DNA of 64,000 nt from Candidatus Heimdallarchaeota archaeon (GTDB taxonomy: Archaea; Asgardarchaeota; Heimdallarchaeia; JABLTI01). The notes under the pieces were generated by a model that saw only the letters and a program-made list of their open reading frames with translations, was not told the DNA's origin and did not search any database. Each line of letters begins with the position of its first letter. The first letter of the stretch is position 1. Made by a program: the position numbers and the translations under genes. Shown in pieces: positions 1 through 64,000 of the stretch. Location: assembly GCA_018238155.1 (NCBI GenBank), contig JABCTZ010000037.1:32001-96000 (forward strand). The letters are read 5' to 3'.

Positions 1-1080
1 AGCGTTTAATCTATCAAGGAAACTAAATCTACTAGATTCTTTTTTCTTTGGTGGAGGTGATTCAACGACTACTTGTTGTTCAACGGGAGGTTGTGAAATA
101 ATAGGGCGTTCAACAGGAGGTTGTGGAATAATGGGACGTTCAACGGGAGGTTGTGGAATAACAGGTTGTTCCATTATTGGAGGAGTAATTGTGCTTATGG
201 GTTGAGTTGCTGTTTTCTCAGGTTCTGTAGGAGGTTCAATAACAGGTTGTTCATTTAAATCGGCAGCAGTTGGAGCTAATGATATTGGTTCAGTAAAGGA
301 AGGTTTAGCAGACTCTTTTTGCTCAACTACACCTACAATGGGAGGAGTTACTATACTTGCCTGAGGTACTATTGGAGCTGTTTGATTTATTGGCAGAATT
401 GTATTTGCCATAATATTATCTACCGTTGGAGCTTCAATTGAAGGTACTCTTCCAATACCCAAAGGTTGAGCAGACAAGTGTTGAGAACCAGAAATTGTAT
501 GAACTTCAGGTTGCTGTGGATGAGTAGTATCTACCATTTCAGTAGAAGGCATCGTCATTCCTTTCTTATCTAAAATCATCAACTTACTAATTGCTTCGAA
601 TGTTTCTGTAATGCCAATCCCTTTCAGGCTTGTTGTAGGGATGTAAAAAGAGATATTGAGTCTTTTTGCGGTTTCTAAACCTTCTTCATTCAGTACTTCA
701 CGAAGCTCTTCAACATCATTCTTTGTACTAACAAGAACCTTTGGGATATTGATATCCTCTAATTTGTTTATCCATCGATCAAGAGAATCGAGAGTATCTC
801 TTCGTGTAGTATCATAACAAAGGATGGCACCATGTGCACCTTTTGTGAAGATATTACTTATTTCGGCAAATTGATCTTGACCACCAATATCACAAATCTG
901 TAACGTTACTTCTTCTCCATCAACAACTAGTTTTTTGCTAAAGAAATCAGCACCAATAGATAATTTGTAGCTTCCAAAGAATTCACCGGTAGTTAGGTAA
1001 TTACAAATAGATGTTTTACCAATTCCACCATCACCAAGGACTACAACTTTGAAGAAGGTCGCCACTAAATATGTCTCCAT
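1..1080 (-). CDS. Rab/Ras-like small GTPase with long Pro-rich C-terminal extension (3' end runs off the window; absent from the ORF track)
   Basis: Manual translation: FKVVVLGDGGIGKTS (G1), YKLSIGADF (G2 region), LQICDIGGQ (G3), VLVSTKND (G4), TTSLK (G5), then about 190 aa rich in P/Q/E/V. The start is ATG at 1080 or GTG at 1065, the latter preceded by GGAGA. Confidence 0.9.
   Translation of the reverse strand, partial: METYLVATFFKVVVLGDGGIGKTSICNYLTTGEFFGSYKLSIGADFFSKKLVVDGEEVTLQICDIGGQDQFAEISNIFTKGAHGAILCYDTTRRDTLDSLDRWINKLEDINIPKVLVSTKNDVEELREVLNEEGLETAKRLNISFYIPTTSLKGIGITETFEAISKLMILDKKGMTMPSTEMVDTTHPQQPEVHTISGSQHLSAQPLGIGRVPSIEAPTVDNIMANTILPINQTAPIVPQASIVTPPIVGVVEQKESAKPSFTEPISLAPTAADLNEQPVIEPPTEPEKTATQPISTITPPIMEQPVIPQPPVERPIIPQPPVERPIISQPPVEQQVVVESPPPKKKESSRFSFLDRLNA
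78..167. repeat. Three tandem 30-bp imperfect repeats encoding (P-I/V-I-P/S-Q-P-P-V-E-R/Q) x3
   Basis: gttcaacgggaggttgtgaaataatagggc / gttcaacaggaggttgtggaataatgggac / gttcaacgggaggttgtggaataacaggtt. Confidence 0.9.
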
Positions 1081-1452
1081 TTATTTCATTGTATGATTTA
1101 TATATTAAGCTCAAATTAAACATTTGTAAAGCATTTATTTACATATTTCCTACTAAATTTACCTATTTAAGTTTTCGATACGTACTATCTTCAGACAAAA
1201 TATTTCTTAAATATCCTTTGTCTATATCTTAAAAATAAGCTTTTTTAATATATAATACCATTCGTTTAAGAGTTTGACAACAGCAGGAGAGAATTTTACT
1301 TCTTTTCTTTCGAAAATTACGATTTAGAGGAAAAACTCTTATTTACTGAACAAAATGTTAATGAGATTTGTATTGACAAATCTATCAGTTATAGATATAA
1401 TTATTAATAAATAGAATAGAAATCATTACAAAGCCATCAAATATCAGTAGAT

Positions 1453-1989
1453 ATGGATAAGTGTTATTCAATGAAACTCTCAAAAATTATTAAAAACAGG
1501 AAGGCAATGACCCCCTTAATGATTGGATTGATTGTCGCTGCATCAGTAGTAGCTGTTTTCTTTGTTATAATGGCTGCAGTAGTTCCTTCCATGAGTCAAA
1601 ACATAAACATGCAAATTAGAGAGGAACTCATTATTGGAAATTCCACTAGCGATCATTTTTCCTTGGATTTTGACATAATGTGCGATTATGAAGCAGGTGA
1701 AGTTTGGAGAGCAGAAATATATAAAAATAGTTCAACTCAAAATGCCTTTACACTTTATGGTTATACAAGTTTAACTGATGAAGTTTCCTTTAAGAGAAAT
1801 GAGGAAAGAACAATTAAAGTATTATACTTTACAGCTGAAGCAGGTGTAGATCCAACTGAAGTTGATGGTGTTCGATTAATTTTCCAAGTTGGGGATGAGT
1901 ATGTTCTAAGAGTATACTATAGACCTCTTGATAAACCAGAAGAAACAAGCTTATTTACAGAAGCAACATTTGAATTTAAAACAAAATGA
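1453..1989 (+). CDS. Archaeal type IV pilin-like protein (class III signal peptide); likely start 1471
   Basis: KNRKA|MTPLMIGLIVAASVVAVFFVIM: basic residues, a prepilin-like cleavage site, a hydrophobic helix, then a beta-rich domain. Confidence 0.65.
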   Translation: MDKCYSMKLSKIIKNRKAMTPLMIGLIVAASVVAVFFVIMAAVVPSMSQNINMQIREELIIGNSTSDHFSLDFDIMCDYEAGEVWRAEIYKNSSTQNAFTLYGYTSLTDEVSFKRNEERTIKVLYFTAEAGVDPTEVDGVRLIFQVGDEYVLRVYYRPLDKPEETSLFTEATFEFKTK

Positions 1990-2148
1990 TTTTGAAGGAA
2001 AGCTATTTTTCCTTATTTTTTTTATTTTCTATTTTCCAGTCATTCTTTCTAATACGAAAAATCCAAATGCAAACATTTTAAAAGCGTTTTAGGTATGTAA
2101 ATGTATGTAGAATAAATTACACTTTTATACATAAGTTGTGATACAAAA

Positions 2149-3612
2149 ATGGTTGAGAAAATAATTGACATTTCAGTAATGAATGTCGGTGAAATTGATG
2201 GGCGCGCTTATATGAATAAGCGTGATATGGAAAGAATTGGTGTCGATGATTTTGATATCATTCAGCTAATTAATGAATTTGAAGACAGCTGTGCAGTACA
2301 AGTTCTTGAAAATGACGAAGTGGAAGCAGATACTGTTGCAGTAGATAACGGAATTCTCGATTCCGCGAACATTAGCGATGGCGATAGGGTGAAAGTAAGA
2401 AAAGCCCAAATAAAAGATGAAGCAATAACTAGAGTGAAGTTTGGTATTGAACCTCTTGAAGGTCAACCTGTTGAAGAATGTATAACATACATTTTAGAGA
2501 ATTTTGATGAATTAACATCAGTAATAAGAAATCGACCTGTATATCGTAATTTACAAATTGATTGGCCAGATGCTGGATGTGGACACGTCAAAATAACCTT
2601 TTTAGATGCAGATCCAGATATGGAAGGCGACGAAGTTGGTATCATTGATCCTTCAGGAAAAGAAGTAGAAGTTCAATTAGTACCTGCAAGTGAAATGTCC
2701 TTCAATGCAGTTTTGATTCTCGACGTATCAGGCTCAATGAGTAAAATTGATATGATTGTCAAAGGAACTGGAACGGCAGTTGAAGGGTTAAGAAGAGGTC
2801 TTAAAGGAAGTAAAGACTTAGACAAACTCTTAGATGAATTCGAAGAGAAGAAAGTATCTCGAATTAAAGGTGCTGCCTTAGCAACTCTATTGTTCCTTTC
2901 ACAAAAAGTTAGTCGTGGATGGGGTGAACAATTATCTATCCTCAGTTTTGCAGGGGATGTTGATGTTTTTGAAATTGAATATGGTTCTGGTGGACCCACG
3001 CCGGTCATAGCATGCACAGGTCAAGCAAAATCAGCTGGTCTAGAAATCATTGCTGATTATGTTTCCAAGAGATGTTCCAAAGGTGGTGGACTTACATTCA
3101 TGAGTGGTGCAATTCAACAAGCTTATGAAATGACAAAGCAATTCGAACCAAATTCAATAACTGGTAAGATGAATCCAGCAATGATTATTCTTCTAACTGA
3201 CGGTCAACCAAACAAAGGAAACGGTCTTGGAATAAACCCAGTTCCTGTTGCACGCAAATGTGCTCGAGATTATCCAAATACTATTCTCTATACCATTGGT
3301 CTTGGTGAAGCAGATAAAAGACTACTCAAGAAATTATCAGAAATTGGTAGAGGAGAATTTTATGAAGCAAATGATCTTGGTGAATTAACTAAATTCTACG
3401 ACCTCTTAGCAAGACGATTTATGATCGCCTTAAAAACTGAACCAACTGAACTTGTTGAACAAGTTCCAGAAGACTTCTTTGATACTGTTGCTGATGACGA
3501 AGAAAGCGATGAAGTCGAATTAGCTCTTGAAGAAGACTACGGTGGTGCAGGCGAAGATATAGAAGAATTCGAAGAAGAATTCGTAGAAGAAATCGAAGAA
3601 GAAGAAAATTAA
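2149..3612 (+). CDS. CDC48/VAT N-domain-like region fused to a vWA domain, with acidic tail
   Basis: GRAYMNKRDMERIGVDDFDIIQL...TVAVDNGILDSANISDGDRVKVRKA resembles a double-psi beta-barrel. MIDAS motif LILDVSGSM, IILLTDGQPN and YTIGLG mark the vWA. C-terminus is E/D-rich. Confidence 0.75.
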   Translation: MVEKIIDISVMNVGEIDGRAYMNKRDMERIGVDDFDIIQLINEFEDSCAVQVLENDEVEADTVAVDNGILDSANISDGDRVKVRKAQIKDEAITRVKFGIEPLEGQPVEECITYILENFDELTSVIRNRPVYRNLQIDWPDAGCGHVKITFLDADPDMEGDEVGIIDPSGKEVEVQLVPASEMSFNAVLILDVSGSMSKIDMIVKGTGTAVEGLRRGLKGSKDLDKLLDEFEEKKVSRIKGAALATLLFLSQKVSRGWGEQLSILSFAGDVDVFEIEYGSGGPTPVIACTGQAKSAGLEIIADYVSKRCSKGGGLTFMSGAIQQAYEMTKQFEPNSITGKMNPAMIILLTDGQPNKGNGLGINPVPVARKCARDYPNTILYTIGLGEADKRLLKKLSEIGRGEFYEANDLGELTKFYDLLARRFMIALKTEPTELVEQVPEDFFDTVADDEESDEVELALEEDYGGAGEDIEEFEEEFVEEIEEEEN

Positions 3613-3745
3613 GAAAAAATCTTCTTCAATATTTTCCTTTTTTAATCAATAGTATTTTTTTTTTGATGAAGTCTTTTTTTCAACTTAGTATTTACTCATA
3701 GAAAAGAAAAAAAGATCGATTTACTCGATCAATTAACGATTGATT

Positions 3746-4423
3746 TTAAACGAGCGATAATATTAAGGATAACTCAACTTCTGGAATCAGAGAAATCCCG
3801 AAGATTGCTAACGAAATAATTTGGAATATTCCCCAACCAATACAGAATAAGGACACAATTATTGCAACGGGCATCCAGTTTAGTATTTTACCAATCATCG
3901 CCATCTGTTCTGTCAGTGTTCTAACTAATACAAATATAATAATATCTGCTGCTAAGAAAACTGCAAAATAAATCCATTTACCTTGTCCTAAATCACCGAA
4001 AGCTGCTGCGAAAATCGCTGCTCCAAGAAATCCTCCAAGCAAAGCAACAAGAGCAGTAATCGGAGTATCCTCTAAAGTTCTGAGAGTTAGCAGTGCACCA
4101 ATAACAACCATAACAATTATTGTTAAAGGATTAAACCAAACCATCCATGGGTATTCATCGGGAACATTAACTGCTAGAAAACCAGCAAGCATTAGTGTTA
4201 ACACACCCAAAACAATGCCCACTTTCTCCATGACAGCAACCATTGAGAAGAGCATATTTCTTTCGCTTTCATCATTTTTCTCAATTCGAGCAAATTTTCG
4301 AATTATTCCTGAAGAAACAACTACAGCATCCAGAATAAGGACAATTGGTGAAAGAATAAACATTGCAAATTCAAATGCGTGTTCCATGATAAATTTCACC
4401 TGATATATGAATGAATAGTACAA
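3746..4423 (-). CDS. Multi-pass membrane protein, unknown function
   Basis: About 6 hydrophobic segments; probable start at MEHAFE. Confidence 0.7.
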   Translation of the reverse strand: MYYSFIYQVKFIMEHAFEFAMFILSPIVLILDAVVVSSGIIRKFARIEKNDESERNMLFSMVAVMEKVGIVLGVLTLMLAGFLAVNVPDEYPWMVWFNPLTIIVMVVIGALLTLRTLEDTPITALVALLGGFLGAAIFAAAFGDLGQGKWIYFAVFLAADIIIFVLVRTLTEQMAMIGKILNWMPVAIIVSLFCIGWGIFQIISLAIFGISLIPEVELSLILSLV

Positions 4424-4453
4424 GCTATCTTATTAAGCTATTCAATTACGCAT

Positions 4454-5494
4454 TTAACTTATACCTTTTACTGCAGCAACTCCCCCAACAACTATAAGAG
4501 TAATTAAAGCACCAGGGACTAGAAATTTGAAATTAGCATTTATTGCTTGATTTGACTTCAAGCGAGGAACAATGGCTTTTATTATTGTAATGCTCAACAT
4601 TACCAAACTTAATTTGAAAAGAAAATTCAACATATGAGCTAAAAGCTCATAACCAGCTAATATTGGAATAGGAAGATATGCTCCCCCAAGAAAGACAGAG
4701 ACTATAACTCCTGCAAGAGCTACTTCAAAAATACGCAGAGAGAGATTCCATACGTGAAGCTTCCAATTTATTGTTGTTGGAAGGCGAATAGATAGATCTG
4801 GTGTTGAATCCAATCTATCAAAATATGGTTGATCGAATTTGAAAGATAACGCGAATAGGGAAATTAGTGCACCCCAAGGTATAAGAAGAAATATTCCATA
4901 AATCTTGTTTTCATAAGCAATAAGGCGAATATCTTCGGCAAGGATACTGATACTCATAGATCTTCGAACGAGAGAGGGTCCTATAAATGCTAAGAATAAT
5001 GGAATGTCAAATAGAATAAATGTTAATGCCATTTTTAGTGCTTCGTATGTAGAGTGCTTCTCACCAACCCACAAAATAAAGAAGATGAGAACACCAATTA
5101 ACATACTAATTGTAAGTAAAAGTAACAAATCACCTTCAAAAGAAATTATGCCAACAATACCAGATGTTTTTCCAGGATTATTCCCAAAAGAACCTACAAT
5201 GGAAGAGAAATCACCTACAACACATATTGGTAGTAACAAAGCACTTGTTAAACTAAGAGTTAAGAAAAATAGTAGCAATATACCTTGAATAGCACTTCTT
5301 ATGTTTAGCTGCTCTTTCTCTCCTTTAAAACAAAGCTTGAAATGTTCTACAATTGGGATAAACATAGGAGAATCTTTGGGTTTAAAACTAAAACGTGAAT
5401 ATGATCTACTAACAATCTGTTCGAAGATAATAGTTAATCCAAGAATAAATAGAAAACCTGGAAAAATGAATATTTCTACCCACGGAATAGCCAT
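4454..5494 (-). CDS. Divergent NuoH/MbhM/HycD-like membrane subunit
   Basis: IFPGFLF, PIVEHFKLCFK (cf. QPxxDxxKLxxKE), FEGDLLL, PYFD, VFLGG, FKL...IKAIVPRLK (cf. xxPRxR). The conserved ERK..R.Q.R.GP motif is degenerate. Confidence 0.75.
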   Translation of the reverse strand: MAIPWVEIFIFPGFLFILGLTIIFEQIVSRSYSRFSFKPKDSPMFIPIVEHFKLCFKGEKEQLNIRSAIQGILLLFFLTLSLTSALLLPICVVGDFSSIVGSFGNNPGKTSGIVGIISFEGDLLLLLTISMLIGVLIFFILWVGEKHSTYEALKMALTFILFDIPLFLAFIGPSLVRRSMSISILAEDIRLIAYENKIYGIFLLIPWGALISLFALSFKFDQPYFDRLDSTPDLSIRLPTTINWKLHVWNLSLRIFEVALAGVIVSVFLGGAYLPIPILAGYELLAHMLNFLFKLSLVMLSITIIKAIVPRLKSNQAINANFKFLVPGALITLIVVGGVAAVKGIS

Positions 5495-5589
5495 ATTATT
5501 AACTCCTAATTATTTCTCATTAGATGAATGAATAAATGATATATTTGAATTACTTTAAACCTTTTGTAATATTTCTTGCTGAATTTTTT

Positions 5590-6771
5590 TCATCCTTTAA
5601 TTCCCCAGCCTTCCCCAACAAATAAAAGAATGGTTGAAATATCTTCAATTGCGCTTCCAGTTATTCGGGAAAGTAATCCTTGAGTATTAACCTTCATTGG
5701 ACAAGTTATTTTGATTAGTCTAGGATTATCTTTCTCTGTACCTTTCCTACTATGAACAAAACTAAACAATTCTCCAATAGGAGTTTCTACTCTAACAATA
5801 GTGTTACTTGGGGCTAATTCAAATGAAGTTGCAGAATTATGAATGAGACCATCAGGCAAAGTTTGCAGAAGCTCTCTAACAATCTTTATTGATGCAATGA
5901 TCTCATCAAATAATATTGAAAATTCTCCAAAAAGATCACAAAAATCAGAAACGGGAATATCAAATGAAATGTCCTTATAGGCACAATATGGATCTGATTG
6001 TCGTACATCAGTAGTTATTCCTGAAGTTCTTGCTAAAGGTCCTACTAATGAAAGGTTTTTAGCTGTTTCTCTTGAGATAAATCCAACATCCTTTAACAAA
6101 CCCTTTACAAATGGGTTTCTTTGATTTCTAGTTTTAATTTTTTGTATTTTTCTTTCCATTAAAGAAAGTGTCTGATAGAGTGAAACTATATCGTCTTCTG
6201 TGATGTCAGCAAAAACACCACCAAATGTAATAAATGAAGAAGTTAAAGCAGGTTGAGTGATTTGTTCAATATGAACTAAAATATCTCTTCGCAATAACAA
6301 AACTCTTTGATGAAATATTGGATAGGAAATGCCTTTTGCTATTGTGCCAAGTTTGAGAAGATGACATTGAATTCTTTCTAATTCTAAAATAACAGAACGA
6401 ATATAATTTGCTCTAGCGGGAACAACAATTGGTTTTTTGGCTAATTTCTCAAAAGCCAGAGAAATTACTGTTTGATAATGAAATGGATGAGCAATCGCAT
6501 AAGATTTAGTAAGATGAAGTATTTTTTCCCAAGAATGTTTTTGAAATATTGGTTCGTAATTATTGCATGAACATAATCTTCCATCCAGCTTTGTTCCTTC
6601 AACTTTATTTGAGGATAGCTTCATCTGAATGTCCACCATCTCATTTGTGAACATATTTCGAAATATAATGCGTTTATCATAAATGGAAGAAATAACTCGG
6701 TTCTTATCAGATTTACTCACAATTGTATTCTCCATATTCAATAGATTATAACTATTAATTGGGAAATACAT
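5590..6771 (-). CDS. Divergent group 4 [NiFe]-hydrogenase large subunit / NuoD-like protein lacking metal-binding motifs
   Basis: RANYIRSVILELERIQCHLL, GGVFADI, GPLARTSGITTDVRQSDPYCAY and RVETPIGE are present. The L1 (RxCGxC) and L2 (DPCxxC) motifs are absent. Confidence 0.8.
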   Translation of the reverse strand: MYFPINSYNLLNMENTIVSKSDKNRVISSIYDKRIIFRNMFTNEMVDIQMKLSSNKVEGTKLDGRLCSCNNYEPIFQKHSWEKILHLTKSYAIAHPFHYQTVISLAFEKLAKKPIVVPARANYIRSVILELERIQCHLLKLGTIAKGISYPIFHQRVLLLRRDILVHIEQITQPALTSSFITFGGVFADITEDDIVSLYQTLSLMERKIQKIKTRNQRNPFVKGLLKDVGFISRETAKNLSLVGPLARTSGITTDVRQSDPYCAYKDISFDIPVSDFCDLFGEFSILFDEIIASIKIVRELLQTLPDGLIHNSATSFELAPSNTIVRVETPIGELFSFVHSRKGTEKDNPRLIKITCPMKVNTQGLLSRITGSAIEDISTILLFVGEGWGIKG

Positions 6772-6896
6772 TTTTGAATATTTGTGTTTGCTGATGAAAA
6801 GTTCGTTGAATCTAGTGATATTTAGAAATCAAAAGCTATAAAATCAAACAATGTTTTTAATGCAAAATGAATAGAATCAATATTGAATAATTTGAA

Positions 6897-8006
6897 GTGG
6901 TTTGTATGAATAAGAAAAAGACAAATGATGTTTTAATTATTGGTGCAGGTGCAATTGGAGGTATAACAGCTGCAATTCTAAATAGAAAAGGGGTAGATGT
7001 GACTGTAGTAACAAGAAAAGGAACACACTTCGATTCAATAAAAAGAGATGGATTAAGAATCGAAGGATATGATGAACCTTTTCATTTTCCAATTCATTCA
7101 AACTTTAGAAATTTAAAAGGCTCATTTAAACATGTATTAGTTGTTGTAAAAAATCCAAGTACAGAAGAAGTAACTAAGCAATTGAAAAAAGTCATTACTA
7201 AAGATAGTTTGGTATATAGTTTACAGAATGGATTTGGTAACACAGAGATAATGGCAAAACACATTCCTCGTAATCAAATAGTTGCGGGAGTAATTGGATG
7301 GGGTGCAACATATTTGGGAAATGGGAAATTGAGGATTACATCAAAAACTGGTGATTTTGTTTTAGGTTTTGAAGATGGCAAAAATTCTAATGATTCGAGG
7401 TTATTGGAAATGAAAAAAATACTCGAACATTGGAAACCAACAATTCTAACTTCAAATATAATTGGTTTTAGATGGGCAAAGTTAATTGTAAATTGTATAC
7501 TTGCACCAATAGGCGGATTGCTTGGTTTAACATTAGGTTTTATGATGAAGGACAAAGAAATTGCTCCTATCTTAGGAGATATGAAAAGTGAGGCAATTCA
7601 AGTAGCAGATGCCCATAAAATTCAATTGGAGAAAGTTGATGGATTGAATATTCGTAACTTTTTCTATAAACCAAAAACTTCTGATGGAATGTTCACTAAA
7701 TTGTCTAGCAGCATTATTAGCTCAATCATTCTAAAGGTTGGAGCAAGAAGACATGGAAGCATTTATCCATCTTTATTAACAGATTTAAAAAGAGGAAAAA
7801 AGACTGAAATCGAATTCCTTAGTGGTTATATAGAAAAAAAAGGCAAAGAAGTCAATCTTGAAACGCCAATTAGCACCTTCTTAATAAAAGCAATAACTGA
7901 AATTGAGAAAGGAAAAAGAAAGATTGGACTAGAAAATCTACTAGAATTGAAGGAAATAGCAAAGATTTCACGGGAAAAGATAAAAGAGCAAGAGAATAAA
8001 CTATAA
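6897..8006 (+). CDS. panE: 2-dehydropantoate 2-reductase
   Basis: IIGAGAIGG, VVVK, SLQNGFG, WAKLIVN, PSLLTDLKRGKKTEIEFLSG. Confidence 0.9.
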   Translation: MVCMNKKKTNDVLIIGAGAIGGITAAILNRKGVDVTVVTRKGTHFDSIKRDGLRIEGYDEPFHFPIHSNFRNLKGSFKHVLVVVKNPSTEEVTKQLKKVITKDSLVYSLQNGFGNTEIMAKHIPRNQIVAGVIGWGATYLGNGKLRITSKTGDFVLGFEDGKNSNDSRLLEMKKILEHWKPTILTSNIIGFRWAKLIVNCILAPIGGLLGLTLGFMMKDKEIAPILGDMKSEAIQVADAHKIQLEKVDGLNIRNFFYKPKTSDGMFTKLSSSIISSIILKVGARRHGSIYPSLLTDLKRGKKTEIEFLSGYIEKKGKEVNLETPISTFLIKAITEIEKGKRKIGLENLLELKEIAKISREKIKEQENKL

Positions 8007-8072
8007 CTTATTCATCAGGGAAAAGTAAACAAATTACCTCTTTTAGAAAAAAGCAGGAGGATATCCAGTCAC

Positions 8073-8441
8073 TTGTTACCAAATAATGGTGAAGAAGAAA
8101 CCATGTTATATGACATGACAATAGAGTTCTTCAAAAAAATGAACTTTCAGGTTCGAGAAGATGTTACTTTAATTGGTACAAGTGGAAAAAAGCATAATTT
8201 CCATCTAGTTGTTAAATTGAATTCAGATGCAGATATAAAACAAATATTAGTTCTTGTTGTAAATTGGAATAGAGCTGTTGGAGTGGACAGATTAATACGA
8301 TTTGAACGTATGTTAAATGATTTGCAAAAACGGAAAGGAATGATAATTTCGAATAGCTTCAGCGGTTCTGCAATTAAATTTGCTAAAAGAACAGGATTGA
8401 TTCTCTATACTAAAGAGCATCTTCATATTTCCAATGATTAG
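8073..8441 (+). CDS. Mrr-like PD-(D/E)xK fold protein, apparently inactive
   Basis: LIGTSGKKHNFHLVV...ILVLVVNWNRAVGVDRL...KGMIISNSFSGSAIKFAK follows the Mrr_cat pattern, but the catalytic D and ExK are replaced. Confidence 0.6.
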   Translation: MLPNNGEEETMLYDMTIEFFKKMNFQVREDVTLIGTSGKKHNFHLVVKLNSDADIKQILVLVVNWNRAVGVDRLIRFERMLNDLQKRKGMIISNSFSGSAIKFAKRTGLILYTKEHLHISND

Positions 8442-8455
8442 TTAGAACAATTCAT

Positions 8456-9490
8456 TTAAAAGAATGATTCCAAAGTAGATTGCCCTTTAGTGAGAGGAAT
8501 CGCATTAAAACCTTCTTTTTGTAATTCTCTTGCTAATTCAGCAGCTTTTCCAAACACAGTAAAGATTTTTTCCGGAGAGCTTTGTTTGATTATTTCAAGA
8601 AGACTACCGTAATCTGAATGATCACTCATAACATAAGCAGCATCTGCACCCATTCGATATTTATATTGTTCTTGGTTTTTTGCCCACCCGGAAAAACCAA
8701 TGATTTTCAGATTATATTTTCGTTTTAGAAATGCTAAAGTTTTATCTCTTGCGCTTGTATGGTTATGAAACAGAATCCATGGTTTATTTTTTTCCAAACC
8801 TATATCCATTTTATCATTTGCTAATAGTTTAGTGGAATGTAAATCCAAACCTAATTCCTTATGCGTCTGCTCCATTTGCCAAATAGCATTTGTGGAATAT
8901 CTTTTTTCACACAGATCTCCAAAGCTATAATTCAATAATTGAGCTTTTCCAACAGAATAACCTAAGAGTGCAACAGGATTGCCTTGATCCAGCTGTTTTT
9001 GGATATATTCTCTTGCTAGTGTTGCTTGATGTTCATATGTTGGAAAACGATAATCTTTGTCACCCCATGTTGCTTCGAGAATTAGAACATTACATTTGAA
9101 TGGTTTAAATCCAGTTAAATAAGCTCTGTCCTCTATATTGACATCACCTGTGTATACGACAATATCTCCATTTTCTTTATTTGTTATTTTAGCAACGGTT
9201 GAATCAAAAGTATGCCCTCCAGGCACTGTTTCAAGCTTGTATTCATTATTCTCCCAAAAATCATGGAAATCGAGAGAATAACCAATCCTTTCTTGGAACA
9301 ATCGAGCAGTAGCTTTTGAGCAAACCACAGGAGGAATTGTACTAGGTTTCTTCTTACTGCGTGGTAAATGATCATAATGAGCATGTGAAACAAACATTGA
9401 ACTTACAGTAGGATTTACAATTTGAGGATCCAGTATAATCTCTGAAGATTCAAATGAGATGTTAATTCGGTTTTTACATTTGACTTTCAA
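8456..9490 (-). CDS. Metallo-beta-lactamase / beta-CASP nuclease
   Basis: SHAHYDH, GH, YTGD, ILEATWG, GYSVGKAQ, FSGWA, MSDHSDY. The C-terminal QSTLESFF resembles a PIP box. Confidence 0.85.
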   Translation of the reverse strand: MKVKCKNRINISFESSEIILDPQIVNPTVSSMFVSHAHYDHLPRSKKKPSTIPPVVCSKATARLFQERIGYSLDFHDFWENNEYKLETVPGGHTFDSTVAKITNKENGDIVVYTGDVNIEDRAYLTGFKPFKCNVLILEATWGDKDYRFPTYEHQATLAREYIQKQLDQGNPVALLGYSVGKAQLLNYSFGDLCEKRYSTNAIWQMEQTHKELGLDLHSTKLLANDKMDIGLEKNKPWILFHNHTSARDKTLAFLKRKYNLKIIGFSGWAKNQEQYKYRMGADAAYVMSDHSDYGSLLEIIKQSSPEKIFTVFGKAAELARELQKEGFNAIPLTKGQSTLESFF

Positions 9491-9657
9491 ATTAATTCAC
9501 GTGTTTCTTGGTTGATATCTATTAATAACAAGTTTATCACTTCTAAATAAATAGTCCCCTAAAACTATTACTAATTTCTTTTTGTAACAGAATAATTTAA
9601 TAAGAAGAAAACGCGTTGAGATGATGTAAGAAAATTTGTGCTATTCTTTTAGGAAAG

Positions 9658-10215
9658 ATGATGATTATGCTTCCAACCTGGTTTGAATCTGTTGTTTCAT
9701 CTCAAGTATTCAATGCAATCATCTTTGCAGCCCCAACAATGTTCGCAAACGTAACGCCTATGCTTTTTGGCGGCGGATTGCCAATGGATTTTAGAAGAAA
9801 CTTTTTCGATAAAAGAAGGATATTGGGGAATAGTAAAACCATAAGAGGATTCGTTGCAGGTTGTTTTGGTGGATTACTAATGGGTGTTTTCACCATGTGG
9901 TGGTTCAACAATATTGTTGAGTTAGATTTCCAAATAACACTTGTTAATGGTTTTTTACAAGGTTTAGGTGCAGTGACAGGAGATATTGTAGGGTCATTCA
10001 TTAAACGCAGGAGAAATATTCCACCCGGAGGATCACTAATGATTGTAGATCAAACCGGCTTTATGTTCTTTGGACTCTTATTTGGAATGATAGGATTAGA
10101 AGGAGGGATTTTTCCATGGACCTATTGGATAATAATGGTTCCTCTTGCAGCTTTTGTTCATGTTGCTGCAAATGCTGTGGGATATACTCTTGGTTGGAAA
10201 GAAGTTTGGTGGTAG
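9658..10215 (+). CDS. carS: CDP-archaeol synthase
   Basis: ANVTPMLFGGGLPMDF, ILGNSKTIRG, GDIVGSFIKRR, DQ, H..AN..GY.LGWKEVWW. Confidence 0.92.
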   Translation: MMIMLPTWFESVVSSQVFNAIIFAAPTMFANVTPMLFGGGLPMDFRRNFFDKRRILGNSKTIRGFVAGCFGGLLMGVFTMWWFNNIVELDFQITLVNGFLQGLGAVTGDIVGSFIKRRRNIPPGGSLMIVDQTGFMFFGLLFGMIGLEGGIFPWTYWIIMVPLAAFVHVAANAVGYTLGWKEVWW

Positions 10216-10314
10216 ACCTATTTTTCTTCTTTTTAAATTAATTTTTGTAACTAAACGCACTCTTATAAATTACTCATTAAAATATATCTTAGAAAGTTTT
10301 GTGTGTGAGTAAAT

Positions 10315-10932
10315 TTGACTTATGTTCCCCCCGAAAAAAAACAAAAAGGAGGTTCCAGTGGCTTTGGTGACATACTCTATGTTATGGTCTTCTTTTTAAT
10401 TGAAGGATTATTTATTTTCATTGGTATCCCTATTGTTGTTTTAGCACTTGGTTTGGTTCCAATAGCCATGTATTTGATTATCACGAAAACTTATGGAGCT
10501 GTATGGGTACTTTATCTTGTAGGTATAGTAGTGATCTTTTTCCAGATTTTAGGTATTCAATTCTTCATGCGAAAGTGGGTTTTAGAACCAAATAAAATGA
10601 ATTTCAGACAATGGATTCATTCGAGATTCTCCCCAACAGAAATCCGAAAACGTAGAGAGGAGAAAAGAGCTCGAGCTCAAAAGATGAATGAATGGTACGA
10701 TGGTATGGATCGAATTCATGAAAGACGAAATCAGATTAGAGATGAACAATCTTATGATTTACGTGGAGAATGGTTTAAAGGTTCAGGAGGAGACCCGGAA
10801 TTATTGAATAAAGCTCCAAAAGAAGATGACAGCATCATTTTAGGAGAACCTTCAACAGAGGAATTTATTAGTCTTGGAGAAGACACTGAAGGTTCAAAAG
10901 AAGAAGGAAAAAATGAAGAAACAAACTCTTAG
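10315..10932 (+). CDS. Membrane protein (2-3 TM) with charged C-terminal tail
   Basis: Hydrophobic N-terminal half, then basic and acidic regions. Confidence 0.65.
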   Translation: MTYVPPEKKQKGGSSGFGDILYVMVFFLIEGLFIFIGIPIVVLALGLVPIAMYLIITKTYGAVWVLYLVGIVVIFFQILGIQFFMRKWVLEPNKMNFRQWIHSRFSPTEIRKRREEKRARAQKMNEWYDGMDRIHERRNQIRDEQSYDLRGEWFKGSGGDPELLNKAPKEDDSIILGEPSTEEFISLGEDTEGSKEEGKNEETNS

Positions 10933-10963
10933 ATTTATTCTTCAATACTCATTTTTTTATTTA

Positions 10964-12112
10964 TTACTGTTCATTTTTCTCTACAAGTAGAAATGGAAAG
11001 TTTTTCTTAATTATTTCATTGATTTCAGTGAAATCTTCCTTTATAATTGTTGATTCACTCAATTTCTCTTGATAAATAATTTCCACAGATTTTCGTAAAT
11101 TTGAGAGAGATTTATCTAAGAAATGTGTTGGGCGGTCACATAGTACAGCACAAGTAGAATATAATCCTGTATCCAAAACAATAGTTCTGTCTTCTGCAAC
11201 AATGGCTCTAAGCTCTTTCGTACTTCCTAATGACTCATTTAATAATCCAGATATTGCAGAAATCAATGAACTTAGTAAATTCTCATTAATCAAGGTGACA
11301 TTAGATTGAGATTCAGTATTTGTTTTCTTATCTAAAATACTCATTCTACTAATATGAACGTTAAGACCAATTTTTGTAAAAACTAAAATAAAATAGACAT
11401 TCACGGGCAAACGATAGATAAAATCTATTCTAACAACATAGATAATAGTAAAGGTCAGCATGCCAACTATTTTCACTGTATCAGCAATTTCATGAAAAGT
11501 ATTATTTTGAAAAACATCTCCACCTATGAAACCAATAACAAAACCCAAACCAATAATAATCATTGAAATTGCTTGAATAAGAGTAATTGCTTCCCGAGTA
11601 AATCTAAAAGCATTAAAATGGACAAAAGCGCCAAAAGCAAATATCAAAAGACCAAGCAAATTATACGAAGAATCCCAACTCCACTGAAGAATATCAAGAA
11701 AAGCAGAATGTTGGAGAGCTAAATCACCAGTTAAACCAAGTTCATTAACAGTTGGAGCAAAAAGATAAAGCAAGTTAAACATTACAGAAGCAAATAGTAA
11801 AAGAGTAATCAAAGCAAAGCGAAAACGATTTGGTTTCACAGTATATAATTCTTCAAAGAAGATGTAAATAAGAAAGTAAACTAAACTCCAAATAATTAGA
11901 GATGAATAAAGAAGATTTTTACTTGCTGAAACAATAACATATTGGAGTATGCTAATAATGCCACCAATTCCACCAATGAACAAACTTAGAGTAAGTACAT
12001 AAGCAGTTCTGTTTTTTCTAATGGATTGATAAAGCATTAGAACGAAAAGAGTGAAAAATAATCCGGAAATTACTGCTGAAATAATTATGCCTAGGTTTGC
12101 CATGCACCTCAC
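10964..12112 (-). CDS. About 7-TM membrane protein with C-terminal longin-like domain
   Basis: Hydrophobic helices followed by VYFILVFTKIGL...ENLLSSLISAISGLLNE...LRAIVAEDRTIVL...TCAVLCD...FTEINEIIKKNF, a pattern typical of Asgard longin-like domains. Confidence 0.65.
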   Translation of the reverse strand: MRCMANLGIIISAVISGLFFTLFVLMLYQSIRKNRTAYVLTLSLFIGGIGGIISILQYVIVSASKNLLYSSLIIWSLVYFLIYIFFEELYTVKPNRFRFALITLLLFASVMFNLLYLFAPTVNELGLTGDLALQHSAFLDILQWSWDSSYNLLGLLIFAFGAFVHFNAFRFTREAITLIQAISMIIIGLGFVIGFIGGDVFQNNTFHEIADTVKIVGMLTFTIIYVVRIDFIYRLPVNVYFILVFTKIGLNVHISRMSILDKKTNTESQSNVTLINENLLSSLISAISGLLNESLGSTKELRAIVAEDRTIVLDTGLYSTCAVLCDRPTHFLDKSLSNLRKSVEIIYQEKLSESTIIKEDFTEINEIIKKNFPFLLVEKNEQ

Positions 12113-12264
12113 TCAAGAATTTATTGAATAATACTTTTTCGTTTTAGGAAGAAACAAAGCATAAGTAATTTTAGAGATAGGAAGTTTTTTTAAAAAAGGA
12201 GAAAAATCTCTTGAGTAGATGACAAACAACTATTGAAGAAAAATCCAAATTAGAAGGTATTCTG

Positions 12265-13422
12265 ATGTCCAAGAAAAGCAACAAATCCATTGAAGAGAAA
12301 TCAGCAGATATGGTCGTTACACCATGGGAAGTAAGCGGTATTATTGATTATAAAAAGCTAGTAAAAAAATTTGGAACAACTCTGCTTGACAAAAAAGAAA
12401 TTGAAACGATACAGAAATATAGTAAAGGAGAATTACATTTACTACTAAGAAGAGGTTTATTCTTCAGTCATCGGGATTTTGATTGGATATTGAAGATGTT
12501 AGAAAAAGGAGAGAAATTTGTTCTTTACACAGGTAGAGGACCATCAGGACATACACATTTAGGTCATCTTGTCCCTTGGATTTTCACAAAGTGGTTGCAA
12601 GATGTTTTTGATGTCGAATTATATTTTCAGATGACAGATGATGAGAAATTTCTGTTTAATCAAAATCTTTCCTTTAGTGATACGAGAAATTTTGCTTTTG
12701 AAAATGCAAAAGATGTACTTGCAGTAGGTTTTGATCCCAAGAAAACACATTTCATTTTCGATTCACACTTAACTCCAGCAATGTATAGAATTGCAGCTGA
12801 GGTAGCAAAAAGAGTTACTTTTTCAACTGCAAAAGCGGTATTTGGTTTCTCTAATGATTCAAATATTGGTATGATATTCTACCCATCGATTCAAGCCATG
12901 CCATGTTTTCTCCCATCGGTCCTAAAAGGAAAAAATGTCCCCATTCTTATACCTGCAGCAATAGATCAAGACCCATATTGGAGAATCACTCGAGATGTTG
13001 CACCAAAATTAGGTTACTATAAACCGGCAGCCATTCATTGTAAATTTTTCCCCGGTCTAGCAGAAGGAGGAAAAATGTCTGCTTCACAACCTGACACTTG
13101 TATCTTTACTACAGATACACCTAAACAAGCGAAAAAGAAAATAATGAGCGCTTACACAGGTGGTCGAGCAACCCTCGAGGAGCAAAAAGAATTAGGTGGA
13201 GAACCGGATAAATGTATTGTTTACTGGTATGAATTCTACCTCTTTGAGTCTGATGATGAGAAATTGAAACAAATGAGAACCGATTGTTTAGCCGGTAAAT
13301 TGCTCTGTGGTTTTTGTAAAAAGAATTTAGCTGAAAAAGTCCACCACTTTATTGGAGAACATCAAGAACGAAGAAATAAAATATCAAAAGAAATGATTGA
13401 GAAAATGATTATCAAAGAATAG
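12265..13422 (+). CDS. trpS: Tryptophan--tRNA ligase (archaeal/eukaryotic type)
   Basis: VTPWEV, LYTGRGPSGHTHLGH, QMTDDEKF, AIDQDPY, KMSAS, AYTGGR. Confidence 0.97.
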   Translation: MSKKSNKSIEEKSADMVVTPWEVSGIIDYKKLVKKFGTTLLDKKEIETIQKYSKGELHLLLRRGLFFSHRDFDWILKMLEKGEKFVLYTGRGPSGHTHLGHLVPWIFTKWLQDVFDVELYFQMTDDEKFLFNQNLSFSDTRNFAFENAKDVLAVGFDPKKTHFIFDSHLTPAMYRIAAEVAKRVTFSTAKAVFGFSNDSNIGMIFYPSIQAMPCFLPSVLKGKNVPILIPAAIDQDPYWRITRDVAPKLGYYKPAAIHCKFFPGLAEGGKMSASQPDTCIFTTDTPKQAKKKIMSAYTGGRATLEEQKELGGEPDKCIVYWYEFYLFESDDEKLKQMRTDCLAGKLLCGFCKKNLAEKVHHFIGEHQERRNKISKEMIEKMIIKE

Positions 13423-13438
13423 AATCATCTCTAGCTTT

Positions 13439-14077
13439 CTACCACAGAAAAACTGGAGAACACTTTCTTTTTTTAATTTGTTCTATTAAATCTTGAATGG
13501 TTTTAATAGGGATGGAAAATTGTGTGACACATCTACCAACTTGGGTGTGTATATGAGAATCACTTCCACCAACCAGGGGTAAATTTAGTGTCGCAGCAGC
13601 TCCTTTAGCCAATTCGTTTGAAAGTTGAGATCTTGAACCATTTATTTCAATAGCATCTATTTCTAAATCATAAATTAAATCACCAACTCCAAGGTAATCA
13701 AATGGATGAGCAGAAATAGCGATACCACCTTCTGAATGGATCATATCGATTACCTTATGGATATCTAAATAGGGAGTAGGAGGAGAAGAGATACCATATG
13801 CTAAAATATCACCTTGAGCTGTTGAGATTTCTACTGATGGAGCAAGCACAACAATCTGATATTTATCAAAAAGTGCTTGGAGGGTTTCTTCTGAAAATCT
13901 GTGAATGTAATTATGATCTGTAACGGTAATGGCATTCACTTTACCCGTTAACTCATTTAATGTTTCATCAAGAGTAATTCTAGCACAAGAAGAGTAACTA
14001 GTGTGAATATGCATATCAACTAAAAAATCAGTTGAACGACGTATATTTGATATTCGTTGTAAATTTTTCAGATTCAT
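13439..14077 (-). CDS. PHP-family phosphoesterase
   Basis: DMHIHT, ITVTDHN, E(I)ST, AHPF, AIEING, GGSDSH. Confidence 0.9.
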   Translation of the reverse strand: MNLKNLQRISNIRRSTDFLVDMHIHTSYSSCARITLDETLNELTGKVNAITVTDHNYIHRFSEETLQALFDKYQIVVLAPSVEISTAQGDILAYGISSPPTPYLDIHKVIDMIHSEGGIAISAHPFDYLGVGDLIYDLEIDAIEINGSRSQLSNELAKGAAATLNLPLVGGSDSHIHTQVGRCVTQFSIPIKTIQDLIEQIKKRKCSPVFLW

Positions 14078-14116
14078 TTGAAACTCTAACCCAATGTTAC
14101 AAACACTTTATTCTAT

Positions 14117-14584
14117 TTACAAAAAGATTATCCTATTTCCACCCAATTTCTTTGCTTTTTTCAAAGCTCGGTGAGCTAATCTTTGAGCTTGCCCCTTAAA
14201 CAATCGTCTCGACCATTGATATGGACCAGTTGGTCGAATTGGTGTGTAAGGTCCACGAGATACACCTATGCTTAATGAAGCAACACAACCACAATTTAGA
14301 CCCACATCATTAATCTCATTAATTATATATTCGAGGTCATTGATGATCTCTTCATGAGCAAGAGCACCAGTTAAACGTAACATGCATTCTTCCGTGCCGT
14401 GTTTTTCATCTAAACCATAGATTACCTCTCCAAGGTGCTTTCTAACGAATTTTGTGACTAAAGAAGTAAGTGAACCTGTAATGTCATTTGGTTTGTAAGC
14501 AACCCAACCTTGATCCTCAGAAATCTTCTTGAAATTGTCTAGATCAATGAAAATTACTAATTCTTCTACGGTTTGAAAAGTCAA
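14117..14584 (-). CDS. Stand-alone GGDEF-like nucleotidyl cyclase-fold protein (GTEE variant)
   Basis: IFIDLDNFKKISEDQGW, GTEE, SLSIGVS, AHRALKKAKKLGGNRI. Confidence 0.75.
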   Translation of the reverse strand: MTFQTVEELVIFIDLDNFKKISEDQGWVAYKPNDITGSLTSLVTKFVRKHLGEVIYGLDEKHGTEECMLRLTGALAHEEIINDLEYIINEINDVGLNCGCVASLSIGVSRGPYTPIRPTGPYQWSRRLFKGQAQRLAHRALKKAKKLGGNRIIFL

Positions 14585-14762
14585 TTCTGCACCTTCGAGT
14601 TTAATTTTAAACTTTCACAAAAAGAAAGACAAAACAGATTTTAAGTGTTTTGCGAGTTCTCGAATCTTGAAAATGAGAACAAGCCATATTTCGAAGAGAA
14701 ATAGTAAGCATATATATACCGGAGCATCCAATTCGAACTAGAGAAGGTTTGGGAAGAGATTA

Positions 14763-16067
14763 TTGACAAATAGAGAGAATGCACAACCTAGAAAAAAGCC
14801 TGTATTTCAGAAAGTAATTTATTCACTACGACGAATATTACTTGATATCAACAAAATTCCTGGTCCTATTTTTCTTCTTTTGCTTATTGGTTTTTCAAGC
14901 TTGTATAATTCTACAGCGCACGCTTCACTTACCATTGTACAAGCTGCTATTCCGGCAACCGAGGAAACTAGACAAACTAATGCCTATGTACAACCAACAT
15001 TTCTTGCAATGTATCCCTCTGACAGGTACAGTCGTGGGTTGGGATTTGCCATGCGTGATAACTACATCTACAGCATTATTGGTTACAATCCTACAGTTAT
15101 CGATGTGAGTAACAGGAGTGCACCGACATTCGTTGCTGAGTATATTGTTGGAAATGGCAGAATGTGTACACTTGCATTACAAGATAATTATCTTTATCTT
15201 GGCAGTAGTTTAGGTCTTGAGATTTTGAATATCAGCGATTTTAACAGTATTACCAAAGTGGGTCAGTGCAATACCACTGGAGCTGTTATGTCTATTGTTT
15301 TGCAAGATGATATTGCTTACTTAGCTGCTAGTAGTAATGGTTTGGTCATTGTCAATGTTAGCGATCCGACGCACCCTGTAGAGGTGGGTTGTTTTAATGA
15401 TGGCGGAAGTGCTTGGGACCTTGCTCTCAAGGGGTCGCTTGCCTTTGTGACGGATACTGAAACTACTTTGGAGATTATTAACATAGGTGACCCTCAGAAT
15501 CCTATTAAAGTCAGCCACTACAAGGATGAGGTGTATGATGATTTGCCAGGATCAAGTATTACACTAAATGGTTCATATGCGTATCTTGGTACCTTTCGCT
15601 ATGGTCTCTTCATACTCGATATTACAAATAGTTCTCATCTGGAAAGAGTTGGTCATTATTATGGTGGGACAAAACCAATAGGTGAAAAGAGCAATGATGA
15701 ATCTGTGCGTGGTATTTTTGTAAAAGAACAATACATTTTCGAAGCAGTAGGTTCAAATGGCTTTTACGTTCTTGACGTTCGTGACTCCTCTAATCCAGTC
15801 TCTCTGGGGCAATTTACAGGCTTTTATTTTCTTTTTGGTCTCTATTTACATGAAACTTGCCTTTATCTACAAACTTTATTTGAGGGCATTGTGATCTTGA
15901 ACTTGACTTTCCATAGGGGTTATCCTCCCGGGACCTTTAGAGGACTAATCTTGACTTTAATTTTCGTTCCCATTGGTTGTGGATTAATTGCACTACCATT
16001 TATTATCGAACATAACAAAAAAAGAAGGAGAGAACTTTGGATTCAAAGTTATACCATAAAGAAGTGA
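14763..16067 (+). CDS. LVIVD-repeat (beta-propeller) membrane-anchored protein
   Basis: Repeated GLEILNISD / GLVIVNVSDPTHP / LEIINIGDPQNP / GLFILDIT / GFYVLDVRD, with N- and C-terminal hydrophobic segments. Confidence 0.85.
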   Translation: MTNRENAQPRKKPVFQKVIYSLRRILLDINKIPGPIFLLLLIGFSSLYNSTAHASLTIVQAAIPATEETRQTNAYVQPTFLAMYPSDRYSRGLGFAMRDNYIYSIIGYNPTVIDVSNRSAPTFVAEYIVGNGRMCTLALQDNYLYLGSSLGLEILNISDFNSITKVGQCNTTGAVMSIVLQDDIAYLAASSNGLVIVNVSDPTHPVEVGCFNDGGSAWDLALKGSLAFVTDTETTLEIINIGDPQNPIKVSHYKDEVYDDLPGSSITLNGSYAYLGTFRYGLFILDITNSSHLERVGHYYGGTKPIGEKSNDESVRGIFVKEQYIFEAVGSNGFYVLDVRDSSNPVSLGQFTGFYFLFGLYLHETCLYLQTLFEGIVILNLTFHRGYPPGTFRGLILTLIFVPIGCGLIALPFIIEHNKKRRRELWIQSYTIKK

Positions 16068-16280
16068 GAGAAAGAGTAGCAATATTTTTACTTCTTTTAA
16101 ACCTTCAAATTGCTCATTCTAGTATAAAGTAAATAATTATAGAATTTGATTATTGTCTATTTCTTTGAAAAGAAATTCTATTTGATTTTATGATTTAGAA
16201 CAAGGGAAAAAGAGAGAAATTTTGTATCAATTTTAACCGCTATCAATGAATTCATAAAGATGAACCATTCGTAACAGCGA

Positions 16281-16550
16281 TTGAGAGATAGAAATATGTC
16301 TAGCCAAACTAATGAGAAAATGAAAGCATATATCCTAATCAATGCAAAATTAGGAAAGACAAATGATGTTCTTGCAAAACTAAAAAAGATACCTGGAATC
16401 ACTACTGTAGCAGTTATTACTGGAGAATACGACATTATTGTTCGTGTTGAAACAGCCGATATGAATGAAATGTATAACAGAACACAAGAAGTCCATCTAA
16501 TTGATGGTATTATTGAAACAACAACATCCATTATACAAAAGGAATTCTAG
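16281..16550 (+). CDS. Stand-alone Lrp/AsnC ligand-binding (RAM) domain protein
   Basis: KAYILIN...VITGEYDIIVRV...IDGIIETTTSI; no HTH. Confidence 0.85.
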   Translation: MRDRNMSSQTNEKMKAYILINAKLGKTNDVLAKLKKIPGITTVAVITGEYDIIVRVETADMNEMYNRTQEVHLIDGIIETTTSIIQKEF

Positions 16551-16588
16551 ACATTAACAGTGACAATCAGTTTGGATGGTGACCATTC

Positions 16589-18001
16589 TTGGCAGACAAA
16601 ACAACAAGACCTATTGGAAAAATAAGCAGAAAATACACCTTCATAATTTTAGCTGTTTTGTCAGGAGTGATAGGGTCTATTTGGGTTGCTATAGATACAT
16701 ATGCCAGTTCAGCCATTGTTCTCTCAATTGATGGAACATCAAATGAATACGTATTTGCTATTCAATCAATGCTAATTGGTGTTGTAGTAAGTTTTCTATT
16801 CGCTTTAGTTTTATGGATACCCATTAGCAAAAAGCCATGGGAAAATCTTTTTCAGAAATTTAAAACAAAAAAAAGCCAAGCTGTTAGTAATAAAAGCACT
16901 CAAACAACACAAAGAGTAATTCAAATACAACAAAATATTAAACCAACAGTAAAACGTCAATTTTCATTTTTAGGACAATTCATTGACCCTCAATATCAAG
17001 GAATTAAAATACCAACGAAGAAAATGTTTCTTTGGATAAGTCTTTCTGGACTTTTTTCAGGAGTGAATACTTTTGTTTATTTCATTCTCATAAAAGATAT
17101 GGATTTAGCGGTCTTTCTTCCTGCAGCACAATTCGTAGTTGTTTATCTTTTAATAGGTGACTTAGTAATAGACAAAACAATGCCTTGTATTATAGAAATC
17201 CAATCTATAATCATGATAGTTTTAGGTGTCATTCTCGCCGGAATAGATTTTACAAGCGGAGCCTTTGAATGGAAAAGTCTTCTTTTAGTATTTTTGGTTT
17301 TAAATGTTAGCGCAGCAATCTATGTCATCTTTCAGAAAAAAGTGATAGAAACGAAAGACGCAAAAGGTCGTACCTTAGATTCCACAAATACTCGATTGTG
17401 GACTTTGTTTTTTATGACATTCTTCACAGTAGTTCTCGCATTACCTTTTATGAAACAAGCGGATTGGGTTGTTTTTAGAACCACTCTCAAACCGGCATTA
17501 TTTCCAATTGCATTATCAATGATTTTGGTGTATATCGCTAGAATCCTCTATGTTCGAGCTCTTTCCATGGGAAAAATGGCTATTGTTAACTCCCTTTCGT
17601 CTGTTTCAGTTATTGTTGGAATACCAATAACAATAATTGGAAACTTAATTTGGCCCGACCATTTCCTATTACCAACCGGTGAATATGCATGGGCAGTCTG
17701 GTTACTCAGAGGAATTGGTGCCATTCTTGTCTTTACAGGTATAGTAGGATTATCTATGAGCGAGGTTAAGATAATTATCCTAGCAAAAGTGAAAGGAGGT
17801 ATGGAATGGGATGGAGAAAAAATAAAAGGTATTTCAGGTGTAGAAAAAGTTGCGGCAATAACAGGAAAATATGATCTATTGATTGTCCTTCGCTTGAGAA
17901 CAATTGGGCGAGGATATCAACCAATAGTTAAACAATTAGAAAAACTTCCATTCATTGCAGATATTAAATCTAATACTCTGCTTAAGGAATGGAATGCATA
18001 G
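16589..18001 (+). CDS. EamA/DMT-like transporter fused to a C-terminal Lrp/AsnC RAM domain
   Basis: About 10 TM segments; C-terminus IIILAKV...ISGVEKVAAITGKYDLLIVL...LPFIADIKSNTLLKEW. Confidence 0.75.
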   Translation: MADKTTRPIGKISRKYTFIILAVLSGVIGSIWVAIDTYASSAIVLSIDGTSNEYVFAIQSMLIGVVVSFLFALVLWIPISKKPWENLFQKFKTKKSQAVSNKSTQTTQRVIQIQQNIKPTVKRQFSFLGQFIDPQYQGIKIPTKKMFLWISLSGLFSGVNTFVYFILIKDMDLAVFLPAAQFVVVYLLIGDLVIDKTMPCIIEIQSIIMIVLGVILAGIDFTSGAFEWKSLLLVFLVLNVSAAIYVIFQKKVIETKDAKGRTLDSTNTRLWTLFFMTFFTVVLALPFMKQADWVVFRTTLKPALFPIALSMILVYIARILYVRALSMGKMAIVNSLSSVSVIVGIPITIIGNLIWPDHFLLPTGEYAWAVWLLRGIGAILVFTGIVGLSMSEVKIIILAKVKGGMEWDGEKIKGISGVEKVAAITGKYDLLIVLRLRTIGRGYQPIVKQLEKLPFIADIKSNTLLKEWNA

Positions 18002-18012
18002 TTTTCTACTGA

Positions 18013-21000
18013 TCATCCAGTGTAGCGTAATGCTTCACTCGGAGGTATTTTTGATGCCCTTCTTGCAGGTAGAACGGCTGAAATTATCGACAAGAGCACT
18101 GTTAAACCAATGAATATTCCAAGTGTTCCCCATGGAATTATGAAATTGAAATCATACTGTAAGAGGTATTGAGAATGCATGCCATAACCAAGTAAGAAAC
18201 CATTAATAATTCCAATAATGAGACCTACTAATGCTACAGCAAAAATTTCAATGACTACTGCAGTAATAACTTCACCTCGTTGAAATCCGAGAGCACGCAT
18301 CATACCAATTTCTCTGGTTCTTTCAGAAATCCCGCGCAAGGATACAACAATTAATCCTAATACACCTACCACTAACCCTAAGGAAACAAATGCTTGCATG
18401 AAATTTATTGATTGTGAAACAAGTTCTAACAAGACTTCAATACGATGTCTTAAACTGATTGTATCAAAATAAATCAATTGTTCTTCTATTTTGTGACTTA
18501 TTTCTACTATTTGATCAGTATTTAGTTTTGAATCAACGGATATGAGAAAGGCGGTATCTTTGTAACCTATTGAAGCAAATATCGGAGAATCCTCACTTGT
18601 GAATAAGAAAGCAGAAAAGTGCATTGAATAAGAAGTTGTCTCTACAAAAGCGGCAATAGTATAATTCGAGAGAGTGATAACAGTATGAGTTTCATTTGAT
18701 AATGCAAAATCAATTTGGGGTATAGTTATTTTATCACCAACAGTTTGATTGACAGAATATACTCCACTCGCATCATCATAACTAAATTCCCTTAGAAGAC
18801 CAGGAAGTATAACATAATTGTTTGAAACATTCATAGTTTCAATCCATGGGTCATCTTCAAGTTCATCCCAGACTTCAACAAAATTATATTCGGTCATATC
18901 AAGAAATTCTTGATTAATACCCCACATGTTTGTAGGAACAGGAACAGCTTGCTCAAACACACCAGTAGCATTTTCCGTAGTGAATTTGATATATGTAATC
19001 GCCCCTGCAAGTGAATACAGAAATCTCATTCCTACTACATTTTCAATATTTTCATCTGAAGATTTTATTTTATCAATAGAATCAAGAGGATCATAAGTTG
19101 GAAATGGTAAATAAGCGATGATATCTACTCCACCTTCTTCGTTTTCAGCAAAATCAGCAAAACCTAATGTAAAGCTTCCTGTAAACACAGCAAGAAAAAC
19201 ATTCATAGTGAGAATAACACCAAATATAGCAAATGTCAATGCTGAGCGAGTTTTCTTTTTGCCAATATAGCGCATTGAGATGATACCCAATGAACGTGTT
19301 TTTTTGAATTTTTGAAAAATATCATTAAACCTATCCGATAACCACTCCAAGTTAAGAGCAACAAAGATAATTGTACCAAAAACTAATCCCAGCATTCCAA
19401 TTAAAAATGTATATAATGCTTGATCGTCTTGAACACCAATATCACTTAAATATGGATTTAGTACAAGAACCGACAGCAAACCAGCAAACATCCATGAAAC
19501 TGCAAATCCATTAAAAGCTAATCGTGGGTTTATAAAACGGGCGAGTGTAAATCCTATCCCCATCAAAATTCCTAGACTGCTCCCGACAAACATCATCCAT
19601 CGCCAATCTGGAATTATAAGTAAAGAAATTGTGAATGTTGTAATGCCAGCAATTAAAAGAATAACTCCTGAATAAATTGACCAATCACCACTTCGTTTAT
19701 TCACTTTCGCAGATTGAATTTCATTTATCGTATCAACAATATCAATACGTGAAGCTTTCCAAGCAGGATAGAGAGCGGCAAGTGAAGATATTACTATGCC
19801 AATAGCAAACGAAATTATCAAACCAATTGGATTAACTATTAATGGAATGTTAGTTAGTACTTGGCCTATGTTCAAGAAATTTTCGAGCAAAAAGATAATC
19901 ATTAAACCATTCAGCAACCCACCACCAACACCAAATAACGACCCAACTCCTCCCAATACTACACTTTCAGTAATTAACGTGGTCAGAAGTTGTCTTTGAG
20001 TCATACCAATAGCTCGTAAGATGCCAATTGAACGTTGTCTTTCATCAATGTTCATCATAGTAATATTGAGAATAAGTAAAATACCTGAAATGATTATCAA
20101 TGAGCCAAAAACATACAAAACTATCCGAAATGAATTAATAGAATCTGTAACATCCCTGAAGGCTTCAAATTTTTGCGGATCAATATCATATCTACCTCCA
20201 TCTTCTGTTCCCAAATCAGCAATTAATTTATCTTCCAACATTTTAGTTACATTTAGAGCATTATCATTACCTTGAGTTGTGCTCACGACAATATTGTTTA
20301 TTTTTGAAGTAGAGACATTGAAAATATCTTGTGCGAGATCTAATTTAACAAAGATAGCATTACCTGCATCAAGAACTCCTTTACCAGAAATAGATACAAC
20401 ACCTTTTATATTCAATTGATAAAAGGAATAATTTCCTTGAGCATTGAGGTAAAGAATTTGGATTGGCATTAATTTAGGCAACTCTTTGATTTCCTTTAGA
20501 CCTGAATCATCTGTTTTAAAATCAATTAAAGACTCAGCCAAATTATTTCCAATTAAACATTCTTTATCAACTAAATCGCTGAAATTGTAATTATTATTTC
20601 CATATTGGTTATCTAGAACAAAGTCACCGAATTCTTTATCGAGATCTTCATCTACGCCTAGAAGTGTAACTATTGGTTCAAGTTGATCTGTAACATTAGA
20701 ATTTGCTCCAACTACATTAGTTATTCTTGGTGCAATACCATCGATATATTGGCCAATAGTTGGATCATTCTTAAGATTCTCATAGACGGAGTAATTGAAA
20801 AACTCGGGTTGAAATTCTCCTTTTTGAATTACAATATCAGCATTACCATATCTTAAACTAACAGTTTCTTGCATTGCATTAACTAACGAATCTGTAGCAA
20901 CTTGTACACCAGCTAAAAGTGACACACCGATTAGTATCCCCAATGTGTTTATTATATTCTTTAATTTCCTTCTGCTGATTCCTCTTAAAGCATGTTTTAT

Positions 21001-21024
21001 GGCAAATAGCAACTGGTATCTCAC
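18013..21024 (-). CDS. ABC transporter permease, FtsX/MacB family (duplicated architecture)
   Basis: LGILIGVSLL, ERQRSIGILRAIG, ERTREIGMMRALG, PARRASKIPPSEALRY. Confidence 0.9.
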   Translation of the reverse strand: MRYQLLFAIKHALRGISRRKLKNIINTLGILIGVSLLAGVQVATDSLVNAMQETVSLRYGNADIVIQKGEFQPEFFNYSVYENLKNDPTIGQYIDGIAPRITNVVGANSNVTDQLEPIVTLLGVDEDLDKEFGDFVLDNQYGNNNYNFSDLVDKECLIGNNLAESLIDFKTDDSGLKEIKELPKLMPIQILYLNAQGNYSFYQLNIKGVVSISGKGVLDAGNAIFVKLDLAQDIFNVSTSKINNIVVSTTQGNDNALNVTKMLEDKLIADLGTEDGGRYDIDPQKFEAFRDVTDSINSFRIVLYVFGSLIIISGILLILNITMMNIDERQRSIGILRAIGMTQRQLLTTLITESVVLGGVGSLFGVGGGLLNGLMIIFLLENFLNIGQVLTNIPLIVNPIGLIISFAIGIVISSLAALYPAWKASRIDIVDTINEIQSAKVNKRSGDWSIYSGVILLIAGITTFTISLLIIPDWRWMMFVGSSLGILMGIGFTLARFINPRLAFNGFAVSWMFAGLLSVLVLNPYLSDIGVQDDQALYTFLIGMLGLVFGTIIFVALNLEWLSDRFNDIFQKFKKTRSLGIISMRYIGKKKTRSALTFAIFGVILTMNVFLAVFTGSFTLGFADFAENEEGGVDIIAYLPFPTYDPLDSIDKIKSSDENIENVVGMRFLYSLAGAITYIKFTTENATGVFEQAVPVPTNMWGINQEFLDMTEYNFVEVWDELEDDPWIETMNVSNNYVILPGLLREFSYDDASGVYSVNQTVGDKITIPQIDFALSNETHTVITLSNYTIAAFVETTSYSMHFSAFLFTSEDSPIFASIGYKDTAFLISVDSKLNTDQIVEISHKIEEQLIYFDTISLRHRIEVLLELVSQSINFMQAFVSLGLVVGVLGLIVVSLRGISERTREIGMMRALGFQRGEVITAVVIEIFAVALVGLIIGIINGFLLGYGMHSQYLLQYDFNFIIPWGTLGIFIGLTVLLSIISAVLPARRASKIPPSEALRYTG

Positions 21025-21295
21025 CCCAATGTTTCATTCAAACGATTATTATTGTAAATTGTTAAACATTGATATTCTAATTGATAAGATAATATTTTTT
21101 ATTAATTTTAAATGAAATGTTTATTATATATTACGTGTTTCCAAAAACGGTTTATCTACATTAACTTTTTGAAAGGGAATGAAATAAATGTTACAACCTC
21201 AAAAGATTTATTCACTAAAAATCCAATATAAGTAAGATTTTCAAAGCAAGAAATGTTTTATAAAATAAAAAATAAATAATTGCAGGTGCGAAATA

Positions 21296-22861
21296 ATGAG
21301 TCACTCGGAAGAGAAAGAAGCAGAAATAGTAAAATTCCCAGGAATTGCTAGTATATCTTTATCAATCACACCTATAGGTGAGTTTGAAAATTTCGATATG
21401 TTGGAAGCAGTTATCCGGGTCTATGATGAAAATGAAGAACAAATAATGAGGCAAAAAGCAAGATCACTACAGATTATTGCTAAAAATCTCAAACTGTTCA
21501 TTCAGAACAGAACCGATTTACCAATAAATGATCGAAGGATGTCAACTTGGTTTTCTGATTACTTAACAAAAATGGGTATTAAATTAGATGAAGAAGAATC
21601 CTATCAAATCATCAAAAAGGCTTCACAAGCTCTTGAAAGAGTATCTAAGGTTAATATAGAATTAGTTGAACCTTCAGATTTAGTGTCAATTGAAACTGAT
21701 GTCTTAGCTAATCTAATTGATTTAAAATCGGATCATTTAATGTCAGAAGACGAACTTAATGATCTATTAGAAAAACATCAAACACCAGTTACTAACAAAG
21801 TTGTTCGAACAATGACCTATATCAATAACGGAGGAGTTGAACACAAAGATACTCTTAATCTTGAAATTGTTCCTTCTGAACAAATTTTAGAACACACATT
21901 AGTAGCTTCTTTCAAAAATGAAACTGAAAAGGAATTAACAAAAGTTGTGATTTCAGATATTATACCTTTTGCTTACAAAATCCTTGATGTAACAAGTAAA
22001 GTAGGTGGAAAATATAAAAAGGAATTATTACCAAAAGGTTTGAAAATTATTTGGAAGGTAAGTTCGGTTGCGCCTGGTAAGGAAGTAAAAGTGTTCTATA
22101 AATTTGAACGAAGAATTCCTAGAACAATTTACATACGAAAGAATGAGGAAATTCGAATCGTACAAGATTACAATGCAATTGTCATTGAAAAACCAGAGGG
22201 TGAGCCAATAAAGAGGCACTTCATCTCAGAAGTTATTAATCTATTACCTGTGACATTGGATGAACTTGTTATTAGAGATTTAATTCCAACAGAAATGCAA
22301 GTAACAGAAAAAAGCATTACTGATGAAACGAAATTAATTGATTTCGGACAAAATTATGGAATAAACATTCAAGTTTCTGAAACAAATGTTGAAACTGGAA
22401 CCAAACATTTGAAGAAATATGAAATCATCCATGCTCCATTAATTTGGAAATTTAGCCTTATTTTACCTGTAAGTGATGAAGATTCGCGAGAAATTGCGGT
22501 AACAAAAATCCTTGAGCAAACACACAAAGAAGATACTTACATTTGTACAATTGTTGCATCAACTCCTGAACCTTGCAAAGTAATCTGTCAAGTAGAGGAT
22601 GGCTTAAAAGCAACTGAGTTCATGCCATCTGAACTTGCTCCGAATGCTTCGGGAAACACACTCACTTGGGAAATTGAGGAAAAATTAACCGTTTCATTGA
22701 TGCTTAAAGGAAAACTATCCAAACGTCCTCAACCACCTAAAGCAAAAATTGGCACCAAAGATTACGAAATCCCTGAAAGTAGCATTGTGATAGAAAGAAA
22801 GAGTAAGATAGTATCTATACCTTTCAGTCATGTTGCTCTTTACAGAAAAGCTTCAAGATAG
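21296..22861 (+). CDS. Soluble protein with repeated Ig-like beta-sandwich domains
   Basis: FKNETEKELTKVVISDIIP...IIWKVSSVAPGKEVKVFY; VINLLPVTLDELVIRDLIP; NTLTWEI; no signal peptide. Confidence 0.55.
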   Translation: MSHSEEKEAEIVKFPGIASISLSITPIGEFENFDMLEAVIRVYDENEEQIMRQKARSLQIIAKNLKLFIQNRTDLPINDRRMSTWFSDYLTKMGIKLDEEESYQIIKKASQALERVSKVNIELVEPSDLVSIETDVLANLIDLKSDHLMSEDELNDLLEKHQTPVTNKVVRTMTYINNGGVEHKDTLNLEIVPSEQILEHTLVASFKNETEKELTKVVISDIIPFAYKILDVTSKVGGKYKKELLPKGLKIIWKVSSVAPGKEVKVFYKFERRIPRTIYIRKNEEIRIVQDYNAIVIEKPEGEPIKRHFISEVINLLPVTLDELVIRDLIPTEMQVTEKSITDETKLIDFGQNYGINIQVSETNVETGTKHLKKYEIIHAPLIWKFSLILPVSDEDSREIAVTKILEQTHKEDTYICTIVASTPEPCKVICQVEDGLKATEFMPSELAPNASGNTLTWEIEEKLTVSLMLKGKLSKRPQPPKAKIGTKDYEIPESSIVIERKSKIVSIPFSHVALYRKASR

Positions 22862-22893
22862 ACGTAAAGTAAAAGAAAATTGGAAAATAGTTA

Positions 22894-23754
22894 CTATTTT
22901 CCTTTTCTTACTTCATTGAATTTTTTATTATATTCTTCCGCTGATGCTTGTAAATCAGAGGAATAAAGAATAGCGCGTCCGACGTTCAACATAACATTTT
23001 CGCCCCCATATTGGATAATTTTCTTTAAATCACCTTGTTGTTTTCCAATACCAGGAACTAACATTACAACTTCATTTCCAGCTAATCTCCGAATGATTTG
23101 GATATCTTCTGTAGTAACATGTCCAGTTGCACCAACAACCATCCCATCACCATTATTTATCTTAAGCTTCTCAGCGATAAATTCGTAGCCTTTTTTATTA
23201 TCAATAATACCCTCTTTCATAAAATGAATTGCATCAGGATTGGACATTAAAGTAAGTGTAATTAATCCTAAGCCTGCATTATGCGCACTCTCGAGACTAT
23301 TAGCAATATTTCCTGCAAAAGGAGAGAATGTTACTGCATCAAAACCCATTTCTTTCATCCAATAGAAACCAGAATCATTTGAAGAGCCAATATCACCTAT
23401 TTTCTGATCGAGAATAGAAACCAAACCTTGTTCATGGATCTTTTTATTCATTTTTTTGTAAGCTTCAATTCCCATATGAAAGATATACTGATTATTAGGT
23501 TTGATAGCACAACAGAAATCTTGAACACTCTCTAGAAAGTCATCAAAGAATGATAGGATTGCATCTTCATTAGATCGTCCATCTACAAAATAACCTTCTT
23601 TCATAACGTTTTTTTCTCTTTGGTGAGGGATTGCAGGGTCAAAACCGGCGCAAAGAATGGAGTCCTTTTCATCACGAGCTTTTTGATATTTCTTTAAAAA
23701 GTCCTTATCATAAGCAGTCATTATTATTTCAACCTTCTTTCTAAATTGTTTCAC
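22894..23754 (-). CDS. pyrF: Orotidine-5'-phosphate decarboxylase
   Basis: LCAGFDP, AIKPN, ILDQKIGDIGSS, LMSNP, VVGAT, LVPGIGKQQGD, NVGRAI. Confidence 0.93.
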   Translation of the reverse strand: MKQFRKKVEIIMTAYDKDFLKKYQKARDEKDSILCAGFDPAIPHQREKNVMKEGYFVDGRSNEDAILSFFDDFLESVQDFCCAIKPNNQYIFHMGIEAYKKMNKKIHEQGLVSILDQKIGDIGSSNDSGFYWMKEMGFDAVTFSPFAGNIANSLESAHNAGLGLITLTLMSNPDAIHFMKEGIIDNKKGYEFIAEKLKINNGDGMVVGATGHVTTEDIQIIRRLAGNEVVMLVPGIGKQQGDLKKIIQYGGENVMLNVGRAILYSSDLQASAEEYNKKFNEVRKGK

Positions 23755-23845
23755 AACTAGAATATTACTTTTGCTGAAAAAACAACATTATTAATTTAAA
23801 ATTAAAGAATAAACCTTATTTGTAATGGACATTAGTCAATAACTA

Positions 23846-24076
23846 GTGAATAACCCAATGAAAGTTCGTACTATCGGTTTTGCAGAGAAAATGTTTGGAT
23901 TCAAAGAAAAAGAGATTATCTTTGAAGGAACCAAGTTACTAAGTGAAGTTCTAGATTTTACTGAAATCCCACTGAATCTTATTGCAATTATAATAAATGA
24001 AAAAGCAGCAACCAAAGACCATGAAGTAAAAAATGAGGATAAAATAATAATAACCCAAATAGTTGCTGGTGGGTAA
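23846..24076 (+). CDS. MoaD/ThiS/SAMP ubiquitin-like protein
   Basis: IIINEK...VKNEDKIIITQIVAGG* (terminal GG). Confidence 0.85.
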   Translation: MNNPMKVRTIGFAEKMFGFKEKEIIFEGTKLLSEVLDFTEIPLNLIAIIINEKAATKDHEVKNEDKIIITQIVAGG

Positions 24077-24261
24077 AATTAATTCAACATTGAATCAATA
24101 AAGAGCCCAAATTTACTACCAGTGTAATCATTCACTTAACTGAAAAGTTCGACAGTGTAACAGTAGAAAAAATTGCTCTGAAGCAGCAGAATATCTTGGA
24201 TTAATTATTGAGAAAGAAAAAATAGCAGCCTTACATTGACTGCTTTCTTTTATTTAATCAT

Positions 24262-25125
24262 TTATTTTATTATATCAAGAGACAAATCTATTGATTTGAA
24301 AGAATGAGTTAGAGCACCGGAAGAAATAATATCTGCACCCAATTTTGCGTACTGAACAATATTCTCTTTATTAATTCCACCACTTAATTCCAATATCACT
24401 CTATTACGTAGCTTGTTTTTCTCTAAAATCTCAATGGCTTTTGCAACTTCCTTTGGACTCATATTATCCAACATAATAATATCTGCGCCTGCTTTTGCTG
24501 CTTCAAGCATTGTATCATAGTCTTCTACTTCTACTTCGATTTTCTTTGAAAAACTTAGATGTTTCTTCAATTGTTCAATCGCAGTTGTAATTGATGTAAA
24601 TAAAACCCGGTGATTATCTTTGAGAAGAACCATATCATCTAATCGCAACCGATGAGTATCTCCACCACCACAAGTAACGGCATATTTCTCAAAGAGACGC
24701 ATACCAGGAGTGGTTTTTCGTGTCGCAGCAATTACCGTTTTAGAATCTTTAGGGACTTGCTGAACAAATGAGGCTGTTTTTGTTGCGATACCGCACATCC
24801 TTGCTAAGAGATTGAGAGCCAGCCTTTCTCTAAGTAGAATATTTTTCATTGAACCATAAATGAGTGCAATGTCTTGATTTTTTACCAATCTATCTCCATC
24901 ATTTGCTTTTAGGATAACTTCACATCCTAAAGATTGGAATATATCAGAAATTAATACTGCGCCGGAAAGAACACAATCTTCTCGAGTGAAAAGTCGTGCT
25001 TGTGCTTGTTTTTCATCAGGGATTAGAATTTCAGAAGTGATATCACCATATCCCTCATCTTCTATTATGAAACTTTTCAGCAATTCACCTGCAAGTGTTT
25101 TTGGAAAAGGATAGATTCTCTTCAT
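24262..25125 (-). CDS. nadC: Nicotinate-nucleotide pyrophosphorylase
   Basis: GDITS, ERLALN, ATRKTTPG, HRLRLDDMVLLKDNH, IEVEV, IMLDN, SGGI, SGALTHS. Confidence 0.97.
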   Translation of the reverse strand: MKRIYPFPKTLAGELLKSFIIEDEGYGDITSEILIPDEKQAQARLFTREDCVLSGAVLISDIFQSLGCEVILKANDGDRLVKNQDIALIYGSMKNILLRERLALNLLARMCGIATKTASFVQQVPKDSKTVIAATRKTTPGMRLFEKYAVTCGGGDTHRLRLDDMVLLKDNHRVLFTSITTAIEQLKKHLSFSKKIEVEVEDYDTMLEAAKAGADIIMLDNMSPKEVAKAIEILEKNKLRNRVILELSGGINKENIVQYAKLGADIISSGALTHSFKSIDLSLDIIK

Positions 25126-26078
25126 GTCAATTCAAACATCCTTAATATTGCTTTTTCCGCTTTTTCATTGATTTCTTTTGGTATGATAATTTCATGTTGT
25201 TCATATAAAAGGGAATCTCGAACAAGTTCCAATGTATTCTTTTTCATATTTTTACATATTGCAGTATCTTTTGCTAGAATAAAATTCTTTTCGGGATGAT
25301 CATGATTTAACCGATCTACCAAACCCTTTTCTGTTGCAACAATGATATTTTTTGCTTCTGTTTCTTTTCCAAAGAAAATCATTGCTGCTGTAGAACCAAT
25401 AAAATCAGCAATGTCTTGTACTTCAGGATTACATTCCGGATGAGCAATAACAACTGCATCTTGAAACTCTTTTTTCAGAGCAGAAATAGTTTGAACATCA
25501 AATCTTCGATGAACATAACAATGACCATTACGAGGTATTGGTAATATTTCAACTTCAGGTAATGTTTTCTGCACATAAAATCCTAGATTTTTATCAGGAC
25601 CGAAGAAGACTTTCTTCACTCCGAGATTTTTTACTACAGTAGCAGCATTGCTACTTGTACAGGTTGTATCTGCAGCAGCTTTTGTTTCAGCTGTTGTATT
25701 CACATAAACAACAACTGGTATATCCTCACCATATTCTTTGCGAGCCTTTTCAATTAGCTCTGCACTGCATTGGTCAGCCATTGGGCATCCGGCATCAGGA
25801 TTTGGAATGAGAACTTTCATTTTAGGGTTCAGAATTTTTGCTGTTTCAGCCATGAAATGTACCCCCGCAAAAACAATCATTTTAACGTTTTTTGCATCAC
25901 GCGCAGCTTTACTCAGTCCTAATGAGTCCCCAACAAGATCAGCAACTTCTTGAATTTCTAATTCTTGATAATAGTGTGCTAAAATAAAAGCATTTTTTTC
26001 CTTCTTAAGTTTTTGAATCTCCTCTTGGAGGTGGGCAATTTCTTCTGGTGTTTTTTTAACTGGTACTTTAGAAGCCAT
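25122..26078 (-). CDS. nadA: Quinolinate synthase
   Basis: ILAHYYQ, GDSLGL, GVHFMAETAKILNP, AGCPMA, YVNT, CTSSNA, PDKNLG, CYVH, AHPEC, CKNMK; overlaps nadC by 4 nt. Confidence 0.97.
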   Translation of the reverse strand: MASKVPVKKTPEEIAHLQEEIQKLKKEKNAFILAHYYQELEIQEVADLVGDSLGLSKAARDAKNVKMIVFAGVHFMAETAKILNPKMKVLIPNPDAGCPMADQCSAELIEKARKEYGEDIPVVVYVNTTAETKAAADTTCTSSNAATVVKNLGVKKVFFGPDKNLGFYVQKTLPEVEILPIPRNGHCYVHRRFDVQTISALKKEFQDAVVIAHPECNPEVQDIADFIGSTAAMIFFGKETEAKNIIVATEKGLVDRLNHDHPEKNFILAKDTAICKNMKKNTLELVRDSLLYEQHEIIIPKEINEKAEKAILRMFELT

Positions 26079-26239
26079 AGAAAACCAAACGACCTTTGAA
26101 TCATTTATAATAGAAGTTCTTTTCTTCTATACAATTAAAACCTTCGCTTAGCTATCTTAGCTTAAAGATTAGTTTAAAAAAATAAATGATTCAAGAGCAT
26201 TTAGGAGAAAAAATTCAAAGTGCTCTTGTCTAGATAAGG

Positions 26240-27028
26240 TCATACTCGAGACATTCGGGCAAGCACTTCATCAACTGCGCCAATTAACCCTTCAATATTT
26301 CGTGCATCTAACTCTTTTACTCGTTCGCGATATTCTTCTTCAGTTAATTCACCAACTTGATGACGAGCAAATAATTCTTCTTTCTTGGCTATTGTTTCCT
26401 CCTTATCATAAAGGAGATTATCACGATATTGTTTGAGTTTTGCTTCTTCTTCATCAACTTTAGCTTCTGTAGCTTCTTCTTTATCCTTGTATTCGCGCTT
26501 TAACCGATCGTAAGTTGAATCTTGAATGCGACCTTCTTTGTAAATATCTTCTAATTTTTCTTGACGTTCACGCATTTCAATAACATCTTGTACAAGATTC
26601 AAAAGAGATGCCGAAGCCATTGCTTTTCGTTTCACATCTATTGATTTTTCATGTTTTTTAATTTCGGCTGCTATTTTCTTTAAATCAGCTTCATATTCTT
26701 TTTCAGTTATTGCTTCTTCAACTCTGAATTTAATCTCCAATGTGTCTTTATCTTTGTTTAGAGACTCAACCTTCTTCTGGATAGGAATAATTTTAGAAAG
26801 AGCTAGAAGTGATTCTTCTTCCTCTGGTGTTAATTCCACCTTTACTTTAGGAGGTTTCTTTGAGCTAGAACGTGGTTTAGTTTTTTCTTCAACTATCTCC
26901 ACCACAGGTTCTTCTTCTACATTTACTTGAGAAGTGGATTTTTCTTTTTCTAACTTTGTACCACAGGATCTACAAAAACGAGCACCGGGTATTGCTCTTG
27001 CACCACATTTAGAACAAAACTTTACCAT
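26240..27028 (-). CDS. Zinc-ribbon plus CdvA-like coiled-coil protein
   Basis: FCSKCG...FCRSCG; three helix-turn units (FRVEEAITEKEY, YKEGRIQDSTY, HQVGELTEEEY) within a coiled coil. Confidence 0.65.
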   Translation of the reverse strand: MVKFCSKCGARAIPGARFCRSCGTKLEKEKSTSQVNVEEEPVVEIVEEKTKPRSSSKKPPKVKVELTPEEEESLLALSKIIPIQKKVESLNKDKDTLEIKFRVEEAITEKEYEADLKKIAAEIKKHEKSIDVKRKAMASASLLNLVQDVIEMRERQEKLEDIYKEGRIQDSTYDRLKREYKDKEEATEAKVDEEEAKLKQYRDNLLYDKEETIAKKEELFARHQVGELTEEEYRERVKELDARNIEGLIGAVDEVLARMSRV

Positions 27029-27337
27029 TTTTTATCAGCTACCATATTATTAGTAATGTATAACGTCACAATCTGGTATTTATTAATATTTCAATATCAG
27101 AGATTAAAAACAATAAGCAGAGAGCTTTTTAATTAGATTATTGTTTTATGTTATATTTAACTAATATATATAATGAAAGCAATATAGATTTTGCCATTTG
27201 TTAACAAAAAACAAATTCCGCTATAACGTAATGCTAATATATGGTTTTCTGAAGCTACTAGTACTAGAACATTTGACGAAATAGATATTTCCGAAAGGAA
27301 AATTGAATGGAATCTAATTCAATAGAGAAGTGCGAAT

Positions 27338-29143
27338 ATGGCGGAAAACAATGACCAAGAAAAATCATCAAGCATGCTAAATGGTGAATCAGATTTAGAT
27401 GGTAAGATGATTATTGATTCGAGGGGAGAAGAAGTTGGCATTTGTAAAGCAGTTAATATTGGAGAGGATGGGCAAATTAGTTTGAGCTTTGAAGTTGTAA
27501 TCAATGAAAAACAAGTCATCCCAACTCAAACAATTCCCTATAATGTTATTAGCAAAATTACTGATGTAATTGAATTAAGAGTTCCAATTAATATTAAAGT
27601 AGCACAGTCATCAGATGAAATCAAAACTCAAGATGAAATAAAAGAAACAAAAGTATTGGAAGAGCAAAAAGAATTAATTGAAGTAAAAAAACCGCAAGAA
27701 ATGGTTATTGCTGAACCTGAGACATCAAAATCAGCAGATGATTCTACTAAATCTAATGAAGAGAACATAATTGAGCCAAGCAAACATGCGCCTATGAAGA
27801 AAACAGAACCTGTAATTGATAAAACGATTAAAACTTTCAACAAAACTCAACTAATTGCAGCTGAAAAATTAACTGGTAAAATTGAAATACCACAAGCAGA
27901 TGCTACGCAACAATTATCAAAAGCACTCAAAGAAGAAGATTTTCCTAAAACAAAAACGAAACTTACTTCTACAAATGAAGAAGTAAAAAAATTAACAGTC
28001 GGATTAGAAGAATCCGTTAGAAAAATAGAACGCTTATTTAAATTAGTAACTGAGGGTGACGAGGAAACAAAAGTTGAAGCAATTAAAGCTTTAACATATC
28101 TAACTACAATCTCTCCTGAACTAGGCTTAAGTCTAATACCTAAATTGATGGAATTAAATGATGAACCTAATCAAGTAGTCAGATTAAATATAGCTCAACA
28201 ACTGGAAGTTATTGGTGAAGCAAATCCCGAACTTTTTAATGGTTATTATCTAGAATTATTAGAAAATGCATACGAAGAACCAATCGAAGAAATAAGAGAA
28301 CAACTAGTAAAAAGTCTTCATGAAATTGCAAGGAAGGATGCAAATATTGCATGTACTGATCTAGAAGTATTTTTAGAAGATGTTATCATTGGAAAACGGG
28401 TACCTGAAGTACCAGCAAAAGTACTGCACGATGTTACTCTTAAAGTAGTTTCGGGAAATTTCAAGCTAACAAAAATAGCTATTCGAGCACGATTGAAATT
28501 TATTGCTCAGGGAGGAAAGCTAGGAGAACGTTGTACAGAAGAACTCGAAGACTATAACGCAACTCTAATTGGACTTACCTTGATTGAAACTCACTCTCCT
28601 AAAGAAGCAGAAAAATTGATGAAGAGTACAAATTTTAAGAAACTTGGACCAATTTTTATTGAAGTAATTAATCAGATGATTGCTGCTTACAGTGAAGGAT
28701 CAATTAAGCAGCTTGAAGAAGCGGTAGATAAGAAAATAATCATTTCAATAGAAGTAATTGAACGATTCTTTGAAAGAAAAATAATAAAAACTCTTGAAGG
28801 AATGAAAAACGTTCCAATGGAAGTATTTTTTGGGAGTTCAATTGTTACACCTGAAGAAGCAGAAAAAATCATCTATCGGCTTGTTGTTCAGAAGCGGATA
28901 AATGCGTCAATCAACATAAATGGCAATCGTACTTTTATCACCTCTCTAGATGTAGAAAAATCAAATGGAAAAAATATAGAAAAGCCAAAAGTCACTAAAC
29001 AACCCGCGAAGAAAACTACTACAAAAAAGAAAACAACTACAAAGCAGGCACCAAAGAAAACAGCTTCAAAAGCTACTGCTCCAAAGAAGAAAACAAGTAC
29101 AACAAAAAAATCAACAGCAAAAAAACAAACTAAAGATAAATAA
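27338..29143 (+). CDS. PRC-barrel + HEAT-like repeats + PCI-like winged helix + Lys/Thr-rich tail
   Basis: LDGKMIIDSRGEEVGIC...IPYNVISKITDVIEL (PRC); DEETKVEAIKAL, DEPNQVVRLNIA, EEPIEEIREQLV (HEAT); EEAEKIIYRLVVQKRINASI (wH); KKTTTKKKTTT tail. Confidence 0.65.
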   Translation: MAENNDQEKSSSMLNGESDLDGKMIIDSRGEEVGICKAVNIGEDGQISLSFEVVINEKQVIPTQTIPYNVISKITDVIELRVPINIKVAQSSDEIKTQDEIKETKVLEEQKELIEVKKPQEMVIAEPETSKSADDSTKSNEENIIEPSKHAPMKKTEPVIDKTIKTFNKTQLIAAEKLTGKIEIPQADATQQLSKALKEEDFPKTKTKLTSTNEEVKKLTVGLEESVRKIERLFKLVTEGDEETKVEAIKALTYLTTISPELGLSLIPKLMELNDEPNQVVRLNIAQQLEVIGEANPELFNGYYLELLENAYEEPIEEIREQLVKSLHEIARKDANIACTDLEVFLEDVIIGKRVPEVPAKVLHDVTLKVVSGNFKLTKIAIRARLKFIAQGGKLGERCTEELEDYNATLIGLTLIETHSPKEAEKLMKSTNFKKLGPIFIEVINQMIAAYSEGSIKQLEEAVDKKIIISIEVIERFFERKIIKTLEGMKNVPMEVFFGSSIVTPEEAEKIIYRLVVQKRINASININGNRTFITSLDVEKSNGKNIEKPKVTKQPAKKTTTKKKTTTKQAPKKTASKATAPKKKTSTTKKSTAKKQTKDK

Positions 29144-29231
29144 TTTTGTCAACATGTTTTTTGCTTATTGTAACTATTTTTACTAAAAGATTAATTAATA
29201 ATATAGTCAGTAAAATTACTGGGGATATCCA

Positions 29232-30227
29232 ATGAAATTACTGATTACAGGTGGAACAGGATTCTTAGGTGGATTTGTTCTAAAAGAATTAGAAAATCCT
29301 ATCTACAAAGAAAAATTCTCTTTAGAGAAAATAAGGCTCTTTGTAAGAAGTGCTAAAAAAGCAGAGAAGATAAAAAGTAAGCTATACGAATTTGAAATTA
29401 TTGAAGGAAGCATTACTGATAAAGAAGCAGTACAAAAAGCAACAGAAGGGATAGATTCAGTTCTGCATATTGCAAGCAAGTATAGTATACATGGCAAGAA
29501 AAAGGATTTCATCACCACAAATGTAGATGGAACAGCTAATTTACTGAATGCACTTGCACCTGGTTCAACATTCATCTTAACTTCATCAATTGCAATTTAT
29601 GGTTACAACGCTAATAAGGGCAAACCATTTACAGAAGATTACGAACCAAAGAAACCATTCTGGCATTATCAAGTAACAAAGAAAATGCAAGAAGATCTAG
29701 CAAGGGAAAAGTGCAAAGAAAAAGGAATAACTTTTGTTGCTTTAAGACCACCAATGATTTCAGGACCAGGGGATGAACCAACAAAGATATTCATTGAGAA
29801 TCTTGAAAAAAGAAGAATTGTTTTGTGTAGAGGAGGAAATGGATTCATCCCTGTTGTACATCCTACAGATGCAGCAAAAGCACATTTACTGGCACTGGAG
29901 AAAGCTGCAGAAGTCGATGGTGAAGCATTTCATTTTTCTAGTTTTCATGTGAAATTCAAAGACTTTGCTAATGCCTTTACAAAAGAGTTAGGTATCAAAA
30001 AAATCAAAATGAGAGTCCCTTACTGGTTTATTTATTCATTTGCTACAGTTTTAGAGTTCTTACCGTTTAATACCCCCTATTCCCGATTTGCAGTGAAATT
30101 CCTAGGAGGGTCAGACCAACTAGACAATTCAAAAATAACTGAAAAATTAGGTTATCAACCAACCTTTAAACTAGAAGAAACAGTCAAAGAAAGCGTCGAT
30201 TGGTATAAAACATTAATGTCCAAATAA
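29232..30227 (+). CDS. NAD-dependent epimerase/dehydratase (extended SDR)
   Basis: ITGGTGFLG, TNVDGT, TSSIAIYG, YQVTK, LRPPMISGPGD. Confidence 0.9.
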   Translation: MKLLITGGTGFLGGFVLKELENPIYKEKFSLEKIRLFVRSAKKAEKIKSKLYEFEIIEGSITDKEAVQKATEGIDSVLHIASKYSIHGKKKDFITTNVDGTANLLNALAPGSTFILTSSIAIYGYNANKGKPFTEDYEPKKPFWHYQVTKKMQEDLAREKCKEKGITFVALRPPMISGPGDEPTKIFIENLEKRRIVLCRGGNGFIPVVHPTDAAKAHLLALEKAAEVDGEAFHFSSFHVKFKDFANAFTKELGIKKIKMRVPYWFIYSFATVLEFLPFNTPYSRFAVKFLGGSDQLDNSKITEKLGYQPTFKLEETVKESVDWYKTLMSK

Positions 30228-30467
30228 ACATCACCTTAAATTAAGTGATAATTTGGAGTGTAATCCTTAATCAGATATTTATTGACACAAGAATAATACT
30301 GAGCTGAGAAGTACATTTAAAATGTTAGAGAAATCAACTAACACAAGTAGTAATCGTCTTAGTGAACAATACAATAATTTTAAAAATAGCAAATTTCGAT
30401 TTAAGCGAAAGACACATAAAGAGTAAGCAAGTGTCTCCAAAACGTGAAACAAACGGAGAAATGAACT

Positions 30468-30629
30468 ATGCCCGTTGCCGATCCAGAGAAACGAGAAATC
30501 GCCCGAAGAAAGTTACTTTACGTTCAAGTTTGTAGAAAATGTTATGCAAGAAATGCTTTACGTGCAGTGAAATGCCGAAAATGTGGTTCAAAAAGATTAA
30601 GACCAAAGAACCGTGAAAGCAAAGGATAG
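30468..30629 (+). CDS. rpl40e: 50S ribosomal protein L40e (53 aa, below ORF-track cut-off)
   Basis: MPVADPEKREIARRKLLYVQVCRKCYARNALRAVKCRKCGSKRLRPKNRESKG*. Confidence 0.95.
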   Translation: MPVADPEKREIARRKLLYVQVCRKCYARNALRAVKCRKCGSKRLRPKNRESKG

Positions 30630-30811
30630 TTCGATAATTATTCTTCTTTTATCCTTTTCATCTATTATTTATTTTATTTTTCACTATTTGATTTTAAGGT
30701 TAAACAAAGTACAGCTATTTCCATCAGAAATTTTTCTTATTTCTTGTTCTCTAGAAAAAATTTCTCCTATTTAGACAAAAAATTAATTGATGTCATCCAC
30801 CGTTCCTTTTT

Positions 30812-31193
30812 TTATGGACAAATAGGACATTGCACTATTTGTTCATTCCCAGTCACAGTAACAAGACCGTTGTTGTTACTGATCATCTCTGAGACCTCAC
30901 CAGAAACAATTGGGTGAAGGATTCCCGAGTCCATGTAGGGCACGGGGCTGGAACCTTTTGAATTGGCTTTTGACTTTTGTTAGTCAGTAAAGAAATATAC
31001 TGCTGCTCAGTATTAAGCCTCTTTCTTGAGAGATTGACGAAAGTATTGCAGCCCATTTTTGCTTATGAATCATCAACTATTCTGCTTTTCGTTCTATCTA
31101 TTTGAACATTCGTTTCTCAAAAGATTGTTTGTGAGTGTACACTTTACCCTTTGTCCTTATTGTCCATAAGAAGTGATAACAGTTGCCACTCCT
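30812..31193 (-). ncRNA. Candidate structured non-coding RNA, family unknown; strand tentative
   Basis: Terminal 18-nt inverted repeat 30812-30829/31152-31169 (16/18) encloses at least 6 nested helices; no credible ORF. Confidence 0.5.
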
Positions 31194-31261
31194 ACAAGAG
31201 AAATTTAAATAAAGAATATAGATAAATTCAAAAAATAAAATAAATAGATAAAACATACCAA

Positions 31262-31368
31262 GTGCGAGTGGTCTAGCTCGGCATGACGCTAGCCTCACAG
31301 TTTACCTATCTTTCAGGAAAACGAGGAAACGCTGGATATCACCGGTTCAAATCCGGTCTCGCACACCA
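31262..31368 (+). tRNA. tRNA-Val(CAC) with a 30-nt intron; CCA encoded
   Basis: Acceptor GTGCGAG/CTCGCAC, anticodon stem CTAGC/GCTGG, CAC at 31296-31298, T-arm ACCGG-TTCAAAT-CCGGT, ACCA end. Intron is 31299-31328 or 31300-31329. Confidence 0.93.
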
Positions 31369-31387
31369 ATAATATCTATTTTTCTAA

Positions 31388-31861
31388 CTATTTTCTTCCA
31401 CCATGAAGTATCGGCAAAATTACTATCTTGTCATCGATATTAACTAGATCAGAAAGTGAATATATTTCTCCATTTACGAGGACAGTATGTTTTCTAATCA
31501 CATCATCTTTAAATCCATTATTCTTCATGTAAATCTTGACAGTCATTGGGTATTGGAGTTGTTCAAACGGTTCAAAAGTAAAATCAGGTAAACTCTCTTG
31601 TTTTAATTTAATCAATTTAAAAAATTGAATCAGAATTTTCACAGCTTCATCAAAGAGTGTGGAGTTTTTCAAATTGCCTTTAGTAGTTGCTTCGATTAGT
31701 TTCTTCTTGAGATTTTCGCACAAGAATAACTGTTCATCCGCTGAAAGTTTCTGCCAGTTATCTTTTAGCTTTTCGTGAAAACTTTTCAGTTTGAAATTTT
31801 TATTAAATTCTGTTTCTTCGAGAAACTTATTTGACCATTTAAATTTATCATATCCGGTCAT
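31388..31861 (-). CDS. Ubiquitin-like (MoaD/ThiS fold) domain with N-terminal helical extension, ending GG-RK
   Basis: MTVKIYM...TVLVNGE...VNIDDKIVILPILHGGRK*. Confidence 0.7.
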   Translation of the reverse strand: MTGYDKFKWSNKFLEETEFNKNFKLKSFHEKLKDNWQKLSADEQLFLCENLKKKLIEATTKGNLKNSTLFDEAVKILIQFFKLIKLKQESLPDFTFEPFEQLQYPMTVKIYMKNNGFKDDVIRKHTVLVNGEIYSLSDLVNIDDKIVILPILHGGRK

Positions 31862-31979
31862 TTTTTACACTTCATCCTTTTCATTTAATTAAGGTAATAA
31901 TTATTTTTTTAACTGAAAAGTCTTTTCTATCCTTGTTAGAGAAAGCATATTCAGTTCAAATATTGCTTATCGTTCTTTA

Positions 31980-32516
31980 CTAATTTCTTCTACTAAATTT
32001 TACTACTCTTTTTGTATTTTCTATTAGCTTAAATTTATTTGTTTTTTCGATTAGCTCAGTGATATCATCTGCTGATTTACCTGATTTTTGAATGGCAATT
32101 ATTCCATCTTTTGTGAGAATCCGATCCATTTCCAACATAACGTCATCAATTATTTTCACTAATGAATGTATCACACCAAAAAAGAAAGCAAGATCAATAC
32201 TATCATCAAGTAAACTCGTTTCTGTGACATTCTCATGCAGTAATTTGACATTGTTGATTTTTTTCTTGGAAATTTTCTTTTCAACTCTTTTGATTGCAAA
32301 AGGGTTTATATCACTAGCATAGACAATCCCTTCTTCACCGACAATTTTTGCTGCAGGAATAGTATAGAAACCAGGTCCACATCCGACCTCAAGTATTTTC
32401 TGCCCTTTTTCTACACCAGCAGGTAAAAGCAAATTTTCTGCTTTCATAAACAATCCATAAATCATTTCATGCATAAATGAAACGCCGATAAAATGAATTC
32501 TCTCACGGAATGACAA
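31980..32516 (-). CDS. Class I SAM-dependent methyltransferase
   Basis: ILEVGCGPGFYT, VYASDIN, SIDLAFF, RILTKDG. Confidence 0.9.
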   Translation of the reverse strand: MSFRERIHFIGVSFMHEMIYGLFMKAENLLLPAGVEKGQKILEVGCGPGFYTIPAAKIVGEEGIVYASDINPFAIKRVEKKISKKKINNVKLLHENVTETSLLDDSIDLAFFFGVIHSLVKIIDDVMLEMDRILTKDGIIAIQKSGKSADDITELIEKTNKFKLIENTKRVVKFSRRN

Positions 32517-32691
32517 AACAAATCCTCGAATAATTAATCAATCTAATTACTTAAATAATTTATCTAACATTGTTGATAAATTTGGATCAAGAAAATTTTA
32601 CATCAAAATGAAAATAGAAGGTTTAAATACAAAATGAACGCCTTTTAATTGAGCCACATCTTTGGACTCAAGTCCAAGGTGATGAAAAACT

Positions 32692-33540
32692 ATGTCTGGA
32701 TTTATCATTCTTAGAGATATTCCAAAAGAAATCGCTCAAATTGATTTGCTTTCTTTTGATATTAAAGGTGGTTTTCGAGGTTTTTCTGTTGTTGAACCTG
32801 GCTTTCACTTTGTCAGCATAAAAGTTGACGATGAAATGCATGAAGGTTTCTGGTGTTTTGTAAATGACGAAGAAGCAATAATTAAACAATTTAACTATAC
32901 TACCAAAAGCTTTCAGAATTGTAATCCTAAAGAAGAACGTAACTACAAGCAGCTTGCACAAAGTGGTGCAATGAATCACGTCCTTATTCCAATTATGCCT
33001 TTGAATTATACAGCAGTTGCTAACTGGAACATTCTAACAAACTATTTGAAAAAGGATAAAATTCCGTTTAACTTAAATCACGAAGAACCAATTATTCTAC
33101 CAAATAATCTTTCTATAGAAGAAACGAGTGATTGGTTTGAAAAAAAATTCAAATCTCGTTTTGAACAAGCTTTTGAGGATTCACATAATTGCAAAAATGA
33201 TTCTTTCTTAGCTGAATTTCAATTTTCTTTTGTTAAATATATTGTAAGACAGAAAGATAATCAGGCACTACAACGATGGTTACATTTGCTTCAAGCATGC
33301 TATAATGCAGGAGAAAGAAAAATAGATTCACAACCAACCTTGTTTTCCGAGTTAGTAACTATAATGACATTCCAATTTGATTTACTGGCAAAAGATGAAT
33401 TTTCAAGAGATAGCAAACTAATCTCGAGTATAGATCATTTCATTGAAGATATGATCGATACAGGTAATGAAAAGCTAGTAAAACAAGCACAGAGATTAGC
33501 TCAATATTTTGAAGAAAGGGAAATCAACATAGAGAATTAG
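32692..33540 (+). CDS. AAR2-family protein (homologue of the eukaryotic U5 snRNP assembly factor)
   Basis: IILRDIP...IDLLSFDIKGGFRGFSVVEPGFHFV...GFW and FLAEFQFSFV...LQRWLHLL...LFSELVTIMTFQF. These parallel eukaryotic AAR2 motifs as recalled: GIDxxSWxVGxxFRGVKMIPPGxHF, GFF, LGELQFAFV, EHWKRLL, ILYHQL. Confidence 0.8.
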   Translation: MSGFIILRDIPKEIAQIDLLSFDIKGGFRGFSVVEPGFHFVSIKVDDEMHEGFWCFVNDEEAIIKQFNYTTKSFQNCNPKEERNYKQLAQSGAMNHVLIPIMPLNYTAVANWNILTNYLKKDKIPFNLNHEEPIILPNNLSIEETSDWFEKKFKSRFEQAFEDSHNCKNDSFLAEFQFSFVKYIVRQKDNQALQRWLHLLQACYNAGERKIDSQPTLFSELVTIMTFQFDLLAKDEFSRDSKLISSIDHFIEDMIDTGNEKLVKQAQRLAQYFEEREINIEN

Positions 33541-33584
33541 CAATTTCTTTTAGAAAAATAAACTAATACCGTTCCTTTTTGAGG

Positions 33585-35243
33585 TTATTCTTCATTTGTT
33601 TCTTTAGTTATAATATCAGGTTGCTTTGTATCACTAGTTTGAATACTGCCATCATCATAGATGGTCCATCCTGCAGATGTTTTCAGGCTTTTAACAGATT
33701 CCATAAATTGTTCTACTAATTTAGCGTATTTCTCTTGTTCAACAGTTTGATGATAAATAATTGTGATGTCTTCTTTCAAATTTGCTCTTGTACTTCTTAT
33801 ACGACCCATTGCTTGTTCACGAGCTTCAACTGATAATGTTGTCCCGAAATGAATACAACGATCCGCTTGAGGTAAATCTGTTCCTTTACGTATAAGGCGC
33901 TCGCTTGCAAATAGAACTTTAACTTCACCACTCTTAAAGCGTTTAATTTGCATATTTTGAGATTCTCCGCCCATACCACCGTGAACAAAAAGGTTTGGAA
34001 TACCTTCTTTTTCAAGCAATCGAGAAAGATGTCTAGTCATATCTACAAAGCGCAAGAAAATGATAACTGAACTATCTTCTTCTCGAACAAGTTTCTTAAC
34101 AATTTGAATTAATCGCAAATCTTTAGGTGAAACAGTTTTAGCCTTTCCTTCCTTAACAGCTATCTCAACTAATTCTTTGATAGCAATCCAATCAGAAGAG
34201 CTCAAGAGAAGGCTATTTTTTATATTGATAACAAAACCGGCAAATTTAGCAAAAGTGTGCTCAAAGAGAAATTGTCTGGCAATTACTAAATCAAGATATG
34301 CACCGGCATTGATAATTAAATTCTTGAAAAACCCTGCAGAACCTTTCGCAAAGCTTGTCCCCTGATAAGAGCGTTTCAATATATCATTAGCGAAGAGAAG
34401 CATTCTATTACCCGGTAAATTTTGTCCACTCAAACGTTTATAACCACTTCTCAATACTTTCTCAGTTTTAGAGCGAAGAACAGTAAGATATTGATCTACC
34501 TCTTTTCTCATATCATCAAAAACATAAAATCGCTTCAGCTTTATTGCGGGAGCATGTTCTTTAAAATCGTCACTTTGTGGGTAGATGAATTCAACCATAT
34601 CTTTTCCACCCAATGTCCCTTCAATAAAGGATAGCTTGCCTTTTTGAAGAATTGATGCTGTTAAACCCAAGAATTTGGAACTCTCTTTGGCTTTTAAGCG
34701 ATCAATTAATGGAGCAAAACGTTTGTCCATTCGAAATCCTCCACCCGCTACTGTTTGAGCTGTAATATCCAAAATCTCATCGATAACAATGAACTCTACT
34801 TTATCAAGGTCTTGAGGGAGAACCCTTCTTTGAGAAGGTGTCCTTGCAAAGAGCGAATTCATTAATAGTGCAGGAGTAGCGAAAATAAAACGAGATAAAG
34901 CAAAGTGCTTTTGAATGATTTTTGGTGGCAAGCCCTTACCTTCAGGTAAAAGGAAGGAACCTCCATAACCAGATAAATCTGCTTGACAAACGTCGTGTAA
35001 TTGATGCTTTAATTTTCTATCAGGAGATAAGAATAATACTTTACCTTCAGAAGAAATAACGCCTTTCTTAAGCAACTCTACAATAACCATAACAGCAACA
35101 TTTGTTTTACCCATACCTGTAGGTAATAGTAAAACAGCTGAACGTTTTTCATCTTCAAATAATGATTTAAGAATTTTCTCAGCAGCATCTGTTTGATACT
35201 CTCTAGGGGTAAAGGATAAATCATCTAAACACTCGAGTGTCAC
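33585..35243 (-). CDS. SF2 helicase (Hef/FANCM-like helicase core, no nuclease domain)
   Basis: PREYQ, LPTGMGKT, FATP, VIDEIL, GLTAS, IIF, VHGG, KGTDLP, QAMGR. Confidence 0.85.
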   Translation of the reverse strand: MTLECLDDLSFTPREYQTDAAEKILKSLFEDEKRSAVLLLPTGMGKTNVAVMVIVELLKKGVISSEGKVLFLSPDRKLKHQLHDVCQADLSGYGGSFLLPEGKGLPPKIIQKHFALSRFIFATPALLMNSLFARTPSQRRVLPQDLDKVEFIVIDEILDITAQTVAGGGFRMDKRFAPLIDRLKAKESSKFLGLTASILQKGKLSFIEGTLGGKDMVEFIYPQSDDFKEHAPAIKLKRFYVFDDMRKEVDQYLTVLRSKTEKVLRSGYKRLSGQNLPGNRMLLFANDILKRSYQGTSFAKGSAGFFKNLIINAGAYLDLVIARQFLFEHTFAKFAGFVINIKNSLLLSSSDWIAIKELVEIAVKEGKAKTVSPKDLRLIQIVKKLVREEDSSVIIFLRFVDMTRHLSRLLEKEGIPNLFVHGGMGGESQNMQIKRFKSGEVKVLFASERLIRKGTDLPQADRCIHFGTTLSVEAREQAMGRIRSTRANLKEDITIIYHQTVEQEKYAKLVEQFMESVKSLKTSAGWTIYDDGSIQTSDTKQPDIITKETNEE

Positions 35244-35410
35244 AAATTACACGCTCAAAGGATTTTTACTAATAACTAATTTATAAATAACGCTTATTTA
35301 AAAAAAATTAGGTTAAACTCTTTTTAGATTAAACATCAATAATAACAGAATAATTGATTATTTTGAAAAAAGAAAGAGAATGATAGGCTCGAATGATTCG
35401 AACACTAACA

Positions 35411-36754
35411 TTACGAAACGAATTTTATATTGTCTATCGCCACATAAGGAACATACCAGCTTGGTGTCCCTCTAAAGGGCTTTAATTCCTTACTTAGATG
35501 AGTAATTGATTTCAGATTAGTGAAGACATTAGCAACAGCAGTAATTTCTTTTAGTGTATCAGTGATTTCTCCATTTTCAATCAAACGACCACCTTTCACG
35601 GCACCAGAATAATCACCTGAAATTGGATCAGGGACAGTACTAATCCTCTGAATGAGAATTCCCTTCTTAATCTCAGGAATAATATCATCAATGGATTTCT
35701 TACCAGGGGTTATTTTAAGATTAGTAGTGGATAGATTTGGAATGTTTCTAAAACCACCGCCTGCATGACCAGTACTCTTAAGATTTTCTTTATTCGCGGA
35801 GAAAGTGTCATAAAAGACTCCAGTGAACGTTCCATTTTCTACAATATTGAGCTTTTTATGAGGAACTCCTTCACGATCGAAACTTCTACTACCAAGACTA
35901 TTCTCAATGGTTCCATCATCAACAAGAGTTACAGCATCAATAGCAATTTTATCTCCAAGTTTATCTTGAAGGTAACTGGACCCAGATTGAATATTGGTTG
36001 CTTTAGCGCTATCAATAATAAGACCAAAAATCAATTGAGCAGCATCAGGAGTGAATATCGCAGGACCTTCAAAAGAGTCAATTTTTTGAGCATTCAAATT
36101 TTGCAACACTTTTTGTGAGAATTCTGTTGCTGTTTTTTCGAGGTCTACATCTGCAATGTTGATAACAGAATCGAATTCATAATCAAAAGAACCGATATCA
36201 GCACCATCGATAGCCATGCCAAATAGGCCATAACTCAGGGCAGATTTCCTGTCTGAAACATTTATTCCATTTGAGTTGACTATTGCGTAATAATCTTCAG
36301 TTGTTTCAAAATTACCAGAATCAATGGAAATTCTTGAATCGATTTTAAGAGCAGCTTTTAGTAATTTGTTACTGTTAGAAACGATGTCATCCATAGAAAC
36401 ATTACTGATCTCTTCATCAAAGATTTTTGCAACTTGTTGAGTAGGCTGTTTTTGAGGTAAGAAATAATTGTCCTCAGGAGGAGAAACTTTGGCAATAGAA
36501 AATGCTTCTTTAAGCGCTTCACCAATCTTCTTTTTACTAAATGTATTAACACTAGCAAAACCCAAAGATTTATTCTTCAGAACACGTATTCCTACGCCTT
36601 CAATGGTTGTCGAAACAGCAGATTTCAAATTATTTGCTTCAAAATTTACTGTCTTTTGCTTTTGCTTATGAGCATAAAGCTCAACTTCATCAACACCTAA
36701 TTTCTGTGCTTTAGCAACAAAAGAATCGATTACAGATAATAATTCATCAGACAT
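35411..36754 (-). CDS. pmbA: TldE/PmbA metalloprotease partner subunit
   Basis: GVGIRV..LGFAS, DDGT...SRSFDREGVP, STGHA, SGDYSG, LIENGEI; no HExxH. True start ATG 36754 follows GGAGG; the ORF-track extension to 36820 reads through the repeat. Confidence 0.9.
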   Translation of the reverse strand: MSDELLSVIDSFVAKAQKLGVDEVELYAHKQKQKTVNFEANNLKSAVSTTIEGVGIRVLKNKSLGFASVNTFSKKKIGEALKEAFSIAKVSPPEDNYFLPQKQPTQQVAKIFDEEISNVSMDDIVSNSNKLLKAALKIDSRISIDSGNFETTEDYYAIVNSNGINVSDRKSALSYGLFGMAIDGADIGSFDYEFDSVINIADVDLEKTATEFSQKVLQNLNAQKIDSFEGPAIFTPDAAQLIFGLIIDSAKATNIQSGSSYLQDKLGDKIAIDAVTLVDDGTIENSLGSRSFDREGVPHKKLNIVENGTFTGVFYDTFSANKENLKSTGHAGGGFRNIPNLSTTNLKITPGKKSIDDIIPEIKKGILIQRISTVPDPISGDYSGAVKGGRLIENGEITDTLKEITAVANVFTNLKSITHLSKELKPFRGTPSWYVPYVAIDNIKFVS

Positions 36755-36755
36755 T

Positions 36756-36843
36756 TTATTTACCTCCAACACTACCTGAAACAAGAGCAATCGCTTGAGT
36801 GGTCCCTCCACCACCATCAACTTTAGTAGGTTGCAACTTGCCA
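36756..36843 (-). pseudogene. Displaced relic of the tldD 3' end (left copy of the direct repeat)
   Basis: Encodes GKLQPTKVDGGGGTTQAIALVSGSVGGK*, ending 1 nt before the pmbA ATG. 36774-36843 matches 46023-46092 at 62/70 nt. Confidence 0.88.
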
Positions 36844-37217
36844 GAAGTATTGATCAGAAAATCTATTTCAAAGTTACATAATAAATAATTCATCATTAAA
36901 ACACCTAAACACTTTCTATATATAAAAAATCTTAATAAATATTATCTGAGAACGGAATAATCAGAAATTATAGGTGTTAAAAATATTCACTTTTATTTTT
37001 TAGAGATTTATCACATATTTCAAATTTACGAGAAGATAAATGGTTGGGGTTTCATTTCTCTTCAAAAAGTCCATATAAGTTTGTAACATTTTCTATAAAC
37101 GAAACTTAAATAAATCCATTCGCAATTCTAGATATTTGATTCCCAATTAAATTGAAAAAGGAATCCATAATCCCTGCTAGAAGTTTTGAGTTTATTTAGT
37201 AGACGGATTAAGAATTC

Positions 37218-37831
37218 ATGAATTTAATAAATGTTGATGGTTGGGGAGCTGATGAACAAGAAGATATTAAATATGCAATTAAGGCATTAATCAATCAATG
37301 TATAGCTGAAAAGGGCAAAATTGGAATAACATGGATGAATTTTGGTGGTTACAATTATTGGTTTCAAATAACAATAGCATTAAGTGAATTTGTCAATACA
37401 ATAGTCAAAAAGGTGATCAAGGTTATGATATTCACAAGATACTTTGGATTAAATACGAAATTTGGTGCAAAGACGTCCAATGTCATGGATATAAAAACGA
37501 TAACATAAATCAATTTGTGGTTTCATCTATAACTTTTCTTACTTTAAGAGGTTCAAGACTTTGGAGTGGCACTGGTAAAAGATATGCTGCTCACATAGAG
37601 TTCGGCTATACAACAACTTTTCCCGTGAGTGCAGATACAGCTGATATCATACCATTTAGTGCACTTGGAACCTCATGGACATCTGTTGAACAAGGTTGGG
37701 GAATATTCTATAACTACTGTATATATGGACATTACTCATTAAGAGTGTCTTTAGCAATACATAGAAAGCAAGCTAGTTTATGGATAACAAAAGCTGTAGC
37801 AATCAGTTTTGCTCAGTTCTATGTCTTCTAG
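37218..37831 (+). pseudogene. Probable frameshifted gene of unknown function
   Basis: The frame of ORF 37517-37831 is open back to 37388 (ICQYNSQKGDQGYDIHKILWIKYEIWCKD...), overlapping ORF 37218-37508. This is consistent with one frameshift near 37385. Confidence 0.45.
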
Positions 37832-37834
37832 TAC

Positions 37835-39574
37835 TCAAGGGGAATCTCTTATTGAGATTTTACTTTTTTTCATTGATACTAAGCCGTCATTTATTATTTT
37901 GCCATCATTAATTTCTATTGCTCTATGATTTTCTTGAAGTAAGGATAAATCATGTGTAGCAATTATTAAAGTGATTTCTATTGCCTTATGGAATTCAACA
38001 AGTTTGTTAATTGTTTCTTTAGCTAAATCATAATCCAGATTTGCAGTTGGTTCATCAAGGAATAAGATTTTGGGATTCCTATATGCAGCTATAGCTAAAC
38101 TCGCTCTCTGTAATTCCCCACCAGAAACCTCTAACGGAAATGATTCTTGTCTATGAGCGATTTTATATCTACTTAATAGCTCATCTATTTTTTGTTTTGT
38201 GTTGTTGTCATTGTTCTTATCTTTCAGAAAAATGTCTTTGATATAAAAATTCTCCTTTACTGTGAGGTGCGGGTGTAAATTTCCTTGTTGAGCAATTAAT
38301 CCAAAATTTCTCAACCTGAAATCTGCTTTTTGAGCATCAGATAATACTGAGAAATCAGTACCAAGTATTTCAATAGAACCACTTGAACTTGGTTCTAATC
38401 CTGTCATGACTTTCAGAAGCGTTGTCTTACCTGAACCACTTGGTCCTAAGATGAATAATAGTTCACCTTCAAAAACTTTCAAGCTAATACTGTTTAAAAC
38501 TTTGATTTTGCCATCACTAATTTCGTAGCTTTTGTTAACATTTTTGAGATGTATGACTAATTCTTTTCCCTTTTTGTATTTACTTGGGATTTTTTTCAAA
38601 TCTAGTTTCTTAGGCACTGTAATTGGTTTAGGAGGGATTATTTTTTCAGGAGAAATGCTTTTAGGATTCTTGATTGTTATTTCACTATTTTCAGATACTT
38701 CATATTCAACATCAGTCTCAAGTTTTAACGCATCATAAATTAAATCTGGAATTCTTGCACTTCTCGTTGAATCAATATGACTTTTTAGATGCAAGGGAAA
38801 AGTACTTTGTGCTTTTCTTTCTTCTTCATTTAATATTACAGAAATTCTACCATTTCTTATCTCACAGGTTTTGCTAAATTCATCGAGAAAACGAAGATCA
38901 TGTGTTACTACTAAAATAGTTGTTTTGAATTCTTTTGAAACTTCCAATAAAAGTTTCTTAACTTTTTCAGTATTATCACTATCTAATTGTCCTGTAGGTT
39001 CATCGCACAGAATTACTGGTGTTTTTTTAGCTAAAGCACATGCTATTGCAACTCGAGTCATTTCACCACCAGATAGTGTTTTCACTATTCTATTTTTCAA
39101 ATGCTCTATCCCTAATTTCTCAAGTATTTGATTTATTCGAGAAATTAAGCTCGACACGAATCCAAATCTTAACATTTGATAAAATTGCACGTTGTCGATA
39201 ACTGATATATTTAAAAAGAGGTTTCTTTCAGGAAATTGATCTACATTACTGATCATATTTAATCTATAAGCATTTTTTTCTTCTAAAGACATTTTCTCAA
39301 GATTATAACCTGCAACTTCAACAAATCCACTAGTTATCGTTTCAAGTCCTGATAAGATATTTATAAGAGTAGTTTTTCCAGACCCACTAGGACCCACTAT
39401 TGAGATAATCTCCCCTTCTGTGATATTTAGATCAGTTCCACGCAATGCTGGAATTTTGATTTTTCTGTCATTATCAATATAGATTTTTATCAAATCTCGA
39501 CATACTATCATTTTCATCATTCCTGTTTTTCTGGGTGATAATTTTTTATTACATGAATCAGATTTGTTATCCAA
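37835..39574 (-). CDS. Tandem LolD/MacB-type ABC ATPase (two NBDs) with AbrB-like linker; likely start near 39520
   Basis: Two sets of GPSGSGKTT, (L/V)SGGE, DEPT and THD; linker HIDSTRSARIPDLIYDALKLETDVEYEV. Confidence 0.9.
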   Translation of the reverse strand: MDNKSDSCNKKLSPRKTGMMKMIVCRDLIKIYIDNDRKIKIPALRGTDLNITEGEIISIVGPSGSGKTTLINILSGLETITSGFVEVAGYNLEKMSLEEKNAYRLNMISNVDQFPERNLFLNISVIDNVQFYQMLRFGFVSSLISRINQILEKLGIEHLKNRIVKTLSGGEMTRVAIACALAKKTPVILCDEPTGQLDSDNTEKVKKLLLEVSKEFKTTILVVTHDLRFLDEFSKTCEIRNGRISVILNEEERKAQSTFPLHLKSHIDSTRSARIPDLIYDALKLETDVEYEVSENSEITIKNPKSISPEKIIPPKPITVPKKLDLKKIPSKYKKGKELVIHLKNVNKSYEISDGKIKVLNSISLKVFEGELLFILGPSGSGKTTLLKVMTGLEPSSSGSIEILGTDFSVLSDAQKADFRLRNFGLIAQQGNLHPHLTVKENFYIKDIFLKDKNNDNNTKQKIDELLSRYKIAHRQESFPLEVSGGELQRASLAIAAYRNPKILFLDEPTANLDYDLAKETINKLVEFHKAIEITLIIATHDLSLLQENHRAIEINDGKIINDGLVSMKKSKISIRDSP

Positions 39575-42450
39575 CTACTATAGACGGCTATAAATTCAAG
39601 CCCAAAAGTTAAAACGTAAATCCATATTGGTGTGAATAATTCGAATTTTTTGAAAACTGGATATTGAATTATGAACATATTCTCAATCAAATTTATTATT
39701 GGAAAGCTTATTAGAACTGACATTAGCAATGGTACAAATGAAATAAAAAATAACTCAGAAGCAAAACCTAATCCCAAAAGCTTCTTGCTTACTCCAGTCT
39801 GATATTCGATTTCAATAATTTTATTTCTACTGCTTAATATCATACTTGATGTTGTGTATCCATATAAAAGTAGTAATAATATGGTAAAAATTGTTGTCAG
39901 TATTAAGATAAAATTTGTGAATTTGAAACTGCTCAAAACATTACTATAATTATAATCTGCATTAGATAAGGCTGTAATATCATAATCTCGGCTTAAAATT
40001 AATTGAACATTACGAATTGAGTTTTGATCCTTTGTTTTTATTAATAGTAGATTTGATTTTGTTATTTTAGTATTTTTTGCATTAAATTCTACTTGCGAAG
40101 CTGTCTTAGTATTTGTAACTAAGCTGAATGTAATATCAGTGTTAAATAATGGATAATAAGTATCCTGTAATTGTATCAAAGGAAAATACTGAAAACTTCC
40201 TACAAATGTTAATGGAAATTCGTTAAATACATCACAGAAATGTGAGTTGAAAAGAACACTATCTTCATCGAAATTATTCTTTGAAGCATATTCAGTATTC
40301 ATCAAGTATGTATTATCTATTACTAGCTCTTGAATTTCTTCTTCTGAAATAATTTCCTTTTCAAATTTTTCATAATTGATTATTTTGCTAAAATTTATTG
40401 GATCCTTGATTGCAAGAATATTTACAACGATTTTTTTTGAAATAAAGTGGTCATCGTCATTATATTCGAGTTTATACGTAGTTACCTCTGTTGTTAATTC
40501 TACATTAGGAATATTTTCAATTCCCTCAAATATTGTTGTATTGAAATTCCAATCTGGAATTATTATGTCCGCAAACCCTGACTGCAAATTTGCTTCAATT
40601 ATTACATGGTTATTTAATGAAGTTTGAAAAGTTAATCCAGGGATGATGCAGATACCAGACATTAAAATAATAGTAATTAATTGTCTATAATTAATGCTAT
40701 CGCTTGCCAAATTTTTCAATGAAAGCGAAATTGGGTTTCGCTTAATTTTCCAGAGCATTTTACTGAAGAACGTAGTAAAAATAATGAGTACTCTTGATAG
40801 TAAATAACTTAGAGAAAATGTAACCAATATGATTCCAATAAAAAATAAGCTTGTTGAAGTAACTAGCGTTGTTTGTAATATTGCTTGAGTTTCGTTAAAT
40901 GCTGTATCAGGTAAACCTACAAATAATAATCCAATGACTCCAAATCCGAATATAAACAAACCAGGAATAATTGTAATTAATTCTTCTATAGAAACTAATT
41001 TCTTGAATATTCGTTTCCGTAAATTCTGATGCTGCTGTGATATAACGATTGATGATTTGTTTAGAATTCTAACTTCGGATAAATAACCACTTGAGAAAAA
41101 AAGTATTGAATATATCAAGAGTGAATAAAATAACAATGGTTTAAAGATACCACCTAGAAATGCGATGAAATTTACATTATGACCAAATGATATGAGTGAA
41201 AATGCACTTAATATTACTCCAAGAACAATACCAATCAGTAAACAAGCTCCACTTAGAATAAGATTCTCTAGTAGTAAAATTTTTCGTATATTTTTGCCTT
41301 CTAGTCCTTGTTTCTTGAATAATTTGAATGTTGAATTGAGAAAATTTTTCTCTAAACTAAATATTGCCATAGAAAAATAAATCAAAATTGAAATTAGAGG
41401 AATAGCTAATGCAAAATTACGAACCGTATCTCTTAACCAAATACTGTTGAACTCTATTAAGAAATCTAAGATATCAGTATTCCAACTAAACGATTGTGAA
41501 TAAACTAAATTTTGATTTCCATATAAATCTGATAATGTCATGTGCCAATAAGAACGTGTTTTCTCAAATTTAGTGATATATGAAGGTATTTTACTAAATT
41601 TAATTGCTGTACTATCATAGATAAAGTCAATTGCTATGCCAATTATAGTTGCTATTTCAGGATAACTATTTACAATATCAAAAAAATAATCCTCTGTGGT
41701 AAATAATTTATGATTTGTATAAAAACTGTCAAAATTCTCTGAATCAATATATTTTTCCCAACTTAAAATGTCAGATGATCGATTTGCTTCAACAAATGCT
41801 TTCTCTAAATTTTCGACAATACCAACAATAGTAAAATTCTGTTTATAATCTGGTTGATTTCTTATCGCATATAAAGAAACAATATCATTTATTTGAAACT
41901 GATTTGAATTTGCTCCTGCTTTATAATATATAATCTCTGAATAATTTGTTGGAAATCTCCCTTCAGCAATATTTGAAGCAACCAATTGAAATTCTATTTC
42001 ACCAAATCCTGTTAACCCAAAGTATGGATTTGAAGTGCCCTCTTGGAAAAGTTGTATATTTAGAGAGCTTGAAGTCAATCCCTCAACAGCTAATCCCGGG
42101 ATTATATGGTCGAATTTGTTCTCAATTTCATTTGATACTTTGCTGAGGAGATTACTCTGAAAGTCAGGTTTTAAATTACCAGTGAATTGACAACTATAAG
42201 CTCCAATCCTTTGATCACTTGCCCAATTACTATTCTCATTAACATGATTTGAAAAGGAATTGATCTGATAAACATTCCAAGTCATTAGAAATGCACTAAT
42301 AAATATGAATATGAGAGATCCAACAACTAAGTTGAAAATGATTCTCTTTTTATTTATCTGGAGGAAGAATTTAGCAAATGGTCTGATTTGAATATTCCTT
42401 TTTATAGGATATTTCCTTCTGTTATTATTTTCCATTTCTTTATTTGCCAT
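39517..42450 (-). CDS. Large FtsX-like ABC permease
   Basis: TM, then an extracellular domain (EGRFPTNYSEI, FTIVGIV), TMs, GFADIII, and C-terminal TMs. Confidence 0.8.
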   Translation of the reverse strand: MANKEMENNNRRKYPIKRNIQIRPFAKFFLQINKKRIIFNLVVGSLIFIFISAFLMTWNVYQINSFSNHVNENSNWASDQRIGAYSCQFTGNLKPDFQSNLLSKVSNEIENKFDHIIPGLAVEGLTSSSLNIQLFQEGTSNPYFGLTGFGEIEFQLVASNIAEGRFPTNYSEIIYYKAGANSNQFQINDIVSLYAIRNQPDYKQNFTIVGIVENLEKAFVEANRSSDILSWEKYIDSENFDSFYTNHKLFTTEDYFFDIVNSYPEIATIIGIAIDFIYDSTAIKFSKIPSYITKFEKTRSYWHMTLSDLYGNQNLVYSQSFSWNTDILDFLIEFNSIWLRDTVRNFALAIPLISILIYFSMAIFSLEKNFLNSTFKLFKKQGLEGKNIRKILLLENLILSGACLLIGIVLGVILSAFSLISFGHNVNFIAFLGGIFKPLLFYSLLIYSILFFSSGYLSEVRILNKSSIVISQQHQNLRKRIFKKLVSIEELITIIPGLFIFGFGVIGLLFVGLPDTAFNETQAILQTTLVTSTSLFFIGIILVTFSLSYLLSRVLIIFTTFFSKMLWKIKRNPISLSLKNLASDSINYRQLITIILMSGICIIPGLTFQTSLNNHVIIEANLQSGFADIIIPDWNFNTTIFEGIENIPNVELTTEVTTYKLEYNDDDHFISKKIVVNILAIKDPINFSKIINYEKFEKEIISEEEIQELVIDNTYLMNTEYASKNNFDEDSVLFNSHFCDVFNEFPLTFVGSFQYFPLIQLQDTYYPLFNTDITFSLVTNTKTASQVEFNAKNTKITKSNLLLIKTKDQNSIRNVQLILSRDYDITALSNADYNYSNVLSSFKFTNFILILTTIFTILLLLLYGYTTSSMILSSRNKIIEIEYQTGVSKKLLGLGFASELFFISFVPLLMSVLISFPIINLIENMFIIQYPVFKKFELFTPIWIYVLTFGLEFIAVYSSWITNLIHVIKNYHPEKQE

Positions 42451-42455
42451 TGATA

Positions 42456-45362
42456 TTACTCCTCTTTAACAGCTCTATATTTGTTTAATTTATACCGAAT
42501 ACCTACAATCCATCCTATCATAACAAGTATTTCAATTGGAATCATCATTATAATAATTAGATACCACGGTGTCCAAAGGTTGAAACTGTTGTAAATCTCC
42601 TGTAGGTCAATAATCAATTTAGATAAAAGTAGAAAGAACAACTGACCATTAATTACAGATAATAGTACAGGTATAATTGTAATTATGAAAATTTCAAAGG
42701 TTAGATTTCTCCTAATTAATTCTCTACTTAAACCAGTTCTATATTCATATTCAATTATAGGTTTGCGTTTTGAGTATACATTTTCTGATAAAATATATCC
42801 AAGTAAAATCATAATGATTGAAGATAAGATAGTGCTTGCCTTTAGAAAATTGACTTCAAGAACATCTACACTTTGGTACAAGGTTCTTGATACTTCGTTA
42901 AAATTTTGATATTCAATTTTATAGATGTCTTGTAAAGTTCTGCAAATATCAGAAATATATGAATTTTCTTCTACTTTGATTAGAAGATTCTCAGATTTAG
43001 AATATATTGGATTTATATTGATTTCATTGAACATTTCCGCTGTTGAGTTTCCAGTTACTATTGAGTAAGCAATGTATTCTTCAGAACCAAAAGTATCATC
43101 ATAACTTGTTGGTATTAATGGAAAGTATTCAAAGTAGTCAATGTATTCTAATGAAAAAATCTTTGTTACTTTTCCAAAAATGGTTGTATACATTTTGTTA
43201 TCTTTATTGTATCTCCTTGTTTTCGCTTGATCTTTTTCAATCATAAATGTCAAATTATTTTCTAAAAGAATAATATCATCTAATGTATAGCTAACTGAAC
43301 CCAATTTCATATAATCAATTACTTGAGCAAATTGTTGTGGATTTTCTAATACAGTTAAATCTACTACTACTGTTATTGGATAGAGATTTTCTATCAGCGT
43401 TTATTATTCTCCATAATAATGTGAAACCACTGTTGATTTATCGATACCATTGATATTTTCAATTTCTACTTGGGAGTAATTATAGGAACCCCAATTAGGA
43501 ATTAAAATATCAGCGCAACCAATTGATAAGTTGCTCTCTAAAACGATATGTTTTTCAATCGATGTACCAATGAAAATACCAGGTATAAATGCAATACTGA
43601 TCAATGCGAGGATCATTGCGAATTTTTCATAATGCTTTTTGTTTATTTGAATGGATTTCAATGCAAGTGTTATATTTGATTTCCTTTCAAGCCATTTTTT
43701 TTCTCCAAAAGATACATAAATGAGAATTACTGCTTTTAAGATGAACAGTAATAAAACAGATGTAGCTATTACAATTCCAATATATAAGACAACCCAACCT
43801 ATTATTGCTATCAGATTTTGAATCAATGAATAGCTTCCAATATCTAAATCTCTTACTGGAATAATTCTTACAATTATTATACCAGGTGTAATAAGCAGTG
43901 TACCTAAACCTATTAACAGAAGTTCCATAAACGAGAAGATTTTTCTAAATTTAAACTTACTTTTTAAGTCTTTATCTTTTGGATTGGCAGTTTGTATCCT
44001 TCTAGCAATAGTTAATTCCATTACAATGCTTATAAGAATTAAACAAAATAAAATGGTAATCAAAATTATTATAATAAATGATTCTCCTAAACCAGAAATG
44101 TAGTTATTTAATGAAATACCATATTCATAATTTATTACAAATAAATATCCAAAAATGATTCCAAATATTATCCCAAAAAACGAACTATTTACTGCAACAA
44201 GTAAATTCTTTACTAATAAAGTATTGTTTATTTTGGAGTTTTCTATCCCTGACATTTTCATCTTTTTTATATTTGATTCTAATTGAGGTTCACCTATCTT
44301 ATACATCTCAATACTGATTAGAAAGATTGGAAATATAATTGGCAAGCAAATAATGAATGACTTTAGGGTTTCTTGAATCCAATAAATATTAAAGTTTGCC
44401 AGTAAAGCAAATAAATCCTCACCAAGAGAAATCTCAACCTCAGGGTCAATCATTAATTGAAAATTAGAGCCTATTTGTTTTTGATAGTTATTTAGATATA
44501 ATGATAATTTCCTGATGTTTATTTGCTCGGAATTGTAGTTAAAATCTACCATAACAGCTCTTCCATTATTCAATATTGGAAAATTGTTCAAAATATCAAA
44601 ATAGAATGTTTGACTTGTGATAAAACTTTCTTGACTAGAAAACATATATCTATAGTTTTCAATATAATTTCTCCAATTAAACAAATCTTGAGAATAACCA
44701 TTTTCAGCTACTGAATATGCAAGGTTTTTTACAATTCCAACTATTGAAAGATTTTGTGAATAAGTTTCTCCCTCAGTTGTAGTTTGAAAAATGATTTTAT
44801 CATTAATTTCTCTAATAATCGTATCATCTCTTATACAGTAAATAATTTCAGAGCTATTTTCAGGCATTCTTCCTTTAATCAAGTTATTTGATAAAATTTC
44901 TGTCAAATTATCATTCATAGTTAAAAATTCACATTTTGTTATTTCAGTTGAGTTATCTTTGAAATATATTTCTGAGCTCATTAAAGCTGATACATTATTA
45001 TTAGCAATCTCTGTGATGATCTCATTATAAGAATCCATTGCTTGAATAACAAATCGATCTAGATAATCTTCTGCATAATTCGGAACGAAATTGATTTCTA
45101 TTGTACTATAATATGAGCTAATTTTTTGATTGTTATTCCAATTGCCAGATTTAGTAAGAAAAGAATCGAATTCGTAATATTGATTTGAATACCAAATTAG
45201 AAGAAATGAGGTCAATATAGAGACAATTAATGTAAAGCAAATAAAAATAATAATTAATCTGTTTTTGTTGCTTTTAAGAAAAATCTTTAACAAATACTTT
45301 ATTCTAATCTGAGAAAATGTAGTTGTTAAACTAGCAAATGAATTCTTCTCCAAATAATTCAC
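42456..45362 (-). pseudogene. Second FtsX-like permease interrupted by in-frame TAA TAA at 43401-43406
   Basis: ORFs 43404-45362 and 42456-43310 share a frame. The read-through HYYGE**TLIENLYPITVVDLTVLENPQQFAQVIDY aligns with the paralogue's VVNILAIKDPINFSKIINY. Confidence 0.8.
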
Positions 45363-46004
45363 TTTCCACTGATTTCCTTAAAACTAAATAGTACTAAGAT
45401 GTGTTTAAAGTCTTCTGTTTATTCTGAATCTTTGAGTAATTACATTAGATTAAGAAAAAGAAATGCGAAGGAATATTTTTCATCGTATGATGTTTTCATT
45501 TGAATCTATGGGAGGATAAGTAAGCAAGGTGATTTAATATGAAGACACATGTCTTTCACTTACAATTCAGCAACAGAAAAGTTGTCAAAGGGATTAATGA
45601 CAAATTGAGAATCATTTACGTAAGATGGTATCTCAAGCTCTTGATTTATGCCTCTATGATTAATAAGATTTCACATGATATTTAGTGAACAACGAGTGTT
45701 GTATTTACTTTGTAAAGAGACTTTAATACCTCTTTTTATGTAAAAAAGTCCAATTTTCAAATCTTTCACCTTTTTATAGCAATTGACTTTCGCTATCTAT
45801 AATATTATCACCAGAATAATATTTATTTCTTCTCTTCATTTTTTCCTCTTTTTGCCTACTTTGGAACCCTTCCGAAAGTTTCTGTTCACTTAGTATATTT
45901 TCTCTCTCCTCCTAACTAATAGTATTTCAGTTGAAAGAAATAACCACATTTTTAGATTTCTTTACATAGACATAAAACATCACAGTGGAATTAATTTTAA
46001 CTTT

Positions 46005-47393
46005 CTATTTGCTGTTGATTTCACCTGAAACAAGAGCACTCGTTCGAGTGGTTCCTCCACCACCATCAACTTTAGCGGGTTGCCACTTCCCACAATGACC
46101 ATTCCCCATTTCTAGTCTCCAATCATTTGCCACGGCATCAATTGACTTTAGCACTTCGAATGCATTTCCTGTTACGGTTACATTCTTCACGAGTCCACCG
46201 ATTTCACCATTCTTTATTTCATAAGTTTCTGGCATGGAAAACATAAATTCTGCAGTGCTATCTGCTTGTCCTCCACCTGGACTTACTAGATAATAACCAA
46301 ATTTTATTCCCTCAAAGAGCTCTTCTTTCTTGAAATCACCTGGTTCTAGGTAAGTATTCCTCATTCTAATAAGTGGTTCGTGATTATATTCAAACGCACG
46401 TTCGTTTCCAGTCGGTTCCACACCAAAATGATGTGCAGAGAAACGACTATGCAAAAATGATTTCATTATCCCTTTCTCAATGATAACCGTTTTCTGTGGT
46501 TTTACTCCTGCATCATCTACTGGTAACCAACCTGAAGCATAATCTTGTTCTCCAGTATCTACCATTGTCACAAGTTCACTGGCAACTTTTTTACCGATGG
46601 TACCTTTTGCAGCACTTCCAGACATAACAAAATCGCTCTCAACTGTATGACCAATTGCTTCATGTGAGATTATCCCCACTACTTTTGGATCCATTACTAC
46701 GGTGTGTTTTCCTCCTTTTGCAAGAGGAGCATCAAGTAATTTCGTTGATATTCTAACAGCATTTTCAACCATTTTCTCAGGGGGTGAAATTTCAAATAGT
46801 TCCCAACCACCACATAATCCTCGAGCATCCATAAATGGCATCATTTTCCCTGCATCGTGTGCTATTGCTTGAACGTAAAAGTCATGTTTACTATCGAACA
46901 CTTCAGCATTTGATCCATCAGAATTCATAACTATTCTATGATTTTGATATTCTCGTAAAAAGATCAGTGAGCCTTTGATTTTCTTATCCGCTTTCAGAAC
47001 TAGTTGGTCTGTATCAGCAACAAGTTTTACTCGTTCTTCTATACTATGATTAACTAATGGGTCTTTCCCCAAAGATTTGAAAACACCTATTACAGGTTTG
47101 ATTGGTGCTAACTCAATCTTTTCTTTCATGCTTGGAGCTAGATTTCTGGCAGCAGCAATCGCATCATTTAGCGTTCTCTTTACTGTAGATTTGTCTAATT
47201 TACTGGTGCTCGCAAAACCCCAGGCGCCATCCACCAGAACGCGTATTCCTATACCAGCAAAATCATCAACAATTGCTTTCTGAAGTTTCCCTTTATTAGA
47301 GCGCACTTCAATTTTTTTTCTTTGATGATATCTTGCTTCTACATGAACGCCATCTGATCGTTTATCTATTACTGATTGTAGTAAGTCTTTCAA
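46005..47393 (-). CDS. tldD: TldD metalloprotease
   Basis: GIGIRVLVDGAWGFAS, HEAIGHTVESD, DDAGV, TGNERA, PLIRMRNTY, CGKWQP. Confidence 0.95.
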   Translation of the reverse strand: MKDLLQSVIDKRSDGVHVEARYHQRKKIEVRSNKGKLQKAIVDDFAGIGIRVLVDGAWGFASTSKLDKSTVKRTLNDAIAAARNLAPSMKEKIELAPIKPVIGVFKSLGKDPLVNHSIEERVKLVADTDQLVLKADKKIKGSLIFLREYQNHRIVMNSDGSNAEVFDSKHDFYVQAIAHDAGKMMPFMDARGLCGGWELFEISPPEKMVENAVRISTKLLDAPLAKGGKHTVVMDPKVVGIISHEAIGHTVESDFVMSGSAAKGTIGKKVASELVTMVDTGEQDYASGWLPVDDAGVKPQKTVIIEKGIMKSFLHSRFSAHHFGVEPTGNERAFEYNHEPLIRMRNTYLEPGDFKKEELFEGIKFGYYLVSPGGGQADSTAEFMFSMPETYEIKNGEIGGLVKNVTVTGNAFEVLKSIDAVANDWRLEMGNGHCGKWQPAKVDGGGGTTRTSALVSGEINSK

Positions 47394-47556
47394 TAAAAAA
47401 CACCGTTTGGATTAATTCTGTTATTTTAATAGAAAACTACTATATACAAGTATAATATTTTTTGGTTATCTTATAGAATTAGAACTGTAACTATATTACA
47501 AATAGCAAAAAATAATCAGCAGAAGAAATTGATGTGAGTAGAATTAATATATTCTA

Positions 47557-47811
47557 CTAATGCTTTCTTCTTTTGTCCGCTTTGTGGATAACACTGTAAT
47601 CTTTTATTTCATATTGTTTTATTGCAACCATATTTTCTCCACAGGAGACACAGAGAACGTTATTTGATTCATTTAAAGTTTTACAGTTTGGGCATTCAAT
47701 TTGCTTTTCTTTGGGAATGGTTGTTTTGTGTTTAGCTAAACTTTCTTCTATTAACTCTTTATCTCTTCTTTCATGTTTTTGTGCTTCATCTATTGGCATA
47801 ATATGTATCAA
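47557..47811 (-). CDS. Small zinc-ribbon protein
   Basis: ECPNCKTLNESNNVLCVSCG; basic C-terminus. Confidence 0.75.
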   Translation of the reverse strand: MIHIMPIDEAQKHERRDKELIEESLAKHKTTIPKEKQIECPNCKTLNESNNVLCVSCGENMVAIKQYEIKDYSVIHKADKRRKH

Positions 47812-47898
47812 ACATTTTTCCTCCTAGTATAAATTGTTCAAATGTATATTTAAGCATAAGTGAATAGTGGTTTAAAAAATAAAAATAAGGAGAGATAA

Positions 47899-48223
47899 CT
47901 ATTGATGTTTGCTTCTCTTCCGTGTCCCTCGCATTCCACTGAAATCATAGGGTTTGATATTTAATATTGAATAAAATTTATCCCGCAAGATGAACACGTA
48001 ACACTATTTGGTTCATTGAGGTTTTGATATTTAGGACAGACAATTTTGTGCCCTCCAGTTTGATCCGTTATCAGAGCTTTTTGGGAGTCTATCTACAATT
48101 TACTCATAATTTGTGTCCCTTCCGAAGAAATTTTCCACAATGTGGACATTTTACAGCTTGAATAATCCCTTTATCAAGAGAAGCGAGTTTCCAATTAATT
48201 AATCGTTCCATATCTATTTCCAT
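47899..48223 (-). pseudogene. Decayed paralogue of the neighbouring double zinc-ribbon gene
   Basis: KCPHCGKFLRKGHKL*VNCR /frameshift/ DSQKAL...VCPKYQNLNEPNSVTCSSCGINFIQY*IS /frameshift/ PYDFSGMRGTRKRSKHQ*, collinear with 48388-48708. Confidence 0.75.
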
Positions 48224-48387
48224 TTTAATTTTGAGTGAAGCTGTATTCAAAGTTGAGCAATCAAAATGAATTTTTTTTATGAAATCGTTTATTTGGATTC
48301 TTGGAAGCATTTTGGAACAAAAGAAAATTATTTAAAATTAAGTAAATATAAAAAAGGAGAAATCAAAGAGAAAAACCTCAATGATAC

Positions 48388-48708
48388 TTATGCTCTCTTT
48401 CTCTTTCGTAAAGCACTCAAGCCACTAAGATCTGGTGGTTTTGACATTTCATATTCAATATAGTTTACTCCGCATGAAGCACAGATAACGCTATCAGGAG
48501 CATTCAAGCTTTTACACTTAGGACACTCTTTTTCCATAGCAATTTTTTTGCCCGGATCTAATGCCATATTTGGATCATTTTGACAATAAGAACAAAGTTT
48601 TTTCCCGATTTTCGTGGGTTTCCCACAGTGTGGACATTTCCCAGTTACATTCTTTGCTTTTTTTGCTAAATCCTTTCTAAGTGCAAATTCTATTAAAGTA
48701 CTTCTCAT
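48388..48708 (-). CDS. Double zinc-ribbon protein with basic tail
   Basis: CPHC..CSYC..CPKC..CASC; RKRKRA. Confidence 0.8.
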   Translation of the reverse strand: MRSTLIEFALRKDLAKKAKNVTGKCPHCGKPTKIGKKLCSYCQNDPNMALDPGKKIAMEKECPKCKSLNAPDSVICASCGVNYIEYEMSKPPDLSGLSALRKRKRA

Positions 48709-48854
48709 ATCTTATCAAGAGCAATTGGGCTGAATGATTATATAAAGCTTGAGCTTTGTTTTAGGGATTAAAGTTATTTTTGAATAAAGATAGATGCTTT
48801 TTTGGTGCAAAAGAAAATTATTTATACCGTTATTAGCAAACACTATAACACTCG

Positions 48855-48914
48855 ATGGTGATGAAGTCCACCTTGACACCTGTCTGAACCGCATATGGCT
48901 GATGACTTCTACTT
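48855..48914 (+). promoter_or_regulatory. Fluoride riboswitch (crcB motif)
   Basis: GGTGATGAAGTCCACC...AACCGC-ATATG-GCTGATGACTTCTAC fits the consensus GGnGAUGrnGUyCnCC...AACCGC...GCUGAUGACyyCUAC; directly upstream of crcB. Confidence 0.93.
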
Positions 48915-48941
48915 TTAGAATTAAGGTGGAAAAAAGTAAGA

Positions 48942-49325
48942 ATGAATTCAATATTAATAGTTGGTATAGGCGGATTTGTAGGAGCGATTCTAAGATATCT
49001 CTTAAGCACTTGGATACAAAATGGTGGAGAAACATTTCCCTACAGCACATTAACGGTAAATGTTATTGGAAGTTTCCTACTAAGTTTGATAATGTTTACT
49101 TCAGAGTACATAGATATTTTTCCGGATGAAACAAGAATGTTTCTAACAGTAGGATTATTAGGAGCATTTACCACCATGTCTACTTTTAGTTATGAAACTT
49201 TCAAATTTTTTGAAATGGGTGAAATGATCATGCTAACGAAATATGTTGTTGGAACAATCGTTTTGACCCTTCTAGCAATTTATTTAAGTAAAACAATTGT
49301 TGTGGCAATTATGGGAGTAAAATAA
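48942..49325 (+). CDS. crcB: Fluoride channel Fluc/CrcB
   Basis: GGFVGAILRY, FPYSTLTVNVIGSF, VGLLGAFTTMSTFSYE. Confidence 0.95.
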   Translation: MNSILIVGIGGFVGAILRYLLSTWIQNGGETFPYSTLTVNVIGSFLLSLIMFTSEYIDIFPDETRMFLTVGLLGAFTTMSTFSYETFKFFEMGEMIMLTKYVVGTIVLTLLAIYLSKTIVVAIMGVK

Positions 49326-49356
49326 GAAGAGGAAAAGAGAAAAGAAAAACGAAAAA

Positions 49357-49440
49357 TGCCGGGGACGGGATTTGAACCCGCGAGTGCGGAGGCACAATGG
49401 ATTAGCAATCCATCTCCCTACCAGGCTAGGAAACCCCGGC
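49357..49440 (-). tRNA. tRNA-Ser(GCT), long variable arm, CCA not encoded
   Basis: GCCGGGG...ATGGA-TT-GCT-AA-TCCAT...GTGC-CTCC-GCAC...GCGGG-TTCAAAT-CCCGT-CCCCGGC-A. Confidence 0.95.
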
Positions 49441-49566
49441 GAATAGTCATAGATTATTTTTGTTTTTTCTGAAATTTGTTCATAAAGATTATGGTTAAAT
49501 TGTGATTAGTGTTTTTTAAAAGGTTTTTGAAAATAACTTAATAGGAATAGTGTACTATTTTTCTAT

Positions 49567-50274
49567 ATGAGCCATTTAGATGATTTTGCCATTCCAGAAG
49601 AGTATAAGGATCTTCTTACTCCAATTAGGGATAAACAAATAGAGTTGGCATCTGAAATTTCTCTCGAGACTCGAGTCAGTTTCAGTGATATTAGAATTAT
49701 TGCTGGCTTAGATGTTGCATTCTCAAAGAAAGATGATCTAGCTTGTGCAGGTATTAGTATCATTGATTCTCGTTCTTTTGAAGTATTGGAGGAGCAAGTA
49801 ACATTCTTTAAACCACGAATTCCTTTTATTCCTACTTTTCTCCATTATCGGGAATCCCCTGGATATCATAAGATTTTATCACAAATAAATGAAATGCCTG
49901 ATGTGTTAATCTTTGATGGTAATGGGATCATCCATCCTTTTGGGATTGGCATTGCTAGTCAAATGGGCTTAGAATTTGATATTCCTAGTTTTGGTATTGC
50001 CAAAAAATTACTTCTTGGTGAGTACGATAATCGTTTAAATCGTGGTGGTTTCTCAGATATCGTGTATAAAGAAAAAAATCTTGGCATTGCATTTCAGAGT
50101 CTTGCTCCACCAGCTAAACCCATTTTTGTTTCTCCAGGTCACTTGATTGATTTTAAGGCTATAACGAATATTCTTCGAGATTTTAATTTGCAGCAAAAAT
50201 ATCCTTCAAAATTACCTTTACCACTCGCGTTAGCAAATAAACTCGTAAAAGAAAAATTAAAGTTAGGCACGTGA
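49567..50274 (+). CDS. nfi: Endonuclease V
   Basis: IAGLDVAF, PFIPTFLHYRE, DVLIFDGNGIIHP, GIASQMG, GIAKK, PIFVSPGH, KLPLPL. Confidence 0.92.
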   Translation: MSHLDDFAIPEEYKDLLTPIRDKQIELASEISLETRVSFSDIRIIAGLDVAFSKKDDLACAGISIIDSRSFEVLEEQVTFFKPRIPFIPTFLHYRESPGYHKILSQINEMPDVLIFDGNGIIHPFGIGIASQMGLEFDIPSFGIAKKLLLGEYDNRLNRGGFSDIVYKEKNLGIAFQSLAPPAKPIFVSPGHLIDFKAITNILRDFNLQQKYPSKLPLPLALANKLVKEKLKLGT

Positions 50275-50358
50275 TTATCTTTTAAACAAAAAAATGATAA
50301 AAAATGAAAATAGGATTTCGCATAGTAAAAAATGAAGCGAAATTCTTTTCCTTATTGA

Positions 50359-51462
50359 TTATTTCTTTTTTATTGAAGCTTGGGCGATTTTCTGGAACCC
50401 TCTTGCATTAGCCATTACAGGATCTTCTGGCACAACAACCTCATCCGGAGAGTGTACAATATTGTGTTCTGTAAGAATGGTTTTCATATTTTTGCCAAAA
50501 ACTTCTGCACCACCACCTGTTAAAATTACTTTCTCTATCCATGCATCGAGTGGTAAAGTTCCTAGTAAAGTTGAAACCTCATCTACAATGATATCGGCGA
50601 TTGTATTTACATAATAATCTGTTGTTTCGGTGATATCATATTGTTCTCCTGCGATCATGACACTATCACGACCAATTTCTATTGCTTTAATTAATTCAAA
50701 TGGTCGTAGAATTTTCCCAGTTTGTTTGTTAAGATTATCAGCAATTCTTCCTGCAAGAGTTGTTATCGATTCGTGAACACTACCACTTGCAGTTCTCATT
50801 AATCGTCCTTCATATACAGTTAGAATATTTGTTGCACCAGCACCTATGTCTATTACTACAGCATCTACGGCTCTATCTTCCCCAGATGTTTTCAAGATTT
50901 CATAATAAGATCCATAACAAACAGGCATAACTAAACATTGGTCAATCTTTAGATTGATTTGTTTTTCTTCCCCTGTTGCATCATTAGCCACATTAATAGT
51001 CATGGTACCTTTCAGACCAGAACTAAGTGTTGTCATTTCTTCTTGAGGGCTGGCGACTGGCACACCAGTTGCAATCACAAAATTTGCATAATCTTTTTTC
51101 ACAAAAGTGGATAAGGCAGCTTGAATTGCAATTATTGCATCCTTTAAGCTTTTCATTTTTCCATCTGCAGCGAGTGGACGCTTGATTTCACTTTGAAGTC
51201 TAGCTAATTCACCAACAAAGTATTTCGTTCCGGCATCTGTTGTTAAAACAAGATTGTTTATCCATGATTTGTCAGTTCCCAGTCCTTTCCATCCTGGATT
51301 TGGATCACCTACAAGACTCGGAATTTTTATTTCTGTTTTACCATCTGGACCCACCAGTTTTGATAAGCTAGTTCCAAGATCAATTCCAATTGCCTTTGTA
51401 TTACTTTTATCTCCAGATTTAGATTTCGATTTAGATTTTGACTTTTTGGACAAAGTTTTCAC
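50359..51462 (-). CDS. ParM/StbA-like actin-fold ATPase
   Basis: IGIDLGTSLSK (phosphate 1), YFVGELA, ATGVP, VIDIGAGATN (phosphate 2), ILTGGGA (adenosine), DPVMANARGF. Confidence 0.85.
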   Translation of the reverse strand: MKTLSKKSKSKSKSKSGDKSNTKAIGIDLGTSLSKLVGPDGKTEIKIPSLVGDPNPGWKGLGTDKSWINNLVLTTDAGTKYFVGELARLQSEIKRPLAADGKMKSLKDAIIAIQAALSTFVKKDYANFVIATGVPVASPQEEMTTLSSGLKGTMTINVANDATGEEKQINLKIDQCLVMPVCYGSYYEILKTSGEDRAVDAVVIDIGAGATNILTVYEGRLMRTASGSVHESITTLAGRIADNLNKQTGKILRPFELIKAIEIGRDSVMIAGEQYDITETTDYYVNTIADIIVDEVSTLLGTLPLDAWIEKVILTGGGAEVFGKNMKTILTEHNIVHSPDEVVVPEDPVMANARGFQKIAQASIKKK

Positions 51463-51544
51463 CCTACTTTATTGAAGGAATAATTTCTTTTTATAGATAT
51501 AAAAAGAGGATTTTAAATACTTTCTATTTGGGACATGAGAGAGT

Positions 51545-52888
51545 TTATTCTGGTTGCGGGTTAGCTCCTACATGGATATCAGCAGCAGCTGTTTCCTTCT
51601 CATCTTGGGATCCTTCCTTGATTGAGTGGATAACTTTGCCACCAGAGGTTTTTTCGAACATTTTTTTAGCTACTCTTCTTTGTATTGCTTGAACAATTAA
51701 TCCCACTACCATGAAGAAAATAGCTAATGGTATTAGAACTAGCATTACCATTTCAGGTTGTCCGCCTTCAACACTAGTTATTATTGAATCAGGAAAATTA
51801 AGAAAAGTCAGTACTGGTACAGGATTCAATGCTAACCAGGACATAAATAGCAAAGTAACCATTCTTAACAGCGTACCTGATAGTACTATCAACAATAATC
51901 TCATCATTGAGGGTGTATAAGCAGATGCTGAAAGAGAGACGGAGATAAATGGATCATTCTCTTCTAATTTCAAAAAATAATTTTTAAGTCGATTATTCAA
52001 TTTATCCCAATCTTCTTGTGGTGAGATTCTAAAAAGTTTCTGACCAACTAAAGCTCTAATTTTGGAGAAGGAAGTGGTTACTTTCAATAATGATGTTGAA
52101 GTTTTCTTGCCTTTAATTGTTGATTCATCTTCAGCAATTGGTTTTTTTACACCAATAGGCATCTTAAATTTCTTAAGGCGTTCAATGTTGCTTGATATTC
52201 TACGATGTCTTTGAACATTCGGTCCAATGACATTAAAGATATAACTAGCTTGGAAACTTAATTCAAGTGAGAAGTAAATAAGAAATGCAGTAATAACCAT
52301 TTTTGAAAATATCATTTGGAAAAAGTTTCCACTTGAAAATTCAAGGTTTAGCAATAGTTTTCCATTCATTGCCGCAATGCCTAATACAATATTCATTGAA
52401 AAAAAGGATATAGCTGAGAGCGCGGGATTACATTCCTTCAAAAATCCTATTCCAGACACAAATGCAATAATAATTGCCATTACAATAGCAAATGCAAATC
52501 CGGCATCTAAGAGATCTTGTTGTAATGGGATTTGTAGTGGATTAAGAATCAGTTCATCAATTGGTATACCTATTACCGTTTCATTTCCACCAAAAATAGC
52601 TACATGAATAGCACTCATAATCGCTACTGCCCCGCTATCTCCATAACCTAAAATGAAAGCAATTCCATATCCAATGAGCAAGAACAATAATTCGAAGAAA
52701 AAGATAAACATCTTTAATCCATACCAAAACGATTGGAAACGCCAAATAACAGGGTCAACCGAGGTCATTACTAAAATAAAAGCAGCCAAAGATATTAAAC
52801 CTGCAACTATTCGTGTAGAAACTAATAATGTCCTCATTTTTCGTACTCGATCTTTCTCAACACGAGAGCTTATAGATTGTTCAGACAA
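51545..52888 (-). CDS. Multi-pass membrane protein with cytoplasmic loop
   Basis: About 7 hydrophobic segments; overlaps the DUF58 gene stop. Confidence 0.7.
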   Translation of the reverse strand: MSEQSISSRVEKDRVRKMRTLLVSTRIVAGLISLAAFILVMTSVDPVIWRFQSFWYGLKMFIFFFELLFLLIGYGIAFILGYGDSGAVAIMSAIHVAIFGGNETVIGIPIDELILNPLQIPLQQDLLDAGFAFAIVMAIIIAFVSGIGFLKECNPALSAISFFSMNIVLGIAAMNGKLLLNLEFSSGNFFQMIFSKMVITAFLIYFSLELSFQASYIFNVIGPNVQRHRRISSNIERLKKFKMPIGVKKPIAEDESTIKGKKTSTSLLKVTTSFSKIRALVGQKLFRISPQEDWDKLNNRLKNYFLKLEENDPFISVSLSASAYTPSMMRLLLIVLSGTLLRMVTLLFMSWLALNPVPVLTFLNFPDSIITSVEGGQPEMVMLVLIPLAIFFMVVGLIVQAIQRRVAKKMFEKTSGGKVIHSIKEGSQDEKETAAADIHVGANPQPE

Positions 52889-54278
52889 GTCCTATACCTC
52901 TCCTTTTTGCTTCAATATATTCGTTAATAACTGAAACTAAGAAATCATCTGGTCCAACAGAAATCACTCCGGCACGATATCTCTTAATATCTTTACTAAG
53001 TCTTCTACGTATTTCATAGTACTCTTCAGCAATAGCTTCTCCTAATGCTCTTTCTGTAGGACCAAGTAGAGTATTTTGTATTTCGAAGAAGGGACCAAAA
53101 GGTGAAATGATTATTACATCAAAACCTGCTGCAGATGCTTTTCGAATTCCACCAAGAATATCTTTTACGCTTCCTTCAAGATCAGAAATAATAATTAGCA
53201 AACCTCTGCTTCTTGTTCTCATAATCAAATTTTGTACCGCATTTATGAGATTTGAAGGACCTTTTGGTGTGACATAAGCAAGATTTTCTAAAATTCTGTT
53301 TAAATGTGATGAGCCTTGTTTAGGAGCTAGAAACGTATTTACTCGACTACTATATGTTGCAATGCCCACCAAATCTTTCCGTTCAGAAGCCATATGTGCT
53401 AATAATACAACAGCACGAATACTGAACTCTAATTTCGTGTTTCGAATTAAACCTTGTTCCATACTTCGTGAAGTATCAAGTAAAACCATAACTCGAACAT
53501 TTTTTTCAGTTTCAAATTCCCTAATTTGTAATTTATTTGTTCTGCTGAAGGCCTTCCAGTCAATGTGTCGGAAAGCATCTTCAGGATAATAATCGCGAAT
53601 GCCCCAGAAATCCATTCCTGTTCCTTTCAATTTTGTTTTGTGGATACCAAATATTTTTCCTAATTGCCTCTTTGCACCCAATGTTTTCAGTTTAGCAATA
53701 TCTTCATAGGATGGATAGACTAAGATTTCATCATAATCTTGCTTGACTACCGCTTCTTCATAAAAACCAAGACGGTCATGAATGATCACTTTTGTTGGTC
53801 CGATTTTATATAACCCTCGAACTGGAGTTCTCACTATATAAGAAAAGTCTACTTTTGCTCCGGCGTTCAATCTTGTATAAAGGTAATTTTCTCCAAGAAC
53901 TAAATCCATTGTTTCGGGGTATGCATCATAAATTTCTAAATGATCAATAGCATTTGGTGAACCATTTTTTACCATTATTTTTACGTGAATATAATCTCCT
54001 GCAAAGCATTTTCTCTTTTCGAGGATTCTGTGTACTTGTATTCCTTCAGAATTTGCTTGAATTCTGAAAATCGGGTATCCAAATGTTGTGCCTATAACCA
54101 TTAAAATCCCAACTAATAGAAAATAAGTGGTAATGGCATTAGGAATAGGATAGGTTACTTCTTCTAATGCGAAAAATGCCAGGATGTCAAATATCGGACT
54201 TATACCTTCAAAGGCAAGCCCTACAGATATCATAAACATCCCTCCGAAAAGGATAAATGAACCTCGTTTGGAAATCAT
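52881..54278 (-). CDS. DUF58 / vWA-like MoxR partner
   Basis: RGLYKIGP, DRLGF, ILVYP, GMDFWGIRDYYPEDAFRHIDWKAFSR, REFETE, LLDTSRSM, IIISDL. Confidence 0.92.
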   Translation of the reverse strand: MISKRGSFILFGGMFMISVGLAFEGISPIFDILAFFALEEVTYPIPNAITTYFLLVGILMVIGTTFGYPIFRIQANSEGIQVHRILEKRKCFAGDYIHVKIMVKNGSPNAIDHLEIYDAYPETMDLVLGENYLYTRLNAGAKVDFSYIVRTPVRGLYKIGPTKVIIHDRLGFYEEAVVKQDYDEILVYPSYEDIAKLKTLGAKRQLGKIFGIHKTKLKGTGMDFWGIRDYYPEDAFRHIDWKAFSRTNKLQIREFETEKNVRVMVLLDTSRSMEQGLIRNTKLEFSIRAVVLLAHMASERKDLVGIATYSSRVNTFLAPKQGSSHLNRILENLAYVTPKGPSNLINAVQNLIMRTRSRGLLIIISDLEGSVKDILGGIRKASAAGFDVIIISPFGPFFEIQNTLLGPTERALGEAIAEEYYEIRRRLSKDIKRYRAGVISVGPDDFLVSVINEYIEAKRRGIGLV

Positions 54279-54339
54279 TTTTCAACAGTCCTTAGTATAT
54301 ATTCTTGAAGCAATTTTTTGTTTTTCGTTGATTTTAGAA

Positions 54340-55356
54340 TTACCTCGTTTCTCTAAATGGAATATCTCTGATAATATCTCTTACAATTGTTTGTGCTGTT
54401 ATGCCTTCCAAATCAGCTTCAGGTTTTAAGATAAGTCGATGATAAACAGATTCAACTACTATCCTTTTGATGTCATCTGGTACAACAAAATCTCGACCGC
54501 ACATGGCAGCAAATGCTTTCGAAGCACTTAGCATAGCAATACTTGCTCGAGGGCTTCCTCCAAGAATCAAACGTGGATCAGTTCGTGTTCTCATAGTAAC
54601 ATCACGAATATATTCAATTATTCCTTGATCTACAAAAACACTATCTCTGACAGTCTTCTGTAATCTAACGATTGTTTCAGCAGTAGTTATCTCATTTATA
54701 TGATTATCAACGGGGCGATGCTTTAATTGAATGATTTGTTCTTCTTCAGAAGCATTTGGTAACCCAACTACTGATTTCATCAAAAATCTATCAAGTTGAG
54801 CTTCAGGCAATGGATACGTTCCTTCTTGTTCAATTGGGTTCTGTGTAGCAATTACAATAAAAGGTGAGGAAAGAGCATAGGTATTCCCTTCTATCGATAC
54901 TTGTCTTTCTGCCATTGCTTCAAGAAGAGCACTCTGTGTTTTTGGTGGAGCTCTGTTTATTTCATCTGCTAAGAGGATATTTGTGAAAATAGGTCCTCTT
55001 CTTAGTTTAAAAGTACTAGACCTTTGGTCAAAGACATTTGTTCCTAAAACATCAGAAGGAAGTAAATCAGGGGTAAATTGTACTCTCTTGTACTTGCACC
55101 CCAATGTTCTTGCAAACAGTTTTGCTAAAGTAGTTTTAGCAATTCCAGGTACTCCTTCCAGCAAAATGTGTCCATCACATAATAGACTAATCATTAAGTT
55201 TTGAACTACATTTTTCATGCCAATAATATGTTTCGAAAGTTCGTCTTGAATACTTTTAGCTATTCTTTCTACATCGGAAATATCCACAAGCCCACCTGCA
55301 GATCCAGAGACAATTTTCTCTGAGGGAGGAGGGGGTGGTGGTGCAAACTCAGACAT
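54340..55356 (-). CDS. moxR: MoxR-family AAA+ ATPase
   Basis: HILLEGVPGIAKT, RVQFTPDLLPSD, LADEINRAPPKTQSALLEAM, ATQNPIEQEGTYPLPEAQLDRF, SPRAS. Confidence 0.96.
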   Translation of the reverse strand: MSEFAPPPPPPSEKIVSGSAGGLVDISDVERIAKSIQDELSKHIIGMKNVVQNLMISLLCDGHILLEGVPGIAKTTLAKLFARTLGCKYKRVQFTPDLLPSDVLGTNVFDQRSSTFKLRRGPIFTNILLADEINRAPPKTQSALLEAMAERQVSIEGNTYALSSPFIVIATQNPIEQEGTYPLPEAQLDRFLMKSVVGLPNASEEEQIIQLKHRPVDNHINEITTAETIVRLQKTVRDSVFVDQGIIEYIRDVTMRTRTDPRLILGGSPRASIAMLSASKAFAAMCGRDFVVPDDIKRIVVESVYHRLILKPEADLEGITAQTIVRDIIRDIPFRETR

Positions 55357-55419
55357 TTTTTTACATACCCCATTTGTATTTTTTTTTTATTTGATTTTTT
55401 TTAAAAAATATTTTCTATA

Positions 55420-56919
55420 TTATCGTAATCCTTGTTTAGTTATTATATCTTCAATATTTTTCATCTCCAATACTAGAGCAAGGAAATTTTCCTCTGTAAG
55501 TTTCTTCTTCTTTTCAGTAAATAATTCTACATTATTGAGATTCTTCGAAAGAAGATCATAATTGAATTTATCGGGATATTGCTCTTTGAGTAATTCCACA
55601 ATCTGATTGAAATTAATTGTCAATCCGCAATTGAATTTCTTATCAAGTCTTCTTTTCAAACGTTTATACAGAACATTTAACGCTTTATCATATTGTTCAT
55701 AGTTAACGTACCAAGACATTTTTGCGGCAAAGAATGATCGAGATCTTTTTTGTTTAATTTTTGTCATTAATAATGGAGACGCGCTTCGACCTTTTGGATA
55801 GTTACGTTTTAGAAAAATTAAAGCTATAATTGGGAAAAATGGCGCTAACAATGGAAACATTGTAAATGAATTAATGTAGCGCAAATACATACTCACATAG
55901 CTAAAGGGATCCAAAATACTCAAAGGTGCTCTAGCTTTAGAAGGTGAAAGATGTCCTTCATCATAGAAGATAGTTCTTGAGCCATTGATATCCAACCAAT
56001 CAAATAGATTGCTAGCGTATTGAGCATTATCATATTCAGGCAACCTCATTAACTCATTGGTGAAAATACTTGGATCAGAACAAATCAAAATATTACCTAA
56101 TCCTGCAGCACCCAAAGGTAAAGGAGCCATAATAGAAAATGGTACACCGCCCCATTCACCTTCATCTTGAGAAAATTCACCTCTTCTTGCTTTCTTAACA
56201 TCCTGTTCCAATGAGCTATTACTGGTACTTCCGGCAATTCCAGTAAGGATTGGATTTCCTAGAACTGTGAAGGTAGGAATCCATCGAGCTGAATCTAATG
56301 CTTCATCATAAGCTAAAAAGCCTATTGCTGAAGGATAACTTGTAACTACTTGAGTCACACCAACGATAGAAGGTAAACCGGGAGCACTTAAGAAATTCTT
56401 AATTACGGGCATAACTGGACTCTGATGATATGACTCATAGTCTAGTAGTAATGATTTATTCACTTTCAACCCTAGAATTGGAAGACCACCTCCAAAACCA
56501 AATTCGGACATATTGATACTATCCAAGTATGGTGCAATTATCGCATTTATAAGACCAAGAATGTCATTCGCACTTCCAAAATCATCTGCAATAAGTACGC
56601 TTCCTCCTCTCATTACGAAATAAGCTAAAGCTGCTGTTTCTGTTGGGTCATAATATATTGTTGGACCCACAAGAGCTAATACTCCTAAATCGTCTATTCG
56701 TGTCAATACATTCAATGTCGAAACAATGGGCTGAAATTCATATCCTTCACTTTCTAAATTTTCCTTCAGAATACTTGTACCATCCCAGTTGGTATTATAA
56801 ACAGAAAACTGGCGAGTTTCTTCTAAGCCTATTCTAGCAACTGATAAAACAATTGGCAAACAAAATATGATAAACAATATCGTTAACATAAATGCATTTC
56901 TATCAAATTTTAAAGCCAT
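55420..56919 (-). CDS. DUF4350-like membrane-anchored protein
   Basis: FSVYNTNWDGTS, FVMRGGSVLIADDFGSAN, SDPSIFTNE, IFYDEGH. Confidence 0.8.
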   Translation of the reverse strand: MALKFDRNAFMLTILFIIFCLPIVLSVARIGLEETRQFSVYNTNWDGTSILKENLESEGYEFQPIVSTLNVLTRIDDLGVLALVGPTIYYDPTETAALAYFVMRGGSVLIADDFGSANDILGLINAIIAPYLDSINMSEFGFGGGLPILGLKVNKSLLLDYESYHQSPVMPVIKNFLSAPGLPSIVGVTQVVTSYPSAIGFLAYDEALDSARWIPTFTVLGNPILTGIAGSTSNSSLEQDVKKARRGEFSQDEGEWGGVPFSIMAPLPLGAAGLGNILICSDPSIFTNELMRLPEYDNAQYASNLFDWLDINGSRTIFYDEGHLSPSKARAPLSILDPFSYVSMYLRYINSFTMFPLLAPFFPIIALIFLKRNYPKGRSASPLLMTKIKQKRSRSFFAAKMSWYVNYEQYDKALNVLYKRLKRRLDKKFNCGLTINFNQIVELLKEQYPDKFNYDLLSKNLNNVELFTEKKKKLTEENFLALVLEMKNIEDIITKQGLR

Positions 56920-56956
56920 TTCATTTTACCTCAATATACTTTATCTCGTTTTTAAA

Positions 56957-59437
56957 TTAGGGTTGAACATTTTTTGGTCCTTTATCTGTTGCAAGCAGAA
57001 TGTTATGTAAAGCTTGTCTTGCTTGTGTGAAAGAGTTCTTTGAAATCTTATGATCACTAAATCGAGATTCTTCATATCGCATTACTATCATAGTAACATC
57101 TCTCACAGGAACTCTGTTAGTTGAAGCAATTATACGTGCTAGCTCTCTAGGAGAGATTGAAGGAGCATTTGATATACCGAAACTCTTCATACAAATTGAC
57201 TCAAATGCACGATAACAAAGAACTGAAGCTCGTTTGTAATCTTTTGCGTTCTCAGATTCATCAATTAATTTCAATATTGAGTTCAGGTCGTATTGATCGA
57301 CCCCTACAGCCATTCCAGGTTGGGTCTTCTTTGACTTTCTGAATCGACCGAAAGCATAAACAGTTGATATTATTATTATTCCAGATACCATAGCAATTAA
57401 TATTCCAATCAATATAGGGCCCAAGTTTTCATTGCCTCCATTTGGTGTTGATGAACTCACACTTGTAGGTGTAGGCGGATCAGGATATACTTGAAAGTTA
57501 ACTCTAAAACTAAAGTCAATATTTTCCTTTAAGGTTATTATTATAGAATAATCAATATTTGTTAATAAAGTTTCATCACCAGGGAAGAAGTAACTAAAAT
57601 TACCATTATCTGATAGACTTCTAATAACGCTTTCATATTGCTCAATTGTTATGTTAACAATTCTATCAACAATCGGTCTACCAAATTGATCCGTTAGAGT
57701 TGCTTGGAGTGTATAAGTGGAATTATTATACAATGGATTACCATTAAAGGCATTGTATTCTGCATCTTCAATAACGCTCGAAGAATTTACCATAACAGCA
57801 AAATTAACTGTGGTGAATATATCAAGAGTAAAGCTTGTATTTGAAGAATCAAAATAAGTGGTTGATGATGCTTCAATATTTATTGCCCACTGACTAACTA
57901 CAACTGTAAATGAAAGTGGAACTGTCATTATAATAGTAAAGATTCCAAGAGCAGAAGTATTGCTATTATAAACTGGACCAGTATCGTTCCATTGTGCTGT
58001 TATAGACATTCCCTCAATAACACGATTATCATAAATGTCTCGTAATGTACCAGTTACTTCAATAGACTCTCCAGGCATAACCATAATGGTATTAGTAAGA
58101 ACGTTAGAACTGTTTACTGCTGAATTTCGAATTGTTGAATTTCCTACAACGGTTAGAATTTTGGTTTCAGTTGTCGCAGTTATTCCTTGCCCTGCAACTA
58201 CATCAACCCAAATATTATTGTCACCTACAGGAAGATAAGTTCCAATAACTAGAAAAGTAGCATTAAATAGACCTGTACCACCAGCAGCAACAGATGTGGC
58301 TTGTAATGTTGTTGCGGTTTTTGTTGAACCTTGATCAACATAAATCTCAAGATTAACAGGGGATGCATACGGATTGCTATTTGTATCTTCTATTAATCCT
58401 GTTATTGTAACACTGGTTTCATTACGGAGAATTACAGGATCACCTCCAGGACCAAGAGCTACTGGTTCGTCGATTGAAAAAGTAATCCCAGCACCGGAAA
58501 AGACAGTTATATCCACAGTTTCATTTGCCCAATCTGCAGCAGGAGTACCAATTAAAGCCTCATTTCTAATATCACCCACAACATAAGAAAGACTTAGAAT
58601 ACTAACATTGAATGAACCTTCTAAGGTATGTTGAGTTAATGGTGTTCCTAGTGGGACATTAAATGTTGTATTTGTTATGAAACCCATAATTGTATCATTA
58701 TAAGTAGACCCTAACCATTCAAAATTAATATCTTTTCCATTGGATTCAGGAATTAAAGGTAAAGGATCACTGTCATAATATAGCAAACCAGCAACAGCAA
58801 AGAAATCAGCTTGTTCACGTACAAGTGTTGTATTTGTAGACATACCCATGTAGATACTTGCATAACATTCTACGCTTTCTGAGATAACCTGTCGATTTTC
58901 TTCGATAGGACCCAGTAATGGATCTCCAGGAAAGACTGTATAAACAGTTACTACACCAAAATCTTTTGAGTAATCTATATCACGACATAAGATTGAAAAA
59001 TCACCATTACTATCTGTTCGATCCTCACCAACTAGATAAGCATTCTTTAAACCAGTTCGATCTGCTTCATAAGCAGCCCAAGAGAAAATTGACCAGAAAA
59101 TCTCTATTGGTTCATCTGCCCACCCTACACTAGTTATTGGATCTTCTAAGCGACCTGTAACTACAAATGAATTTCCTCTAATAATAACTGTAGGAGTAAT
59201 AGTTTTTGGTGAAAAAGATCCTTCTTTGGTTATGCTTTTTTCTCCAAGTCGAGGATTTGTTATCTCAGCAGAGAGAGATGTTTTAGCCGAAAATGGTTTC
59301 TGTTCAACTACTTGTGAATAATCTTCAGAATAAAATGCAAAATTAGTAACTGTAAAAGATATACTCATTATTACAATAAAGATAATCGTAACTACCTTTA
59401 AGCTAGTTTCATTCCGATTCAAATTATATGTCTCCAA
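56957..59437 (-). CDS. Large surface protein (Ig-like ectodomain, TM, C-terminal DUF4129-like domain)
   Basis: N-terminal TM, beta-rich repeats (VTGRL / ITGLI / VTGTL), TM, then SISPRELAR...RYEESRFSDHKI. Confidence 0.75.
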   Translation of the reverse strand: METYNLNRNETSLKVVTIIFIVIMSISFTVTNFAFYSEDYSQVVEQKPFSAKTSLSAEITNPRLGEKSITKEGSFSPKTITPTVIIRGNSFVVTGRLEDPITSVGWADEPIEIFWSIFSWAAYEADRTGLKNAYLVGEDRTDSNGDFSILCRDIDYSKDFGVVTVYTVFPGDPLLGPIEENRQVISESVECYASIYMGMSTNTTLVREQADFFAVAGLLYYDSDPLPLIPESNGKDINFEWLGSTYNDTIMGFITNTTFNVPLGTPLTQHTLEGSFNVSILSLSYVVGDIRNEALIGTPAADWANETVDITVFSGAGITFSIDEPVALGPGGDPVILRNETSVTITGLIEDTNSNPYASPVNLEIYVDQGSTKTATTLQATSVAAGGTGLFNATFLVIGTYLPVGDNNIWVDVVAGQGITATTETKILTVVGNSTIRNSAVNSSNVLTNTIMVMPGESIEVTGTLRDIYDNRVIEGMSITAQWNDTGPVYNSNTSALGIFTIIMTVPLSFTVVVSQWAINIEASSTTYFDSSNTSFTLDIFTTVNFAVMVNSSSVIEDAEYNAFNGNPLYNNSTYTLQATLTDQFGRPIVDRIVNITIEQYESVIRSLSDNGNFSYFFPGDETLLTNIDYSIIITLKENIDFSFRVNFQVYPDPPTPTSVSSSTPNGGNENLGPILIGILIAMVSGIIIISTVYAFGRFRKSKKTQPGMAVGVDQYDLNSILKLIDESENAKDYKRASVLCYRAFESICMKSFGISNAPSISPRELARIIASTNRVPVRDVTMIVMRYEESRFSDHKISKNSFTQARQALHNILLATDKGPKNVQP

Positions 59438-59547
59438 ATAGTTATAGCTTAATATTATTTACATCACAGACTATTTTAGATATATCTGAATGAGCAATCA
59501 TACTATTTATTAGTTGTCTATTACGCATTCGTGAATAATAATTATAA

Positions 59548-59869
59548 TGGTACAAATCAATAGACCAGATGGGTGATCGAGAAAAACATCGCAGAAATTT
59601 CCGAAGCTTTAACTCGACCAACCAAATACACAATAAACATACGGTTTGGCATTCTAGGACTCATCTATTATTATCTATTGTGTTCCGGTATTTTCAACGT
59701 TCTATCATTTCAAGCACTATTCTCTTCTCTCGGGCAATCAAGAAGATTTCTCGTTTACTTTGGTGGCTCTATAAAAACTCTACCCGCTACATTGAGTATT
59801 TATCCAAAGTAAATTTAGAGTGTGCTCCTAAACAGAACGAGAAGCATAAACTGATAGATTACCACTCCT
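59548..59869 (-). ncRNA. Second candidate structured RNA, or structured 5' leader of the moxR cluster; strand tentative
   Basis: Perfect 10-bp helix 59754-59763/59804-59813 inside helix 59748-59753/59838-59843; hairpin 59814-59832; terminal pairing 59548-59568/59851-59864; TATA-like AGTAAAGTTTTTAATA on the minus strand near 59900-59915. Confidence 0.4.
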
Positions 59870-59982
59870 TCCTCTTAAGAATAAAGAGGACAACTCTTCT
59901 ATTAAAAACTTTACTAGTGCACACATCTTTGCATCTTTTGCAAAGGGATTGTAATTGAAAGAAAAGAACACATACACCAAAT

Positions 59983-60053
59983 TGTAATATAATTACAAAA
60001 CTTTATATACTGTTTTGTGTAATATTAATACAGAAAAGTGTAAAACTTTTACT
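59983..60053 (+). promoter_or_regulatory. BRE/TATA promoter bracketed by three TGTAA-N5-TTACA operators
   Basis: TGTAATATAATTACA 59983-59997, TTTATATA 60002-60009, TGTAATATTAATACA 60018-60032, TGTAAAACTTTTACT 60039-60053. Confidence 0.7.
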
Positions 60054-60171
60054 TGGAATTGAATAAAAATGATTAATAAAAAGAATAAAGTCAAAGAACA
60101 AGTCCGAAAAGACATTGATAGAATACGAATGAAAATGGCTCTGGTAACAGGAGCCTAATATTAATTTTGAG

Positions 60172-61269
60172 GTGAAAGTAATGTCAAAAGAAAAAAGAAA
60201 GAAAGAATTAGAAAAAGAAATCGAAAAATTACAGAGCAAACTCAGTGGTTTGGATGATGGAAAACGAAATGACAATGACGATGTTTTTAATGAAGAAAGA
60301 AAAGCTCGCCGTAGAAGAAGATCTGAACATATGGAAACATTAAATCCTGTACCGCCACTACCACCGAAACATGAGGGTTCACGCAAACACAGAAAAACTG
60401 GAAGAGTAGTGAAAGTTATTGGGATCAGCGAAAAAGAAAGAGAACAATTACGTAAAGAAGCAGAACAACTGAAACAAGAAAAACTTCGTTTAAGAGAAGA
60501 AGCTCATAGAATGAAAGAATCTCTGAATGTAAAGAAGCGTGAATTTACTGATTTTCGTAGAGAATTAAGAGAACGAGAAAATGATCTTAGAGTACGAGAA
60601 CGCGATTTACGAACTAAGCGTGTTCAAAGTCATAGCTATTCTTGGGACTCGGATATTGATGAAGATATGGAGACCTTAACAGATGATCTTGAGCTCCAGC
60701 TTGGCGACTACACACGCTCAATTCTGGCATCTGTTGCTCAAAGTCTAAAATCATCAATGGGAGTAGTTGTGAGAGGAGCAGATGATGTTGGAATGGAAAT
60801 GAAGCAAGTAGGAATCGAGCTTGATAAAATCGGAAAAGAAATTGGCGAGAAACTCACCAAAGAAGTTTATGTGAGTGTAGGAGCAAATATTCCTGAAGAT
60901 AAACTCGAAGAATTTTATGAAATTGGGTCTACAATTGTAGCGGCTATTGGTGACTCAAATCGTTTGAAAATTCTCAAGGAATTAGAACGTGGACCAAAGT
61001 ACCAAAAAGAGCTTAGCGATATAACAAACCTCAGAGGTGGTACGTTTAAGCACCACATGGATCGTCTTCTAGCCAAAGAAGTTAAATTTGTCACTCAAGA
61101 AGTCGTTCGAGGTAGATATTTGTTAACTACTCGAGGTCGAGAAGCTTTGAAACTAGCAGAGATGCAATTTAGGCGCTATCTTCAAGAGAAAGAGCGCGAG
61201 GATATGTCAGGTTCTCTTAATAAAGACAAACTTGACCTCGATGAGGAATTCGATGTGGATATTAAATAA
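60172..61269 (+). CDS. Coiled-coil protein with C-terminal ArsR-type winged HTH
   Basis: AIGDSNRLKILKELERGPKYQKELSDITNLRGGTFKHHMDRL...RGRYLLTTRGREAL. Confidence 0.85.
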   Translation: MKVMSKEKRKKELEKEIEKLQSKLSGLDDGKRNDNDDVFNEERKARRRRRSEHMETLNPVPPLPPKHEGSRKHRKTGRVVKVIGISEKEREQLRKEAEQLKQEKLRLREEAHRMKESLNVKKREFTDFRRELRERENDLRVRERDLRTKRVQSHSYSWDSDIDEDMETLTDDLELQLGDYTRSILASVAQSLKSSMGVVVRGADDVGMEMKQVGIELDKIGKEIGEKLTKEVYVSVGANIPEDKLEEFYEIGSTIVAAIGDSNRLKILKELERGPKYQKELSDITNLRGGTFKHHMDRLLAKEVKFVTQEVVRGRYLLTTRGREALKLAEMQFRRYLQEKEREDMSGSLNKDKLDLDEEFDVDIK

Positions 61270-61275
61270 TCTGGA

Positions 61276-62004
61276 GTGTATAAAGCAATGAAATTAGAGT
61301 TAATTAACGAGCCCTTACGAACAACTCAAAGAGCGATCATTATAGACCTTGAAGATACAATGATCACTATTAGCAAGAGATCACATATTTTTCCAGTGAT
61401 TGATACACGAACGTATGAAAATATCGGTTATTACCTTATAGGAGATATTTATCTTGGTTCTGATACTATTGTTAACACTGCTAAAGGCGCTGTAGGAAGC
61501 TCCATTGAAAAGCTTGCTCGAGAAGCTTTCATTAAATGTGAAACGATTGATTTCTCCAATACTAAAGCAGATAACTTGTCTGATAAAGACTTTAGAAAAG
61601 TCGAAATCAAAGCTTATCGTCATTTTGAAAAAATCTACAAAAGCCATTTCAATGGAAAAAGTAACCTTACAATTAACAACAAAAGGTTTGACAAATATAA
61701 CAAAATAGAGGATCTGGAATTCTACACCTATTTATTCGATCCAGAAGAATTTATTTTAATTAAGGATAATCACACAATTGTTGCCATCGCCAGTTTAGAA
61801 AAAGATGTTATTATCTGTGACAAAAAGAAGAACTCCTATATTAAAGTATCAAAGGATACAGGTGTTAAAATTCACAATGATGACGGTCAAGTTGTCAATG
61901 TTGATTCAACAGGTGGAATCATTATCAACGGAAAAAATCTTAAAGAAGTGATTTCAGGAGCATTAAAACCTCTTTCCAACATGTTTGATAAAAACAATCA
62001 TTAG
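61276..62004 (+). CDS. Hypothetical protein, probably co-transcribed with the ArsR gene
   Basis: 6 nt downstream of the ArsR stop; beta-rich. Confidence 0.65.
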   Translation: MYKAMKLELINEPLRTTQRAIIIDLEDTMITISKRSHIFPVIDTRTYENIGYYLIGDIYLGSDTIVNTAKGAVGSSIEKLAREAFIKCETIDFSNTKADNLSDKDFRKVEIKAYRHFEKIYKSHFNGKSNLTINNKRFDKYNKIEDLEFYTYLFDPEEFILIKDNHTIVAIASLEKDVIICDKKKNSYIKVSKDTGVKIHNDDGQVVNVDSTGGIIINGKNLKEVISGALKPLSNMFDKNNH

Positions 62005-62030
62005 AAAAAGGCAAGATACAAGCCTTTTTC
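62004..62030. terminator. Hairpin between convergent genes
   Basis: GAAAAAGGC-aagatacaa-GCCTTTTTC. Confidence 0.5.
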
Positions 62031-62051
62031 AGTTACTTTTTAACAACGATT

Positions 62052-62816
62052 TTACTTTGGAGAAGACTTAATTGCTTTCGCTTCTTTTGCCGCTTTTTTC
62101 AAGGTAGTAATTTGTCTTTTCATTTTCTTAATTTCTTTATCATTTTTTGTTACTTGATCCATCAGTTTAGTGATTTCAGTTGTAAGTGACAAAACTTTAT
62201 CGTCTAATGATACATATGTCTCAGGTGATTTAATTTCTGTTTGAGTAACAACCTCTTCCTCTATTGAATCTGTAGGAGGTTGATATGCTTCACTCATCGT
62301 CTCTTTACGACGCAAAGGTTTTGGCGTTTTAAGCTGATATCTACCTGTGCTATCTGAAGTAGCATCAAATTTAGATTTCTCTGGAGGGTGATATTCAATT
62401 GAAGATGTTTTACCAGATCTTCTATTAGAGTGAGCAACAATATTCTTAACGTTTATTGATTTTGGTACTAATCTTTTTTCTACTTCAACCACAGGTTCCT
62501 TTACGTCTATTTCACCATCTTGAGGAACTTGTTCGAGAAGTTCATTCACTACTCTATCAACAACTACAGGTGAGATATAAACCTCCTCTGCATCAAGCAT
62601 GAATCTCAACCCTGTTTCTACTTCTTGGGGTAATTCGTGTAATGATGTCCCTCTTAAGAGGGTCAATGTCTTGGATTGAATAGGTTGTCTTCCACGCATT
62701 AGAAATATGGCATAATATTTTCCATCGATTCCAAATTGGATTGAATATGTGGTTCCTGGAATTTTAGTTATGGCTTCATTCAAAGTAATACTTCCTTTTG
62801 TTACTCTATTGTACAA
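62052..62816 (-). CDS. Hypothetical protein with C-terminal coiled coil
   Basis: Globular N-terminus, low-complexity linker, heptad C-terminus. Confidence 0.65.
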   Translation of the reverse strand: MYNRVTKGSITLNEAITKIPGTTYSIQFGIDGKYYAIFLMRGRQPIQSKTLTLLRGTSLHELPQEVETGLRFMLDAEEVYISPVVVDRVVNELLEQVPQDGEIDVKEPVVEVEKRLVPKSINVKNIVAHSNRRSGKTSSIEYHPPEKSKFDATSDSTGRYQLKTPKPLRRKETMSEAYQPPTDSIEEEVVTQTEIKSPETYVSLDDKVLSLTTEITKLMDQVTKNDKEIKKMKRQITTLKKAAKEAKAIKSSPK

Positions 62817-62921
62817 TTTCTCGTATAAATCCCTTCTCTTGTTGACATGAAAATTTTATTCCTTTTTTTAAGATAAATTGATTAGTTAGAGAGTATATAG
62901 ATATGAAAATTATCGATTTAG

Positions 62922-63743
62922 ATGCGATGTTTGGTGAAAAAATTGGTAAAAGAAGAAAATCAACCATATAATCTTTTTAACATAATAAATGATAGACGGT
63001 CAATTAGAAAATTTCTCGATAAAGATGTTCCAGAGGATGTTATTGAAGAAATATTGAAAGCAGGGTTTCGAGCACCTTTTGCTTATCAAATAACGAGTAT
63101 AGTTTACACTCTTGACAAAGAAAAAATGAAAAAATTGAAAAGAATGGGTCTTTATCCTTCCACCAATCTTTTTATGGTATTCTTTTTTGATTTTAATCGA
63201 ATGGAAAAAATCATTCGAGCTAGAAATTACGAATACAACTTTGATGACAGCTTACTCTTGTGGATCGGATTACAAGATGTATCACTTGTAACTGAAAATG
63301 TAATTTTAGCTGCTGATGCTCTTGGGTTAGGGTCAGTTCTGCTAGGTGGAGCTCCTTTGATGGTTGAGCAAATAGCTGAAGTATTTAATGTCCCAGCTAA
63401 AGTTTTTCCCGTTGTTGGTTTATGTTTAGGTTACCCTGATCCAGAACATAAGATGGAAATTCGACCTCGATTTCCATTAAAACATACGGCTTTTAAAGAT
63501 AAATACATGGAACTCTCTGAAAAGGATTTGAAAGATTGTATGCACTCAATGGATGATGGATATATTACTCAAGGTTACTATATTAAACAAAATGCGAAAA
63601 TTCCTTTAGTAAAAGGAGATGATAATATAGAAATGAGTAGATATTCTTGGTGTGAGCATATCAGTAGAAAAATATCACAAGGGATGTGGTCTGATAAATC
63701 TCTAATTCAATTATTAAGAGAGCAAGGATTCAATTTAGATTGA
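62922..63743 (+). CDS. Nitroreductase family flavoprotein (NfsA-like)
   Basis: RRSIRKF, AGFRAP, QDVSLVTENVILAADALGLGSVLLGG, GLCLGYP, RPRFP. Confidence 0.9.
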   Translation: MRCLVKKLVKEENQPYNLFNIINDRRSIRKFLDKDVPEDVIEEILKAGFRAPFAYQITSIVYTLDKEKMKKLKRMGLYPSTNLFMVFFFDFNRMEKIIRARNYEYNFDDSLLLWIGLQDVSLVTENVILAADALGLGSVLLGGAPLMVEQIAEVFNVPAKVFPVVGLCLGYPDPEHKMEIRPRFPLKHTAFKDKYMELSEKDLKDCMHSMDDGYITQGYYIKQNAKIPLVKGDDNIEMSRYSWCEHISRKISQGMWSDKSLIQLLREQGFNLD

Positions 63744-64000
63744 ATCCAGATTCTTTTTCCCAAATTGGCAATCTTCTCTTAAAAAACAGCTACTACATAA
63801 AGGATTAGTTTTCCTACAATAGGTTTTAGCATGAATTACAAGTAAAGCATGAAATTCATTAAAAATGGAGATTTTTTTTTCGATCTTTTTCTCAAAATAT
63901 TCCTTCCACTTACTTTTACTTTGAAAAGAACCAAGACCTATTCGCTCGCTAATTCGAATGGTATATGTATCAATGATAAATTCGGGAGTGTTTAACAAGT
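63735..64000 (-). CDS. nth: Endonuclease III / HhH-GPD glycosylase, C-terminal part (5' end outside window)
   Basis: FIIDTYTIRISERIG, EFHALLVIHAKTYCRKTNPLCSSCFLREDC (4Fe-4S C-x6-C-x2-C-x5-C). Confidence 0.85.
   Translation of the reverse strand, partial: LLNTPEFIIDTYTIRISERIGLGSFQSKSKWKEYFEKKIEKKISIFNEFHALLVIHAKTYCRKTNPLCSSCFLREDCQFGKKNLDSI

Follow-up and report, generated by a model that had tools for sequence, protein, structure and literature searches.

The window, by which we mean the whole stretch of 64,000 nucleotides that was analysed, carries an Asgard archaeal gene that genuinely belongs to the AAR2 family and is intact, and its match to that family lies far beyond chance. AAR2 is a stand-alone accessory gene in Asgard archaea, patchy in its distribution, repeatedly decayed, and dispensable in close relatives. 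On balance we think it probable that the window copy works outside any ribonucleoprotein (RNP) and that its product binds a client protein, either as an orphan with an immunity-like role against an incoming effector or on behalf of an endogenous client. Three contexts that accompany other members of the family, namely, a linked effector, a fused TerB domain, and a divergent regulator, are all missing at the window locus.

Assignment to the AAR2 family follows from matches to Pfam models, to PDB sequences, and to known folds, together with named homologues. In a search of Pfam-A, the N-terminal part of the protein matched AAR2_1st (PF20981; E = 1.6e-13, 51.4 bits, residues 3 to 122) and the C-terminal part matched AAR2 (PF05282; E = 1.8e-12, 47.9 bits, residues 158 to 276). 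The curated cut-off for both domains is 23.6 bits, and the window protein scores above both; the PF05282 domain is placed after the PF20981 domain, as the family requires. A sequence-only reading of this DNA had proposed an AAR2 homologue from motifs of both domains, and these are present in the translation in the order IDLLSF, GGFRGFSVVEPGFHFV, GFW, W..LTNYL, FLAEFQFSFV, QRWLHLL, and FQF. A phmmer search against PDB sequences matched human AAR2 (7pjh_A) with an E value of 3e-4. The positions of the gene, its domains, and its neighbors are given in Table 1.

Table 1. AAR2-family gene of the window, its domains, and the flanking features
Feature	Position	Strand	Remarks
tRNA match	31262-31365	+	104 nt; Rfam, 48 bits; missed by ARAGORN
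157-aa protein	31388-31861	-	weak ThiS-like C terminus
Class I SAM methyltransferase	31980-32516	-	divergent to AAR2
Divergent intergenic region	32517..32691	+	175 bp; candidate archaeal promoter and ribosome-binding site for AAR2, read by eye
AAR2-family gene	32692..33540	+	282 aa; ATG start, no internal stops, intact
N-terminal beta-rich domain, AAR2_1st (PF20981)	32698..33057	+	residues 3-122
C-terminal all-helical domain, AAR2 (PF05282)	33163..33519	+	residues 158-276
SF2 helicase	33585-35243	-	convergent to AAR2
PmbA/TldD peptidase	35411-36820	-	

An AlphaFold2 model of the window protein, built from an alignment of 45 sequences (A1), gave a pLDDT of 94.8 and a pTM of 0.91. It consists of strands within residues 3 to 76, a helix at residues 79 to 91, and further helices across residues 142 to 275. 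The last predicted helix ends at residue 275 of 282, which would leave 7 residues beyond it and no long C-terminal tail; the earlier description of the protein as full-length therefore holds for the two folded domains and fails for the tail. A Foldseek search of the PDB placed human AAR2 first (7pjh_A; E = 1.5e-10, TM scores of 0.81 and 0.73, the former by query), ten yeast Aar2 chains occupied ranks 2 to 11, and beyond human and yeast Aar2 there was no match with an E value below 0.1. The profile and structure comparisons that had been suggested as checks thus both returned AAR2. The gene is present in single copy in the host genome (4.08 Mb, 46 contigs, 91% complete), and the GC content of the window is low, at about 0.33. 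Read by eye, the upstream region contains a candidate promoter element, TTTAAATA, at positions 32623 to 32630 and a candidate ribosome-binding site, GGTGAT, at positions 32679 to 32684, 7 nt before the ATG. PADLOC matched nothing to the window AAR2.

Prokaryotic AAR2 homology is not new, and the window gene is one more member of a known family. Vosseberg et al. (2023, Mol Biol Evol 40:msad011, PMC9887622) described one-to-one AAR2 orthologues for Loki- and Gerdarchaeota as well as for cyanobacteria and a planctomycete, and the supplement of that paper also lists one Helarchaeote and one Chloroflexi bacterium. Its authors call the spread of the prokaryotic proteins "very sparse" and the proteins themselves "not characterised," report AAR2 as the only spliceosomal protein with one-to-one prokaryotic orthologues, and treat the function of these orthologues as an open question (PMC9887622). 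The remark, in the sequence-only reading, that prokaryotic homologues occur sporadically and have no assigned function was accordingly correct. The present analysis concerns the same family and lineages; the paper gives neither genomic context nor function, and what is added here is the link to effectors, the fusions with TerB, the pairing with a regulator, and, within one genus, the pseudogenes. In the collection of papers searched, none joins AAR2 with TerB, or with a toxin and immunity protein in the sense used here.

The family is widely sampled in sequence data. Among 5.8 billion proteins searched there were 98 clusters of homologues, mostly of about 280 aa, and many carry the NCBI name "AAR2 pre-mRNA splicing protein" and come from metagenome-assembled genomes (MAGs) of Asgard, Loki/Prometh-, Hel-, Hod-, and Heimdallarchaeota. 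When a profile was run against 1.84 billion representatives, 760 matched at E values of 1e-3 or lower, and 82 at 1e-30 or lower, with cyanobacteria and eukaryotes included; the profile, built from homologues of the window protein, retrieves the eukaryotic AAR2 of Nicotiana and Vitrella.

Within the Asgard archaea the gene is rare and unstable. When 400 Asgard genomes were scanned with the A1 profile, 13 had AAR2 and one more gave a weak match, and the Pfam model agrees. In the window's own genus, 6 of the 10 other sampled genomes have it, and it is a pseudogene in two members of the genus: in G084 the gene carries a frameshift at residue 151/152 together with TAG and TGA stops, and in G086, the nearest relative among the sampled genomes (flanking DNA 82 to 88% identical), residues 152 to 279 alone survive after a rearrangement. 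Intact copies in the sister subclade gave dN/dS ratios of 0.11 to 0.24, against 0.055 to 0.08 for the adjacent helicase. The intact copies are under purifying selection and hence functional, but they are less constrained than the helicase.

In a tree of 69 rows all Asgard AAR2 sequences, the window protein included, form one clade (support 95) placed among bacterial sequences, and effector-linked bacterial copies are among its nearest relatives. The window protein belongs to a subclade with P0001 (90% identical), P0002, and P0005. Two copies from the same genus, in G083 and G087, fall outside this subclade, with 44 to 45% identity, yet they occupy the same genomic position. Eukaryotic AAR2 forms a separate, long-branched clade (support 100), which in the free tree lies outside all prokaryotic AAR2. 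Forcing Asgard and eukaryotic sequences into a single clade costs 0.5 log-likelihood units (AU P = 0.49); that grouping is not rejected, and the tree is therefore compatible with more than one donor of eukaryotic AAR2.

In bacteria, AAR2 recurrently follows a large, toxin-like protein. The gene for P0075 lies 36 bp after that of a 1920-aa protein with DUF4157/eCIS_core at residues 207 to 284; that for P0088 lies 2 bp after the gene of a 759-aa protein, with gp25-baseplate and eCIS_core genes adjoining; and that for P0079 is preceded by genes for a 1609-aa protein and an LRR protein. Common to the three large upstream proteins is a C-terminal domain of about 400 aa (blastp, 1e-13 to 1e-26), here called the effector domain. 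The bacterial family it defines is large, comprising at least 144 clusters, and an N-terminal eCIS_core is present in many of its members. A metagenome scan with the bacterial AAR2 alignment yielded 46 loci, and in 16 of these (L047, L071-L085, and L087) the effector domain is encoded immediately before AAR2 on the same strand; bacterial loci L029, L040, and L041, the last with the LRR gene between, have the same arrangement. The linkage extends across at least six distinct bacterial lineages. At L079 the order is DUF4280 (PAAR-like), effector, and AAR2, with a convergent eCIS_core gene.

No Pfam model matches the effector domain. Its 56 aligned members share eight invariant residues (G79, S80, S85, D86, D88, D121, N123, and Y125; G-S...S-D-x-D...D-x-N-x-Y), a pattern that we read as that of a Pol-beta-type nucleotidyltransferase. 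A Foldseek search of the PDB with an AlphaFold model of the domain (pLDDT 89.1) returned nothing at an E value of 0.001 or lower. Shape matches in the ESM-Atlas, at low TM scores, were mostly to NTP_transf_2, DNA polymerase beta palm, poly(A) polymerase, and CCA-adding enzyme, and a wide VIA-align search matched the helical C-terminal part alone, with Z scores of up to 8.5, which is what generic helical repeats give. Since neither the PDB nor Pfam gave a match, the nucleotidyltransferase assignment is drawn from the invariant motif and the low-TM ESM-Atlas rows, and the domain is best described as nucleotidyltransferase-like. Neither the bacterial AAR2 nor the effector was matched by PADLOC. 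Complex prediction for the effector P0099 (residues 232 to 700, alignment A3) with its cognate AAR2 P0088 (alignment A4) gave 0.01 against a mark of 0.32, a result that weighs neither way.

The gene order recalls the effector-immunity or effector-chaperone cassettes of contractile injection systems: the bacterial AAR2 gene lies 2 to 70 bp downstream of a toxin-like domain on the same strand, with PAAR-like, gp25, and eCIS_core genes alongside. Toxins of extracellular contractile injection systems (eCIS) begin with DUF4157, continue through a long linker, and end in the toxin domain, and many have no accompanying immunity gene (Geller et al. 2021, PMC8213781). Two sampled genes of the effector family have no adjoining AAR2, so the domain need not be paired with AAR2; the frequent lack of immunity genes among eCIS toxins may explain them. 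The window differs from these cassettes in having neither an effector nor an injection-system gene, and the gene upstream of AAR2 is the divergent methyltransferase. An effector-domain HMM had no match among the six-frame open reading frames of the host genome, and the A3 effector profile matched none of the 400 Asgard genomes, in a search run without an internal positive control. A search of the host genome with eCIS_core gave no match, and the control genomes gave no signal either.

Two further associations were seen elsewhere in the family. Nine of the 10 long members examined have one to three TerB stretches (PF05099) N-terminal to a complete AAR2 module; one such fusion is from a planctomycete. 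The AAR2 parts of the fusions form one clade (support 97) in the 69-row tree, and PADLOC assigned the fusions to PDC-S48 only, through the TerB part. The window AAR2, unlike these long members, carries no TerB, and PF05099 had no match in the host genome. At Loki-type loci, a gene for a 250-aa HFX_2341_N/DUF6293 winged-helix protein lies divergently about 100 to 340 bp upstream of AAR2 in 12 of 20 assessable distinct loci, and the other flanks of these paired loci vary. The N-terminal domain of this putative regulator weakly matches the CRISPR-associated Cas_NE0113 (E = 0.0015), which we take to be a CARF-type ligand sensor. The sole HFX_2341_N gene of the host genome is on another contig, not beside the window AAR2.

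We propose that the window protein, by analogy with eukaryotic Aar2, binds and holds a specific client protein. In bacteria, the position of AAR2 right after the effector domain is that of an immunity protein or a dedicated chaperone, and its cognate client would be a nucleotidyltransferase-like injected effector, borne on DUF4157/eCIS_core or PAAR-linked cargo proteins. The Asgard copies would then be orphans of this pairing, acting as immunity-like guards or as binders of some endogenous client; the orphan role appears the most likely one because Asgard genomes have AAR2 and lack the effector. We infer the immunity-like mechanism from bacterial gene order and carry it over, by analogy, to an archaeal orphan at 38 to 42% identity. 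Dozens of residues are conserved between bacteria and archaea, more than is usual for fast-evolving immunity proteins, which counts against immunity; such conservation also fits a small-molecule ligand or an endogenous client that is itself conserved. The single Asgard clade and the purifying selection likewise fit a housekeeping role in the lineages that keep AAR2.

A wider scheme, which we offer tentatively and regard as somewhat unlikely in its entirety, would make prokaryotic AAR2 proteins the immunity proteins or chaperones of injected nucleotidyltransferase-fold toxins. The Asgard copies would be orphans directed against bacterial neighbors, the Loki-type copies would be under control of the ligand-sensing HFX_2341_N/winged-helix regulator, and eukaryotic AAR2 would have been recruited from a conflict-system protein of the archaeal host.

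Comparison with the eukaryotic proteins bears on what the client may be. The window protein shares the N-terminal beta-rich and C-terminal helical architecture of eukaryotic AAR2 and yeast Aar2p (7PJH, 3SBT, 4ILG, and 4I43), with the TM score of 0.81 to the human protein, but it is only 12 to 16% identical to eukaryotic AAR2, has 282 aa against 339 to 490 aa in the eukaryotic sequences sampled, lacks their long C-terminal tail, and comes from a host in which neither Prp8 nor a spliceosome is expected. In yeast, the C-terminal tail of Aar2 bridges the RNase H and Jab1/MPN domains of Prp8; archaea are not known to have Prp8. A search of the host genome with PF12134 (PRP8_domainIV) gave no match, and the control genomes gave no signal either. 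Residues conserved across Asgard, bacterial, TerB-fused, and eukaryotic AAR2 are P11, D18, F28, G30, G37, H39, W54, L98, W112, P125, E175, W196, and Q228. The N-terminal domain bears P11, D18, F28, G30, G37, H39, W54, and W112 of this set, and the C-terminal domain bears E175, W196, and Q228. A second set, R8, K12, G26-G27, R156, H165, R195, N205, and D253, is near-invariant in prokaryotes and lost in eukaryotes, which suggests that a single client or ligand is common to prokaryotic AAR2s and became a different one in eukaryotes. Of this second set, R156, H165, R195, N205, and D253 belong to the C-terminal part.

These observations can be set against the idea that Asgard AAR2 is a proto-Prp8 chaperone, binding an endogenous MPN/JAB or RNase H-fold protein in an interaction from which the eukaryotic contact of AAR2 with the RNase H-like and Jab1/MPN domains of Prp8 was inherited. 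The titles of PDB entries show Aar2 bound to just these two domains, the MPN domain of PRPF8 stems from an Asgard-derived protein according to Vosseberg et al. (PMC9887622), and the forced clade of Asgard and eukaryotic AAR2 described above was not rejected. Among the proteins of the host are two of the JAB/MPN type (293 and 329 aa), and at one Loki-type locus AAR2 is followed, after about 350 bp, by an RNase H gene. In all other loci examined, however, MPN and RNase H genes are unlinked to AAR2. A gene that is present in about 3% of sampled Asgard genomes and is decaying within one genus is unlike the partner of a core protein, the archaeal protein is without the long tail, and the loss of R8, K12, R156, H165, R195, and D253 in eukaryotes points to a change of client. 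We therefore judge an inherited Prp8-type interaction to be unlikely.

Alternatively, AAR2 might bind a small molecule or enzymatically counteract the product of the effector, with the Loki-type copies switched on by the HFX_2341_N/winged-helix regulator. The retention of the invariant or near-invariant polar residues R8, D9, K12, R29, R156, H165, E175, R195, N205, E208, and D253 from bacteria to Asgard archaea, and in part in the TerB fusions, would suit such a role, and both the frequent divergent pairing with the regulator and the weak Cas_NE0113 match of the latter's N-terminal domain are in keeping with ligand sensing. Against this, no known catalytic fold or motif was found, and the sole structural relatives in the Foldseek search are the non-enzymatic Aar2 proteins. 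HFX_2341_N is common in archaea, so that the pairing may reflect lineage synteny, and the window AAR2 lacks a neighboring regulator of this kind. A ligand-binding or enzymatic role is in our view doubtful, with only a small chance of being correct.

The genes around the window AAR2 had been proposed, in the sequence-only reading, to form an undescribed RNP system, with AAR2 as the chaperone of a reverse transcriptase (RT)/maturase or RNase H-fold RNP alongside the SF2 helicase, the methyltransferase, and a nearby structured RNA. The genes are indeed adjacent in the window, and the helicase accompanies AAR2 in other members of the genus. Helicase and PmbA/TldD genes beside AAR2 are, however, confined to the window's genus, g1 (L019, L020, L022, L023, L024, L027, and L064). 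Even there, several members have an MFS transporter gene between AAR2 and the helicase and an aminotransferase gene in place of the methyltransferase. In no other sampled genome is AAR2 flanked by the window methyltransferase; the enzyme encoded at the archaeal locus L036, a generic class I SAM methyltransferase, has no blastp link to it. At locus L090, which holds the nearest outgroup (P0005) of the window's AAR2 subclade, helicase and methyltransferase genes are both lacking beside AAR2, and both are missing from more than 20 other distinct Asgard AAR2 loci and from those of all other Asgard families sampled. AAR2 neighbors instead vary by lineage and include an MFS transporter, an aminotransferase, a small GTPase, and the regulator. 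Small Ras-like GTPase genes lie near AAR2 in five loci and adjacent to it in three; since Asgard genomes carry many such genes, this proximity is possibly due to chance.

The individual components likewise fit an RNP poorly. The closest solved relative of the helicase is Hef of P. furiosus, with weaker matches to MDA5 and FANCM, and PADLOC found weak generic SF2 matches only; the enzyme is Hef/FANCM/RIG-I-like and not Brr2/Ski2-like. The supposed structured RNA of 104 nt is most likely an intron-bearing tRNA, the intron being the probable reason that ARAGORN missed it, and a tRNA was the only Rfam family match near AAR2.

The anticipated RT was also sought. A search for RVT_1, positive in the controls E. 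coli, B. thetaiotaomicron, and M. acetivorans, found none in the host genome, which is 91% complete and, as a MAG, of a kind in which repeats often go unassembled, and none in 11 other genomes of the host family (f1). RVT_1 is missing from 9 of the 13 AAR2-bearing Asgard genomes and is present in the remaining ones, namely, all three of family f20, two of which share a genus, and G127. As f1 has AAR2 without an RT and two of the three f20 genomes are congeneric, a dependence of AAR2 on an RT cannot be claimed. Moreover, the parts of PRPF8 contacted by AAR2 are absent from group II intron maturases (Vosseberg et al., PMC9887622), and a link to maturases does not follow. With its neighbors unconserved across AAR2-bearing lineages, the RNP system hypothesis fails, and we regard an RNP chaperone role for the window AAR2 as highly improbable.

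The window therefore adds one member to the AAR2 family and no system, and its locus is an ordinary one, that of an accessory gene lost or broken in close relatives. For the family as a whole, the open question of what prokaryotic AAR2 does has been narrowed: the maturase/RNP idea is unsupported, and the recurrent partner in bacteria is a nucleotidyltransferase-like effector. This comparative context yields a hypothesis for the AAR2 family that can be tested at the bench. Should the linkage to the effector prove to mean binding, the origins of a spliceosome assembly factor would lie in a microbial conflict system.

In Loki-type Asgard archaea, a gene encoding a 250-aa HFX_2341_N/DUF6293 winged-helix protein lies head-to-head with AAR2, the two being separated by ∼100 to 340 bp. 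This pairing was found at 12 of 20 assessable distinct loci, and the AAR2-bearing loci at which it occurs are L017, L018, L025, L026, L046, L050, L052, L053, L055, L057 to L059, L061, and L062. The regulators at these loci share 55 to 77% identity, compared with 35 to 71% for the AAR2 proteins. Small Ras-like GTPase genes directly adjoin AAR2 in L016, L018, and L053, and on the Promethearchaeota contig L026 genes for a Sec23/24-trunk-like protein and for a GTPase of the Arf/Ras family are located 3 to 5 kb from it.

AAR2 is decayed in two congeners of the window's genome. In G086 (locus L023, contig C54), the pseudogene retains residues 152 to 279 alone, and the methyltransferase block has been relocated; in G084 (L019, contig C107), there is a frameshift at residue 151/152, together with TAG and TGA stops. 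In genus g8, AAR2 is present in one genome of 25, G019, on a 6.8-kb contig (L021, contig C36), where the AAR2, MFS-transporter, and aminotransferase genes are similar to those at loci of genus g1, the window's own; this contig may be mis-binned or a recent transfer. In the tree, the homologue P0050, labeled by NCBI as from the bacterium "Candidatus Deferrimicrobium sp.," is at zero branch length from AAR2 of the Asgard genome G123 (L015), and a contig has probably been misassigned in one of the two bins.

Features located in the window and at other AAR2-bearing loci
Feature	Sequence	Position	Strand	Match
601-aa protein	window	27338-29143	+	PRC-barrel, HEAT-repeat, and PCI-domain, weak, each below cut-off
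tRNA match, 104 nt	window	31262-31365	+	Rfam RF00005, 48.2 bits
157-aa protein	window	31388-31861	-	C-terminal ∼50 residues, ThiS/ubiquitin-like beta-grasp, E 0.0033, below cut-off
Fluoride riboswitch (crcB motif)	window	48848-48918	+	RF01734, 48.4 bits (gathering score, 34)
Sec23/24-trunk-like and GTPase genes	L026	1728-4109		
Effector-AAR2 pair	L029	1202-7825		
Effector-AAR2 pair	L040	5719-8807		
Effector-AAR2 pair	L041	404-6946		

The sequence-only reading had proposed a nearby structured RNA as a member of an AAR2 ribonucleoprotein system; this RNA is probably the tRNA match, which was absent from the ARAGORN output. Its surplus length of ∼30 nt suggests an archaeal intron, and, read by eye, its anticodon loop contains CAC (Val) and its 3' end encodes CCA. 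The fluoride riboswitch is a separate observation, of RF01734 in an archaeal genome. The 157-aa protein, which ends in HGGRK and has a counterpart of 77% identity in G086, is possibly a ubiquitin-like modifier with an N-terminal extension. The 601-aa protein has a C-terminal tail rich in Lys and Thr; at locus L027, a syntenic gene whose product is likewise 601 aa long comes before the epimerase gene.

In proteins of 486 to 953 aa (P0245, P0264, P0300, P0253, P0273, P0290, P0284, P0303, and P0316), a complete two-domain AAR2 module is fused to TerB (PF05099) stretches, which number one to three per protein. One is from a planctomycete, and the AAR2 parts form a single clade in the tree. In bacteria, a Pol-beta-nucleotidyltransferase-like effector domain, for which there is no Pfam model, is followed directly by an AAR2 homologue, at L029, L040, L041, L047, L071 to L085, and L087. 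The effector domain, toxin-like and C-terminal, often lies behind DUF4157/eCIS_core or adjoins PAAR-like DUF4280 and gp25, and the gene pair was seen in at least six bacterial lineages.
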